Shown: positions 1 to 64,000 of the stretch, in pieces | How positions within the stretch are numbered: position 1 is the stretch's first letter | How the letters are laid out: each line of letters starts with the position of its first letter | Assembly (NCBI GenBank): GCA_950097015.1 | Contig: CATNEN010000007.1 | Coordinates: 9,238,001-9,302,000, forward strand | Length of the DNA: 64,000 nt | Origin: Macrostomum hystrix | Lineage: Eukaryota > Animalia > Platyhelminthes | Direction: 5' to 3' | The notes under the pieces: model-generated | Seen by the model: the letters and a program-made list of their open reading frames with translations, nothing else | Database searches by the model: none | What the model was told of the DNA's origin: nothing | Program-made: the position numbers and the translations under genes

Positions 1-1048
1 GCAACCTCAGCCACCCAGCAGCCGACAGTTCAATCAGCGGTGCAGGCGGGGTGTCTGCGGGGACCCGAAGTCGGTCTTCCCTCCCACTCCGCCAAATCCC
101 GGCAACAAAAGTTGGGGATAAAAATAGATTTGCAGCGTTAAGAGGCCGCGCGCTAACGGCCTTCCCTTTAAAAGGGAAGATTTTTGGAAGAAGTTTAGCG
201 GCCTCAGAAACTACTTCTTGTTATGGGGGCCGAGGGGAGGAGAGGCAAGGAAGGGAAGAATGCTAAATAGACGCCGCCGCGTCAGTCTCCCGGAGATCGC
301 TGGAATCGGCACCGAGAATCTCTATCTCTACCCGCCCAGGCTGGCTGCAGCGGTGGGGTGGGGGTGCAGCGATGAGGCGGTGCCTGACTAAGCCAGGACT
401 TGCAGGCTGGGGAAAGGAAGGGGGAGAGCGGGGGGAGGAGACAGCGTACAAGTTTTCCCATTTTTACTCTCTGGATTTCTTCACGTCAGCTTGCATGTTG
501 GCTCACGCTGCAGGGCGACACGGCGAATGCCGCGGGGGCCCCACGGCTGGGGCTTGGCAAACCTGGGAAAAAGCAAACTGCCAGGGCCTCGGTGACTCAG
601 GCCATGCGCTGGGGGAGGGGGTGGGGTGCCTGGCAACTCCGCCGCGCTGACTCACGACTAGCGGGGGTCCGGGATCGGTAAATCCCTTCGCGCACTTTGG
701 CACGCAGGTCAGTCCAAGTCGCTTTGAAGTAGATTAGCGAGCCTTTCCCGACTGCCTGTCTGCGATGTTGACCGGGCCAAATCGTTTGCTCGCTGGCTGC
801 TCAAACTGAAGACTAAGTGTAGCTTTGACTGTCTCTATTAGTGAGTTTCTGTATGTTTCTGCCGCGGCCAAGTAATTTCTTGCTTGTTGCCTCCCCATTA
901 TTTGCTTAGCAGTTTTCCATGCCGTTTCCCCTGAGCTGAGTACCCCGGTAGCTCGCCTTAACTTTGCACCGATCAGCTAAGGAGCTCTAGATGAGTGGAC
1001 CGAAAACTCCTCACATAGTGGCGGGTTGGCTATTCAATATCGGGTGCA

Positions 1049-2452
1049 TCTTGTCTGCCCGTTCTGAGTGTCTGTCTGCCCGCTCTGAGTGTCTTGTCTG
1101 CCCGCTCTGAGTGTCTTGTCTGCCCGTTCTGAGTGTCTTGTCTGCCTGTTCTGAGTGTCTTGTCGGCCTGTTCTGAGTGTCTTGTCTGTCGGTTCTGAGT
1201 GTCTTGTCTGCCCGCTCTGAGTGTCTTGTCTGCCCGTTCTGAGTGTCTTGTCTGCCCGTTCTGAGTGTCTTGTCTGCCCGTTCTGAGTGTCTTGTCTGCC
1301 CGTTCTGAGTGTCTTGTCTGCCCGTTCTGAGTGTCTTGTCTGTCTGTTCTGAGTGTCTTGTCTGCCCGTTCTGAGTGTCTTGTCTGTCTGTTCTGAGTGT
1401 CTTGTCTGTCTGTTCTGAGTGTCTGTCTGTCTGTTGTGAGTGTCTTGTCCGCCCGTTCTCAGCGTCTTGTCTGCCCGTTCTGAGTGTCTTGTCTGCCCGT
1501 TCTGAGTGTCTTGTCTGTCTGTTCTGAGTGTCTTGTCTGTCTGTTCTGCGTGGCTTGTCTGTCTGTTCTGAGTGTCTTGTCTGTCTGTTCTGAGCGTCTT
1601 GTCTGCCCGTTCTGAGTGTCTTGTCTGTCTGTTCTGAGCGTCTTGTCTGCCCGTTCTGAGTGTCTTGTCTGCCCGTTCTGAGTGTCTTGTCTGCCTGTTC
1701 TGAGTGTCTTGTCGGCCTGTTCTGAGTGTCTTGTCTGTCGGTTCTGAGTGTCTTGTCTGCCCGCTCTGAGTGTCTTGTCTGCCCGTTCTGAGTGTCTTGT
1801 CTGCCCGTTCTGAGTGTCTTGTCTGCCCGTTCTGAGTGTCTTGTCTGCCCGTTCTGAGTGTCTTGTCTGTCTGTTCTGAGTGTCTTGTCTGCCCGTTCTG
1901 AGTGTCTTGTCTGTCTGTTCTGAGTGTCTTGTCTGTCTGTTCTGAGTGTCTGTCTGTCTGTTGTGAGTGTCTTGTCCGCCCGTTCTGAGCGTCTTATCTG
2001 CCCGTTCTGAGTGTCTTGTCTGCCCGTTCTGAGTGTCTTGTCTGTCTGTTCTGAGTGTCTTGTCTGTCTGTTCTGCGTGGCTTGTCTGTCTGTTCTGAGT
2101 GTCTTGTCTGTCTGTTCTGAGCGTCTTGTCTGCCCGTTCTGAGTGTCTTGTCTGTCTGTTCTGAGCGTCTTGTCTGCCCGTTCTGAGTGTCTTGTCTGTC
2201 TGTTCTGAGTGTCTTGTCTGTCTGTTCTGGGTGGCTTGTCTGTCTGTTCTGAGTGTCTTGTCTGCCCGCTCTGAGTGTCTTGTCTGCCCGTTCTGAGTGT
2301 CCTGTCTGCCCGCTCTGAGTGTCTTGTCTGCCTGTTTTGAGTGTCTGTCTTCTGTTCTGGGTGTCTTGTCTGCCCGTTCTGAGTGTCTTGTCTACCCGTT
2401 CTGAGTGTCTGTCTTCTGTTCTGGGTGGCTTGTCTGCTGTTTCGGGTGCCTG
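1049..2452. repeat. 22-bp minisatellite (GTCTTGTCTGCCCGTTCTGAGT)n in an innexin intron
   Basis: Directly visible tandem units; accounts for the spurious 482-aa ORF 1011..2459. Confidence 0.97.
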
Positions 2453-2481
2453 TTATCACCTAGTGGAGTCTGTCCACTCAC

Positions 2482-2791
2482 ACATTTTCTTGTCCTCTCG
2501 CTGCTGATGGTTGTCCTTGGGCAGGGTGGCCTCAAGCGGCCAGTAGTACATGTTTTCAATCCAGCACAGGTTCTCAATGTACTCCATGCGGTGCGAGGAG
2601 CCAGTCTCGAAGATGGACCAGCACTGGATGGGTGTGAACAGGTACTGCTTGGAGGCCGAAATGCCCGCGAAGAAGATGAGGATCATTGGCGTGAGCATGT
2701 AGTTCAGGACGTCGATGAAGTCCTCGGCCGAGGCATACTGGCCAAAGCTCACCCGGAACTGGTTGACCTTGAGGAAGAAGTCGAAATTCAT
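2482..2791 (-). CDS. Innexin (invertebrate gap-junction protein), N-terminal coding exon; remaining exons not found in the window
   Basis: MNFDFFLK...EDFIDVLNYMLTPMILIFFAGISASKQYLFTPIQCW...EYIENLCWIENMYY matches innexin motifs DD-x-x-D-x-L, TM1, KQY-x-x-x-PIxCW and Y-x-x-x-x-CW. Acceptor tttgcag|G-ATG at 2793/2792 and donor GTGAGT at 2481 (phase 1, just before the expected YYQW motif). Confidence 0.9.
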
Positions 2792-4254
2792 CCTGCAAAG
2801 TGAAATTTGAGACCGATTTGAGCTTTCGTTTGAATATTAATTCAAATTCAAATTGCTTTTTTTGGTTGAGAAATTTGTGAGACAATAAACTTAGGGAGAA
2901 ACTTAGGGAGAAATCTGCTGTTAACAGCGTGGAATCAATCAACTGTCTTCTGGATCTTATAGTACGGGCGAAAATATCGGATTCCAGTCACAAATATTCT
3001 TGATCAGCTTTGCCTGAGCAAAGCTCAAAGTCGCCGCTTGATATTGCCTTTGAGTTTTGCCGCTTTCTAAAAAAGATTTATTCGCTACGGCGCTTACGGA
3101 GCTTAAATCTATATTTGTTTGAATGGTCTCTTTCTTTGTCGGCCAGCTGTTAAGGATTGAGCAAATTTTTTTGGTTGTGTTTTTAATCTATAAATTTTAT
3201 CTGGCATACGGCTCGTACACTTCAGTGACTTTGAAGAAATGTTTTGAAATTGAAATTCAGTCAATAAATTCTCCCCTTGTTAATTGAAACCCCATTCAAC
3301 AGTTTTTTTTCGGCCCTGGCTTGTGCCCAATCGCATCATAAGTAAACACGGGATGGATGAGCACCCACCCCACTCCATGTCTACCCCAGCCTAGGCTAGC
3401 ATCCAATCACAGCCTGGCAATACGAAGTATGGGCGCGCATACTTCTGCGTGAGAGAAAATACTGAATCGGACCTCAGGGAGACAATTTAGGATTTTTATA
3501 TACTATAACCCTCTTGTTATAAAGAGGAATACTCATACTACGAGCACTTTAATTGCTTATTTTTGGCAAGCCACTGATTTCCAATTGTCCCTTCCACCAA
3601 CACTGTTAAATCAGCTGTTCTGTCAGGTAGGCTTGAAACTGTGCGAAAGAAGTTTTGTCTAAAAACTGGAACTGAGCAAGGCTGCATCCCCGTCGGGGAG
3701 TTGGGGATATAGCTGCCAGTTTCCAGTGACAACAAACTTATCGCCTTCCCTTCACACTCGCCTCCATGCGTGGCAGCTCAGCAGTTGAGCTTTTTTGTCT
3801 CGGTCACGCGCCAGGCGGGCCACCGCCTCCCCGAAGAAAAATCGACGCGCTCAAATCAGTCCCGCTGCTTCGCTGCGAGAAGGAAACAGAAACTGATCCA
3901 CGGGCGATTCGGGACACGGACGGCGGCGCCTGGGATAAATTTCCCCTCTCTTTTTACTCATTCCCACTTTACTGCAGCTGAGTGTCGCCGTGGAAAATTA
4001 ATAACGATAATTAGGGAGCCGGGCTTCGTCACGAGTTCCACCCGCCCCAACCCGTAGAAGGCCGGCGGCTCGCTAAATTTGCGGGCGCAGAATAGCCTGT
4101 CCTCTTCAGTCTTCGTTAAGGCCCCATCTGCAGGGCTGGCGGAGAGGTCGCCCGTATTTGCACAGTGACGGAGCGTGAAGGCTTCGCATTGTTGACCCTG
4201 ATAGCACGAGGATTAGCAGGGAGGCTATGGCTTGCGAAACAGCAACTCATTATT

Positions 4255-4960
4255 ACTGCGATTCTGCGAATTCCTGCTGCGATTCTAGGAATTCCAGCTG
4301 CGATTCTGGGAATTCCTGCTGCGATTCTGGGAATTCCTGCTGCGATTCTAGGAATTCCTGCTGCGATTCTGGGAATTCCTGCTGCGATTCTGCGAATTCC
4401 TGCTGCGATTCTAGGAATTCCTGCTGCGATTCTGATAAATCCTGCTGCGATTCTCGGAATTCTTGGTGCGGTTCTGATAAATCCTGCTGCGATTCTGATA
4501 AATCCTGCTGCGATTCTAAGAATTATTGGTGCGCTTCTGATAAATCCTGCTGCAATTCTAGGAATTCCTGCTGCGATTCTAGGAATTCTTGGTGCGGTTC
4601 TGATAAATCCTGCTGCGATTCTAGGAATTCCTGCTGCGATTCTCGGAATTCTAGCTGCGATCCTAGGAATTCTTGGTGCGGTTCTGATAAATCCTGCTGC
4701 GATTCTGATAAATCCTGCTGCGATTCTAGGAATTCCTGCTGCGATTCTGGGAATTCCTGCTGCGATTCTGGGAATTCCAGCTGCGATTCTAGGAATTATT
4801 AATGTGATTCTGATAAATCCTGCTGTGATTCTAGGAATTCCTGCAGCGATTCTAGGAATTCTTAATGCGATTCTGATAAATCCTGCTGCGATAATAGTCA
4901 TAATTCTAGCTGCGTTTCTAGATAACTGTGTGACGCCTGCTGCGATTCTACGTACGCTTC
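4255..4960. repeat. 21-bp minisatellite (GATTCTAGGAATTCCTGCTGC)n
   Basis: Visible tandem units; the period is a multiple of 3, which produces repetitive ORFs on both strands. Confidence 0.95.
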
Positions 4961-5602
4961 CTGTTCAGATTCCATGTTTGACATTTTGATTTCTATCAAG
5001 GCTTCCTGCTGCGATTCCAGCTAAAACAACCGCGCCAGAAACAGAGCTCCCAATTGCACATTATTTAAAAGCCAGTCACACGGACTTTATTGCACAAACC
5101 TGCGAGCTGGAGCTTCAAATATTCCCTAATTCACGAACTCGCGGTCAAGGCAGCAGTTTCAATTGGATCGCCAATCATCCCAAGATATGAGAAATTGTGC
5201 CGAATTTATAATTCAAGGCCCCAGCTGGGTTGGCTGCAGCTGAAGATATGCAGCGCTAATTATGCCATGTCCTTGGGTGGGAGGCTGCATCGAATCCCAA
5301 TGCGGATGGCAGCTGAGCTTTTTTTGGGCGGCCGCCGCACGCAACCCGGTGGGGATCACGCCAAGCTGATCATTTTGGCATCGGGTATTCGCATTAGTAA
5401 TCTCTGATTATTATAATTAGAATTATTACGAGTAAATATTGGATTGCCCATTAATTGCTTATCCTTTGCTCATTCTCACCAAACTGAAATCAGACCTACT
5501 CAAATAAGGGTAGTTCCCCAATCCATCGTTACTGAACAGTTTGCAATCCCAACTCTCAGAAATTGGGCAGAAATCTATATTTGTTGAATTTGTTATATCT
5601 GA

Positions 5603-6480
5603 CGAATCCCACGTTTTTGAAATCCCATGTCTCTGAAATCCCATGTCTCTGAAATCCCATGTCTCTAAAATCCCATGTCTCTGAAATCCCATGTCTCTGA
5701 AATCCCACGTTTTTGAAATCCCATGTCTCTGAAATCCCATGTCTCTGAAATCCCATGTCTCTGAAATCTCATGTCTCTGAAATCCCACGTCTCTGAAATC
5801 CCATGTCTCTGAAATCTCATGTCTCTGAAATCCCATGTCTCTGAAATCCCATGTCTCTGAAATCTCATGTCTCTGAAATCCCATGTCTCTGAAATCCCAT
5901 GTCTCTGAAATCCCATGTCTCTGAAATCCCATGTCTCTAAAATCCCATGTCTCTGAAATCCCATGTCTCTGAAATCCCATGTCTCTGAAATCCCACGTTT
6001 TTGAAATCCCATGTCTCTGAAATCCCATGTCTCTAAAATCCCATGTCTCTGAAATCCCATGTCTCTGAAATCCCATGTCTCTGAAATCCCATGTCTCTGA
6101 AATCCCATGTCTCTGAAATCTCATGTCTCTGAAATCCCATGTTTCTGAAATCCCATGTCTCTGAAATCCCATGTCTCTGAAATCCCACGTCTCTGAAATC
6201 CCATGTCTCTGAAATCTCATGTCTCTGAAATCCCATGTCTCTGAAATCCCATGTCTCTGAAATCCCATGTCTCTGAAATCCCATGTCTCTGAAATCCCAT
6301 GTCTCTGAAATCCCATGTCGCTAAAATCCCATGTCTCTGAACTCACCTGGATGTCTCTGAAATCACATGTCTCTGAAATCCCATGTCTCTGAAATCCCAT
6401 GTCTCTTAAATCCCAGGGCTCTGAAATCCCAGGGCTCTTAAATCCCATGTCTCTGAAATCCTAAAGTCTCAGAAATCCTA
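5603..6480. repeat. 16-bp minisatellite (GAAATCCCATGTCTCT)n
   Basis: Visible tandem units. Confidence 0.97.
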
Positions 6481-7756
6481 GCTCAATTCCGGCCCCAATA
6501 AATTTCAGAAAACTGGCCACAGTGCAAGCAGTCGGAACTCCTCAAAAACTTTTCTGCTTCCCACTTCAGACTGGAACTCACCTGGAAGACTCCGCTAATG
6601 GAAGCGGTCTGAAGTGAGCACAGAAATTATTTTAAAATGGACTACAATGCCAACAGCAGCAGGGGCGGCGCGCTCTTTGATTTCGTCCGGGCGAACTCAT
6701 CAGCTCGGGCTGGGCCGGGGCCAGCTCCGCTGACTTCTCATGCTACTCAGGGCAGCACTGGCGCGAAGGCGGCTCTCAAGGAAGCGAGCAAGGAGCTAGA
6801 CAAGTCTCGTCTGCGCCAACTGCTGGCTGGGGGATGTCCGCGCAGCCCGGCAGATAAATGGGTTTGCGGAGGGGCAGCGAGGGACGAGCTGGGGTGGGGG
6901 GGGAAGGGCGAGGGTAGAGGGGAGGAGGGGAGTCTGTCCCAGAGTACAGTCGGCTGGGTTGGGCTGAGGGGGGCGTGGCAGGCTGGCGGGCACTTTGGTC
7001 GATGGTATGCAGCCCATGCGACCGTAGCCGGGACGGGACACTGGGGAGAGGGTTGGCGCCTCTGGCCTCGCCCGGCAGCCACCCCAACCTCCGCCTGCCT
7101 GTGCCCGACAGCCACCCAGCAGGTCCAAGCGCGGAGGGCAGAGTCAGGAAAAAGGGAGTCTGGGTGTTGGTCTCCGTGGCCCTCTCCGTCTCACATAGCT
7201 TGCACACGTTGGAGAAAAATGCATTTTGCTCCCTACGCAATTTCTGCGGATCCCTAACAGTCCGGGGTGGAGGCACCCTCTGTGCTCATTCTTATCCCCA
7301 GGCTAGGCCTTCTTATCGCCCATGACTATTTAATGTTTAATCAGCGGAAGCAGCGATTTGGGTCGCCCGGCCCCTTATTTCTGCCTCTCTCGCGGGAGCA
7401 GCGCAAATGAAAAAGCGAATTGAATGCAATTTCGATTGTAGCAAGTTAAGAAATGGGACAATTCCTAAGTGCAAACAGGAAATTATTTTAAGCAACGGGC
7501 AATGAGGTCGCAGCTAATGGCGAGGCGAGACAAATGACACTTGCGAATGGCGACGCAAGCATTCAGGCTATCAGTGCCTTCCCTGTTGAGCAAGATGTTG
7601 CTGGGTAGAGCTGGGACAGATATTAAAATAGCGAGTGAGAGATTAGGACCTACTGGGGGATACTGGAGGAGACTGCTAGAGATTGGGGATTTATTGGGCG
7701 AGACTTGAGAAGATTGGGGGAGCCTGCAAGAAGAAATGAAGGTTTGAGAGATAGGA

Positions 7757-8115
7757 ATTGATTGGGATTGATTAGGATTGATTGGGATTGATTGAGATTG
7801 ATTGGGATTGATTAGGATTGATTGGGATTGATTAGGATTGATTGGGATTGATTAGGATTGATTGGGATTGATTGGGATTGATTAGGATTGATAGGGATTG
7901 ATTGTGATTGATTAGGATTGATTGGGATTGATTAGGATTGATTGGGATTTATTGGGATTGATAAGGATTGATTGGGATTGATTAGGATTGATTGGGATTG
8001 ATTAGGATTGATTGGGATTGATTGGGATCGATTGGGATTGATTGGAATTGATTGGGATTGACGTGGATTTAGCGTGATTGATTGGGATTGGTGTGGATTG
8101 ATTTTGGATTGATTG
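7757..8115. repeat. 10-bp repeat (GATTGGGATT/GATTAGGATT)n
   Basis: Visible tandem units. Confidence 0.95.
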
Positions 8116-9386
8116 GCGTAGATTGGGAGAGACTGGGGAGAGAGGTCAAGGAAGGCGTTGAGGACACACCGGGACGCAGCTTTCAAAGCCATGGCAGCAG
8201 AGTGCCGCAGCCATCCAGCATCGAATCAAAGGACGGAAAGGCAAATGATTAAGCAGCAATGACCGCATATCAGCAGAAGGCGCAGAAAAGGTTGGAGACT
8301 TTGGCGCGGAGTGGCTGGCAAGAAGCAGCGGGGCAATAAAGGCATTAATATTTATCGCCGCGAATGCCAATCCGTCATTGCTCAGCTCCGCAACCGTCTG
8401 AGCCAGCTCAGGCCCCGCATGCACTTCTGAGTTATGGTTGCGGGACCCATTTCAGCCGGGTAACTTAGCCTATCCAATCCTCATCGATCAGTATTAGAGG
8501 GCCGCTGCTGCTATTGCTTCTGTTGGCTGCTTTCGGGACAAACCTCAGCCTGCAAGACTCGTGGGGCAACAAACAATGGGCCGCTGCTGCTGCTGCTGCT
8601 GCTGCTCTTAGAATGATAAGTTTCCCTGAGCCAGTTCCCAGCTATTCTCAGCTCGCTGGGCCTTTCTCCTCGGTCTATTTGCTCAGCGTTTCGGTCTGAG
8701 CAGCTGTGAGCAGCCGCAGCTGCTGAGGCAGTGAGCAAACTGCCGCAGTTCGCGCTGGGGTCTCCCAGGCCAGGAAGGAAGCTGCGGCCGAGCAGTCGAC
8801 CAGCGGCTCATTGTGTTGAAGCTGCTCTGAGCTGACAGCAGAATGATGAAGCAGAGTTTGAACAGCGAGTTTGAGGACTTGGCCTCCTAAACCCTTAGTT
8901 GCCGTGTCGTATGCTAAGGAGTTGACAGGTCAGGAGTTCGCGTTTTATCGCGGCGGACCAATTGGTGTCCTTTAACTGCGGTAGACTTTTTGTTGTGACC
9001 ACTTTATTATCTACGAAGATAAGTCACTGTAGAATGATCATTAGGTCATTAGATTTGAATAACTGGCAGATTTACCATGTGCACTACTAAAAACAATATA
9101 TGAAGAATACTTCAATATCTTTCAACTGAATATGGCTCATGGAAGAAGATTAATTCACGAAACTTATTTATAAAATTATCTATTTTGGAAGCGACTTGTA
9201 GCCCGCAAACAATGCAGATGGAATGATGGGCAGGTGATTGAAGCTGACGCACAGATGATGAGGGAGATGCGGCAGGTTGGCAGTCAGCCAGGCGCAGCGG
9301 AGTCGCAGAAATTTGCCACCGTCTGCCGTGTCAAGCGGCTCCGCGCGCCGTGACCTGTGACTGTCGAGCTGCTCCCCAGCTTTTCT

Positions 9387-9620
9387 GTTGCCATGGCAAC
9401 GTCAACAAGCTTGTTCACTCGATGCACTTTAACAAAGAAGATTTCATGCTTTGAACTGGTTGGAGTGATGTCTGTTAATTTTTTTAATCTAGCTTTTCAC
9501 AACTGTTGAGTCTAGTGGAGTGTGTGGCTGCTCGAATTCAAACTTAACTAGCCAGAAACTCGGTCAGTTATTCAATCTTTCATAAAATCTAAAAGGCTCT
9601 ATTTGGGTTGCCATGACAAC
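9387..9620. promoter_or_regulatory. Pair of RFX X-box motifs
   Basis: GTTGCCATGGCAAC at 9387-9400 (perfect palindrome) and GTTGCCATGACAAC at 9607-9620 both match the RFX consensus. Confidence 0.5.
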
Positions 9621-10616
9621 CGGAACCCATCGGATACTCATTTAGTTGCTACCACCCGAATGTTCGCTCTCCGCTTCTTCCGCAGCGGGAAATGTTAAAT
9701 ATAAAATGGCCTGCCTCCGCTGGTCTCAAGGAAGCCATGGGGTGGGTTGGGTGCGGGCATCCAGGGCAGACACTCACACACAGCTCACACACTGCTCACA
9801 CAGGCTGATGGCTTGTGGGAACATTTTAGAAAAGTGGAAGTGGGATGAAAAGTGAGAGAGAGAGTGAAAACCAGTGAAACCTGGCGAGGCGCCAATGCAG
9901 CAGCAACAGCAGAAGCAGCAGCAGCAGCAGCAGCAGCAACAGCAGGGTACAACGGAAGAATGGGAGGAAGAGATAGGGAGCAGAGACATTGGGGTGAGCG
10001 AGTGAGAACTGAGGAAGGAGAATAGAGGAAGTGGCCACGGACCTGGAGTATAGCGATGGGGCTGGCAGGTGGAACCTCGAGATGGGATTTGAGTCCATTT
10101 TCACCTCGATAGGAAACAAAGGGGAGCCAATAGAGAGATAGGATGACGGGTATGGGCGAAGCAAAAAAGTCCGTGGGGAAACGCCTCAAGATTATTATCC
10201 TCTTCTTCGTGCCTTCCTCCCTGGAGGCCAGCGGCGGCATCCGCTCCCCCCAACAGCCCCGACTGCGGGGGAGTCACCTGCCAAGGGAGCGAGCGTGAGC
10301 AGGGAATGATGGCCTTCTTAATCCCACTCTCTGAACACTCGAATCCTCATTCCCAATTTTTTTACTCTCGCTCACTCTCGCTTCACCTACCGCGCCGCGG
10401 GGTCGTGGCCCGCTCGAGATGCCCGTGTCACGAAATCGAAATCGAGGATTTTTGCCGGCAGCTTCAACTGTGGCGGGTGTGTGTGTGTGTGTGGGTGGGT
10501 TTGTACGAGCAGTGTCCTGTCAGGTCTGCATTATGCTAGGAAGGTACGACAACTTTCAAAGAGTGGAGAATTTACTACAAACTAGGAAGATAGGATGGGT
10601 TGATATGGGATTCAAT

Positions 10617-10968
10617 TGAGATGGGATAAATCGAGATGGGATCAATCGATAAATCGAGATGGGATCAATCGATAAATCGAGATGGGATCAATCGATAAAT
10701 CGAGATGGGATCAATCGATAAATCGAGATGGGATCAATCGATAAATCGAGATGGGATCAATCGAGAAATCGAAATGGGATCAAGATGGGATCAATCGAGA
10801 TGGGATGAGTCGAGATGGGATCAGTCAGGATGGGATCAGTCGCATTGGGATCAGTCGAGATGGGATCAGTCGAGATGGGATCAGTCGAGATGGGATCAGT
10901 CGAGATGGGATCAGTCGAGATGGGATAAATCGAGATAGGATCAATTGAGATCGGATAAATCGAGATAA
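10617..10968. repeat. Compound 23-bp/15-bp minisatellite (GATGGGATCAATCGATAAATCGA; GATGGGATCAGTCGA)
   Basis: Visible tandem units. Confidence 0.93.
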
Positions 10969-11725
10969 TATATGTAGTTGTGGGATAAGACGCAAGGAAA
11001 ACAGCGAAAACGGAAAGTTTGAGTTCTCTACGGCCAATTGAGATGGTACGATTGGGAATTCACACCTGTCAGCTCGGGCATTCATGCACGGTCGCTAGCC
11101 TCGGCCCGCACCCTGCAATCTGGGAGCTGGGCAGCGGACCATCCGTCTTGGATTTCGCTGCTTCTCAGCCGGCCCTCACACCGAGTTAACTGAGCAAACA
11201 GAAGGGAAGCGGCGGGTTTGTGAGGGGAAGCCTGAGCAGTGTGAGTGAGCAGTGAGCATGTTAGGCCCCCCATCGTCAGACCTGTTGGCGGAAGCGGCAG
11301 CGCCCAGAATCCTGAGCTGATGAAGGAAACCTGGGCGGGCCTGGGGGTGGGTAGGCCCGGAGTCCGCGGAAATTCAGGTGAAATAATAGCCGCATCGCTT
11401 TCTAGTTTTCGTAGAAAAGAACAGGAAGCTGCGGCTCCAATCTCATTTGCTCCACTGGAGCGCCCCTCACGACTGCCTTCTCGCATTGCCCTCCCTGCCT
11501 GAGCCGATCGAATGAAAAACTCCCCCGGCTAAAATTCATCCCCATTTGTCTGCCGCCATGGACTGTTTCTATTTTGAAATTAGTTTTTTAGAATTGCTGA
11601 TAAACTAATCACTGACTGACGTTTCCCCGACCTGATGTCACGGGACACAGCATCCGCACTGCCTCACCGCGCTTACCCGGCCTGCACTTTTAATACATTT
11701 AGACTTGAGAAACTGGGTAGAAAAT

Positions 11726-14670
11726 TAGACAGACAGCCTTAGACAGCCCTAGACAGCTTTAGACAGCTTTAGACAGCCTTAGACAGCTTTAGACAGCTTT
11801 AGACAGCTTTAGACAGCCTTAGACAGCCTTAGACAGCCTTAGACAGCCTTAGACAGGCTTAGACAGCCTTAGACAGCCTTAGACAGCCTTAGACAGCCTT
11901 AGACAGCCTTAGACAGCCTTAGACAGCCTTAGACAGCCTTAGACAGCCTTAGACAGCCTTAGACAGCTTTAGACAGCCTTAGACAGCCTTAGACAGCTTT
12001 AGACAGGCTTAGACAGCCTTAGACAGCCTTAGACAGCCTTAGACAGCCTTAGACAGCCTTAGACAGCCTTAGACAGCTTTAGACAGGCTTAGACAGCCTT
12101 AGACAGCTTTAGACAGGCTTAGACAGCCTTAGACAGCCTTAGACAGCCTTAGACAGCCTTAGACAGCCTTAGACAGCCTTAGACAGCCTTAGACAGCCTT
12201 AGACAGCCTTAGACAGGCTTAGACAGCCTTAGACAGCCTTAGACAGCCTTAGACAGCCTTAGACAGCCTTAGACAGGCTTAGACAGCCTTAGACAGCCTT
12301 AGACAGCCTTAGACAGCCTTAGACAGCCTTAGACAGCTTTAGACAGGCTTAGACAGCCTTAGACAGCTTTAGACAGGCTTAGACAGCCTTAGACAGCCTT
12401 AGACAGCCTTAGACAGCCTTAGACAGCCTTAGACAGCCTTAGACAGCTTTAGACAGGCTTAGACAGCCTTAGACAGCTTTAGACAGGCTTAGACAGCCTT
12501 AGACAGCCTTAGACAGCCTTAGACAGCCTTAGACAGCCTTAGACAGCCTTAGACAGCCTTAGACAGCCTTAGGCAGCCTTAGTCAGCTTTAGACAGGCTT
12601 AGACAGCCTTAGACAGCTTTAGACAGGCTTAGACAGCCTTAGACAGCCTTAGACAGCCTTAGACAGCCTTAGACAGCCTTAGGCAGCCTTAGTCAGCTTT
12701 AGACAGGCTTAGACAGCCTTAGACAGCTTTAGACAGGCTTAGACAGGCTTAGACAGCCTTAGACAGCCTTAGACAGCCTTAGACAGCCTTAGACAGCCTT
12801 AGACAGCCTTAGACAGCCTTAGACAGCTTTAGACAGGCTTAGACAGCCTTAGACAGCTTTAGACAGGCTTAGACAGCCTTAGACAGCTTTAGACAGGCTT
12901 AGACAGCCTTAGACAGTCTTAGACAGCCTTAGACAGCCTTAGGCAGCCTTAGCTTTAGACAGGCTTAGACAGCCTTAGACAGCTTTAGACAGGCTTAGAC
13001 AGCCTTAGACAGCTTTAGACAGGCTTAGACAGCCTTAGACAGTCTTAGACAGCCTTAGACAGCCTTAGACAGCCTTAGGCAGCCTTAGACAGCTTTAGAC
13101 AGGCTTAGACAGCCTTAGACAGCTTTAGACAGCCTTAGACAGCCTTAGACAGCCTTAGACAGCCTTAGACAGCCTTAGACAGCCTTAGACAGCCTTAGAC
13201 AGCCTTAGACAGCCTTAGACAGCTTTAGACAGCCTTAGACAGCCTTAGACAGCCTTAGACAGCCTTAGACAGCCTTAGACAGCCTTAGACAGCCTTAGAC
13301 AGCCTTAGACAGCCTTAGACAGCCTTAGACAGCCTTAGACAGCCTTAGACAGCTTTAGACAGGCTTAGACAGCCTTAGACAGCTTTAGACAGGCTTAGAC
13401 AGCCTTAGACAGCCTTAGACAGCCTTAGACAGCCTTAGACAGCCTTAGGCAGCCTTAGTCAGCTTTAGACAGGCTTAGACAGCCTTAGACAGCTTTAGAC
13501 AGGCTTAGACAGGCTTAGACAGCCTTAGACAGCCTTAGACAGCCTTAGACAGCCTTAGACAGCCTTAGACAGCCTTAGACAGCCTTAGACAGCTTTAGAC
13601 AGACTTAGACAGCCTTAGACAGCTTTAGACAGGCTTAGACAGCCTTAGACAGCTTTAGACAGGCTTAGACAGCCTTAGACAGTCTTAGACAGCCTTAGAC
13701 AGCCTTAGGCAGCCTTAGCTTTAGACAGGCTTAGACAGCCTTAGACAGCTTTAGACAGGCTTAGACAGCCTTAGACAGCTTTAGACAGGCTTAGACAGCC
13801 TTAGACAGTCTTAGACAGCCTTAGACAGCCTTAGACAGCCTTAGGCAGCCTTAGACAGCTTTAGACAGGCTTAGACAGCCTTAGACAGCTTTAGACAGCC
13901 TTAGGCAGCCCTAGACAGCTTTAGACAGCCTTAGACAGCCTTAGACAGCTTTAGACAGGCTTAGACAGCCTTAGACAGCTTTAGACAGGCTTAGACAGCC
14001 TTAGACAGCTTTAGACAGGCTTAGACAGCCTTAGACAGCCTTAGACAGCCTTAGACAGCCTTAGACAGCCTTGGACAGCCTTAGACAGCCTTAGACAGCT
14101 TTAGACAGGCTTAGACAGCCTTAGACAGCTTTAGACAGCCTTAGGCAGCCCTAGACAGCTTTAGACAGCCTTAGACAGCCTTAGACAGCTTTAGACAGGC
14201 TTAGACAGCCTTAGACAGCTTTAGACAGGCTTAGACAGCCTTAGACAGCTTTAGACAGGCTTAGACAGCCTTAGACAGCTTTAGACAGGCTTAGACAGCC
14301 TTAGACAGCTTTAGACAGGCTTAGACAGCCTTAGACAGCCTTAGACAGCCTTAGACAGCCTTAGACAGCCTTAGACAGCCTTAGACAGCCTTAGACAGCC
14401 TTAGACAGCCTTAGACAGCTTTAGACACGCTCAGACAGCCTTAGACAGCTTTAGACAGCCTTAGGCAGCCCTAGACAGCTTTAGACAGCCTTAGACAGCC
14501 TTAGACAGCTTTAGACAGGCTTAGACAGCCTTAGACAGCTTTAGACAGGCTTAGACAGCCTTAGACAGCTTTAGACAGGCTTAGACAGCCTTAGACAGCT
14601 TTAGACAGGCTTAGACAGCCTTAGACAGTCTTAGACAGCCTTAGACAGCCTTAGACAGCCTTAGGCATGT
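11726..14670. repeat. ~2.9-kb 10-bp satellite (AGACAGCCTT)n with variant units
   Basis: About 290 units; variants AGACAGCTTT, AGACAGGCTT and AGGCAGCCTT recur in set orders. Confidence 0.99.
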
Positions 14671-15224
14671 TCATATAGCCTTTGACAGCTTAATTACAAA
14701 GTCCTTCGTGTGGACAGCCTTGGATAGTCATAGACATCAGAAAGATGAATGCTTTATGCCTTAAGCAGGCCTTTAAAAATCCTAGACGAATCCTGGTATC
14801 CAGGACTACAGAAAAATCGTAGGGATTTTCAGCACTTGCTGCATCAAGAACCTTTGATGATCAGCATTCTACTCGGAGTTAGAGAACTGGATTTTATTTT
14901 ACACTCGAATCCCCAAAATCAAAGACTCCTAACAATAGAGCAATCAACCAACAAGGCCAGCAATCATAGGAACAATGTCCCAATGCCCCCATGGGGATAA
15001 AATCAGCTGGCAAAAGCTCCCAATGAGTTCAATGAAGCGGGATTCTTGACCAGTTCAGATTGCGATCCCAAGTGAGCAGCACTGTCGAAATGTGCAAAAG
15101 AAATTTAAAAAATGTAAAAAACAATTTCTCTACTCTTGCCTTTAAAATCTATTTTCAATAAATTGGCATCCATTTTGTAACTAACTTATATGATCTCAGC
15201 CTCATCTGTTATAATCTCGTCTCA

Positions 15225-15700
15225 TCGGTTAAAATAAAGTCTAATTTGTTATAACCTTGTCTAATTTGTTATAACTTTGTCTAATTTGTTATAACCTTGT
15301 CTTATTTGTTATAACCTTGTCTAATTTGTTATAACCTTGTCTAATTTGTTATAACCTTGTCTAATTTGTTATAACCTTGTCTAATTTGTTATAACCTTGT
15401 CTAATTTGTTATAAACTTGTCTAATTTGTTATAACCTTGTCTAATTTGTTATAACCTTGTCTAATTTGTTATAACCTTGTCTAATTTGTTATATAACTTT
15501 GTCTAATTTGTTATAACCTTGTCTAATTTGTTATAACCCTGTCTAATTTGTTATAACCTTGTCTAATTTGTTATAACCTTGTCTAATTTGTTATAACCTT
15601 GTCTAATTTGTTATATAACTTTGTATAATTTGTTATAACCTTGTCGAATTTGTTATAATCTAGTCTTTTATGTAATAATCTAGTCTAATTTGTTGTCTTC
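15225..15700. repeat. 20-bp AT-rich minisatellite (CTAATTTGTTATAACCTTGT)n
   Basis: Visible tandem units. Confidence 0.96.
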
Positions 15701-15739
15701 TAGTCTCATTTGTTATATTCTAGTCTTATATACTAGCTT

Positions 15740-15890
15740 TAAGGTTAAGGGTTCGATTCCTGACTCCAGTGTTACAATTTGAGTCCATTAGCAAGACAAT
15801 TAACTGAAGTTCTTCAGTTGACCCAGCTATTGAACAGGTACCAGCATCAGCGGGGTTAATTGAGGGGGGATGTGGCTGTTCAATCCCTGA
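15740..15890 (+). mobile_element. Degenerate SINE fragment (B-box plus CORE-like segment)
   Basis: GGTTCGATTCC B-box followed by ...AGCAAGAC...TTCAGTTGACCCAGCT...GGTACCAGCA; a related stretch lies at ~37400-37540. Confidence 0.4.
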
Positions 15891-15893
15891 CTG

Positions 15894-15968
15894 AGATTAG
15901 GGATTAGGGATTAGGGATTAGGGATTATGGATTTAGGGATTTGGGATTGGGGATTAGGGATTAGGGAT
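15894..15968 (+). repeat. Telomere-like (TTAGGGA)n tract
   Basis: About 10 units of GATTAGG/TTAGGGA. Confidence 0.85.
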
Positions 15969-16096
15969 CTGTACGCAGCCTTCAGATGTGCCGCTGCACA
16001 TCTGGCCCGATTTTGGGCAGGTTTAATTAGTTATTATTATTAATATTATTACTATTATTACTATTATTTTCATACATCCTACTATCCATAACTCAG

Positions 16097-16172
16097 GGGT
16101 GAGCGGTAACGCCAAGGTCCATGAGCTCGAATCCGCGGCGAGGCCACATTCATTCGGAGCGCAGTCGCGGCG
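16097..16172 (+). mobile_element. tRNA-SINE 5' head fragment (same family as 27240-27593)
   Basis: GAGCGGTAACGC..GAGCTCGAATCCGCGGCGAGGCCACATTCATTCGGAGCGCAGTCGCGG matches the other copies. Confidence 0.75.
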
Positions 16173-16313
16173 ATCTGTGTGCTCATGGATCAGAGGAATG
16201 GCCGGGTCCATTAGCCACAGCCTCATGCCAACAGTATTGCTATTGAGCACTAGCATATCGCACGGCCCGCTGCCATCACTTGGATTCCAACAGCGACACC
16301 CCAGGCCACTCAC

Positions 16314-16495
16314 CGTCTGCTCTCAGCTTCTACATACGCACAGCTGCGGTCTGGCGAGCGGCTGCAAGACCTGGGACGCGAGCCGGAGCGGGAGCGCGAC
16401 CTCGACGACCTGGCCAACCGCGACCGCCTGGCCTGGTGCTGGTGCTGCCGGTGCTGCTGCCTGGGCTCGTGCAGATGCCGGTTCTGGTGGAACAT
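16314..16495 (-). CDS. Candidate first coding exon (His/Gln- and Arg/Ser-rich), possibly an N-terminal extension of the innexin
   Basis: ATG at 16495 and strong donor CG|GTGAGT at 16314/16313. An upstream 79-nt intron (donor CAG|GTGAGA at 16627, acceptor tttcaccgcag at 16549) suggests a spliced 5' UTR. Its phase-2 end would join the innexin exon in frame. Confidence 0.4.
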
Positions 16496-17248
16496 AGACC
16501 AACCACCAAGCTGGGAGATGCTCTGGCCCGACTTCGCAGCTCAAACTGCTGCGGTGAAAGGATTATCTGGCGTCCTCTGATCCGGATTCTGAGACTCGAC
16601 TGTTCTCACTGTTCTCACCGTTCTCACCTGCGAGACTGGCAGGGCGCTGCAGCTGACGGAGATGAGGCGTATTAGATGGCGAGGTATCCGGGCCATCGAT
16701 TTCTGCGGCTGGCGTTCGCTATTGGCTGCGGCCCGCCTGACGAGTGGGGCCTGGCCTGCCCCCCCCGCTGCTGCTGCTGCTGCTGCTGCTGCTCTCACCC
16801 CGAGGAAGGAAGCAGAATGCGAGAGGGAAACTGGGAAGCTGGGAGAAAACGGTTGCGGGAGAGTGGACTCCAAGAGTAGGACTCAGTCGCTACTCAATTC
16901 TGGGGAGAGTATAATTTATCTGAGTCCAGCTCCGAGAGGGCGGCTTGGCACAACAAATGCTAAAATACTTCCCATCTCGCGGTTCAGTAGTTCGCGCATT
17001 CTTCCCATTGTGTGGCCACGCGCGCGGTGATTGTTAAAAAATGTGAAAAATTGGGATTTTTTTCCCGACCAGTCTGAGAAGCAAACTCAGGTTAGCGGCT
17101 TGAGAGTCGGGAAATTAGGGGGCTTTAATTAGTGTCGGGATGGGATGAAACGGAACCGTGTGTGATTGAGTGGGGTTCTATCTGCCATTGTGTGGGATTA
17201 TAAAGTCTCAAATTTTAACTTAAAAGGATTGAGATGACAGTGAGAAAT

Positions 17249-17821
17249 TCATGTGAGATCAGATGGGTCATGTGAGATCAGATGGTTCATGTTAGATCAG
17301 ATGGGTCATGTGAGATCAGATGGGTCATGTGAGATCAGATGGGTCATGTTAGATCAGGTAGGTCATGTGAGATCAGATGGGTCATGTGAGATCAGATGGG
17401 TCATGTGAGATCAGATGGGTCATGTTAGATCAGATGGGTCATGTTAGATCAGGTAGGTCATGTGAGATCAGATGGGTCATGTGAGATCAGATGGGTCATG
17501 TTAGATCAGATGGGTCATGTGAGATCAGATGGGTCATGTGAGATCAGATGGGTCATGTTAGATCAAATGGGTCATGTGAGATCAGATGGTTCATGTTAGA
17601 TCAGATGGGTCATGTGAGATCAGATGGGTCATGTTAGATCAGGTAGGTCATGTGAGATCAGATGGGTCATGTGAGATCAGATGGGTCATGTGAGATCAGA
17701 TGGGTCATGTTAGATCAGATGGGTCATGTTAGATCAGGTAGGTCATGTGAGATCAGATGGGTCATGTGAGATCAGGTGGGTCATGTTAGATCAGGTGGGT
17801 CATGTTAGATCAGATGGGTCA
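17249..17821. repeat. 19-bp minisatellite (CATGTGAGATCAGATGGGT)n
   Basis: Visible tandem units. Confidence 0.96.
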
Positions 17822-17854
17822 TTCGGAATGAAACAGTCCCGATGGAATCTGGTT

Positions 17855-19510
17855 GGCCCGGTGGGGTAGGTCTGATTCGGTCAGTGGGTTAAAAGGCCCG
17901 GTGGGGTAGGTCTGATTCGGTCAGTGGGTTAAAAGCCCGGTGGGGTAGGTCTGATTCGGTCAGTGGGTTAAAAACCCGGTGGGGTAGGTCTGATTCGGTC
18001 AGTGGGTTAAAAGGCCCGGTGGGGTAGGTCTGATTCGGTCAGTGGGTTAAAAGGCCCGGTGGGGTAGGTCTGATTCGGTCAGTGGGTTAAAAACCCGGTG
18101 GGGTAGGTCTGATTCGGTCAGTGGGTTAAAAGGCCCGGTGGGGTAGGTCTGATTCGGTCAGTGGGTTAAAAGGCCCGGTGGGGTAGGTCTGATTCGGTCA
18201 GTGGGTTAAAAGCCCGGTGGGGTAGGTCTGATTCGGTCAGTGGGTTAAAAGGCCCGGTGGGGTAGGTCTGATTCGGTCAGTGGGTTAAAGGCCCGGTGGG
18301 GTAGGTCTGATTCGGTCAGTGGGTTAAAAGGCCCGGTGGGGTAGGTCTGATTCGGTCAGTGGGTTAAAAGGCCCGGTGGGGTAGGTCTGATTCGGTCAGT
18401 GGGTTAAAAGGCCCGGTGGGGTAGGTCTGATTCGGTCAGTGGGTTAAAAGCCCGGTGGGGTAGGTCTGATTCGGTCAGTGGGTTAAAAGCCCGGTGGGGT
18501 AGGTCTGATTCGGTCAGTGGGTTAAAAGGCCCGGTGGGGTAGGTCTGATTCGGTCAGTGGGTTAAAAGGCCCGGTGGGGTAGGTCTGATTCGGTCAGTGG
18601 GTTAAAAGGCCCGGTGGGGTAGGTCTGATTCGGTCAGTGGGTTAAAAGCCCGGTGGGGTAGGTCTGATTCGGTCAGTGGGTTAAAAGCCCGGTGGGGTAG
18701 GTCTGATTCGGTCAGTGGGTTAAAAGGCCCGGTGGGGTAGGTCTGATTCGGTCAGTGGGTTAAAAGCCCGGTGGGGTAGGTCTGATTCGGTCAGTGGGTT
18801 AAAAGCCCGGTGGGGTAGGTCTGATTCGGTCAGTGGGTTAAAAGCCCGGTGGGGTAGGTCTGATTCGGTCAGTGGGTTAAAAACCCGGTGGGGTAGGTCT
18901 GATTCGGTCAGTGGGTTAAAAACCCGGTGGGGTAGGTCTGATTCGGTCAGTGGGTTAAAAGCCCGGTGGGGTAGGTCTGATTCGGTCAGTGGGTTAAAAG
19001 GCCCGGTGGGGTAGGTCTGATTCGGTCAGTGGGTTAAAAGCCCGGTGGGGTAGGTCTGATTCGGTCAGTGGGTTAAAAGCCCGGTGGGGTAGGTCTGATT
19101 CGGTCAGTGGGTTAAAAGCCCGGTGGGGTAGGTCTGATTCGGTCAGTGGGTTAAAAGCCCGGTGGGGTAGGTCTGATTCGGTCAGTGGGTTAAAAGCCCG
19201 GTGGGGTAGGTCTGATTCGGTCAGTGGGTTAAAAGCCCGGTGGGGTAGGTCTGATTCGGTCAGTGGGTTAAAAACCCGGTGGGGTAGGTCTGATTCGGTC
19301 AGTGGGTTAAAAGCCCGGTGGGGTAGGTCTGATTCGGTCAGTGGGTTAAAAACCCGGTGGGGTAGGTCTGATTCGGTCAGTGGGTTAAAAGCCCGGTGGG
19401 GTAGGTCTGATTCGGTCAGTGGGTTAAAAGCCCGGTGGGGTAGGTCTGATTCGGTCAGTGGGTTAAAAGGCCCGGTGGGGTAGGTCTGATTCGGTCAGTG
19501 GGTTAAAAGG
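17855..19510. repeat. 39/40-bp minisatellite (GGCCCGGTGGGGTAGGTCTGATTCGGTCAGTGGGTTAAAA)n
   Basis: About 42 near-identical head-to-tail units with no spacers; variation is confined to the AAAA/GG/CCC junction. Confidence 0.98.
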
Positions 19511-19939
19511 TGAACTAAAATTGTGATAAAAGGTCTCCATCCCAGGCGGCGAGACTTTTACTAACAGAAAGCAATTCCTGGAAATCGAGCCTTTCATTGC
19601 GGCAGCCCCAGTGAAAAATGGCATCCCAAGCCAGCTGAGCTCACAGCTTTGAGCGGTGCATCTCATCGGGGCCTGACCGAGCCGTCATTGATTGCAAATT
19701 CAGCGGGGCCCGGCGCCCATCAGCAGGAAATTTCTGTTCTTCGGCTGCGCGGGTCGGGGGGAAAATTGTTATTGGCAAAGAAGCTGCTCGTGTTTGCTTT
19801 GCCTAGTGAGCTAGTGCAATAACCGCCAGATCCACTGGGAGTCGGATCTCCCTATCCAGGGGTGGCAGAAAAAAAACTAATATGCAACAGTTAATGCACG
19901 AGGTACATTCTCCGACCTCGAATACATCTGGCTTGGCTG

Positions 19940-20640
19940 CCAATCTACCTATCTAACTATTCTAACAACCTACCAATCTACCGATCTACCGATCTACCAA
20001 TCTTCCAATCTACCAATCTTCCAATCTTCCAATCTACCAATCTTCCAATCTACCAATCTTCCAATCTACCAATCTTCCAATCTACCAATCTTCCAATCTA
20101 CCAATCTTCCAATCTACCAATCTTCCAATCTACCAATCTTCCAATCTACCAATCTTCCAATCTACCAATCTTCCAATCTACCAATCTTCCAATCTACCAA
20201 TCTTCCAATCTACCAATCTACCAATCTACAAATCTACCGATATACTATTCTACCAATCTACTAATCTACCAATCAACCGATCTACCAATCTACTAATCTA
20301 CCGATCTACCAATCTACCGATCTACCAATCTATTAATCTACTAATCTACCAGTCTACTAATCTACCAATCTACCAATCTACTAATCTACCGATCTACTAA
20401 TCTACCAAACTACTAATCTACCAATCAACCAATCTACCGATATACCAATCTACCAATCAACCAATCTACCCATCTGCCAATCTACCAATCTACAAATATA
20501 CTAATCTACCAATCTACCGATCTACCAATCTACCAATCTACCAATCTACTAATATAATCGTCTAACGATCTACCAATCTACCAATCCAGTCGTCTACCAA
20601 TCTACCAAGCTACCAAAGTCTTAATCTACCTTCTACTAAT
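19940..20640. repeat. 8-bp repeat (CTACCAAT/CTTCCAAT)n
   Basis: Visible tandem units. Confidence 0.95.
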
Positions 20641-20937
20641 CTAAAAATCTTTCAATCGAACAACCCATCTGACTCTGCTCTCCTGGATCTTGAATCAGTG
20701 GTAAGGAACTGAATAGTGTTGTTAGAGGAAACTTTCGCTCTATAATCCCAAATACTCACGCCCCTGTGTCCAAGGCCAAGATCAACTTCGCCGCAGTGAC
20801 AAAAAGCTGATTCCCCAATCCGAAGTTCGTGTTTATTTCGGACGAACTGTACAAAGGGCGTGTCAATTTCCAATTTGCCAGCTGTGACTGTAGAACTTTG
20901 TCCGAATTGGCCAGATTGCCCGATAACCTTTTACCAC

Positions 20938-22105
20938 CCGTGTCTCGTCTCTCCCGTGTCTCGTCTCTCCCGTGTCTTATCTCTCCCGTGTCTCATCTCT
21001 CCAGTGTCTCGTCTCTCCAGTGTCTCATCTCTCCAGTGTCTCATCTCTACCCGGTCTCGTCTCTCCAGTGTCTCATCTCTCACTGTCTCATCTCTCCTGT
21101 GTCTCATCTCTCCTGTGCCTCATCCCTCCTGTGCCTCATCTCTCATGTGCCTCATCTCTCATGTGCCTCATCTCTCCTGTGCCTCCTCTCTCCCGTGTCT
21201 CATCTCCCCTGTGCCTCATCTCTCCTGTGTCTCATCTCTCCTGTGCCTCATCCCTCCTGTGCCTCATCTCTCCTGTGCCTCATCTCTCCTGTGCCTCCTC
21301 TCTCCCGTGTCTCATCTCCCCTGTGCCTCATCTCTCCTGTGTCTCATCTCTCCTGTGCCTCATCTCCCCTGTGCCTCATCTCTCCTGTGCCTCATCCCTC
21401 CTGTGCCTCATCTCTCATATGCCTCCTCTCTCCTGTGTCTCATCTCTCCTGTGCCTCATCCCTCCTGTGCCTCATCTCTCCTGTGTCTCATCTCTCCTGT
21501 GCCTCATCCCTCCTGTGCCTCATCTCTCCTGTGCCTCATCTCTCCTGTGCCTCCTCTCTCCCGTGTCTCATCTCCCCTGTGCCTCATCTCTCCTGTGTCT
21601 CATCTCTCCCGTGTCTCATCTCTCCAGTGTCTCGTCTCTCCAGTGTCTCATCTCTCCAGTGTCTCATCTCTACCCGGTCTCATCTCTCCTGTGTCTCATC
21701 TCTCCTGTGCCTCATCCCTCCTGTGCCTCATCCCTCCTGTGCCTCATCTCTCATGTGCCTCATCTCTCATGTGCCTCATCTCTCCTGTGCCTCCTCTCTC
21801 CCGTGTCTCATCTCCCCTGTGCCTCATCTCTCCTGTGTCTCATCTCTCCTGTGCCTCATCCCTCCTGTGCCTCATCTCTCATATGCCTCCTCTCTCCTGT
21901 GTCTCATCTCTCCTGTGCCTCATCCCTCCTGTGCCTCATCTCTCCTGTGTCTCATCTCTCCTGTGCCTCATCTCCCCTGTGTCTCATCTCTCCTGTGCCT
22001 CATCTCCCCTGTGCCTCATCTTTCCTGTGCCTCATCTCTCCTGTGTCTCATCTCTCCTGTGCCTCCTCTCTCCCGTGTCTCATCTCCCCTGTGCCTCATC
22101 TCTCC
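20938..22105. repeat. 16-bp pyrimidine-rich minisatellite (TGTGCCTCATCTCTCC)n
   Basis: Visible tandem units; accounts for three overlapping ~400-aa spurious ORFs. Confidence 0.97.
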
Positions 22106-22751
22106 CCTATCACATAGTTCTTCATTCAACTCGGCCCGCTGACGTCTTTTAGATTCTCTCCTTGGCCCGCTAGCTAATAAGTTTGCCGACTCCTGCAGTC
22201 TGTCTTATCCTTGTGTCTTTTACAGTCTTCCGAGGTTGTTCCGCATCATTCCTATCTACCTAATTACTAGTTGCTAATTGCTATTTAAATACTAGCTTTT
22301 CAATACTTCATATCGCACCACCAGGCTGTCCAGTTAACACAATTTGCAGGGCAATAAAAGCTGCAGTTTCTTGAGCTGGGGGCCCGGTTGTAATTCTTGT
22401 CAGTTGAATGGCTGCGGAACAGCCTGTTTTATTGCTTCCGGCCGCCCCAATCCCGGAACTCTGCCGCATGAGGAATCGCGGAAAACTCCTGTGAGTCTCG
22501 TAAGTTTCAAAACTGGACTATCTTTCTTTAATTAATTATTGACGACCTGGTTTTTCAAAGCAGCAGTTTCTCATATTTTTCATTGTTAAATTTGAAACCA
22601 AGCGGTAAGAATGACGATCTAGATCTTAGTCCTTTATTACCGAGAACCCCGTGTGATTGAACTTCAACGAGTACTTTATTGAATCATTCACAAGAAAACA
22701 ACAAGTCAAAAAAACATTTCTGAAAATTTAACTAATGCTTTCTTTTTTTCT

Positions 22752-23010
22752 GGGCTCAAGGTCAAGTTTAGATCATAAGGGCTCAAGGTCAAGTTTAGAT
22801 CATAAGGGCTCAAGGTCAAGTTTAGATCATAAGGGCTCAAGGTCAAGTTTAGATCATAAGGACTCAAGGTCAAGTTTAGATCATAAGGACTCAAGGTCAA
22901 GTTTAGATCATAAGGACTCAAGGTCAAGTTTAGATCATAAGGACTCAAGGTCAAGTTCGATCATGTGGGCTCAAGGTCAAGTTAAATCAGAAGAGCTCAA
23001 GGTCAAGTTA
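22752..23010. repeat. 27-bp minisatellite (CTCAAGGTCAAGTTTAGATCATAAGGR)n
   Basis: About 8 full and 2 degenerate units. Confidence 0.95.
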
Positions 23011-24189
23011 ATCACAAACTGAGATGACGTTGTAATAATTTATCGCAACTCCTTACTTTTGAGTTAGTGTGTCACCACGTATATTTTTGCTGTCACCCCT
23101 GCACGCTGCATTCATTAACTTGTTATCACCACGTGCATTTAATGTACTCGTTCGTTGCTACATTTGTTGACTTGTAGATCACCACGTGCGTTCAATGTAC
23201 TCGTTCGATATTCCATGATGAATATACTGCTCCGAGAGCTCTTGCAATTTGTCATTCAATCTGAACACAGTCTACAATACAAACGTTCAAGGTTAAGTTA
23301 GGTCACTAGAGCAACCCCGAAGGCATAATGAGAGTGTTATATCAAAAGTCAGGGTCAAGGTCAAGATACACCAAGAGGGTCAAATTTATATTAGATCATG
23401 ATGGTTCAAGAGATCCTAATAAAACTACAATTAAATTTCAAGGCCTTAGTAAAATTCTACAAGTGAGGCTTTGCTGTTGCTCTTACCAGCGCAGTTGACG
23501 ATAATCTGGGGCTATTTAGAACACAACGGTAAAAAATGACAAGTCAGTCGAGAAGCTTATCAGATATCAATTGAAATAAAAGTGTCAATAAAATTCTGAG
23601 GTGTGAAATGGGGAAATTTTGGGTGAAATGTTTATCTCCCTTAAAAAGCTTTTTCTAGCCCGGCCGCTGTGGGCCAAGGCAGGTGGGCCGTTCGGCTCTC
23701 TCACCTGCTCTTCAGGAAAACGCATTTATTTTCAAGCCGAGGCAATGGACGGACAGGTTGACGGGGAAACAGGGCGAAACAGTTCTCCATCATCATGCCA
23801 AATGAGGGCCAGCTGAGGCTCTGGCCTGCTCAAACCTGGCGTGCTCAACAGGTTTCTAGGAAATTGGGAGAGGGGGTAAAAAACCGCGTTGTGCGGCACC
23901 TGAAGCTAAACCGCTGAGTGGGAGCTGAGGTGTGCGGGTCTGGCCGGAGGGTGATAATCCCACCTCGCACCTTCGGCTTTTACCCTAGCTCAGCAGCAGT
24001 GAAGGTTGAGAACAAATTTTATGCTGGGACATGAAGGGCGGTATGGGAATTCTGGCTGACAGTTACCGCAAGAACAAAGTGACAGCTGATATCGACATCT
24101 CCCTGCTCGATTTCGGCTGAAGAATTTCAGTAGAGGGCTTTGAGAACCAATAATAGTTTCAGCTGAGATTCTGACATCAAATCTCTGAT

Positions 24190-24562
24190 TTCAGAGTGAG
24201 GTTGGGATATCAGAGTGAGGTTGGGATATCAGAGTGAGGTTGGGATCTCAAATTAAGGTTGGGATCTCAGAGTAAGGTTGGGATCTCAAATTAAGGTTGG
24301 GATCTCAGACTAAGGTTGGGATATCAGAGTGAGGTTGGGATCTCAGAGTAAGGTTGGGATCTCAGAGTGAGGTTGGGTTCTCAAAGTAAGGTTGAGATCT
24401 GAAAGTAAGGTTGGGATCTTAGAGTAAGGTTGAGATCTGAAAGTAAGGTTGGGATCTGAAAGTAAGGTTGGGATCTGAAAGTAAGGTTGGGATCTGAAAG
24501 TAAGGTTGGGATCTGAAAGTAAGGTTGGGATCTCAGAGTAAGGTTGGGATCTCAGAGTAAGA
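24190..24562. repeat. 19-bp minisatellite (GAGTAAGGTTGGGATCTCA)n
   Basis: Visible tandem units. Confidence 0.93.
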
Positions 24563-25297
24563 TTAGGATTTCAAAAAGAATAAGTTCTTAGGTTTGGCAC
24601 TCTTTTAGGTCTGGTATGGCAGAAAATTCTCAGGCCCAAGCAATTGGGATTAAAAAAACGGTGTAAAGAATTGGAGTTTCTGAGTCGGTATGAGAGTTTA
24701 GCTGTGATTCTCACCTTGATGGAATCCTAAAGAAGAGGCAACAGAATAGAACAAAGAATTCCATTGTTTGCACAGAGATTTCTCTCAGTGGAATTAGCAA
24801 AAAAATCTAAGAGTTGCAAACCCGAGATCGGTGAGGATGCATCCCAGGTCGATCATTGGCCACATTTTCAGACCGTCACCGAGAATTTCATTTCTGAACT
24901 CAGCAGCTCTGAGCCGCTCTGAGCAGCTCGGTGGAAGAGAAAGCTGCAAAACACTTCGCCAAGGGGATTAGCAGGGGAGCAAAGGTATCGACAGCACGGA
25001 TTAAAAGGCTGATCCCTTGGTAAAGCGAGAGGCTGTGTATGAATTTTGAATGATCCGAGTATCCTGTGAGCTCAGGTTTCACTGGCTAAGCCGCTTTATT
25101 ATTTTTGTTTGTGCGTGCTAAAACACTTGCGTCGCGTATCTGGCATGGGATACAAAAAAGCACAAAAGATCGAGGCCCAGGCAGCGCCCTGTTTGTGATC
25201 GTGAACTCGGGTGACGCCGCTTTAATTGAGGAAAAAAGAAAGGTTGAAGCAGATTGCTGACGTACAAAAATTCAAGGTAAATTTGAGAACTACTCAG

Positions 25298-28200
25298 TCA
25301 GCCTTTGTAAACGTCTGGAGCCGAGAACAGGATGGAAAGCGTGGAGATGACGGTGAAGCAGGAGAACACGATGAGGCAGAGCCGGTCCACCACACGGGCC
25401 GCGAACTTCCAGTCGCTGCTGACCTCACTGTCTGCCGTGTCTTCCGCGATCTTCCGCGTGACGACGCGTAGCTCTTTCAGGACTGTCCTGAGGCCGCTGC
25501 GGTTCGGGTCGGCTTCGCCGCCGCATACCGTCTTGACGCCGTCTTCCAGATCGAGGACGTTGGATAGCAGCGACCGCGAGGAGCGCTGCATTACGTCGGC
25601 GTTGGCTCCCGGAGAATCGCGAAACGAAGCAGCTTGATGATGATGGTTGCTGGCTGCGGCTGCGGCTGCGGCTGCGGCCGCTGCGGAGGCGAAGTTCTTT
25701 GGCCGACGGAGGCGCACGAACTGCTGGCTGGCCTCGTCTTGGCGGTGGTTCTTCATGCACAAGATATTGGCCAGGTAGGTGCAGATGAATTTTCTTACCT
25801 GGCGAAGTTATTTACAAGCTGTAATAAGAGCAAAGTTCAAAGTGTCGTGCAATTTTAATTCTATTGATTTTGTCTATCGAGCTGGGATCTGAGTATCTGA
25901 GGATCTGGGGATCTGGGGATTTGGGGATCTGGGGATCTGGGGATCTGGGGATCTGGGGATCTGCGGATCTGCGGATCTTGGGATCTGGGGATCTGGGGAT
26001 CTGGGGATCTGGGGAACTGGGGATCTCGGAACTGGGGATCTGGGGAACTGGAGAATTGGGGATGTTGGGAACTGGGGATGTTGGGAACTGGGGATCTGGG
26101 GATCAGGGGAACTGGGGATCTCGGAACTGGGGATCTGGGGAAATGGAGAACTGGGGATGTTGGGAACTGGGGATCTGGGGATCTGGGGAACTGGGGATCT
26201 GGGAAACTAGGGATCTGGGGATCTGGGGATCTGGGGATCTGGGGAACTAGGGAACTAGGGAACTAGGGATGTTGGGATCTGGGAATCTGGGGATCTGGGG
26301 TTCTGGGGATCTGGGGATCTGGGGATCTGGGGATCTGGGGAACTGGGGATCTGGGGATCTGGGGATCAGGGGAACTGGGGATGTGGGGAACTGGGGATGT
26401 GGGGAACTGGGGATGTGGGGAACTGGGGATGTGGGGAACTGGGGATGTGGGGAACTGGGGATGTGGGGAACTGGGGATGTGGGGAACTGGGGATGTGGGG
26501 AACTGGGTATGTGGGGAACTGGGGATGTGGGGAACAGGGGATGTGGGGAACTGGGATCTGGAAACTGGGATCTGGAAACTGGGATCTGGAAACTGGGATC
26601 TGGAAACTGGGATCTGGAAACTGGGACCTGGAAACTGGGATCTGGGGTTTCAGGTATTAGGGGAACTGGTGAAACTTGAGACTTAATGACCCCCACGAGA
26701 TCTGCAGAGCGGACACTCTCGGAGCCACAGGACGATCACAGATAATCACAAATCACACAAATTATGAATCGCCTGGACAATGATGGCTACGTCTCAAACG
26801 CCTTCTCACCCAGCGTGGAACCGGATGCGACTCGGCGTCTCGATGGTGATAATTGAGCACAATCACTGTGAACACCACTGACAGGCTGCACATCACCATT
26901 GTGCAGGTGAAGTACATCACTGGAAATTTAACCGGCGCGGATGTACAGAAAAGTATACTCTCTTGCTACTCTCAGTAGTCGTGACAGATAAAAATCTGCG
27001 AAATTCTACTCACCAATCAGTGGAACAGCTTCAGACGTCTTAGGCATGGAGTCCGCCACCAAGAGTTGGAACATGGACAGCGACAGCATGATCATCACAC
27101 CTGAAGCATTTATATTGTGCAATTGGGAGCAATAGTGAGAATTGGAAGCTGTATCAGGCCACGGATTTTTTAGCGGTGAAATCTGGGATCGAAAATAGAC
27201 AATTTTAGTAAAATTAGCAATCCAATTAATCCAGAAAAATAATTGCAGGAGGGCGGCGGGCAATGGCACATCATTTGGTGACTCTAGACCCGCAGCCAGC
27301 GAGGAGGCAATTCTGCCCATTTCGCTGATTTCTGATCACACACGCACACAGGTACTGTACGCAGGCACACACTCACACAGGTGTGTACATCTGCCCTGAC
27401 TCTCTCATTTTCAGGCTGTGTACACTCTCACTGTGCCTTGGAGGTTGGCCCCCAAAGGCGTAAATTGCACGACAAGCCCCCAAAGTCTTCACTCCGCTGC
27501 TGTGCCCCAAATTAATGTGGCCTCGCCGCGGAATCGAGCTCAGGGACATTGGTGCGAGAGGCAAACGCGTTAACCGCTCTGCCACCGACCCCCAATCGGT
27601 GATCAAAGAAGACAGGAATCGAAGAAATCGGGGAAATTAAAAGCTGACGAAACTCGAGATAAAGCCGTCAAGAGTAGTTATTGGGAAACGAAGAATCCCA
27701 GGATCCCGCCACACACCCAGGGAGATTTTCTCGCCCGCATCCGGCGGCAGCAGGAAGGTGAGCAGCGACATGGTAGAGATGAGCACGCAGGGGATGATGA
27801 GGTTGATGCCGTAGTACAGCGTGCGCCTGCGTATGCGGATGAAGTAGCTCAGGTCGATGAACGGGTAGGGGCAGCAGTCGTACTTGGCCGCCGTTCGCTT
27901 GCCGTCCACGCCTGCAAGACGGAGGGCACTCGGTCAGTTTTCACCTGTTGTCCAGGTTGCAGCACACTAATTCTGTTTTAGTTTTGGCTTTAGCCTTCAC
28001 CTTCGAGACTCCACTCGCCGCTGGTGATGTAGGTGTCCAAATCCGCCTGGCCGACCTCTGAGCAGCGCAGCGGGTCGTTCAGCCGCTTCTCCGTGGTGTT
28101 CAGCGCCTTGTCGGAGCACTTCAGCCTCAGGTCGAGTGTGCCCCCATCGTAGGACCAGGAGCCGAATTTCAGCTTGCACACCTGAGTGTCGAACGGAAAC

Positions 28201-29075
28201 CAGGTGGTGTCAATCTTGCAGGTGGAACGGAACATTCCTGGTGGGATGAAGTTCACGTCGCCGGTGTGCTCAACCACCACGTTGGTCGGGTACGTGCCGT
28301 CGAACTTCTCGTCCGCGCTGTAATGGTTAGGATTAGGGTTAGGGTTTGGCTAGGCTAGGGAAACCGTTTTTCTGTTGAGCCTATTTCACCTTAACATATA
28401 ATTTTCCATTACGTTAGTTCACAATGTAGAAACTACAGTTTCATGGCAGAAACTGCGGAGGCACTGTTAAAAGTACATGAATGTACTTTGTAGGCTGCTT
28501 AACAATTAGCTTCAATGCAAGTGTGTGGTTAGAAATGCAAGAATAGCGAATAACTGGACAAGATTGATTGAGCAAAAATCCAACGTGACAGCTGAAATGC
28601 TCTGGTGCTGAGAAAACATGCCAATCAGAGAGATCCGTCCCACTATGCAATACAAGTGGCTTTTAACTTCCAGTAAGTCTCAACAATAACCGTAACAAAC
28701 AAGTAGCACGGCTGCGGACACAAATGCCCCATGGAGTGCCTCACCACTGCTCACCTTTTGTAGGGCTAAATGTCTCATAATTTCTCACCTGTTGTACAGC
28801 AGAATGTCTGGCCGCCACACACGACTCGGGTCGATGTTAATCTTAGTGATGCCACCAAAGTCGTTGGGATCCCAAGTGAAGTGATAGTCGTGCCACGTCT
28901 GTAGGGAGTGTAGATATTTTTAAAGAAAAATCTGACTAGTTGATGCTGAATCAATACTATGATTAGGTCTACTCACAGAGAACTCATAGACTCACCAAAT
29001 CCAGCCAAATGTTAGCGAATAAAATTTGGTTCTTTTCGTCCTAAAAGGCACAAAGAACATGATACATGTCTGTCG

Positions 29076-29111
<36 letters not shown>

Positions 29112-29897
29112 CACCACGTCGATGATCTGCTGTAAGGACGCCTTGAACCAGACGTAGAGCACGCCAGACTCGTTCCTGACCGGCCGCTCAACTGGATTGT
29201 GCACTTCCAGGGAGCTGCTGCGGTTTCTGGGGTGGAACAAGTAGTAGAGCAGGCGGCGCTCGTGATACCCCGCCTGTGCCACTGTGTGGAGGCATGAAAT
29301 TATATTTTGTTCATAAGCGTGCTTGTAGTTTATCTCGTTTTCCAAGAAACTTTGCTAGTTAGGCAGAGATTCACACCCTATCGATATTTCCAATAACCAA
29401 CCCTCACTAGTCAGACAGGTTCCAGAGAGCAGGGTGCACCAGCCAGCCTGGTCTAATCTAATTCCTAATCTCCTCCCAGTTTTTCCATTGATCCCACAGC
29501 GCAGTGCTCGAAGAACTTCATAGCAGGCCTGAAAAGCGGATCCTTCACTTTCTGCAGCTTTTTTCTGTCTGGCCCGTCACCGCCCTCGGAGGAGCCGTAA
29601 ACTAAATTGGGCCGAGCTGTTCGGTCGCTTTTGGCCATTCCAAATGGCGCGTAACTTTTCTAAACAATTTAGGAGCAAAAGTAACTGGCTGCAAACGAAC
29701 TTTTTTTCTCGAACAGACACTTGTCTCTTACTTTCAAAAATAGCCAGCAGATAATGGGAGTGGATAGGACTCCTATATCGAGCTGATGAAGGGAGACACC
29801 AAGCTAAAATCGGAAATTGTGTTTTCCTCAGCATACCTGGCATCAGGGCCACAATGAACGCAAGCCACATGGGCGCTGACCAGTGCATGGATCGCAT
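25298..29897 (-). CDS. Nicotinic acetylcholine receptor alpha subunit, alpha7-like (9 coding exons)
   Basis: Exons 29897-29837, 29281-29115, 29040-28996, 28898-28789, 28317-28001, 27911-27717, 27100-27014, 26919-26810 and 25798-25298, all GT-AG and in frame. Signal peptide, [13 protein letters not shown], Cys-loop [15 protein letters not shown], loop B WSY, loop C YDCC (alpha subunit), GEK cation ring and M4 [13 protein letters not shown] are present. The 45/110/87/110-nt exon sizes resemble CHRNA7-type genes. Confidence 0.96.
25884..26650. repeat. G-rich 8-bp repeat (CTGGGGAT/CTGGGGAA)n grading into a 14-bp unit (CTGGGATCTGGAAA), in the last nAChR intron
   Basis: Visible tandem units. Confidence 0.95.
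27240..27593 (-). mobile_element. tRNA-derived SINE, ~350 bp, full length, in an nAChR intron
   Basis: On the minus strand: A-box TGGCAGAGCGG and B-box-like GAGCTCGATTCC; body shared with the copies at 38.3, 42.1, 50.1 and 58.9 kb; AT-rich tail. Confidence 0.88.
29068..29111. repeat. (TCTG)n microsatellite filling most of a 74-nt intron
   Basis: Directly visible. Confidence 0.9.
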
Positions 29898-32800
29898 AGT
29901 CGTAATTAATTCCGGAAACTTTCTAGAAATGCGAGCCAGCTCAGCGCAGACAAAGTCGGTCAGGCAGTCGGCATTCTGAAGCAGCAGTCTGTTTAGCCAT
30001 CGCTTGCGTCAATTTTAGCGCCTATCGAAGGTTCAATAATATTTCTTGCGTTTCTTCTGAATTCAACTGTTCTGCATATGCATAAGCTAGCCTGTGAGTT
30101 GGCTGCCAGTGCTGCAGTTGAACACACTTGGATCCTTCTCTCACTATGCGCATGCGGCTACCAGGGGGGATCGCGAAAGTCAACCGACAGCTATAAGCCT
30201 TCTTTTTCTTTCGATCTGTTGACCTTGTCCGCCTGCTACACTAGCAGCGAATTGGGATAGCGAACTGCATAAGATCGACAGCGAGCGCAGCAACAGTTGC
30301 TGAGGTACGTGGAAGACAGGGTCGCCCTACAGTAGCAGGGATTAGTGAACCAATAGAAATTTAGCTGAATGAGAGCATCGGCCCATGTGCCTCGGGACAA
30401 TGCAGACCGAAGTGCGGATCGGCTCTTAGCACAGTTGTCGCTTGCGCAGGCCTCTTTCACCTTCCTCTTTCCCCGCTCTTCACTCTCTCTCCTTGAAGGC
30501 GTCAGGCGGTGCTGGCCGGACCTGCATCCAGCAGTGTGCACTGGGTTTAAACGGGGGAGCGTTTAGAATACACAGGATCCATGCTACAAGAACGCTAAAT
30601 CGTTAAATTCTCCATAGAAGTGAAAATGTGGGACTGGAGTAATCTTAAGGATACGAAAGTTCTTAGGTTCGACCATGAAAGAGCAAATGTTACAATGTGC
30701 AGATCCTAGCTAGTGTAGCTACGAGTACATATCACGTCTACATGACTGCACATAATTATATATTAGTATGATTTAAAATCAGACGGGCTATATGACAATA
30801 AATAATCTTTTCTACACATCTTCCACGAATCGTATTTATGTTACCTGTGGGATGTCAGAAGAGACAGCGGGATGTCAGGATATAGGCAGCATCAGTGGGA
30901 TTTAGCCAAGCTATAGCAACCACACATGTATTCATCCCTGGGACTGAAGTATTTAACTTTCATATAACAATGTACTACATGCACATGAAACACCTTAGAA
31001 GAAAGTACATGTCAAGTAAAAAATAACTTAATTGCTAATTTGAGCTAAATCGAACATGATAAATAAACGTTCTTAAATTCGTTTTTTTCATAAAAAACAA
31101 ATCATTTTCTGTTTAAGTTGCTCGCTCTGCAAGTAAGATGAAGATACTAGATGAAGATACTAGATAAGATGAAGAAAATAATCAATTTTTTCTTTTGAAT
31201 TTAAGTGTCTATGTACCTCAAGTTCTGCAATATGCATGTGCGCTTGAACTGTATGATAAGGGAAAAATTGTTTTTTATTTGTAGTTTTCGTATTCTGTAT
31301 AAAACTGATTTACTTTAATCAGTATAATACAGTTTCTTTTGTATAAGGGTTGAAGGCACACTATTCGTAGAAATTTGTCCACGGAAATAAGATTATTGTC
31401 GTATATTTACGTAGTTGTGTGCCCTTATTTAAAACTTTTGCTACAGGCCCGGGTCAGACTGCTGCGGCTCTATCTTGACATCCTGCCATGCCATGAGCCA
31501 TGTGTTTGGCGGGCGCGGGCTAGCTAGATGGCCAGCTCTTGCCTCTTGTCAGCGCAAAATAGCTGAATCGGGAAGTTTATACTTTAAGTGAAAGATATTC
31601 TGCACTAAGCTAATGTGTAAAGTTAGTTTTGTTGGTTGATTTGTATCAGCACGACAGTATGGAAAACTTGTATCAGTTTAGAGAAAAGTGAAAGCTTTTA
31701 AAGATTTCGCAGCACGGAGCACTTGACTGATTCTGATAAGAAATAACTGTTATCATGTTGTGCAGCTATTGTTTGTAGTACAAGTCAGATGTGAATAAAT
31801 ACATGTTACATGTTATTCTATTACAGGTCTAACTGTTAAATAACAACATAGCTATACTACACTGCTATAATTTAGCTATATTGGTTTAACTATTCTTTCT
31901 TTGATATTGTTCATGATTATCTCATCTTGTTGACATAGTCCTTTAGCAAGCTGCGCTGTCTGCTCTATAATAATTTATACAAAATAGTATTGTTTGTTAT
32001 ACTTATACTTATAGCATATTTTCTGATAGTCTTTATGGATATTGAGAATTCAATAGTTAACTTAAGAAATATTCTTAATTTTTTCATTTTTAATGTTGTA
32101 GGGCTCTTTTATTAATATTAAAACTTGCTTCTATTACACCTTAAATTGACCCTTTGAAAAAAATCTTAATTTCCTTTGTCAATGACTTAACTATACTTCA
32201 TAGACTGGCTAGGGTAATGAATCATCAACCAAACAAGAATGTGTATTTTTTTAACTTCAAACCTAACCTACAGATTTTCTATTTAAGATATGGTGATAAA
32301 TCAAAAGCCAAGTTATAGAAAACAGTTACATCTTTCTAAAAAGTATCTGCTTTTGCTATTTTATCAAATAGAAAAAACTTATTCCTGCTTTTTATCTTAA
32401 ACCAAACAATGATTTTCATGCATCTTCAAACCAAACAGAGAATTTGATGTTTGGTTTTACAATTTGAGTGAGTGGTTTAATCTTATTTTAAGGAGTGATC
32501 TATCATGAATTATGTAATTTGAAAGCATTTTTCATGCTCTATAAATAACTACATTTATGGTCATTTAATTGGCAAGCAACCACATACAATCTTCATCTAA
32601 AGTACATGCTGAAAAAATGTTGTTAAAAAGTATGCTTTTGCAATAAAAATTTCTACTGAAACATCAATATCTTTCTTTCCTCTTAATGCTTCATTGCACA
32701 TCATGCCTCAGCTTGTAGATAATTTCTTCAACTTTCAAATTAGTTGTTTTGTGAAACACAATAGCTTGTTTCTGTCTTGCATGAGACCAAGGAAGAAGTC

Positions 32801-33653
32801 AAAATTCTTGTTCAGTTTTGATGATACACTGTTCAGTTGATGATTCATTACCCTATGTACTTATCTTACTCTTTCTTTCTTTCTTATGTATATATGTATT
32901 GCTTAATTTAGCCAGATAGGCTGCTTTCTTTCCCAAATATGGTAGCGTTCGCATGAGTGTCTGAGCGGCAAGACACTTCTTCCTCTCCTTACTTACTCAT
33001 AAACTATCTGGCTTTCTGTTTTTTCCCCAGTCTTTCAAGGCTTCCAAATGGACTAAATTTGCCCAACTCTGCACACAGTGCTATTCACCAATTGGGATTT
33101 ACTCTCTGCTCTTTTAGTTATTACACTATACAGCTTTGATAATTATTTCCTTCTTTATTCTTTCAAATATTCACCGACTTGTGTGAAATAAGAACAATTT
33201 AAACACTTTGAGACTTATTCTCCTTTATTCAACACAGAACTGGGCACGGGGCACCAGTTGGAGTTCTAGGGCTAGTTTGTGGTTATATTTATAGCAAAAA
33301 ATTGAGGTAGGTGATAAAACACAGTAAAACAAAAGATAAAATCAAGGAAAAGTGTTTGGCAGGAATTCAAGTTAAAAATATGTAATAAAATGATTGAGAA
33401 TTGAAACGAGGCCGCTGAACAATTACTCAATTCATTATTACGAAATTCGATTCTTGGAGTTAGCGCTGCGCACTCTGACTTCGGGATTATATAGCTGTTA
33501 GCATAATAGAATTGTAGCTTGTTAGTTAAAATGTTGCTTGCATTAAGAATGCTTATCTTTTGAGCTTAAGTTAGTCGACAATTTCAAAGCAATTACGTCA
33601 GCTAATAGTCCCGAGCGGCGCAGCAATTGACTATAAATTCTTGTCTATTTAAC

Positions 33654-36600
33654 AACAACAACAACAACAAACTACAGCAACCCTGGCTGAGGCCAAAGAG
33701 TGGGAAGCTGTCAAAAAGCGCGCGCGAGCGCAGAACTGCGCAGGAGGATCAGTCCGCGAGGGTCGGAGATGCCGGCATCAGTCAGCAGCAGGTCGACGAA
33801 ACGTTGTGTCCTCACCTGGCCGCGCCGCCGTGGTCCCTGCAGGGAAGCAGCAGCACATCTTGCTGGGGCTCTGGGCAGCGCTGCTCTGTACGGATATCGT
33901 GGCCGCCAGCTGCAAGCGCTGTGTGCGGAGTAGCTGGCTTGGCCGGCAGAGCTGGGCCCAGTGGTACAGCTCGTCGTTGCTGATGTTAGTCATGGAGTTC
34001 GGCCAGTAGTGGACTCCGAAGGCAGCGCGCAGAAGTGCAGCGTGCGCGGCGTCCAGCTGCCGCTCCTGTGAGCTGGTCAGGGTCCACGTGTGGGCGTTGT
34101 ACAGGAGCACAGTTTCGATGACGGCCTGGTACAGACGCCCCCTCAGCCGGTCTGGCAGCGCGGGACACTGCATTACAGTTCGCAAGGAGCGAAACGCCCC
34201 CCAGGCGAGCGCCCTGCGCCGAGCGATGTCGTCCTGCACGCTTGGCACCAGACCGCCGAGGTAGGTGAATGTCGTGCAGCGAGGCAGCAGCGCCGCCAGC
34301 CCGTTCGCATTACGACAGCGGATCTCAGCGGGCAGGTCTGCCGGGACGGTAAGCACCATCGTCTTCTTGGCGTTCACAGACAGACCGACCACGGCTCCCG
34401 CTGCCGTCAGCTTGTCCAGCAGTCGTTGGGATCCTTCCGCAGAGCTTGAAAGCAGCGCCAGATCGTCTGCGTACGCCAGAATGGAGAGCCGCTTCTCGGG
34501 ATGTCGCCTGCTTGTTCTGCGACAGAGCAAAAAGCCATTGGAGTCATCAGGAAGGCTGACGCGCAGCACCCAGTCCAGGACCAGGACGAACAGGAAGGGC
34601 GCCAGAGTGTCCCCCTGCAGCACGCCAGAGGACGTGTCGAAAAAGTCCGACATACTGTCTGGCGTCGCAACTGCCGCCTTGGTCTCCTGGTACAGGGCCA
34701 TCACAGCCATTACCAGCTGCTCAGGCACATGGTACGCACGCAGGATGGTCGCGATGACTCGCCTCGACACCGAATCGAAGGCCTTCAGAATGTCCACGAA
34801 GATGCAGACGACGATCGATTGGTGGATGCTAGCTTCTTCTAAGATACGGTGCAACGCGAGAATTTGTGACACTGTGCCCCTGCCTGGCCTGAAACCGTTC
34901 TGCTCTCGCCGGAGAAACTGGTCCAGCACTGGCTGCAGCCGCGTCAGCAGCACCCTGTTGTACAACTTCGCGGCGCAAGACATCAGTGAGATTCCGCGAT
35001 GCTCGTCGATCTTGATGGTGCCGGGCTTCTATGGAATTCCAACGATGTGCGCAGTCCGCCACTCGGGAGGGGCGACGCCCCCCGCGATACGCGGTTCATC
35101 ACTTGCGTAACTTCCCGCGCCACTCGCGGGAGGCGCAGCACCTCGATCGGCACCTCGTCAGGTCCCGTAGCCTTGCCTCCCGGCGTCTTCTTTGCGAGCT
35201 GTAGCACCTCGTCGATGGTGATGGGGCTGGTGTTAAAGGCACTCTCCTCCGGCAGAGCGACATATCGTCGTACAGAGGCGGTGGAGGCGCGTTGACGATG
35301 CCAGAGAAGAAGTCCCGGAGCTCGTTTCGTCTCTCTTCGGGCGTGTCACCTGCCAGGTTTAGCGCATTGCGCCGCTTGCGGCCCGTCAGCTGGTTGACAA
35401 CCGACCAAACGGCACGGTGCTTCTTGTCAGGACCGGCGTCGGTGACTTCCCGGATAGCGGCCTCCACTGCGGCGCACTGCCGCATCTTGAAGGTCTCCGC
35501 TAGGGCCTTCTCTGCATCTTCGGTCGGCTGTCCGCTCTTCTGCAGTGTCTCAACTCTCAGCCGAGCCTGCCGCAGCAACTCGTCATCCTGCCACACAGGC
35601 TTACCGCTTTGTGCTGGGTCTACAAGCGGCAGTGTTTTAGTGGCGGCGACATGGACGGCGGTGCTGATGTCCGAGTATTCGGCTGTGGTGGCTGCATCCG
35701 GTCTCCCTTCTAGCGCCTCAGTGAAGGCCTGGCAGAAGTGGCCCCTCACGGATGGATTGCGCAGGGCACGGAAAAAGCGTTTCGGTTTTCGTCTCGGTGG
35801 TCGATAAAGCGGATCTTTTAGGCGCAGGTCGCAGTACAGCAGCTTGCTTACAGCATCCGACCGCACAGCAAGCGGAGCCACTGTGTCGCAGTTAGTCACA
35901 CGGCACCTCTCTCGCCAGCGAAGCAGCACGTGGTCCAGCTGGACGAATCTTCTTTTAGCGAATTTTCCGCACGCATTCCGGCGTGGACGCTAGCAGCCAA
36001 CAAAAGTTGCCATCTCTGCAGCGGCTTCCGAAACAACGTGTTTGCCGATACTAGGTCGTGTCGTTCTGCAAAGTCAACCAGTGCATCGGTGTTGTTGTTC
36101 TCGCGCGGTGTGACGAAACGGAAACGCTCGGATTGTCGCATTACAGCGTTTAAGTCTCCGAGCACCAGCACCGAGTCGCGCTGAGCCACCGCCTCCAGCT
36201 GCGCCGACAGGAACTCCATGAATTGCCGGTGCTCCGTCGGATGCGCAGCCGTGGGGGCATAGGCGCAGAACAGACGCACGTTGCGCCTACGCAGGCGCAG
36301 GTCAACTCGCAGCAGTCGCGGTGATAGACTCTCGCATCGTGTGCATTGCTGTAGCCGGGGGCTGATCAGAGCGCCGACTCCTCCTCGGCCTCTTGAATCC
36401 GCTGAGGTGTATTGTAGGAGCCAGCTGCCTCCAAGATGCTCTTGATGAAGCCCCGGCTCGGCTGTGATGGAAAGCTCCTGCAGCAATATTATATCTAATA
36501 TGAGGTCGTTAGCGAGCTGTGCTAGCAGGTGTTGTCTCCATCTCGCTCGCAGAGTCCAACAATTCCACATCGCAACCCTGAGCTCTTGTGCGCTTTTTGG

Positions 36601-36974
36601 TTCAGCTGGGACCCATTGGTTTTGGGCCTCACGGTCCCCGGCGCCACACGGAAGATCCGCACCAACCAGCAGTGCGGGACTTTGGCCTGTGGCTCGACGT
36701 TCACGTCCTCGGAGTCGACCCCGACAGTTGCACTCGCGACACCGTTCTCGACGACAGCGTTCGCTGCGTTGCCCGCGCTGCTTTGGTGGTGTGCCGCTCT
36801 TGGCAGCCGCAGCAGGGGCGCGGCTCTCCGTTGAGGCCTTGGTACGCGCTGTAGGCATGGCAGACAGTGGCACCAGGAGGCGGCGGCGCTATTCAAACGT
36901 CAGGGCATTTAAATAGACATGCAATAAATTGAGTCTTCGCAGTAAGAGACCGTCTTTATGGCTATTTATGTCTA
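33654..36974 (-). mobile_element. Non-LTR retrotransposon (RTE-like LINE; APE endonuclease + reverse transcriptase), frameshifted
   Basis: APE motifs (VAMWNCWTL, LLQE, AYAPT, LGDLNA) in 35896..36873. RT motifs (EQNGFRPGR, KAFDSV, GVLQGDTLAPFLF, YADD, FTYLG) in 33778..34983. (GTT)n 3' tail and TSD TGTCTATTTAAC at 33642-33653 and 36975-36986. At least 3 frameshifts. Clade assignment is from motif resemblance only. Confidence 0.93.
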
Positions 36975-37930
36975 TGTCTATTTAACTTGAATGACAATAC
37001 ATAAGTTAATTGGTTCACAAGCAACTACCCTTAACCGTCACTCCAGTTACTTCGCTTAAAGATGCAAATACAGCGCAATTAACGTTTAGATAAAAAGGAA
37101 ATACATACAGTATAACAATACTATAATTAAAGTAATAAGCGCCGTGCAATATAACAGGAGAGTAATAATTAAATACAATGCAACAATAAGTTGTAACATA
37201 AGGGCACAATAATTTATAACAATAATTAAAAGCGTACTAATTTAAGTACGATACAAAAATACATTACAAATATACGATAAAATTAGGGCCTGCCTCATTA
37301 ATTAACTAAAATATCATTCATTATGTTTATATTTATACTACTGTGTATTTATACAAGTAGATGCTGTAGTCAAGAAGTAGACTTTAGAGTTCTTCATGAC
37401 TTGAAGGTTTGGGTTCAAGTGTTCAATTACTGATTTCACTAAAAAATTGTGTTCTTGAGCAAGAAACAAGCTCTGCATTGGTTCAGTTCACTAAGCTATC
37501 ACCAGCATTAGCTAAATATAAGTTGTGGCTCAAACTGGGGCAGCTATAGTTAATTATAAATATATTCATATTGTTTAGTCCACATAAACAGTAGTGCCTA
37601 AGATGTTTAATAAATATATTCAACTGCTTATAACCTGCAACATTATATAGACATAGATGCAATGTCCTTATGTTGCTAATATTGGGTATTCATAACTTAA
37701 GTAAAGTGAAGCAATATAAACAAGTAGCCACAAAATAGTTGCTTTTTTCAAGCTTATGTAATAACTGATAATATAATTGCAAAAAATGTAATATACTTCT
37801 TGTCCATTCAGTCTTATTATGCATAAATAACAATGAAATTGCAAATCCAAGTATAATATCACTAATTATTTTTCCCTCAGCTGCAGCCTAGCAGCTCATT
37901 TCTCACATAAAAAAGTATCAAAGTTAAGAC

Positions 37931-39026
37931 ATGGGCAGCTTCTGGAGCAGTGCAGGCAGCAGCAGCAGTAATGGACAGCAGCGCATATTGGAAGGCGGCA
38001 TTCCACCCAGCGAGCGCCGTGTCCTGATCGCCCTGGATGGCTCGCCAGGCGCTGAGAAGGCCTTCAACTTCTGGGCGAATGCACCGGGCAGCCAGAATGA
38101 CGAGTTGATTCTGTTCAGCGCACTAGAAGTGCCGAATGTACTCACCGGCCTTCTGCTGTCACCCTCAGGGTGAGTTCAGCGCTTTGCTTTTCGTCGCGAG
38201 TGAATCGACTTCAAATAATTAATTGCATTTGGATTAGACAGTATCGACCATTGGACTGGGTCCAGTGGATAGCAGACCACAGTTGATTTGGTTCGGGGTC
38301 TAATAATAATAAGAATAGTTGCAGGAGGGCTGTGAGCAATGGCACATTGCAGTGCCGCAGCCAACGAAGGGGCAATTCAGCCCATTCCGCTGACTCCTGA
38401 GCACACACACACAGATTCTGTAAGCAGATGCGCACTCATACAGGTGTGTACATCTGCCTTGATTTTCTCATCGTCAGGAAGTGTACAGACAAGCCTTCTC
38501 TCCGCGACTGCGCCCCAAATGAATGTGGCCTCGCCGCGGAATCGAGCTCAGGGACCTTGGTGCGAGAGGCAAACGCGTTAGACCGCTCTGCCACTCACAG
38601 CAGGGGAAACTGTTATAGGAAAATTTCCTGCTGTTACCCTAGATCCATGAAGGCAAAAATGTATTCCTAATGCAAGTGTTTCTACTCTCCATGTCTAATT
38701 TCGGTTTCTCGCTTCATAGAACCTTCGAGTACGAGGAATACGATAGGCAGGCTCGGCTGGTCCGGCAGCGCGCAGAGCAGTTGCAGCAGTCGATGCTGGG
38801 CGAGTGCCGCCGGCGCGGTCTCCGGTGCAAATTCGTCAGCAGCACCGAGTCGATGAGTCCCGGCGCCGCCATTGTTGACGCCGCCAAACGGATGGGTGTG
38901 AATGTTGTTGTGGTCGGTTGCCGTGGTAACAATGGCATACGGCGCACAATCCTGGGCTCAGTTAGCGACTATGTGCTGCAGCACTCGGCCAGACCAATTG
39001 TTGTGGTGCCTACGAAGACCGACTGA
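37931..39026 (+). CDS. Universal stress protein (UspA domain), 2 exons
   Basis: Exons 37931-38169 and 38720-39026 (GG|gtgagt...catag|A, in frame). RRVLIALDGS N-terminal motif and ATP-binding G-2x-G-9x-GS motif (GCRGNNGIRRTILGSVSDYVLQHS..PIVVVP). Confidence 0.93.
38318..38596 (-). mobile_element. tRNA-SINE copy with internal deletions, in the USP intron
   Basis: Homologous to 27240-27593; A-box TGGCAGAGCGG on the minus strand. Confidence 0.85.
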
Positions 39027-40456
39027 AACTGATAACAAATTTTCAGCGCTTCACCTGTGGATCAATCAGTCTTTTTCGTCTGTCAAAAATAAAAGCAGAA
39101 GGCCCTAAGATTAGAATCGGGCTTAACAGCTCCTTTTTAAATGTCGTGTTACCACATTTTAGAGCTGCAGTGTGCGATTAGTGTCTTTAGTATTTGCTGA
39201 TATTCACTAACTATCAGCAATGCAGTAGTGGCATCTACAGCAGCTTCTATGTCTGATTTTGTGTATGCTCATATTATTGTGTGTGCATTATTAATTATGA
39301 AAGCACTTTTATCATATTTAACTAACTTTGCATCGGAGTCTCTTCTAAGAGTAGTATACCGCCGAGATTTTTTTCTAAAATTATCCCCCCTTTTAATTGA
39401 TTTTTCCCAAGAAGCGGATGCTAATCCGAAAACAATCAGCTGAAATATTTACCGAAGATTCTGTCGAACAAGTTTATTTTGCTGTTGTGTAACACCCCTG
39501 GCATGTCGCGTCAACTTCGAGTTTGCTGGCTTCATGACAATTCTTGAGCTATTACACTGTAACATTAGTCAACAGGCAGAGTTTTAATCTGCAACTGATT
39601 TATCTCATATTACTTTGTATATATAATTTGCGACACCATCTGTGACTGCTTTAGTTATTTTTTAACTACTTCATAAAGTGGTACACATTTCATAGCAGTG
39701 CCAGATAACTTTGATGAGCACCAACTGGTATACATTTTTACAGTAAGAACACAACTCTGGATATAAAACTTTCGTGAGGAAACTTTCGTCCCTAGATTTT
39801 ATTGCTTTAAACGTCTAATGAATTGGATCCAGACCAAAATCATTTTAAGATAGTAAGATTCAAAATCATAGTAAAAGGATGGGTCATTAATATCTATTCT
39901 CTCTTAATATAGTCTAATTTATACAATGTATGTCTGCACTGGTCTCAGTGAATTCATGTGCTTTAATTCACTGAAATCAATATTAGCGCAAATAAAGCAC
40001 TAAATTTAAATCACCCGAATATTAACTGACCAAAAATTTTGATTAGTTTAATAAAATTTGATAGGTTTTATTGCTGGCCCAAGCTGCTTTCAAAATCGAT
40101 GCGGCTGATGTGCGGCTAGCTTTTGGTCAGTGAATATTATAGAGAGAAGACGTAGATGGAATCATTTTGGTTAGCGTTATTAGTTTATTTGATTTTATTA
40201 AACAATTAGAAAAATTTGTAGTTATTTGCTTGATTTGCATTTAATGATGTAAGATTTTACTTGCTTTTTTACACAATTTAAAGGGTGCATTTTTGTTTAT
40301 CTTATGAGTGGCTTCGTCGGAACATTTGAACCGATTTTTTCTGACCCTAATTTTTCACATCATTTAAAAAGAACGAGCGACACTACACATTAAGTGCACT
40401 TTAAAATTTGAGTGTCCTGAGTTCAGATTTAATAATTTATAGCATATATATTAATA

Positions 40457-43400
40457 ATGTCACCAACACAAGCTTCCCGTGTCTATGTTATTGGCGTTGG
40501 CATGACGAAGGTAAGTTGAATGTCAGAAATATAAAAGTAAATTTACTGAAACAGTTTCTATATTATGCTGATTACAGGGACTAATATTCAAATGGTTCCG
40601 AACCTGGCAAGGCATGCTAGTTGGTTTAATCAGGCGATGTAGTCGCTGCGATAACATTTTTAATTTTCCTGTTAGCTAGCATTCTGCGGCTGGTAACATG
40701 TTGAGAGTGTTCTTAGTGACTTTAAGGTGAGGCCGAATTGATAAGCAATTTGCAAAGCTTGCATGTTCAATTCATTGACAGCATCTGCCTGGTCGCAAAA
40801 CCTCTGTGGGAAGGGCCATCAAACAGATAGCAAGAATGTTTTCCCTAAGTCAGTAAATGTCATAGTGTTGACAGTGTTTTCTAGCAATACCTGTCCAAAT
40901 AGATCCCCATTTAGAGGATTGAGCAATAAGTGCAATTTGGTCTGACTAGATTTGAAAGGAGATATTTAAAATAGTTAACAATAAACACCAAATCTTCCAA
41001 GAAGGTGATCCATTAAAAAGCCTAGGGATGTGCAAAAGTGGTGCAACTTTGCAACTCCCCTGGTTTAGTAAGCTGGCTGGTTGGGTGCACCAACCCTACC
41101 TCAACTAGACTGAGGTTGATGGGGTTTGGTGCAGCTATACTCACTTTGGCCAGTTGTGTAATGACTGTCCACCACATGGTATTATATTAGTTCTACAGTT
41201 ACATATCTAAAAACTTCTAAGGAAATATATCACTTATATTATATCTGAAAGATATTAGCATCTGATATAGTAAATTATCTAAACCCAATATATATTACAA
41301 TGTTTAAATATCTTTTTGGAATAAATGATTTGTTGTTGTTCTTTTTTCCTAGGTTAAGGCTAAGTCACATTCTAGATAGTATAGCCCTATTAACCAGCTT
41401 TTGATTTGAGAAAATTTCTGATTGCTTATAAAGTTATAGTCTTTTTACCTGTCTACTGTCTCAATTTTTTTATTTGTATAATTTTTAGACCTTTGAATTT
41501 GAATTAAGTCATAGCTAAGCTAAATATATCATTTCTATTTAGTGGCAGTTTGTTAGAGACCCTTATGCCCTTACATACCTAGAAACTAATTCACATATAC
41601 TAATTAGTATTCTATATGCCATTTTTGTATTGATATAAAAATACAATTGCTAATGCAAATTAATTCTCTCAAAAAACAGTAAATAGCTAGTTTCTGTTAA
41701 AGTAGCTATTTTAATTTTAATTATATATTTTCTATCTATAACTGTATCTATTGATTTTATAAAAATTTATTTTGTGGTTTGTGATACCACTGTAATAGTA
41801 TTTGTTTGGAAATTATACAGAGATTTGATTTTATATCTAGCCAGCCATAAATTTTCTCCCACTAACAAGCACCCTAACAGCCTAGAACTGTGTCCACATA
41901 GTGTAGCTTGTAAAGTGTTAGTTCCATTGGAAATATTTTTATTAATGGGTATATATTGTAATGAGCGAATAGGTTCAATTAATGACATCATATTACAGGA
42001 CATTATAAACTATGCGCATTATATGCCACAATTCAGTGCACATTTGTTGTTTTGATTATATGGCTACAATACAGATAACCGATCTGTTCAGAGTCAGTGG
42101 CAGGTCGGTTAACGCAATTCTCTCTCGCACAAAGGTCCCTGAGCTCGATTCCATGGCGAGGCCACATTCAATTGGGGCGCAGCTGCTTAGAGAAGGCTTG
42201 GGGGCTTGTTGTGCAACTTACGCCCTTGAGAGCCAACCTCAAAGGCACAGTAAGAGTGTATACACTGTCTGACGATGAGAAAGTCAGGGCAGATGTACAT
42301 CTGTGTCAGCCTGCATACAGTATCCGTGTGCGTGTGTACTCAGTAGTCAGCGAAATAGGCAGAATTGCCTCCTCGCTGGCTGCGGGTCTAGTGTCACCCA
42401 ATGATGTGCTATTGCCCGCAGCCCTCCTGAAATTATTATTTCTATTGTCTGGCTACAATATACGAGTGTATTCCATTTTAATTTGGCTGTCATTACAGAA
42501 AATAATTGAATTAGAATTGTAAGTGCTTAAATTGTCCATTTAACAGTTTGAGAAGCCCGGCCGGCGGGAGAACTTCGACTATCCGGACATGGCCAAGGAG
42601 GCGGTGGACAAGGCCCTCGGCGACGCTAGGGTGAGCTACGCCTCAGTCCAGCAGGCCGTCTGCGGCTACGTCTACGGCGACAGCACCTGCGGCCAGCGGG
42701 CCCTGTACCAGATCGGCCTGACGGGAATCCCGGTTGTCAATGTCAACAACAACTGTTCCACCGGCTCCACGGCGCTGTTCCTGGCTGCCGAGTTGGTGCG
42801 CGGTGGCCGCGCCGACTGCGTGCTGGCGCTGGGCTTCGAGAAGATGCAGCGCGGATCGCTGGGCCAGACATTCAGCGACCGTGCGTCTCCGCTGGAGCGT
42901 CACGTTGAGGTGGGACTTCAGTGGCAGATTTGATAGGCTTGGAATCTGGTCAGGTTTGCTTGCAAGTTTTTCTGCTTTCTCTGCCCTCTCACCAGGTGCT
43001 CGCCGAGCGTCACGGCCTGGAGGCATCACCGATCGCAGCCCAGATGTTCGGCGCCGCGGGGCGCGAGCACATGCAGCTGTACGGCACCAGGCTGGAGCAC
43101 TTCGCCAAGATCGCAGAGAAGAACCACCGGCACTCCGCCAACAATCCCAACTCGCAGTTCACTGACGTGTACACCGTGCAGGAGATCCTCAGCTCCCAGC
43201 CCATCTACTCACCGCTGACCAAGCTGCAGTGCTGCCCGACCTCCGACGGAGCCGCGGCTGCCGTCATCGCCAGCGAGGAGTTCGTCATTCGGCATGGACT
43301 GCAGGTGAGCTGCGGGAAGACTGGGGGGCTCTAGTACCGACACACCGTGGGCCAAAAAATGGTACCATATATTTGTACTCAACTCTACGGGATCAAACTC

Positions 43401-45035
43401 ATGACTTTTCTTATGACTTGCTGCTCCACCTCACCTGTCCCTCATTAAAATTAATGAAAACAGAATAAATACGATCGTAATATTATAAAAAGCATCCACG
43501 GTGCTTGATCCCCGCCAGCCACAGGCCGTGGAGCTACTGGCCATCGAGATGGCCACCGACCTGCCGTCGGTGTTCGGCGACAAGTCAGCAATCAAGATGG
43601 TCGGCTACGACATGACCAGCCGGGCCGCCCAAGCTGTCTATGCCAAGACCGGCCTGCGACCGGACGACTTCCAGGTGGTCGAGCTGCACGACTGCTTCTC
43701 AGCCAATGAGCTGCTCACCTACGAGGCGCTTGGCCTCTGTGGCCAGGGTGAGTGCTGTCTGTGCTTTTGCTTTGTTTTTTTTTGTTAGAGAACGAGAAGA
43801 AGCCCGATGAGTCTGATGGCAGCCTTGAAGGAGCAGGTAATGGTCAGAGTCTGTCATCCATTGATCCCCCCGCTGCCACACTCGCAGGCAAGGCAGCCGA
43901 GCTGATCGACCGCGGCGACAACACCTACGGCGGCAAGTTTGTTGTGAACCCATCTGGCGGCCTGATCTCCAAGGGCCACCCGCTGGGCGCCACTGGCCTG
44001 GCGCAGTGCGCTGAGCTCTGCTGGCAGCTGCGCGGCATCGCCGGCCCCCGCCAAGTTCCTGGCTGCCGGCGCGCCCTGCAGCACAACATCGGCCTGGGCG
44101 GCGCTGCGGTCGTCGCCGCCTACCAGCTGGGCTTCCCAGAGGCCGCCGCCGCCGCTACTTCTGCCAGCCTGGTCAGCACCTCCGCCGGTGACTCCGGCGA
44201 CGATTTCCAGTGCGCCAAGATCTTCCGCATCATCGGACAGGGCCTGGAGACTGAAGGCGAGCAGATTGTGAAGAAGGTCAACGGTATCTTCGCCTTCAAG
44301 GTCACGGGTGGCCCTGGCGGGCGGGCCGGCCTGTGGCTGGTTGACTGCAAGAACGGCACTGGCAAGGTGGAGTTCAATGGCCAAGGTGAGTCTCAACAGG
44401 CATTCCGGCTGCTCGATCCGCCACTGTTTTTCCTTGACCCAATTTTAAACTGACCCGCAAGTCAGCAAATTTTCCTGAGCAGTAGAAAGACTACGTATTT
44501 CAAATGCCCACATTTTGTCTTTTTTTCTGTATCTTTAAAATATCCAACCAATCGCCAAGAACCGGGCTAAAATTTTCGGCTGTATCCGATGAAACTTCCA
44601 GAATTACAAAACACCGGCATCGTCAAACTATTCAAGGATTCTCGTCGCGGTGTCAGGTGGCAAATCCACCATTATAGGCATAGTTTTTCTGCTCATAAAA
44701 TTTCATCATGTACCAATGTAAAAACCGAAAGTTAGCTCATCGTCCTCATAGTTCATCGAATCGAATTGTTGATCCTCGGATCACCACCTTGACTTAAGTT
44801 CACTATGATCCTCAGGTCAGCTCCTCAGATAATGAGCTCTCATTCCGGGCTTGCAGGCAAGGCGGACGTGACGATCACAATCTCGGACCAGGACCTGGTG
44901 CAGCTGATGCTGGGCAAGCTGAACCCGCAGCAGGCATTTTTCAGTGGCAAGCTCAAGATGCAGGGCAACATGGGCCTGGCCATGAAGCTGCGCGAGTTCC
45001 AGTCGCGAGTCGGCGAGCTCAAAGGCAAATTGTGA
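40457..45035 (+). CDS. SCP2: Sterol carrier protein X (peroxisomal thiolase fused to SCP2 domain), 6 exons
   Basis: Exons 40457-40510, 42547-42909, 42996-43304, 43519-43747, 43888-44385 and 44857-45035, GT-AG and in frame. Motifs [24 protein letters not shown] (catalytic Cys), [40 protein letters not shown], and a C-terminal SCP2 domain ([24 protein letters not shown]). Confidence 0.97.
42091..42440 (+). mobile_element. tRNA-SINE copy, full length, in SCPx intron 1
   Basis: Homologous to 27240-27593 in the opposite orientation. Confidence 0.87.
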
Positions 45036-45865
45036 GCTGCGCCAGCCTCGAATTTTTGTTGTTAGAGATTGCCATGGCAACCATCAGGACAGATTCCCTC
45101 ACAGAAATATTTCCCAACTGAATCCAATGCGCAATTCCATCAATGTCAACTGTGTCCTTCATCGCTAATGATCTGCTGCAGTGTGCTGATCCAGTGCCTG
45201 CTATTCTTGTGACTCATGCACTCAATTCCTGTCATCTACGTTGCTGATTCTGCCCCACCTGCTAGTTGAATGCCTATCAAACTGTACCCTTCTAGTTTTT
45301 TGTTATGTTTCAATTTTCTACTCGAATAGCAAATTCTTTATTGTTTCGTTGAATAAGCGGTAAATTTTTCTCGCTTAGAAATATAAAAGTGTTGCGCCGT
45401 GTGTCCGCTACTATTTGCGCCGGGGCACATCAGGAACGTTTTTAATTATTGATTTCCTAACTGCTGGCTTCTTCACTTTTTATTTTTTATAATTAGCAGT
45501 GAGGCTAGAGCAGCAGATTTGTTCAGTTGCAGCGAAGTGCGGGTGTCCGACTGTGGCACCATTCGATAAGGGAGGGTGCGGCCTTGCGGTTCTGTTTAGC
45601 TTCAGGTTGAACTTTGACCAGCACCTCAGAAGCCTAGCTCAGGTGTTTCTAGATTTTCAGTGCTAGGCTTTTTAGATAAAGCGGTCTGAAAATGAAATTT
45701 CAGTCCTGGCTGACGCCCGCTAGTGCTGCAAGTTCAAAGTACTTGAAATTTTAGTTCTGGCTCATGCAGGGTTTTTCGAGCGTTTCCATCGTTAGCAATT
45801 TGCTCATTTTGCACTACTTACAGTAGACACTAATATTAATTATTTCTTCTCCATCGCCCTCGAAG

Positions 45866-46231
45866 GCCATCCCCAAGTTGTGCATTCGCCACTGCTTCAA
45901 CGGCGGTGTCTGCGTCAGCTGCTCCGGCCAGGACCTCGGGGCCGTCTGCAGTGCTTGCAGCTGCCCGGCGCCATTCCGAGGGCCGCGCTGCGAGGCCCGC
46001 GATGCCGCCCTGCTGGCGGCCGAGTTCGGCCCGGAGCCGGCTGTACATCGAGTTGTGGCCATTGCCGTGCCGTTGCTAGGCCTGTTGCTGCTGCTCCTGG
46101 GCGGCCTGGCCTTCGTCTGGCACCGGCGAGCGCGCCAGCTGGCAGCCGACCAGGTATCTTTCGAGAACTGGATCTTCCACAACAAGGAGGTGAAGGCGGC
46201 CGATCAACCAGCCGGCCAAGCTGAGGCCTGA
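45866..46231 (+). CDS. Small single-pass membrane protein with one EGF-like domain (5' end unresolved)
   Basis: C-x3-CFNGGVC...CSCPAPFRGPRCE EGF signature, TM helix VVAIAVPLLGLLLLLLGGLAFVW, basic stop-transfer HRRAR and a short tail containing SFENWIF. GC-rich coding-like composition. Confidence 0.75.
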   Translation, partial: AIPKLCIRHCFNGGVCVSCSGQDLGAVCSACSCPAPFRGPRCEARDAALLAAEFGPEPAVHRVVAIAVPLLGLLLLLLGGLAFVWHRRARQLAADQVSFENWIFHNKEVKAADQPAGQAEA

Positions 46232-46637
46232 GTCCGTGCCTGGCAGCTCTGAGCTGACCGAAGGCCAAATGCCAATCTACAGTGCGCCATGGACTCGATT
46301 CACGATTGCGAACCTGTAGGTCGATATTAATTAAAAAATTAACAAAGAATCTCATTTCTGTCTGCCTCCGCAATTGGTTATGCACGATGATGAACTAGCA
46401 ATATTTGTTTTCTGATATTTAGCTCGCATGCTTTGAATTCCACGCAGTTTATTTACCGTTACAATCTCCAGTATTTCGAAGCTTTTTTCTCACCCCATTT
46501 TTTGAGTATCATAATTATTTTTTCGCGTACAGATTCTTAAATATATATTTTTTCTTAAATATATCTAGCCTTAAATAGATATCGATACTTAAATCGATTC
46601 GCATTGATTTAAACATAAAGCCATTGTACGTTAGCGG

Positions 46638-46960
46638 CCAAGCTATGGTAGGTCCAGTGGTAGGCGACCAAGCTATGGTAGGTCCAGTGGTAAGCGACCA
46701 AGCTATGGTAGGTCCAGTGGTAAGAGACCAAGCTATGGTAGGTCCAGTGGTAAGCGACCAAGCTATGGTAGGTCCAGTGGTAAGAGACCAAGCTATGGTA
46801 GGTCCAGTGGTAAGCGACCAAGCTATGGTAGGTCCAGTGGTAAGAGACCAAGCTATGGTAGGTCCAGTGGTAGGCGACCAAGCTATGGTAGGTCCAGTGG
46901 TAAGCGACCAAGCTATGGTAGGTCCAGTGGTAGGCGACCAAGCTATGGTAGGTCCAGTGG
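46638..46960. repeat. 30-bp minisatellite (CCAAGCTATGGTAGGTCCAGTGGTAAGCGA)n
   Basis: About 11 head-to-tail units with no spacers. Confidence 0.96.
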
Positions 46961-48644
46961 CTCGGCTTTTGTAACCATTTGGCTTTTGTGGCTTGAATCA
47001 AGTATGCAAAAAAAAATGCCATTATGGTGATTACTTCTTCGATTCGTTTGTCAGCTTCTCTACTCCGTTCATAACCGCTGTAGTTTTTTATCTAGCTGGC
47101 GCAATTTGCATTATGGAATTATCAGCTCTAAATATACTATTTTGATCTTTTCCATGCGGTTCTTGATTTGCTGATTCGATTTACAAATTCTAAAACTCAT
47201 TGAGCCTTTTAGATGATTCTGTTTTGTACCTAATGTGTGTCTCCTTGCCTATCTCGAACTTCCTTACTCCGCAGAGCTAGCACTGAACTAACCGTCTCCA
47301 TGCATTCTTTAGCCAAGCAGTTTCTCGTACACCATGGGTCATGTTCTGCTCACGTGCATTCGGAGTGCCAACTTCAACAGCGCTCGCTGCTCTGGACCAG
47401 CTCGCTGAAAGCTAATTGAAGGGCCGCATCAGCAGATCTATTTCTGTTGCAATATCTATCCTCTTTACATCTTCCTCCTTGACACCCGGCCATTTGATTG
47501 CTCAGCTTCTGAGCAGCTTCTCTTCATCCCAAAAGTGATGGACTGCTGAATCTGCTAGTCGGCCCGCTGGACCGGGGCTTCCCTGGCGGCGGAGTCTTTT
47601 TTCGTCGTCGGATTGCTGAGGTTGCTAGCGAAGCCGCTGAAATGTCTGGCTGCCTTCATTCTGCCGGTTCGGCTTTGCCGTCCAGAGCTCCATGCGGCTT
47701 GGTCCCTCACCCCGCAGTGTTGGAAGCCCTGCTCCAGTGTCCTAATCTGCTCATGAGCGCCACAAATGGCTGGATATTATGATGCATCTGATGCATTTGG
47801 CAAATGACAGGCGCCGATGTTCCGCATGCGCGACCCACCCCCAGCTGAGATCTGTCCGCAAAGTGCACGCCGCAAACTGACAATTTGTTTGAGTGAGTTT
47901 AGCAATAACTGTCGCTCCAGATCTGTCGATCCGAGCTGCTCCATGCTCAGCCAGCTCATAAATTGGCATGAGATCACGAGACTGGGCTAGCCACACAAAC
48001 CCGTTTTGCGCTCGGAGCTTTCCGCTTCGAGTGCGGGCCAGAGATTTTGGCTCAAGAGCGAATCTGAATTGAGTGCGCCTGCCGCAATGGCCGAGAAACC
48101 GCAGACGCTGCGTGGCAGGAGGACAAACAGATTTGAGAAGGAATTAACTGATCTGCAGGTCGAGCCCTGCCTGATTCGGTTGCGATTCGATTCTGGCTGA
48201 TGCCTCAGCCAGGGAGCCGAGCCAGGTGTAAAAGCCAAGATTGCTGGCAGCAATCACACTCCGCGCGTGAGCTCGAATTCGAATTATTAAACTTGAAACT
48301 GACACCCCGGCTGCCCGGTGCCATCCATCGCGGGATTATCGGGATCTGGGAAGCGGACCAGGCGACGGTGGAGGCCCAATCCGGCTTAGTACTGAGCGTG
48401 GACGATGTGGAATACAGGCTTGAACACACAGAGACTCGGCCGGGGAAGCGCCCGCGAGATGACTTGAAGCGACAGCGGGGCAGCTCTTCATCTCCTCCGT
48501 CCACTTCTGGATCTGACATCTCCCATTTGCCCGGCTCGGGGCGTGAGGTGGGCACCCTGAGACCGGAGCTGGCGCTGCTCCCCCCTCCGGAGCCGCCAGC
48601 CGGGCTGGCCAACAGCTGGCGGTAGTGCAAATCGCCCCCAAGAG

Positions 48645-48652
48645 TTATAAAT
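48645..48652 (+). promoter_or_regulatory. Candidate TATA box of the secreted-peptide gene
   Basis: TTATAAAT about 135 bp upstream of a strong donor CAG|GTAAGG (48786) that closes a non-coding first exon. Confidence 0.4.
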
Positions 48653-48873
48653 GCTGCCCCTGGCCTTGCCAAATCATCTCGGCCGCCGACTTTGCTGCTC
48701 ACTCTCGACGCCGCCCGCCATTCAGTACCCGAGTGCTCGCCTCTACAAGTCTCTGCTAAACACCCACTTCGCCGCCACAACTCCAGGTAAGGCCAAGTAC
48801 AATGATGCGCTTTTGAGAATGTCCTTCTAACTGACCTTTGATTCTCTCAATTCGCCACCAATTCAAGGAAGGC

Positions 48874-49265
48874 ATGCCTCAGCCGAAGAGTCCTCCCAGG
48901 CCGGTCCTTAGCCTGGCCATTGTTCTACTGGTCAGTTGCAGCTGCTGCTACTTCCAGGGCGCCTCGGCGCAGGACTCGGAGGTGGATCGAATCTGCGGCC
49001 GTAATCCCTTTATGCAGATGAAACACCTGGCTGAGCAGATTCTGCGCCGGCCAATGTCCGACGGTAGGACCAGAAAATTTTCTGTCGAAATCCTTATTTA
49101 TGAGCGTAGCGCGAAAATAGTCTCCACCGTCGACTTTCCTGGTCAGATGAATTCAACGCGCTGTTCAACCGAGCTCTGAGCGATCCGCACAAGGGACCTC
49201 GGCTGCGCGCCATGGTGGCCAGGTACCAGGACTGCCGCCTGGCCGTGGAGAACGGGCACTTTTGA
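48874..49265 (+). CDS. Orphan small secreted protein (~102-aa precursor), 2 coding exons
   Basis: Exons 48874-49063 and 49147-49265 (G|gtagga...ggtcag|AT, in frame). Signal peptide ending ...FQGASA; mature part QDSEVDRICGRNPFMQMKHLAEQILRRPMSDDEFNALFNRALSDPHKGPRLRAMVARYQDCRLAVENGHF. 5' UTR intron 48787-48867. Confidence 0.7.
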
Positions 49266-50108
49266 GCCAAAGCAGCTCTAGGAGACTCGCTGGGACTTCG
49301 GCCAGTTGCGGTGAAGGAAACGCAGAATTTAGACTAAAAGTGAAGCGATTCAAACAAACAGTTGCTAAGGACTCCTGCTCTCATGGGCCAGCCGGCCCGT
49401 CTGACTCTGCACCGGTCTCCACCGCCCGAATCTACAGAAGCCCACTGTAGCCCTCCCTCCTTCTTACTGTCCCATTTTGCTCCCCGTGTCTCGGTTTGTC
49501 TGCCTCTCTCCCCGATGAAGAAGTGCGCACTCAAAGTTGTTCCGCTTGTTCGTGTCTGCTCGCAGCACTCGGCAGTTCCGAGGTCTCAAGCAAAGCTTGA
49601 ATCTTTTAACCTTTCTACGTCGACCTGAATGTGAAAGGCGAAAAATAAAACTGAAATACTGCAAGGCAAGCTGAGCCGGCATTCGTCTATCATCGTCCTT
49701 TCTTACATGGTCATTGTCGAAGACGGAAGAGCAACTCAGCAAGATGCTGCGAAACGACCCCCAGTCCCTGGACACAGCATAGGGACTCAAGACATCATTC
49801 ATAATTAACAGCATGGCCTCCGGTGCGCAACTGGGCCTACCAAATTCATTTAGCAGCTTGAGCAATCGAATATGGCTCGAGAAATTTCCTATTATAACAG
49901 GAAATGTTAATTTGATTTTAATCGTAGTCTAACGCTGTCTGTCTGTCGCCTCCAGGCAAAGAGCGATCGAGTGATATTGAAATACTTTCTCATTTGTTCA
50001 ATTTAAAAATGACGACTTAAGGAGGGTCCGTATGCTTCTATTTAGATTTGGAAGAAGTATAGACTAGCAAGTAGGGCCCTATCTGAGAGTATGATAAAGA
50101 TAACATAT

Positions 50109-50373
50109 TTGCTGCTGGTTGTGGGCACTGGCAAATCATTTAGTGCCACTAGACCCACAGCCAGCGAGGAGGCAGTTTTGCCCATTTTGCTGACTCCAGA
50201 GCACACATGCACACAGACTCTGTACGCAGCCCCACACTCACACAGGTGTGTACATCTGCTGACTTTCTCATCGTCAGGCAGTGCACAATTTCACTGTGCC
50301 TTGGAGGTAGGCCCTCATGGGCATATATTGCACGACAAGTCACCAAGCCTTCTCTCCGCGGCTGCGCCCCAAT
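50109..50373 (-). mobile_element. 5'-truncated tRNA-SINE copy
   Basis: Body homologous to the other copies; lacks the A/B-box head. Confidence 0.82.
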
Positions 50374-51762
50374 GATGCCCCGCGGATGCATCGTAATCTT
50401 AGCCAGATTGAGTTGTATCGATATGGAACTAGTTTTCTTTATGTCGGTCACGAGTTCGAAGCTTTATCCACTGGGCTAAAGCATGTGAGGTTGTGACTCA
50501 GTAGCTATGTTGTCGAGTTCGTGATAGCGGAACGCCATTTAGACAGTTTAGACTTATGTACATGGACAGCGACGACAAACTGTCCCAAAACTGCATCAAT
50601 GATAGATCGAGCTTCATGTCGTGAGCTTCAAATCGGAGATAAGATACGAAGCTGCTTATCCAGCTGCATTCGATGATCTTGCAGATTCCAATTCCAGTGT
50701 AATTCGCCTGTCAAAGCAGTTTTATCCCGTTTCGTACATGGCTATTCAGACCTTAGGACTTAACACTGGAATACTGGCATAATTATATCGTCTCTGAGTT
50801 TGTATTCTCGTCAGTCTGCAAAGCAAAATACGTAGAAGCGGGGGTGCGAGGGGTGGGTTGGCAGAGCCCGCGCATTCAAATGACCATTGCCTTAGATTTT
50901 TGTGCGTAGGCATCCGGGGCTGCGGTGGTACTGAGTGGGTTGGCAGAGCCCGCATGTACGTAAAAAGTTTGTTCGAGACAGGCTACAGGCAGCAGATTAC
51001 AGACTACAGACAGGCTACAGAATATAGACAGACAACAGACTGCAGACTATAGCCCTTTGTGTGTTTGTTGAATGTATTAGGGTAGTTCGAGTAAAGGTGC
51101 TCATCAGCTGCAGAGTTAGTAAAGTACACCATGGCTTTTTATCCTTCTCATATATTTCGATAGCTTTCGTAATCTTCAAAAGTTATGTAGGATGACACAG
51201 GTCTCAACATGAACTTTGTCAGGTAATTCAATACAAAACAGAGGCTCAATATTTGAAGCTGAAAGTAGGCAAGCAATGAGAGTTCAATAGGTTAAGGCCC
51301 AAGCAAAAAGTATGGGAAATGAGGATATGCACAAGAAAACTAAAGCTGCGGCCGCGATCACGCAGAACTAAAGTAAAGCTGTGGGTACGTCGATCGTGTT
51401 TAAACAGACAGACGACAGGCTATTCAAGTATCACAACTGCCTTTCGTTTCCAACTGATCGGGTGTGTGAATTTGAAGCACCGAAATCAACAATATTTTTC
51501 TCACAATGTGATGCGTGAAAGGCCAATAAATCTGCGCATTTTCTCCCTCTTCTTCTCGAAGACAAATTACTGAAAGAATCAAATGACTCAAATGACTCGA
51601 TGACTCAAAGACAAAAACCTACTTTTGTAATGTACAGAAAAACTCTTGTGATGGGTTCTAAACACTTTATGGGTAACTTCTAGTATAAACTCGCAAGATT
51701 TTGCTCTTTGCTTTGTCTTAATAAGAAAGTGCATGCCTCATGAAGTATGTCTTTGAGGTCTT

Positions 51763-54700
51763 TCAAGATTCGGTCATGGCAGCCAGCTTCTGTCTCACAG
51801 CTTCAATCCGATCTTCATCCTGCGTCTCCAAAGCCGCGCGTCGCTCGTCCATGACAGCGTCCATCTGGTGCAGGCAGAACTCTACATGCTCCTGGCAGTT
51901 GCTGTAGTTGGCCAGCGCGTGCAGCTCCTCCAAGTCGGGGTCCGTCTCGAGCTCTCTACGTCAGTCGTCAAACACCTGTTCTTGACCGCCGAACAGCTCA
52001 GCCTGTAGGCTCAATGCCAGGCTGTGAAAGTTTACGAACAGGTGAGCGGAGCGAGGCTTAGCAAGTCGAGCTGTGAGCAGCAAGCAGGTGAATGCGGGCA
52101 GTCCGCGCGGCTGCTGCGGCGGCCGGCTCCACGGCAGGCAGATTCGCCAGGCCCAATCAGAGTCGACAGGCCATTGCCACTCGTAGGTTTTGCGTGGCGT
52201 GGATAGAAGCTTCATTAGATTGATGTTTCGATAGTCCAAATCGTTACTCAGAAAATCTAATGGCCTGAAAGATGGGGCCGGCAATCCGAATCTTCCTGAA
52301 AAATCTTCGATTTCAACAATTCTGGGCAAAGTGTTCGGCTTCCAGCTCCTCTGCACTGCCTGCCCGGTAAGCAGTTTCATCTCCGCCTCCGCTGCGGCTC
52401 TGTTGCCCAGTCTGAGGTGCACCATGGCTTGCAGGCAATGCACGGCGGACCTGCACCATCCCTGACCTTTGAGTGGAGCTAACGGACGCAGAACTTCCGT
52501 GCCATCGATCTCGCCCCAGTCTGGTTGTAGCAGCTCAGTGAGGCAGCCGCGCACCACGCTATAGAAATTCACTTAGCTTGTGAAGCTTTCCGTCCTTGTC
52601 GCTGACTCTGACGCCGTCAATCGGCAGTACTAGCGGCAGCTGTGTCAGTGGATGGAAGTAGAAGTCCTCCGATTCTAGTGAGCTTTTGCTCTAGCGATTC
52701 TTTGCGTGGTAGGTCTTGAGGCCAGGTTTGCCCATAACCTTCGGCAGCAGCCTCTTGAAGACAAACTTGATGATCACAAATAGCTGTCCCTGAATTGTAT
52801 TTAGGCTCCTCATCAGTTTTTTCACCTTAAAGCTGAAGCTCACACGTAGCTCGTTGGTGACATTTGGGCGCGTGGCTCGGACCACGTGAACATTTTCGCC
52901 TGGGTCTAGTTGCAGCTTGTCGAGCGGGTTCCGGCCGTAGCCGCTGCAGCAGGGGTAGGCGTGGCAAGTGTCCTGGGCCGTTCGAACGCGACAGGTGGAC
53001 ACGGCCACGGCTGGTTGGCTGCCTGCAGTTGCAAATGACACTGGATCTGTCTGTTTGGATCGAAACGGAAAGCTCAACTGGGACTTACCAGCCGGTGCCT
53101 TCATCTGAGCGGGCCCCTCGACAATCTTCAACAGTCCACCGGTTTTGATACTTTGCAGCACAGCGACAGCGTTCTTGGATGTGCTGCTTTTCCGCCGCCT
53201 GATGGATGTTGCAATCGATATCAGAGTCAGCTGCGGTCCTGCCGTTTACCTGGGCGAGGCTGTTTCCCCAGCCTTCTGCGAAGCTGCCAGTGAGTTCCCG
53301 GTTATCGCCTGTGACGATGCGGGCCATGCTCTGCAAGAAATCTGCCATTCTCTGCAGGCACCTGGCTCTGTCCTCGGTGAAGCCTGCGCTGTTTAGCAGC
53401 TCGTGCAGATCTCGGCTGAGTTTCTGTTTCTGCTGCTTTCTAGATTCGATAAGGATGTATTGAGCTAGCAATGATCGAGGACTTTTAAGTTGACTATTTT
53501 ATCAAGCTTTCAAGATTGAATCTGATATAAAATTTAATACTAGTAGATATTGTACAGTTAAGTCTCTGTCCTTTAATAACTATAGTAGTTCGTACTAATG
53601 CTTCACTTACGTTAATTCTGCAGTCACTCGGCGCATTGTTTGAAGAGCAACTGAGAACTTCCTCACCACTGCAATTGGCGCCAAGGGAAAGAGATAGTAA
53701 GCAATGGATTTCTCATATGTTTTTATTGACAAGCACAGCTCATTTAAAACCCACCTAGAGTCCATGAACAGCTTTAGCACTTCAGTGCGACCATAGTGCT
53801 CAGCAAGCTGCTTACACGCGACCTTTTGCACGTCTCGTTGCTCTGGATCAGTAATTTGGTCGAACAGTGTCCAGGTGGTGCGCACCTGACCTGCCTGAAC
53901 AGCACGCAGCAGAGCTGTCTTGCCGTCAATATCCCGAACCTCTATGGCCGCACCACGTTCGAGCAGACGAGCAACAAGCTCGTCATGGCCCTCCTCGGAC
54001 GCCAGCATGAGCGCCGTGCTGCCTGACGTGCCGTCTTGAAGATTCATATCAGACACATGAGGCAGCAGAGCAGCTGCGAGACCTACCTGAGCAGTAGAAA
54101 TCCAGGCGAGCAATAGTTTGAACATGTCCGCCTGACAAAGCTGCGTCCCCAAAACTACAACGAAAGACGTCATGCTTTCCAGATCATCGCTGTTTGCAGC
54201 ACTTCGCGCTGCCTCCAAACAACACGAGGCTTTCAACTGGGCGTCAGAGATGGCCGCAATGACCTCGGGGACAGTTGTGAAATGACCGCCATCGATCCAA
54301 ATTCTCGCTGCTTCTTCACAGCACTGGGCCTTGAGCTCTGGTTCTGTTATGCTTTGAACAAAGAGATCAACGAGATTCAGATCTCCTGCTAAAGCTGAAA
54401 GCTTGGCTGCTTGATTGCAGCAGTGGCTCTTAAGTAGCTGGTCATCAATGGTAATGACGGCTTCGTTGTTACTGAGGTGGCCCTTTTCTGCCGCAAATTT
54501 GGCAGCCTCGTAGCATCAGTTCGATTTCGTACCTGAGTCCTCAATGGCTTGCACCAGAAAGTCTGCAGTGTCCAAGTAGCCGGCCTGGGCTGCAGTCTTC
54601 GCAGCCTCCGCACAGATCAGAGATTTTAGCATCGTGTCATGCAGCTCCGGCACCAGCAGTGCTAGGCCCTCAAAGTCATCGGAGCCTGCAGCAACTTCTA

Positions 54701-57162
54701 TCGCCCTCAATATGAGGCAAAGCTTCAGTTCCTTGTCTGCTATTTCAAGCACATCGTTTGCGCTGTTCTTCAGGAGGTCCTCTTTGGTTGCAATTTCTGC
54801 AACCTCATTGCAGATTTCAGTTTTTTGCTTTCATTACTGATGGCTTGCACAAGAAGGTCAGAGACTTCTAGAAAGCCGCTTCTGCACCAACGATTGCAGA
54901 TTCTGAGCAGCATAGGTTCCTAAACACTAAATCCTTGATGCCGGACAATATTGGTGGCGATGCTTTTAAGTTCTCCCGATTTTGCGGAGGCCTCAATGGC
55001 TTCTCTCTGGCACTGAGTTCGAGTTTCTTTTCTGCCAATGCTTTGGATCAGATAAGTCATCATTTCTCGGTCTCCATTAGTAGCCGCAATTTTTGCTACC
55101 TCCCTGTAACACTCATCCTTTAGTTGAGGAAAACTGATAGTTACTCCACATCCAAGAGATGACTGTTGAAAGCCAAGGTAGAAGCAACAGATTTGCAGCA
55201 CCTGTCTCTAAAAAGATCATCCGTGATTCCTTGCGTCAGAAGGCTTAGGGAATCTAAGTGACCACACTCTGCAGCTACATTTGCGACCTGCTCGCAAAAG
55301 TGATCGTTCAGAATGCTTTCTGAAATGGCGGACACTGCCTGGACAACATTATGTAATTCGACAATATTTTTGTCCCTTGCTAGCAACTTGGCAGTCCTCT
55401 CGCAGCACTGCTTCTTCAGCGTTTGGGACAATGTTGCTTCAACTAACTGTGATATCTCTTCAAGCTTGTCAGGGCCTTGCTTAGCTAAGGATTTCGCCAG
55501 CTTAGTGCAAAAATTATCCCGTAGTTGCTGGTCTTGGATTTCAGTTGTCATCTCGATTCCCGGGCCCGTCTGCCAGGTTCTTCTGTTAACTAGCCGTTTA
55601 GCAGCTCTCCGGCAGCACCTGTCCTTTATCTCTCTATCAGAAATCGCAGCAGCGAGCTGTGACAGCGAGGTGACGCAGCTAAATTCAGAATCGTTTTCCA
55701 TTGCAAGCTCGATGCACAGGTCCTTTATCTCCGGGTCCTGAATTGAGAGCACTTCGAAAGCGGAAAGTTTCTATAATAACCTCTGTCTTTAAAACACTTA
55801 GTGTTGCCTTGCAACAGTGCAACTTCGATTCTCTATCAATAATTGCCTGGATGAAGGAACTTGCCGCGCGAAGATCGCCTTTGAATCCTGCCCGAATAAC
55901 AGCCTCAGAGCAGCAGGCGTTCCTTAGATCCGAGTCAGTGACAAAGGTTTTGACAGATTCTACATTAGCCAAGTGTGTAACCGCGTATTCAGCTGCATCC
56001 TTGGATGCTTGCTTCTTCAGATTTGTCAGAGATGGCTACGACGTAGTCATTCATCACCTCGAGCTGGCCAGCTTTGGCTGCAATGACGGCCCCTTCAAGG
56101 CAACATGAATCCCGCAGTTGCCCGTCACGAATATTCTGGAAAACGCTGCTTGAATCGGACAACTGCCCAGCGTACGAGGCACATTCTGTGACATCCTGGC
56201 AGCACTTCGTTTTAAGTTTCTGATCTTTTATCACTTGCACCAAGTAGCTTGCTGTCGCTAGCTGGCCGCTTGATCCCGCCAGTGCAGCGGCCTTGCTGCA
56301 GCACTCGTCTTTTAGCTCGGGATCCTCTATGGCCTCAGCCAAAAACTTCACTGCCTTCAGGCCGCCTCCGATTGTGCAGATGGTCAGTGTCTCCTTGCAG
56401 CAGGCGTCCTTCAGCTCGGGACAAGCGATGGCTTGGACGAGTTGCTGCATCAAGTCCAAATCACTCCTTCTCGCAGCGACAAGCGCAGGGGGCCTGCAAC
56501 AGTGGTCATTTAGCTGCTGATCAGAGATTTGAGCCAGAATTGAGACGCGCTCACTCAGGTAGCCACAATTTGCAGCTATTTTCATTGCTTCTTCACAGCA
56601 TTGCACCTTTAGTGTTACGTGATTGATTCTATTCACGTAGGTTGGCGAGGTGCTGGAAGAACCTCGGCGAGGCGACCAGCAGTTTCGGCAGCCACCTTGC
56701 AGCAATGATTGCGGAGTGTCTGATCGGTAATGCTTGCAATGAATCCGGCGTCGTTCAGTCGACCCAGCTTGACGAAGATGTTTGCCGTATCTATGCAGCA
56801 GCTTTCCTTTAGTCTTTCATCAGAAATGGACCCCAATAGCGTCCCAACTGTCTCGAGCTGGTCGCCGCAATCGGAGCAGCAACGGCGCAGCAGCAATCTC
56901 TGAGATCCACGTCTTCAATGGCCAGCAAGACGTCCGCCACTCCGTCAACTTGGAAAAGACCGCGCTCTGCGGCCAGCTGTGCCACAGCCTTGCAGCTACG
57001 GTGTCTGCTCTTTTGATCTCCGTCTGATAAGGCGTTCTTCGCGGCATCCAAGAAGCTTGCGCCATCCTTTGCCAGTTGAAAGGCGAGTATCGGCTCGAAG
57101 GTTTCCTGTCTGATAGAGATCTTCCACATCTCCCTGTTGAAGTCCGGAGCTTGTGCCTCCAT
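51763..57162 (-). pseudogene. Disrupted gene: Cys-Cys ankyrin-like repeat array + canonical ankyrin repeats + cGAS/Mab-21-like nucleotidyltransferase + helical C-terminus
   Basis: Consecutive overlapping ORF fragments from 57162 downward. 33-aa repeats; canonical ANK (GSTALMLASEEGH, GKTALLRAVQAGQ). NTase motifs TGSFAEG..DSDID, QDTCHAYPC, VHVV, ELRVSFS..KKLMRSL..Q..LFVIIK and LKTYHAK. Roughly ten frameshifts, plus an in-frame TGA at 51961-51963 followed by 65 more coding-like codons. Confidence 0.8.
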
Positions 57163-57734
57163 GTTTTTAGACCTTGCTGGTTCTTTCTGTGCTAATTAAG
57201 CTTTTATGTTAAGTAGATTGCAGCACTTTAGCAACTCGTGTCTTGAAGCTCGTAAGTAAAGTTTTTCGAAAACCTGATTTTCCAGTGTCCAATGGGCGTC
57301 TAATAAAGAACCACTTGTACGCCTCTGAATTTGCTCAGGACAATACCTCACTGTACGTTTTACCTGCAGTTGTACAAACAGTACTCGCTTAAACCCTCCT
57401 TTTTTGCTTCACCGTACACCCCTAGTGCATTTCCTCTCTTTTTCCTGAAACTGCACACTCCGCAATGCTTCTCATCATATCGTTTCGAGACATTTTACCA
57501 TAAGAATCGATTCGGATTAGTTGGGGCTCTTTCCAAGACGCAATGGCCATATTCTAAGGTAAAAATTGGGTCAATTTAGCGGAAAATTTGCTTAAGTTTC
57601 TCACGTTGAAAAAAAATTGTGCAATTGTGCATACTTCGAAAAGACAATCTATAAAGTAATTTTCAATCTTCAAGTAAATTGAAGAAAATTCTAGTAATTT
57701 TGTCTCTGCCATGGAGTGGTATACTATTGACATT

Positions 57735-59828
57735 TCAAAGAGTCCGCGCCAGCATCTGCAGATGTCGCTCAATGTGCTCAGGTGCCCAGCCGCCCAGCAG
57801 TAGGGGTACGCGAATCTTCCAGGGGCTTGCCAGCTCGCGTAGCCGGCCCACCGGGATAGCGGCGATGTCGCGAGCTGTGTCCTCCGGGGACGCGAAGTCC
57901 AGGCTGGAGGGGCTCTTGTGGTACTTGCTGTAAAAATGCGCGATTCCATGCAGATTTGTCATTATACATCGAGCTGTTGCGACTTGGTGTAAAAGCCTCG
58001 ACAAAATTTTTTTTGTATAGGAACAATCATGATTTATACACCTAAACTTATCAAAAAAAATTCCAGTTAGAAGACTTTACAGGCACAAACCCGCCAGTGA
58101 CATCTCCCGGCTCATATCCATCGCACTTAGATTCAACAGCCAGGGCGCCTAAGTATTGCTAAGCCTCCTATTAACAATTAACCTGTCCTCAGCTTGACAT
58201 AATGCATTTTCTAGAATATCCAAACCTCACTAAAACCGCCTGGCCTCACAAAGTAATCGTGAAGTTCTAAATCGGCTTGTCAGAAGTTCAGCGCAGTTCG
58301 CTACTTACGGCAAGGCCAGCTGGGCGCTGTCGGTGCCAATCAGGCCCAGCACGGCCAGGCCGGCGTGCACAGCCGAGCCGTTCATCGCCAGCTCCTGGCG
58401 CAGCGCCGAGAAGAATCCCTCCAGAGTGCGCTTGGAGGCGCAGTACTCGTAGCAGTAGGGAATGGGCAGGCGGGCTGCGACCGAGGACACCAGCACGAGG
58501 CTGCCGGCGGACTTCTCCAGGTGCGGCAGTGCGGCACGGGCGGCCTCCGCGTAGCTGAAGTAGTTGGTCTGCATGGCGGCCAGATGCCTCTGTGCCGACT
58601 CGGGCTCAGCCTGCGGCAGCGTTGCAAGGTCCGATGGGTTGATGTGGTTCACCACTACGATATCCAGACCGCCGCCCATTGCAGCGGCAGCTTCGGCCAC
58701 CACTTGGGCGGCTCGTCCGGGCGAGGACATGTCACCAGCGATGGCGTGCACGCTGGCTGCTCCCAGTCTGCGACATTCCGCAGACACCTGCCAGATTTTC
58801 GTGTCGTTTTACTAGTTAATTTTTTTTCTGAACGAGTCGATGCTTTATTGAATCTTCAAGACATGTTCAATCCTGAAGAGTTCGTTTTCTGCTATTGCGT
58901 CGAATTCCTGTTTACTCATATAATTACTTTGAACTGCAGGAGGGCTGCGGACAATGGCACATAGTTTTGTGACGCTAGACCCGCAGCCAGCGAGGAGGCA
59001 ATTCTGCCCATTCCGCTGACTCCTGAGCACACACGCACACAAATACCGTACGCAGGCACACGCTCACACAGGTGTGAACATCTGCCCTGACTTACTCATC
59101 GTCAGACAGTGTCCACTTCACTGTGCCTTGGAGTTTAGCACTCAAGGGCGTAAACTGCGCGAAAAGCCTTCTCTCCGCGGCTGCGCCCCAAATAAATGTG
59201 GCCTCGCCGCGGAATCGAACTTAGGGACCTTGGCGCGAGAGGCAAAGCGTAAAAGCTCTGCCACCGGCCCCTCTTTTTACTCATACTTTTTGACTCAGCA
59301 GGATTGGCAGTGTTATTTCTGTAATTCTTTCAATGAAAGAACCTACATTTCTATCCCCTTCTCTGACTACCTGTATTACTCGCTAGGCTTATCTTAAAGA
59401 ATTGTTTTTTATTTTTCTATTGCCGCTATTTTTAGTTTTAAAAAACTTCTCTCAATTCTTTCTGCTGCGTTGCTCAGTAAAGGATTAACTTTTTTTCAAA
59501 AAAGTTGAAACAGGTCCGGGCTGCAGCTATTTCTATTGTTGCTCTGCTAGAAGCAGTTCATTGACTCAAAGTCGAAGCCAACCTTCTGAAGCGACTCCAG
59601 CTGCCTGGCGTGCACGGTCACGTGAGCTCCCAGCCCGGCGTACACCTGCGCAAGGGCCTCCCCGATGCCCCGGCTGGAGCCGGTGACGAGGACTCGCTTG
59701 CCGGCCGTGTTCTCCCTGCTGGCCCGGTGCCAATGGCTGGCGTACAGGTCGTAGAACAGGTTTCGCGCAGCGTTGAACAGCACGAAGAAGAGCACAAGGC
59801 CCAGAGCGCCACGGATAATCAAATTCAT
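57735..59828 (-). CDS. Short-chain dehydrogenase/reductase, 11beta-hydroxysteroid dehydrogenase 1-like, 3 exons
   Basis: Exons 59828-59583, 58787-58309 and 57927-57735, GT-AG and in frame. N-terminal hydrophobic anchor, TGSSRGIG, VVNH, NYFSY, VSS (catalytic Ser), YCASK and LGLIGTDSA. Confidence 0.92.
58933..59271 (-). mobile_element. tRNA-SINE copy, near full length, in SDR intron 1
   Basis: Homologous to the other copies; B-box GTTCGATTCC on the minus strand. Confidence 0.87.
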
Positions 59829-61102
59829 TGCAGCTCTGCGCGGAAAACTTTTGCTTGTTGGCACAGAAAAGCATTCAATGTAGCTGCGAGTTACAGGTGT
59901 GCGAGAGTGTTTAAAGGGAGCTGCTTATCTGCTTAGAAAATATCGATAGTGTCATAAATGCGCTCACTGTCTCTGCCCCAGTTACTGCATGGCCACTAGA
60001 ATTCGCCAGCACTAAGCTATTGTATGTGGAGCACGAAAGGTCGAAGAACCTCAAATTGTTATTTAACAGATTTTATTGTTTATAGTAATTTTTCAAGTGG
60101 CACAGCTGCAGCTACTTCGCGGTTCACCCAATGGCTGCTTACAGCTGTACAGTATATGGTATAAACTCAAGTAAATTCTGGATGGTTTCGAAAAAAAGAG
60201 TTTGAAACTAACATTAAAAGTTAAAATCTCTAACAGAAAAAAAATGTTTTAAAGTGCAGTCATTTTGTCTGTTTTCTGCCCGAATTTGAATTACAAAGGA
60301 TGATAACTTCATTTTAAGTTACCTGAAAGACCTGAAAGATTTGCTGCTTTTAATGGAAACTTGCCCCAGCACTGACTCACAGTCAAGCTAAGTGTGAGAG
60401 ATACAATTCAGACTACTGACAGTAGAAAAGCAAAGACTTGGCTGCAAAACTCTCACATAACACTACAAAGTATCGCCATAAAAATGGCAAGCTTAAAAGA
60501 GACTTCTGTGCACACTAAGAGTGGTGGGAGAGGACGGCGTGTGGCTATGGCTGACTGACGAAGGCAAACAAGCCAGAAACCGGTCTCGGTCTGCCAGCGC
60601 GAGGTTCGTTCCCCACTTTTAGAGTGTTACACTAAGACTGGACTATGGGCAGAGTTTTTCTGTGGGCAGAAGAAGGCCGACTGGCTGGTAAAAATGCCAA
60701 GTAAACGGCAACGATGGCAATTTCAAGCCCAATGCAAATGCTCTATAGGACCCGCACTGTACATATGCTGCACTGTCTTATTGCTAAAAATAGGCGTTGT
60801 TCGCTCAAGCCGCTGCTGCAATGAACAGCTCAGGAGACAAAGCCAGCCCTAAATGCAACTGCTATTTGCCATTCATACTCATTGTTCCGTGTTGTTTTTG
60901 AGATTTAACCATATCAAATGTTGGTAGTGTAAATCGATTGCGACAGATGGGTAAGTTATACGTTAGTCTATTCTTTCTCATTTTCAAAGATTTGAATAAG
61001 GATTTCAAATGTAAGCCTGAAAAATCAAAAGGCAAAACTGAATCTTTCTTTCCACCAAAAGCGTCCTCGGCTGAGCTGAGCCAAGTCGATGGCTTAGCAG
61101 CA

Positions 61103-64000
61103 ATGGGCATCGCTGATCAAGTTGACGAGCTGCTGCTGGGCACAGCTGACAACACTGGTCGGTTGGAAGCCTTTGTTCAGCGCGCTCTGATTAAAGCTAT
61201 TCGTTGCGGCCATTGCAGCCTGGTGCGACACCTGCTCCGACGCTGGTCGGCCGACTCCAACCACAGCTACTCAGAGATGTTCAGGATCACGCCTCTGGGA
61301 ATGGCGGCACGCTTGGGAAACTCGGAGATTGTTGCCAGTCTGCTGGAAGCCGGCGCTGACCCGGACTTGCCCGAGCAGCGCTTGCTCGGTTACCAGCCGC
61401 TGCGCTACGCTGTGAAGGCTGGTCACCGGCACGTCGTCGAGCTGCTGTTTCGCGCTGGCGCCACGCCCGACAGCCGCATCAGCTCGGGGTACTGTGCTCT
61501 TGCCTGCGCCGTTGAGAATGGCGACCATGACATTGTCCACATATTAGTCTGCAATTCACGCATCAATCCATCGTTTCTCGGTGGTGAGGTGCTCACAACC
61601 GCCTTGTGCCTGGCTGTTCAAGAGAGCCCCGAAATAGTTAGGTTGCTGTTGGCCTGTGGTGCCGACCCGAATCGATGCAGCCGAGGGTTGAACAAGCAGC
61701 CTAAAGACTTAAACGGAACGCCAATTATGGTGGCTGCTAGGTCCTGCTCCTTGACGACAATTGAACATCTTCTGAGGGCCGGTGCGAATCCCAATCCCGA
61801 CGTTAACTCAGCAGACCAACAGCCAGCGATTGTGGCAGCCAGATTCTGCGCCTGGCCCATCATTGCCAGACTCCTAGAGGCTATCAAGGACGCCTCTGAT
61901 GATGATGAGAAAAGTAACAGTTTGCTGCTACGGTGCTCAAATGCAGCCGCTTGTGCCTGTAATGGCCCTGTGCTTCAGGAACTGTTGAAATTTCGAGAGG
62001 TTAGGGAATTTTTATCCACCGATCCGTCTCTTCGGCAAGGACTATACTCGCTGGCTGAAAACATAGCGAGAGGAAATTCAGATAACATAGAGCTCTTTTG
62101 TCAAATATTGAACATGAGGAGCGAAGAAGATAAACAGCATTTTTTTAAACAAGCGATAAGCTATTCCGCTCAGGAAGAACAGCAAGACAGTGCAAAGAAA
62201 CTACTCAACTTGTGGTCACCACCCGATGTGGAGCGAAAGCAACTTCTCGGTCGCATTCTGAGTACAGCCGTACACTCTGGTTCTGAGAATACTATGCGAA
62301 TGGCGATCAACTTTGGTCTCCGCCCTGCAGTCGACTTAAGCGCCTCCGATTGCGACTTCCTGATTGCAAGAGCTCTGGAAAGAACTGATTCGAAAGCGCT
62401 ATCAATATTGCTGGAAAACGGTCTCAGCATTGCCGAATTCATTGAGCACAAGCCCGATAGGTTAGTCCGCTCCCTGGATACTGAGGCAGCTAATTGCAGT
62501 AAGAACATTATGTGCTTTGTACTCGGTCACCTGACATCCGTTCAGGTTCAGGCTGTTGCCCACGCTGCTATCACTGGTGGCTTCATCGCGTTAAGTATAT
62601 CACTGGTGGCCAACTTGGAAGATCTTAGCTGCCGATCAACCAACACCGACAACTGGACCCTGCTGATGCGAGCAGCGGACAGAGGCTACGTTGAAATCGT
62701 CCAGGCTCTGCTTGCTAAAGGAGTCGATCGCGAGGAGACTGTCGAAGGACCTCACGGACTCCGATCGGCACTGGACATTGCTCGAAGCGCCGGGCATCAG
62801 GCCATTGTGAACCTACTGGACGGCTCGAGTCAGTTACTGCCATCTGACCATACGGAAGGCACTTCTTTCTGGTAAATTTTGACCGTAATTAATTTGAGTT
62901 ATGACCGTATTGAAATGGCTAGAGGAAAAGCTTAAAAATTTTAATGGCTTCCTTTTGTAGCACTTCCAGTCCTCCATTTCCGGCAGTAGACTTTAGAATT
63001 ATGCTTCAGGAGATTCAGATCAGGTGAGCATAGAAATTGCCCATAAAAAATTTCTTACATAAACATTTTCAAACCTATTATTGTTATTTATTGATATCTT
63101 GGATGAAGTTCAGAGTACAATAACCCGCTAAGAACAGTGCGCTTTCGAATATGCTCCCAGACTTGCCTCTGAGTGTTGATCATGTAGATAAGATGATTTT
63201 TGATGAGCTAGACCGGTCCATCACATTACCTCGCATTAAAATTGAAAGACGCTGTAATTCTGCTAATGAATTACCCCTGACAACACAAATCGTCAGCGAA
63301 TGTCCGACAGAGGACGCAGCGATGAGTCAGCGCCTGCACCAGCTACTTGTGAGTGCAGGATTCACGCAGGAGAGAGCCCAGTTCCAGTGTCAGATGGCGG
63401 AGTTCCTGCAGAAGCTCGCAGGTCATGCACTCCGGCCAGATCGGCGTGTCATGACCGGTAGCTACTCGGACGGCTGGGGCAACAGCCTCGTGCAGGTGAC
63501 AGGCAAAACCGCCAGAGACTCTGACATTGATTGGACCGTCATCCAGGAAGGGGAGACGTTTCACATCTTCTTCGGCTGCCAGTGTGTGAATGTGCGACGG
63601 CTGCGTCTGGAGGTTGTCGAGGGTCACGCAAAGATTGAGGCGCATGCAGGTGCGTCTGCAAAAATTGACTGCCCAATTTTTTCCATTACTTACTCGTACT
63701 AGTTACTCGTACAACTCCCACTATGAGCTCGGATTTAAGTGCTAGAATAAGGTCTATTCTATTCAGGTGTCGCGTCGGTAAAACTCATAAAACTGAATCG
63801 CCGAACTGCAGGCAGCCAGCCGGCTGTAGCCGCTCCTCCCTGTGGAGTCCGGCCAGCCCAGGACACCTGCTACGCCTACATGTGCTGCAGCTCGTTCCAC
63901 ACGCACAGAATCAATGCCCTGATCAGCAACTCAGTCAATTGCGAGGGAAACGTGCATCTGGTACGGGCCACTCGACCAGACAAAACTGCCGAGCTGCGCG
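61103..64000 (+). CDS. Ankyrin-repeat protein fused to a cGAS/Mab-21-like nucleotidyltransferase (cGLR-like); truncated by the window end
   Basis: Predicted exons 61103-62871, 62961-63023, 63297-63649 and 63812->64000 splice in frame (phases 2, 2, 1). ANK repeats (TPLGMAARLGNSEIVASLLEAGADPD; TLLMRAADRGYVEIVQALLAKG). NTase motifs MTGSYSDG..DSDIDW, QDTCYAYMCC and NVHLVRATRP..ELR. No frameshifts seen; start codon is inferred. Confidence 0.82.

Follow-up and report, generated by a model that had tools for sequence, protein, structure and literature searches.

The two related loci in the 64,000-nucleotide stretch of the Macrostomum hystrix genome studied here (the window) are best explained, with a probability of about 0.75, by one live and one dead gene. 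Gene B would encode an expressed receptor of about 1231 residues in which ankyrin (ANK) repeats are fused to a cGAS-like receptor enzyme (an ANK-cGLR), probably a second-messenger synthase, and gene A would be a dead paralogue. The family is already described at catalogue level among the cGAS-like immune receptors (PMC9980059), and ANK-cGLR fusions are named there (Li et al. 2023). Proteins of this kind are therefore in the literature, and gene B adds a full-length ANK-cGLR with transcript support.

Structure and transcripts of gene B

The features of gene B are as follows.
60947 to about 1.28 kb beyond the window end, plus strand: gene B overall, intact
60947..60950, plus strand: end of the first exon with the likely start codon (ATG G); GT..AG joint 60950>61062 in one X2 contig, frame checked
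61062..62871, plus strand: ANK exon; covered by X2-X4 contigs, with Pfam ANK matches
62461..62545, plus strand: optional 85-nt GT..AG intron within the ANK exon; joint in X2 and X4
62961..63023, plus strand: 63-nt linker exon; joints 62871>62961 (X2, X3, X4) and 63023>63297 (X3, X4)
63297..63649, plus strand: nucleotidyltransferase (NTase) exon, read from the sequence; 72% identity to M. lignano A0A1I8FV86
63457-63462, plus strand: G54-S55 of MTGS in the NTase exon, aligned with the GS of canonical Mab-21 proteins
63523-63525, plus strand: D76 of DIDW in the NTase exon, aligned with the SD.D of canonical Mab-21 proteins
63529-63531, plus strand: D78 of DIDW in the NTase exon, aligned with the same SD.D
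63812..64000, continuing to L013:5280 (1280 bases beyond the window), plus strand: last exon; joint 63649>63812
63862-63864, plus strand: third active-site Asp (QDT) in the last exon, read from the sequence

The three splice junctions predicted by the sequence-only reading (62871/62961, 63023/63297 and 63649/63812) were all found exactly, each in 100%-identical spliced contigs from two to three of the runs X2-X4. These runs are not on record as RNA, and their contigs are described here as transcript-like. One contig of 605 nt covers the first two of these junctions and 32 bases across the third. The contigs link the ANK, linker, enzyme and last exons, which bears out the earlier claim that the ANK and NTase parts belong to one gene; gene B is intact, and both parts are in one spliced transcript. 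Joined in silico, the exons give a frame of 1231 codons with a single terminal stop. The optional intron is retained in X3 and X4 contigs, and splicing it out shifts the frame and leads to a stop 16 codons on.

The ANK exon starts with a canonical array, continues with a stretch without quoted ANK matches and ends with ANK again, so that the arrays lie at either end of a 645-codon open frame. Pfam Ank_2 scores 187.6 bits here (5e-56, six stretches) and Ank_3 matches ORF residues 571-597. The last exon, an open frame of 487 codons, contains in order QDT, the RVSFSF strand, KTYHAK, CMPHFF and a C-terminal domain of about 300 amino acids. The predicted protein would thus consist of ankyrin arrays, a short linker, a cGAS-like NTase, a Mab-21_C helix bundle and the C-terminal domain.

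Active site and predicted fold of the enzyme

The cGLR motif given by Li et al. 2023 (PMC9980059) is h[QT]GS X8-20 [DE]h[DE]h X50-90 h[DE]h. Gene B carries it as MTGS-X20-DIDW-X54-QDT, and its catalytic columns line up with canonical Mab-21 proteins; the third Asp is flanked by Q and T and not by hydrophobic residues, while the paralogues have IDT, LDI or MDF. Among 57 aligned family sequences all 57 have the G and the S, and the Asp pair is found in 53 and 52; of the 53 sequences aligned at the third Asp, 47 keep it. These columns correspond to the GS..SD.D and GPA..D.V.A of proteins that match Pfam Mab-21, and the family alignment places the true third Asp in GVRPAQDTC. The His of NVHLVRATRP, considered as a replacement for the third catalytic Asp, was rejected, as the family alignment equates this strand with FYLVPK of cGAS, just before WRLSFS.

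The proposed membership in the Mab-21/cGAS family was supported. Pfam Mab-21_C scores 29.5 bits on the last exon of gene B (cut-off 24.1), and sequence comparison of this exon with the PDB ranks cGAS first, with cGAS chains at E 1e-5, so that the helix bundle expected of a cGLR is recognised by homology; a relative also has a cGAS-like model. The Pfam NTase model (PF03281) found no match to the N-terminal half of any member scanned. By phmmer, a paralogue does reach proteins bearing PF03281, with the catalytic columns aligned. The last exon also aligns over 469 residues (E 2e-37) with PAA45980.1, which was cloned as a cGLR by Li et al. 2023 (PMC9980059). On these sequence comparisons, made exon by exon, gene B is assigned to the Mab-21/cGAS superfamily of nucleotidyltransferases, as a member of a cGLR clade expanded in Macrostomum.

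The evidence for the fold comes from the M. lignano homologue P0013, 37% identical, and not from the gene B protein. The AlphaFold model of P0013 (pLDDT 86.5, pTM 0.81) was compared by Foldseek, and the top matches were all cGAS (E 4e-7, about 385 columns, target-normalised TM 0.50-0.58), a predicted structural homology to cGAS for this homologue. VIA-align on the whole model gave matches dominated by the ANK part, and the enzyme part was not informed.

The C-terminal domain, mostly helical, is specific to the family and conserved across all of it. Modelled alone, that of gene B reached pLDDT 83. Foldseek with this model returned nothing below E 0.27, a wide VIA-align search only generic TPR-like or solenoid matches (Z at most 8.2) and no specific fold, and ESM Atlas gave low recognition and unrelated neighbours.

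The family in Macrostomum

A genome-wide count of paralogues, as the sequence-only reading had proposed, gave at least 144 loci of the cGLR-like family in M. hystrix, nearly always fused to ANK and arranged in tandem arrays. With a single-exon paralogue as query, an indexed homologue search found no match and an unindexed search 107 relatives. ANK content was judged by scanning 41 longer M. lignano members with Pfam, and 40 of them carry Ank_2; counting ANK and Cys-Cys units by regex in proteins of this species proved too strict. The members are otherwise only about 30% identical, but they hardly differ at the GS, at either Asp of the pair or at the third Asp. Paralogues differ widely in the length of the repeat array, their open frames ranging from 900 to 1810 codons. 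The frame of 1810 codons, in an intact paralogue with a Cys-Cys array, is at C1:13854929-13859731. The earlier idea of rapid turnover and a variable sensor fits the tandem arrays, the dead copy A and these varying lengths.

Among full models, M. lignano A0A1I8FV86 (P0031, 'ANK_REP_REGION domain-containing protein') comes closest to gene B, with the same order of ANK, linker and NTase. The two are 72% identical over the NTase exon and 82% where the last exon begins, but only 44% in the ANK part. The model ends after CMPHFF, and it may represent a paralogue instead of the orthologue.

ANK profiles score above the Pfam cut-offs in gene B and in the canonical repeats of gene A (Ank_2 46.7 bits at 53607-54236). 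The 33-residue Cys-Cys repeats of gene A reach 24.3 bits with Ank_2 (E 4.6e-5), below the cut-off of 27.3. A profile of these repeats finds consensus ANK at 1e-8, yet designed PPR at 1e-10, and the ESM Atlas neighbours are all linked to ANK, but weak (0.77).

Proposed function

In the preferred reading the ankyrin or Cys-Cys arrays would recognise a ligand or a partner, or keep the enzyme autoinhibited, and the activated enzyme would make a nucleotide second messenger. This messenger would be read by the very divergent STING-type proteins of the M. hystrix genome. The search for STING that had been suggested was answered in part: a STING_LBD-like frame was found (26.2 bits, E 5.7e-6), just below the Pfam cut-off. 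This score is for the exact stretch matched; the whole 307-codon ORF at this locus had no Pfam match.

An alternative that we find doubtful, but worth serious attention, is that, as in cGAS, ligand binding falls to the enzyme core or to the C-terminal domain, and that the arrays only tether, oligomerise or autoinhibit. Characterised cGLRs bind dsDNA or dsRNA through the NTase domain (Li et al., PMC9980059), and the family-wide conservation of the C-terminal domain would agree with such a role. The comparison of gene B with its closest M. lignano relative points the other way, with 44% identity in ANK against 72-82% in the enzyme, as do the frames of 900-1810 codons; a lower ANK identity and a varying array length fit a variable recognition surface.

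It is unlikely that the proteins have the cGAS-like fold without synthesis of cyclic nucleotides, either as a MAB21L1-like scaffold or as enzymes of linear oligomers or tailing. Such a role would agree with the lack of any reported activity among the five M. lignano proteins that were cloned (PMC9980059), with the failure of PF03281 to match any family member, with a 9-residue insertion between GS and DxD, and with the large extra C-terminal domain that has no recognised fold. Opposed to this, the GS and all three Asp hardly vary in a family of about 30% identity, a pattern expected of an active centre.

Within the preferred reading, that of a receptor with a second-messenger synthase, a further step can be suggested, which we regard as speculative and rather improbable. 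The variable ANK and Cys-Cys solenoids of the repertoire of at least 144 loci would bind ligands other than nucleic acids, for example pathogen proteins, and the enzyme would be coupled to this binding through the C-terminal domain. Alternatively, metals or redox state might be what the stacked Cys pairs sense.

Gene A is a decayed copy

The features of gene A, and of the gene between A and B, are as follows.
57162-51763, minus strand: gene A overall, pseudogene
54240..57162, minus strand: N-terminus and about 28 Cys-Cys units of 33 residues; broken by one stop and by frame changes at eight or more places
53755..54236, minus strand: canonical ANK repeats (Pfam Ank_2 4.9e-12, Ank 1.5e-9)
53611..53668, minus strand: candidate linker exon, AG/GT flanked, as suggested by the sequence
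53089..53435, minus strand: NTase exon; LTGS 53294-53283, DSDID 53228-53214, frameshift near 53160
53023..53088, minus strand: phase-1 intron before GSQPAV; GT 53088-53087, AG 53024-53023
51763..53022, minus strand: decayed last exon, from tblastn against intact paralogues and P0014 and from translations
58305-59864, minus strand: short-chain dehydrogenase (SDR) gene, unrelated, between A and B

The sequence-only reading had seen A and B as a divergent pair of receptor genes with closely similar enzymatic modules. The quoted motifs are present at both loci, the common phase-1 GT..AG intron before GSQPAV was confirmed (53023-53088 in A, 63650-63811 in B), and the N-termini do differ, with about 28 Cys-Cys units and then ANK in A and with ANK at either end of the frame in B. 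The two genes are on opposite strands, but the SDR gene lies between them, which means that they do not form a divergent pair of immediate neighbours. The modules share motifs, but that of gene A is without about 100 codons and the identity in the shared exon is only about 59%; the copies on contig C1 are at least as close to gene A as B is. Only gene B is intact as a receptor gene.

In gene A the loss falls between 52700 and 52678 and includes CMPHFF and the entire Mab-21_C bundle. There is an in-frame TAG at 52691-52693, an in-frame TGA at 51961-51963 where the paralogues have Trp, and a frame change near 52575 in the last exon. The 3' part of the NTase exon follows the frame of ORF 52691-53161, and the B-like reading of the linker, AVVRKFSVALQ, is out of the frame given by its splice phases. 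In the repeat array the unit spacing of 99 nt is offset by +2, -8 and +1, which implies small indels.

That both genes still work is very unlikely. Gene A does retain GS, DSDID, AQDTC, RVSFSF and KTYHAK and the intron position of B, but in a broken frame. Set against this are the missing Mab-21_C bundle, the TAG and TGA stops, the frameshift in the NTase exon, the frame breaks in the array and the intervening SDR gene, and intact paralogues have a single open frame (Cys-Cys arrays in frames of 900-1810 codons) where gene A is broken. Indel errors do occur in long-read assemblies, but it is hardly credible that the lesions are such errors and that gene A is intact in the animal, given that the frames of the neighbouring gene B (645 and 487 codons) are clean with zero differences to X3 and X4 contigs, and that gene A also has two base-substitution stops and a 300-nt deletion. 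Judged by its sequence, gene A is a pseudogene, a dead paralogue of the Cys-Cys-repeat subfamily from which no functional enzyme is made.

Relation to known receptors

Five M. lignano cGLRs were cloned by Li et al. 2023 (PMC9980059, Table S3 nos. 89-93), and the groups named for the 15 active enzymes in that study do not include flatworms. Two of the five, PAA93208.1 and PAA68676.1 (nos. 92 and 93), belong to the same subfamily as A and B. They have the motifs [IM]TGSYAEGWANSL..DSDIDWTVLV, GAGSQPA.., GVRPAQDTC, VHLVRATRP..RVS, GLKTYHAKTLLFFMLEK, CMPHFF and FYFHPFTLLPL, and they share the C-terminal domain of gene B; the likeness to B was judged by eye, and they come from another species and were cloned without N-terminal repeats.

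The coral Stylophora pistillata also has ankyrin repeats joined to a cGLR core, for which the authors propose ligand or protein interaction, but only 3 of its 42 cGLRs have such domains (PMC9980059) as compared to 40 of the 41 longer members scanned in M. lignano. The Cys-Cys variant repeat of one Macrostomum subfamily and the extra C-terminal domain, not noted in the coral, are further differences. Human and mouse cGAS have in common with the flatworm proteins an NTase fold of two lobes, an active site of GS / [DE]h[DE] / Asp, the GSPAV and WRLSFS strands and the SYHxK helix. The identity is only 12-15%; in the flatworm proteins the loop from GS to DxD is longer, and ANK arrays and a C-terminal domain are added.

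NLRs and bacterial STAND/Avs proteins would follow the same logic, with variable solenoid repeats, a conserved signalling module, tandem arrays and dead copies. The Macrostomum family has no NACHT or STAND ATPase, and the resemblance would be one of design only. To our knowledge, cGLR signalling has been lost in most other flatworms.

With gene B, a full-length ANK-cGLR is documented with transcript support in a genus that is a regenerating flatworm model, and the picture of the locus is corrected to one live gene (B) and one dead (A). The near-universal ANK fusion, the Cys-Cys subfamily, the C-terminal domain without a recognised fold and the tandem arrays are starting points for work on what cGLRs outside the vertebrates sense. 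If the solenoids do bind ligands other than nucleic acids, this would explain why no flatworm enzyme from nucleic-acid pools was among the picks of the 2023 study, and the solenoid repertoire would be an NLR-like recognition system with a cGAS-type output.

Locus and transcripts

The cGAS-like genes seen in the sequence-only reading are real, gene B was placed in the correct family, and gene A is dead. The features of the stretch, G000:C7:9238001-9302000, are:

11731-14664: minisatellite, 10-nt unit, 294 copies
17856-19509: minisatellite, 39-nt unit, 98% matches
51763-57162, minus strand: gene A, with ankyrin (ANK) and Cys-Cys repeats
58305-59864, minus strand: short-chain dehydrogenase gene between A and B, two exons, head to head with B (Pfam adh_short 2.5e-20 and 5.4e-7)
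from 60947, plus strand: gene B, ANK repeats and cGAS-like enzyme

Genes A (minus) and B (plus) do point apart, as had been described, but they are not a simple divergent pair, as the unrelated dehydrogenase gene intervenes. Every motif quoted for them can be read at both loci. Unrelated minisatellite arrays, of period 8-39, crowd the first 27 kb of the window (1049-26647) and explain the strong skews in its composition profile.

Gene B is intact and is expressed as one unit, with ANK and enzyme in one transcript. Contigs of four public runs were mapped on L013:900-5400, a stretch that continues past the window end and whose coordinates become those of the window when 60000 is added, and contigs of 100% identity came from three runs of one study (X2-X4). 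The three predicted junctions, all GT..AG, were present in these spliced contigs, 62871>62961 in three runs and 63023>63297 and 63649>63812 in two runs each; a single 605-nt contig covers the first two and reaches 32 bases past the third. Though the runs have no RNA label, the contigs are transcript-like, since consecutive GT..AG introns are gone from otherwise identical sequence. They join the ANK and nucleotidyltransferase (NTase) parts of gene B. The joint 60950>61062, seen in one run only, places the ATG at 60947, which is its likely position. The last exon is an open frame of 487 codons running beyond the window end, and the five exons joined with a local script give 1231 codons with one stop, at the end. 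An 85-nt GT..AG intron within the ANK exon (62461-62545) was removed in some contigs and retained in others; its removal leads to a stop after 16 codons, and may represent unproductive splicing or yield a short ANK-only product.

Decay of gene A

Gene A had been taken for a second receptor gene, but a comparison with intact paralogues and the Macrostomum lignano homologue P0014 indicates, from sequence, that it is a pseudogene. Directly after LKTYHAK it reads NR and then an in-frame TAG (52691-52693), and between 52700 and 52678 about 100 codons are absent (P0014 residues 772-872), which means that CMPHFF and the whole Mab-21_C bundle are gone. The frame changes again near 52575, and a TGA stands at 51961-51963 where the paralogues have Trp. 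In the NTase exon a frame change near 53160 leaves the GS/DxD part and the part reading into the intron junction in different frames. The repeats (57162-54240) break up into at least 10 overlapping open segments in changing frames, while intact paralogues carry the same kind of array inside a single open frame, 900 to 1810 codons long. These breaks are small indels and not introns, because the 99-nt repeat spacing continues through them with offsets of +2, -8 and +1. Assembly error is an unlikely source of the lesions, since the neighbouring gene B is free of defects and matches independent contigs. The nearest relatives of gene A are only 59-63% identical, which implies an old copy and not a twin of B.

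Enzyme family and active site

Searches with gene B were run exon by exon, the joined protein being used for the frame check only. The short exons, searched singly, had no Pfam match apart from ANK. The last exon matches Pfam Mab-21_C (29.5 bits, cut-off 24.1), and its closest PDB sequences are cGAS chains (E 1e-5), so the proposed Mab-21/cGAS membership is correct for gene B. The Pfam NTase-core model PF03281 matched no family member. HMMER with the enzyme part of an intron-less paralogue, a single exon of 950 codons (L015:2465-5314, from G000:C7:10395000-10403000), gave 107 representatives, of which 75 lay below 1e-10. Nearly all the relatives examined were M. lignano proteins named 'ANK_REP_REGION domain-containing', 'Mab-21-like HhH/H2TH-like domain-containing' or 'uncharacterized', and the weakest were ordinary Mab-21 proteins with PF03281 and PF20266. 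The M. lignano proteins are the nearest public relatives, with 72-82% identity in the enzyme part, as expected between related species rather than within M. lignano itself. One of them, P0013 (709 aa, 55-row alignment), stood in for gene B in the structure comparison; its AlphaFold model (mean pLDDT 86.5, pTM 0.81) had only cGAS as top Foldseek PDB matches (E 4e-7 to 1e-5, target-normalised TM 0.50-0.58, about 385 columns).

The N-terminus of the intron-less paralogue also holds a hydrophobic segment that could be a membrane anchor or a signal, and its VHLVRA strand has Glu in place of the His of A and B. A retroelement integrase fragment lies directly upstream (L015:1-1515).

The His of NVHLVRATRP was considered as a replacement of the third catalytic Asp and rejected, as the alignment equates this strand with cGAS FYLVPK, before WRLSFS. 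In the family alignment the true third Asp is in GVRPAQDTC, right after GSQPAV, the counterpart of cGAS GSPAVTL. The predicted active site of gene B, MTGS-X20-DIDW-X54-QDT, fits the pattern defining cGAS-like receptors (cGLRs), h[QT]GS X8-20 [DE]h[DE]h X50-90 h[DE]h, h being hydrophobic (Li et al. 2023, PMC9980059). The G and S of GS are invariant in 57 aligned family sequences, the two Asp of DxD are kept in 53 and 52 of the 57, and the third Asp in 47 of the 53 that align there; canonical Mab-21 proteins have GS..SD.D and GPA..D.V.A in the catalytic columns. These residues persist in sequences that otherwise share about 30% identity, which speaks for a functional active centre.

Repeat arrays and C-terminal domain

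The N-termini differ, as had been noted. Gene B has canonical ANK (Ank_2 5e-56 across six stretches, and a further group close to the exon end), and in gene A a 33-residue Cys-Cys repeat occurs in about 28 units, consensus I.D..LK..CC..AA..AA..G.L......LV.A, followed by canonical ANK (53755-54236). The Cys-Cys repeat scores just below the Ank_2 cut-off (24.3 bits, E 4.6e-5). Its profile finds consensus ANK proteins (1e-8) and FEM1B ANK (8e-5), with a designed PPR protein scoring better (1e-10), and its ESM Atlas neighbours are ANK clusters, weak at 0.77. We read the array as a putative divergent ANK-type solenoid. Such arrays adjoin many cGLR loci on contig C1. Among 41 longer M. lignano members, a Pfam scan found Ank_2 in 40 and Mab-21_C in 32.

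Beyond the helix bundle all members have about 300 residues in common, and the motifs there are FYFHPFTLLPL, LKFG, DWAWRFCF, YVNF and ED.D.EEL. Folded alone, this domain of gene B gives a confident model (pLDDT 83, pTM 0.83) made up mainly of helices, plus a small sheet. Foldseek had no match to it below E 0.27, and a wide VIA-align search gave generic TPR-like matches only (Z up to 8.2).

Family size and proposed function

The conserved exon has at least 144 matches in the 220-Mb genome, many in tandem clusters on C1. The sole canonical Mab-21 locus, C24:4853213 (128.7 bits), is presumably the developmental MAB21 gene.

At L014:836-4411, minus strand (G000:C2:3316500-3325500), a paralogue last exon continues into about 60 tandem 11-residue units NHPSKLRASSV as one open frame of 1192 codons. 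At L016:3603-5987 (G000:C1:364000-372500) a cGLR last exon runs stop-free into Cys-Cys and ANK repeats with a second NTase exon downstream; genes fused head to tail, or one gene with multiple cGLRs, may account for this, and two NTase modules also occur in M. lignano P0001 and P0012. One of 41 M. lignano members (alignment A4) has a caspase domain as well (Peptidase_C14, 2.7e-25), which may reflect a true fusion of cGLR and caspase or the merging of gene models. Next to the member in L017 (G000:C3:11637000-11645000) lies a coding-like repeat of low complexity, rich in (E/K/R) and about 3 kb long, with several frames open across both strands.

This kind of protein is already known at catalogue level. 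Table S3 of Li et al. 2023 (PMC9980059) contains 140 cloned enzymes, five of them from M. lignano (nos. 89-93); nos. 92 and 93 share the motifs of A and B. Two others, nos. 90 and 91 (PAA45980.1, PAA57558.1), fall within clusters recovered by our family search, and the alignment of the gene B last exon to PAA45980.1 extends over 469 residues (E 2e-37). A literature search found no paper devoted to flatworm cGLRs.

The analysis shows that gene B is transcribed as one unit, in which order its domains stand, that a relative folds like cGAS and that the catalytic residues are conserved. In the proposed mechanism the gene B protein, when activated, would produce a nucleotide signal, with its repeats supplying recognition or regulation. 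A possible receiver of this signal, judged by profile similarity, is a STING_LBD-like frame on the minus strand at C2:9104529-9104996 (L019:6530-6997), which covers 141 of 182 profile positions and scores 26.2 bits against a cut-off of 27 (E 5.7e-6).
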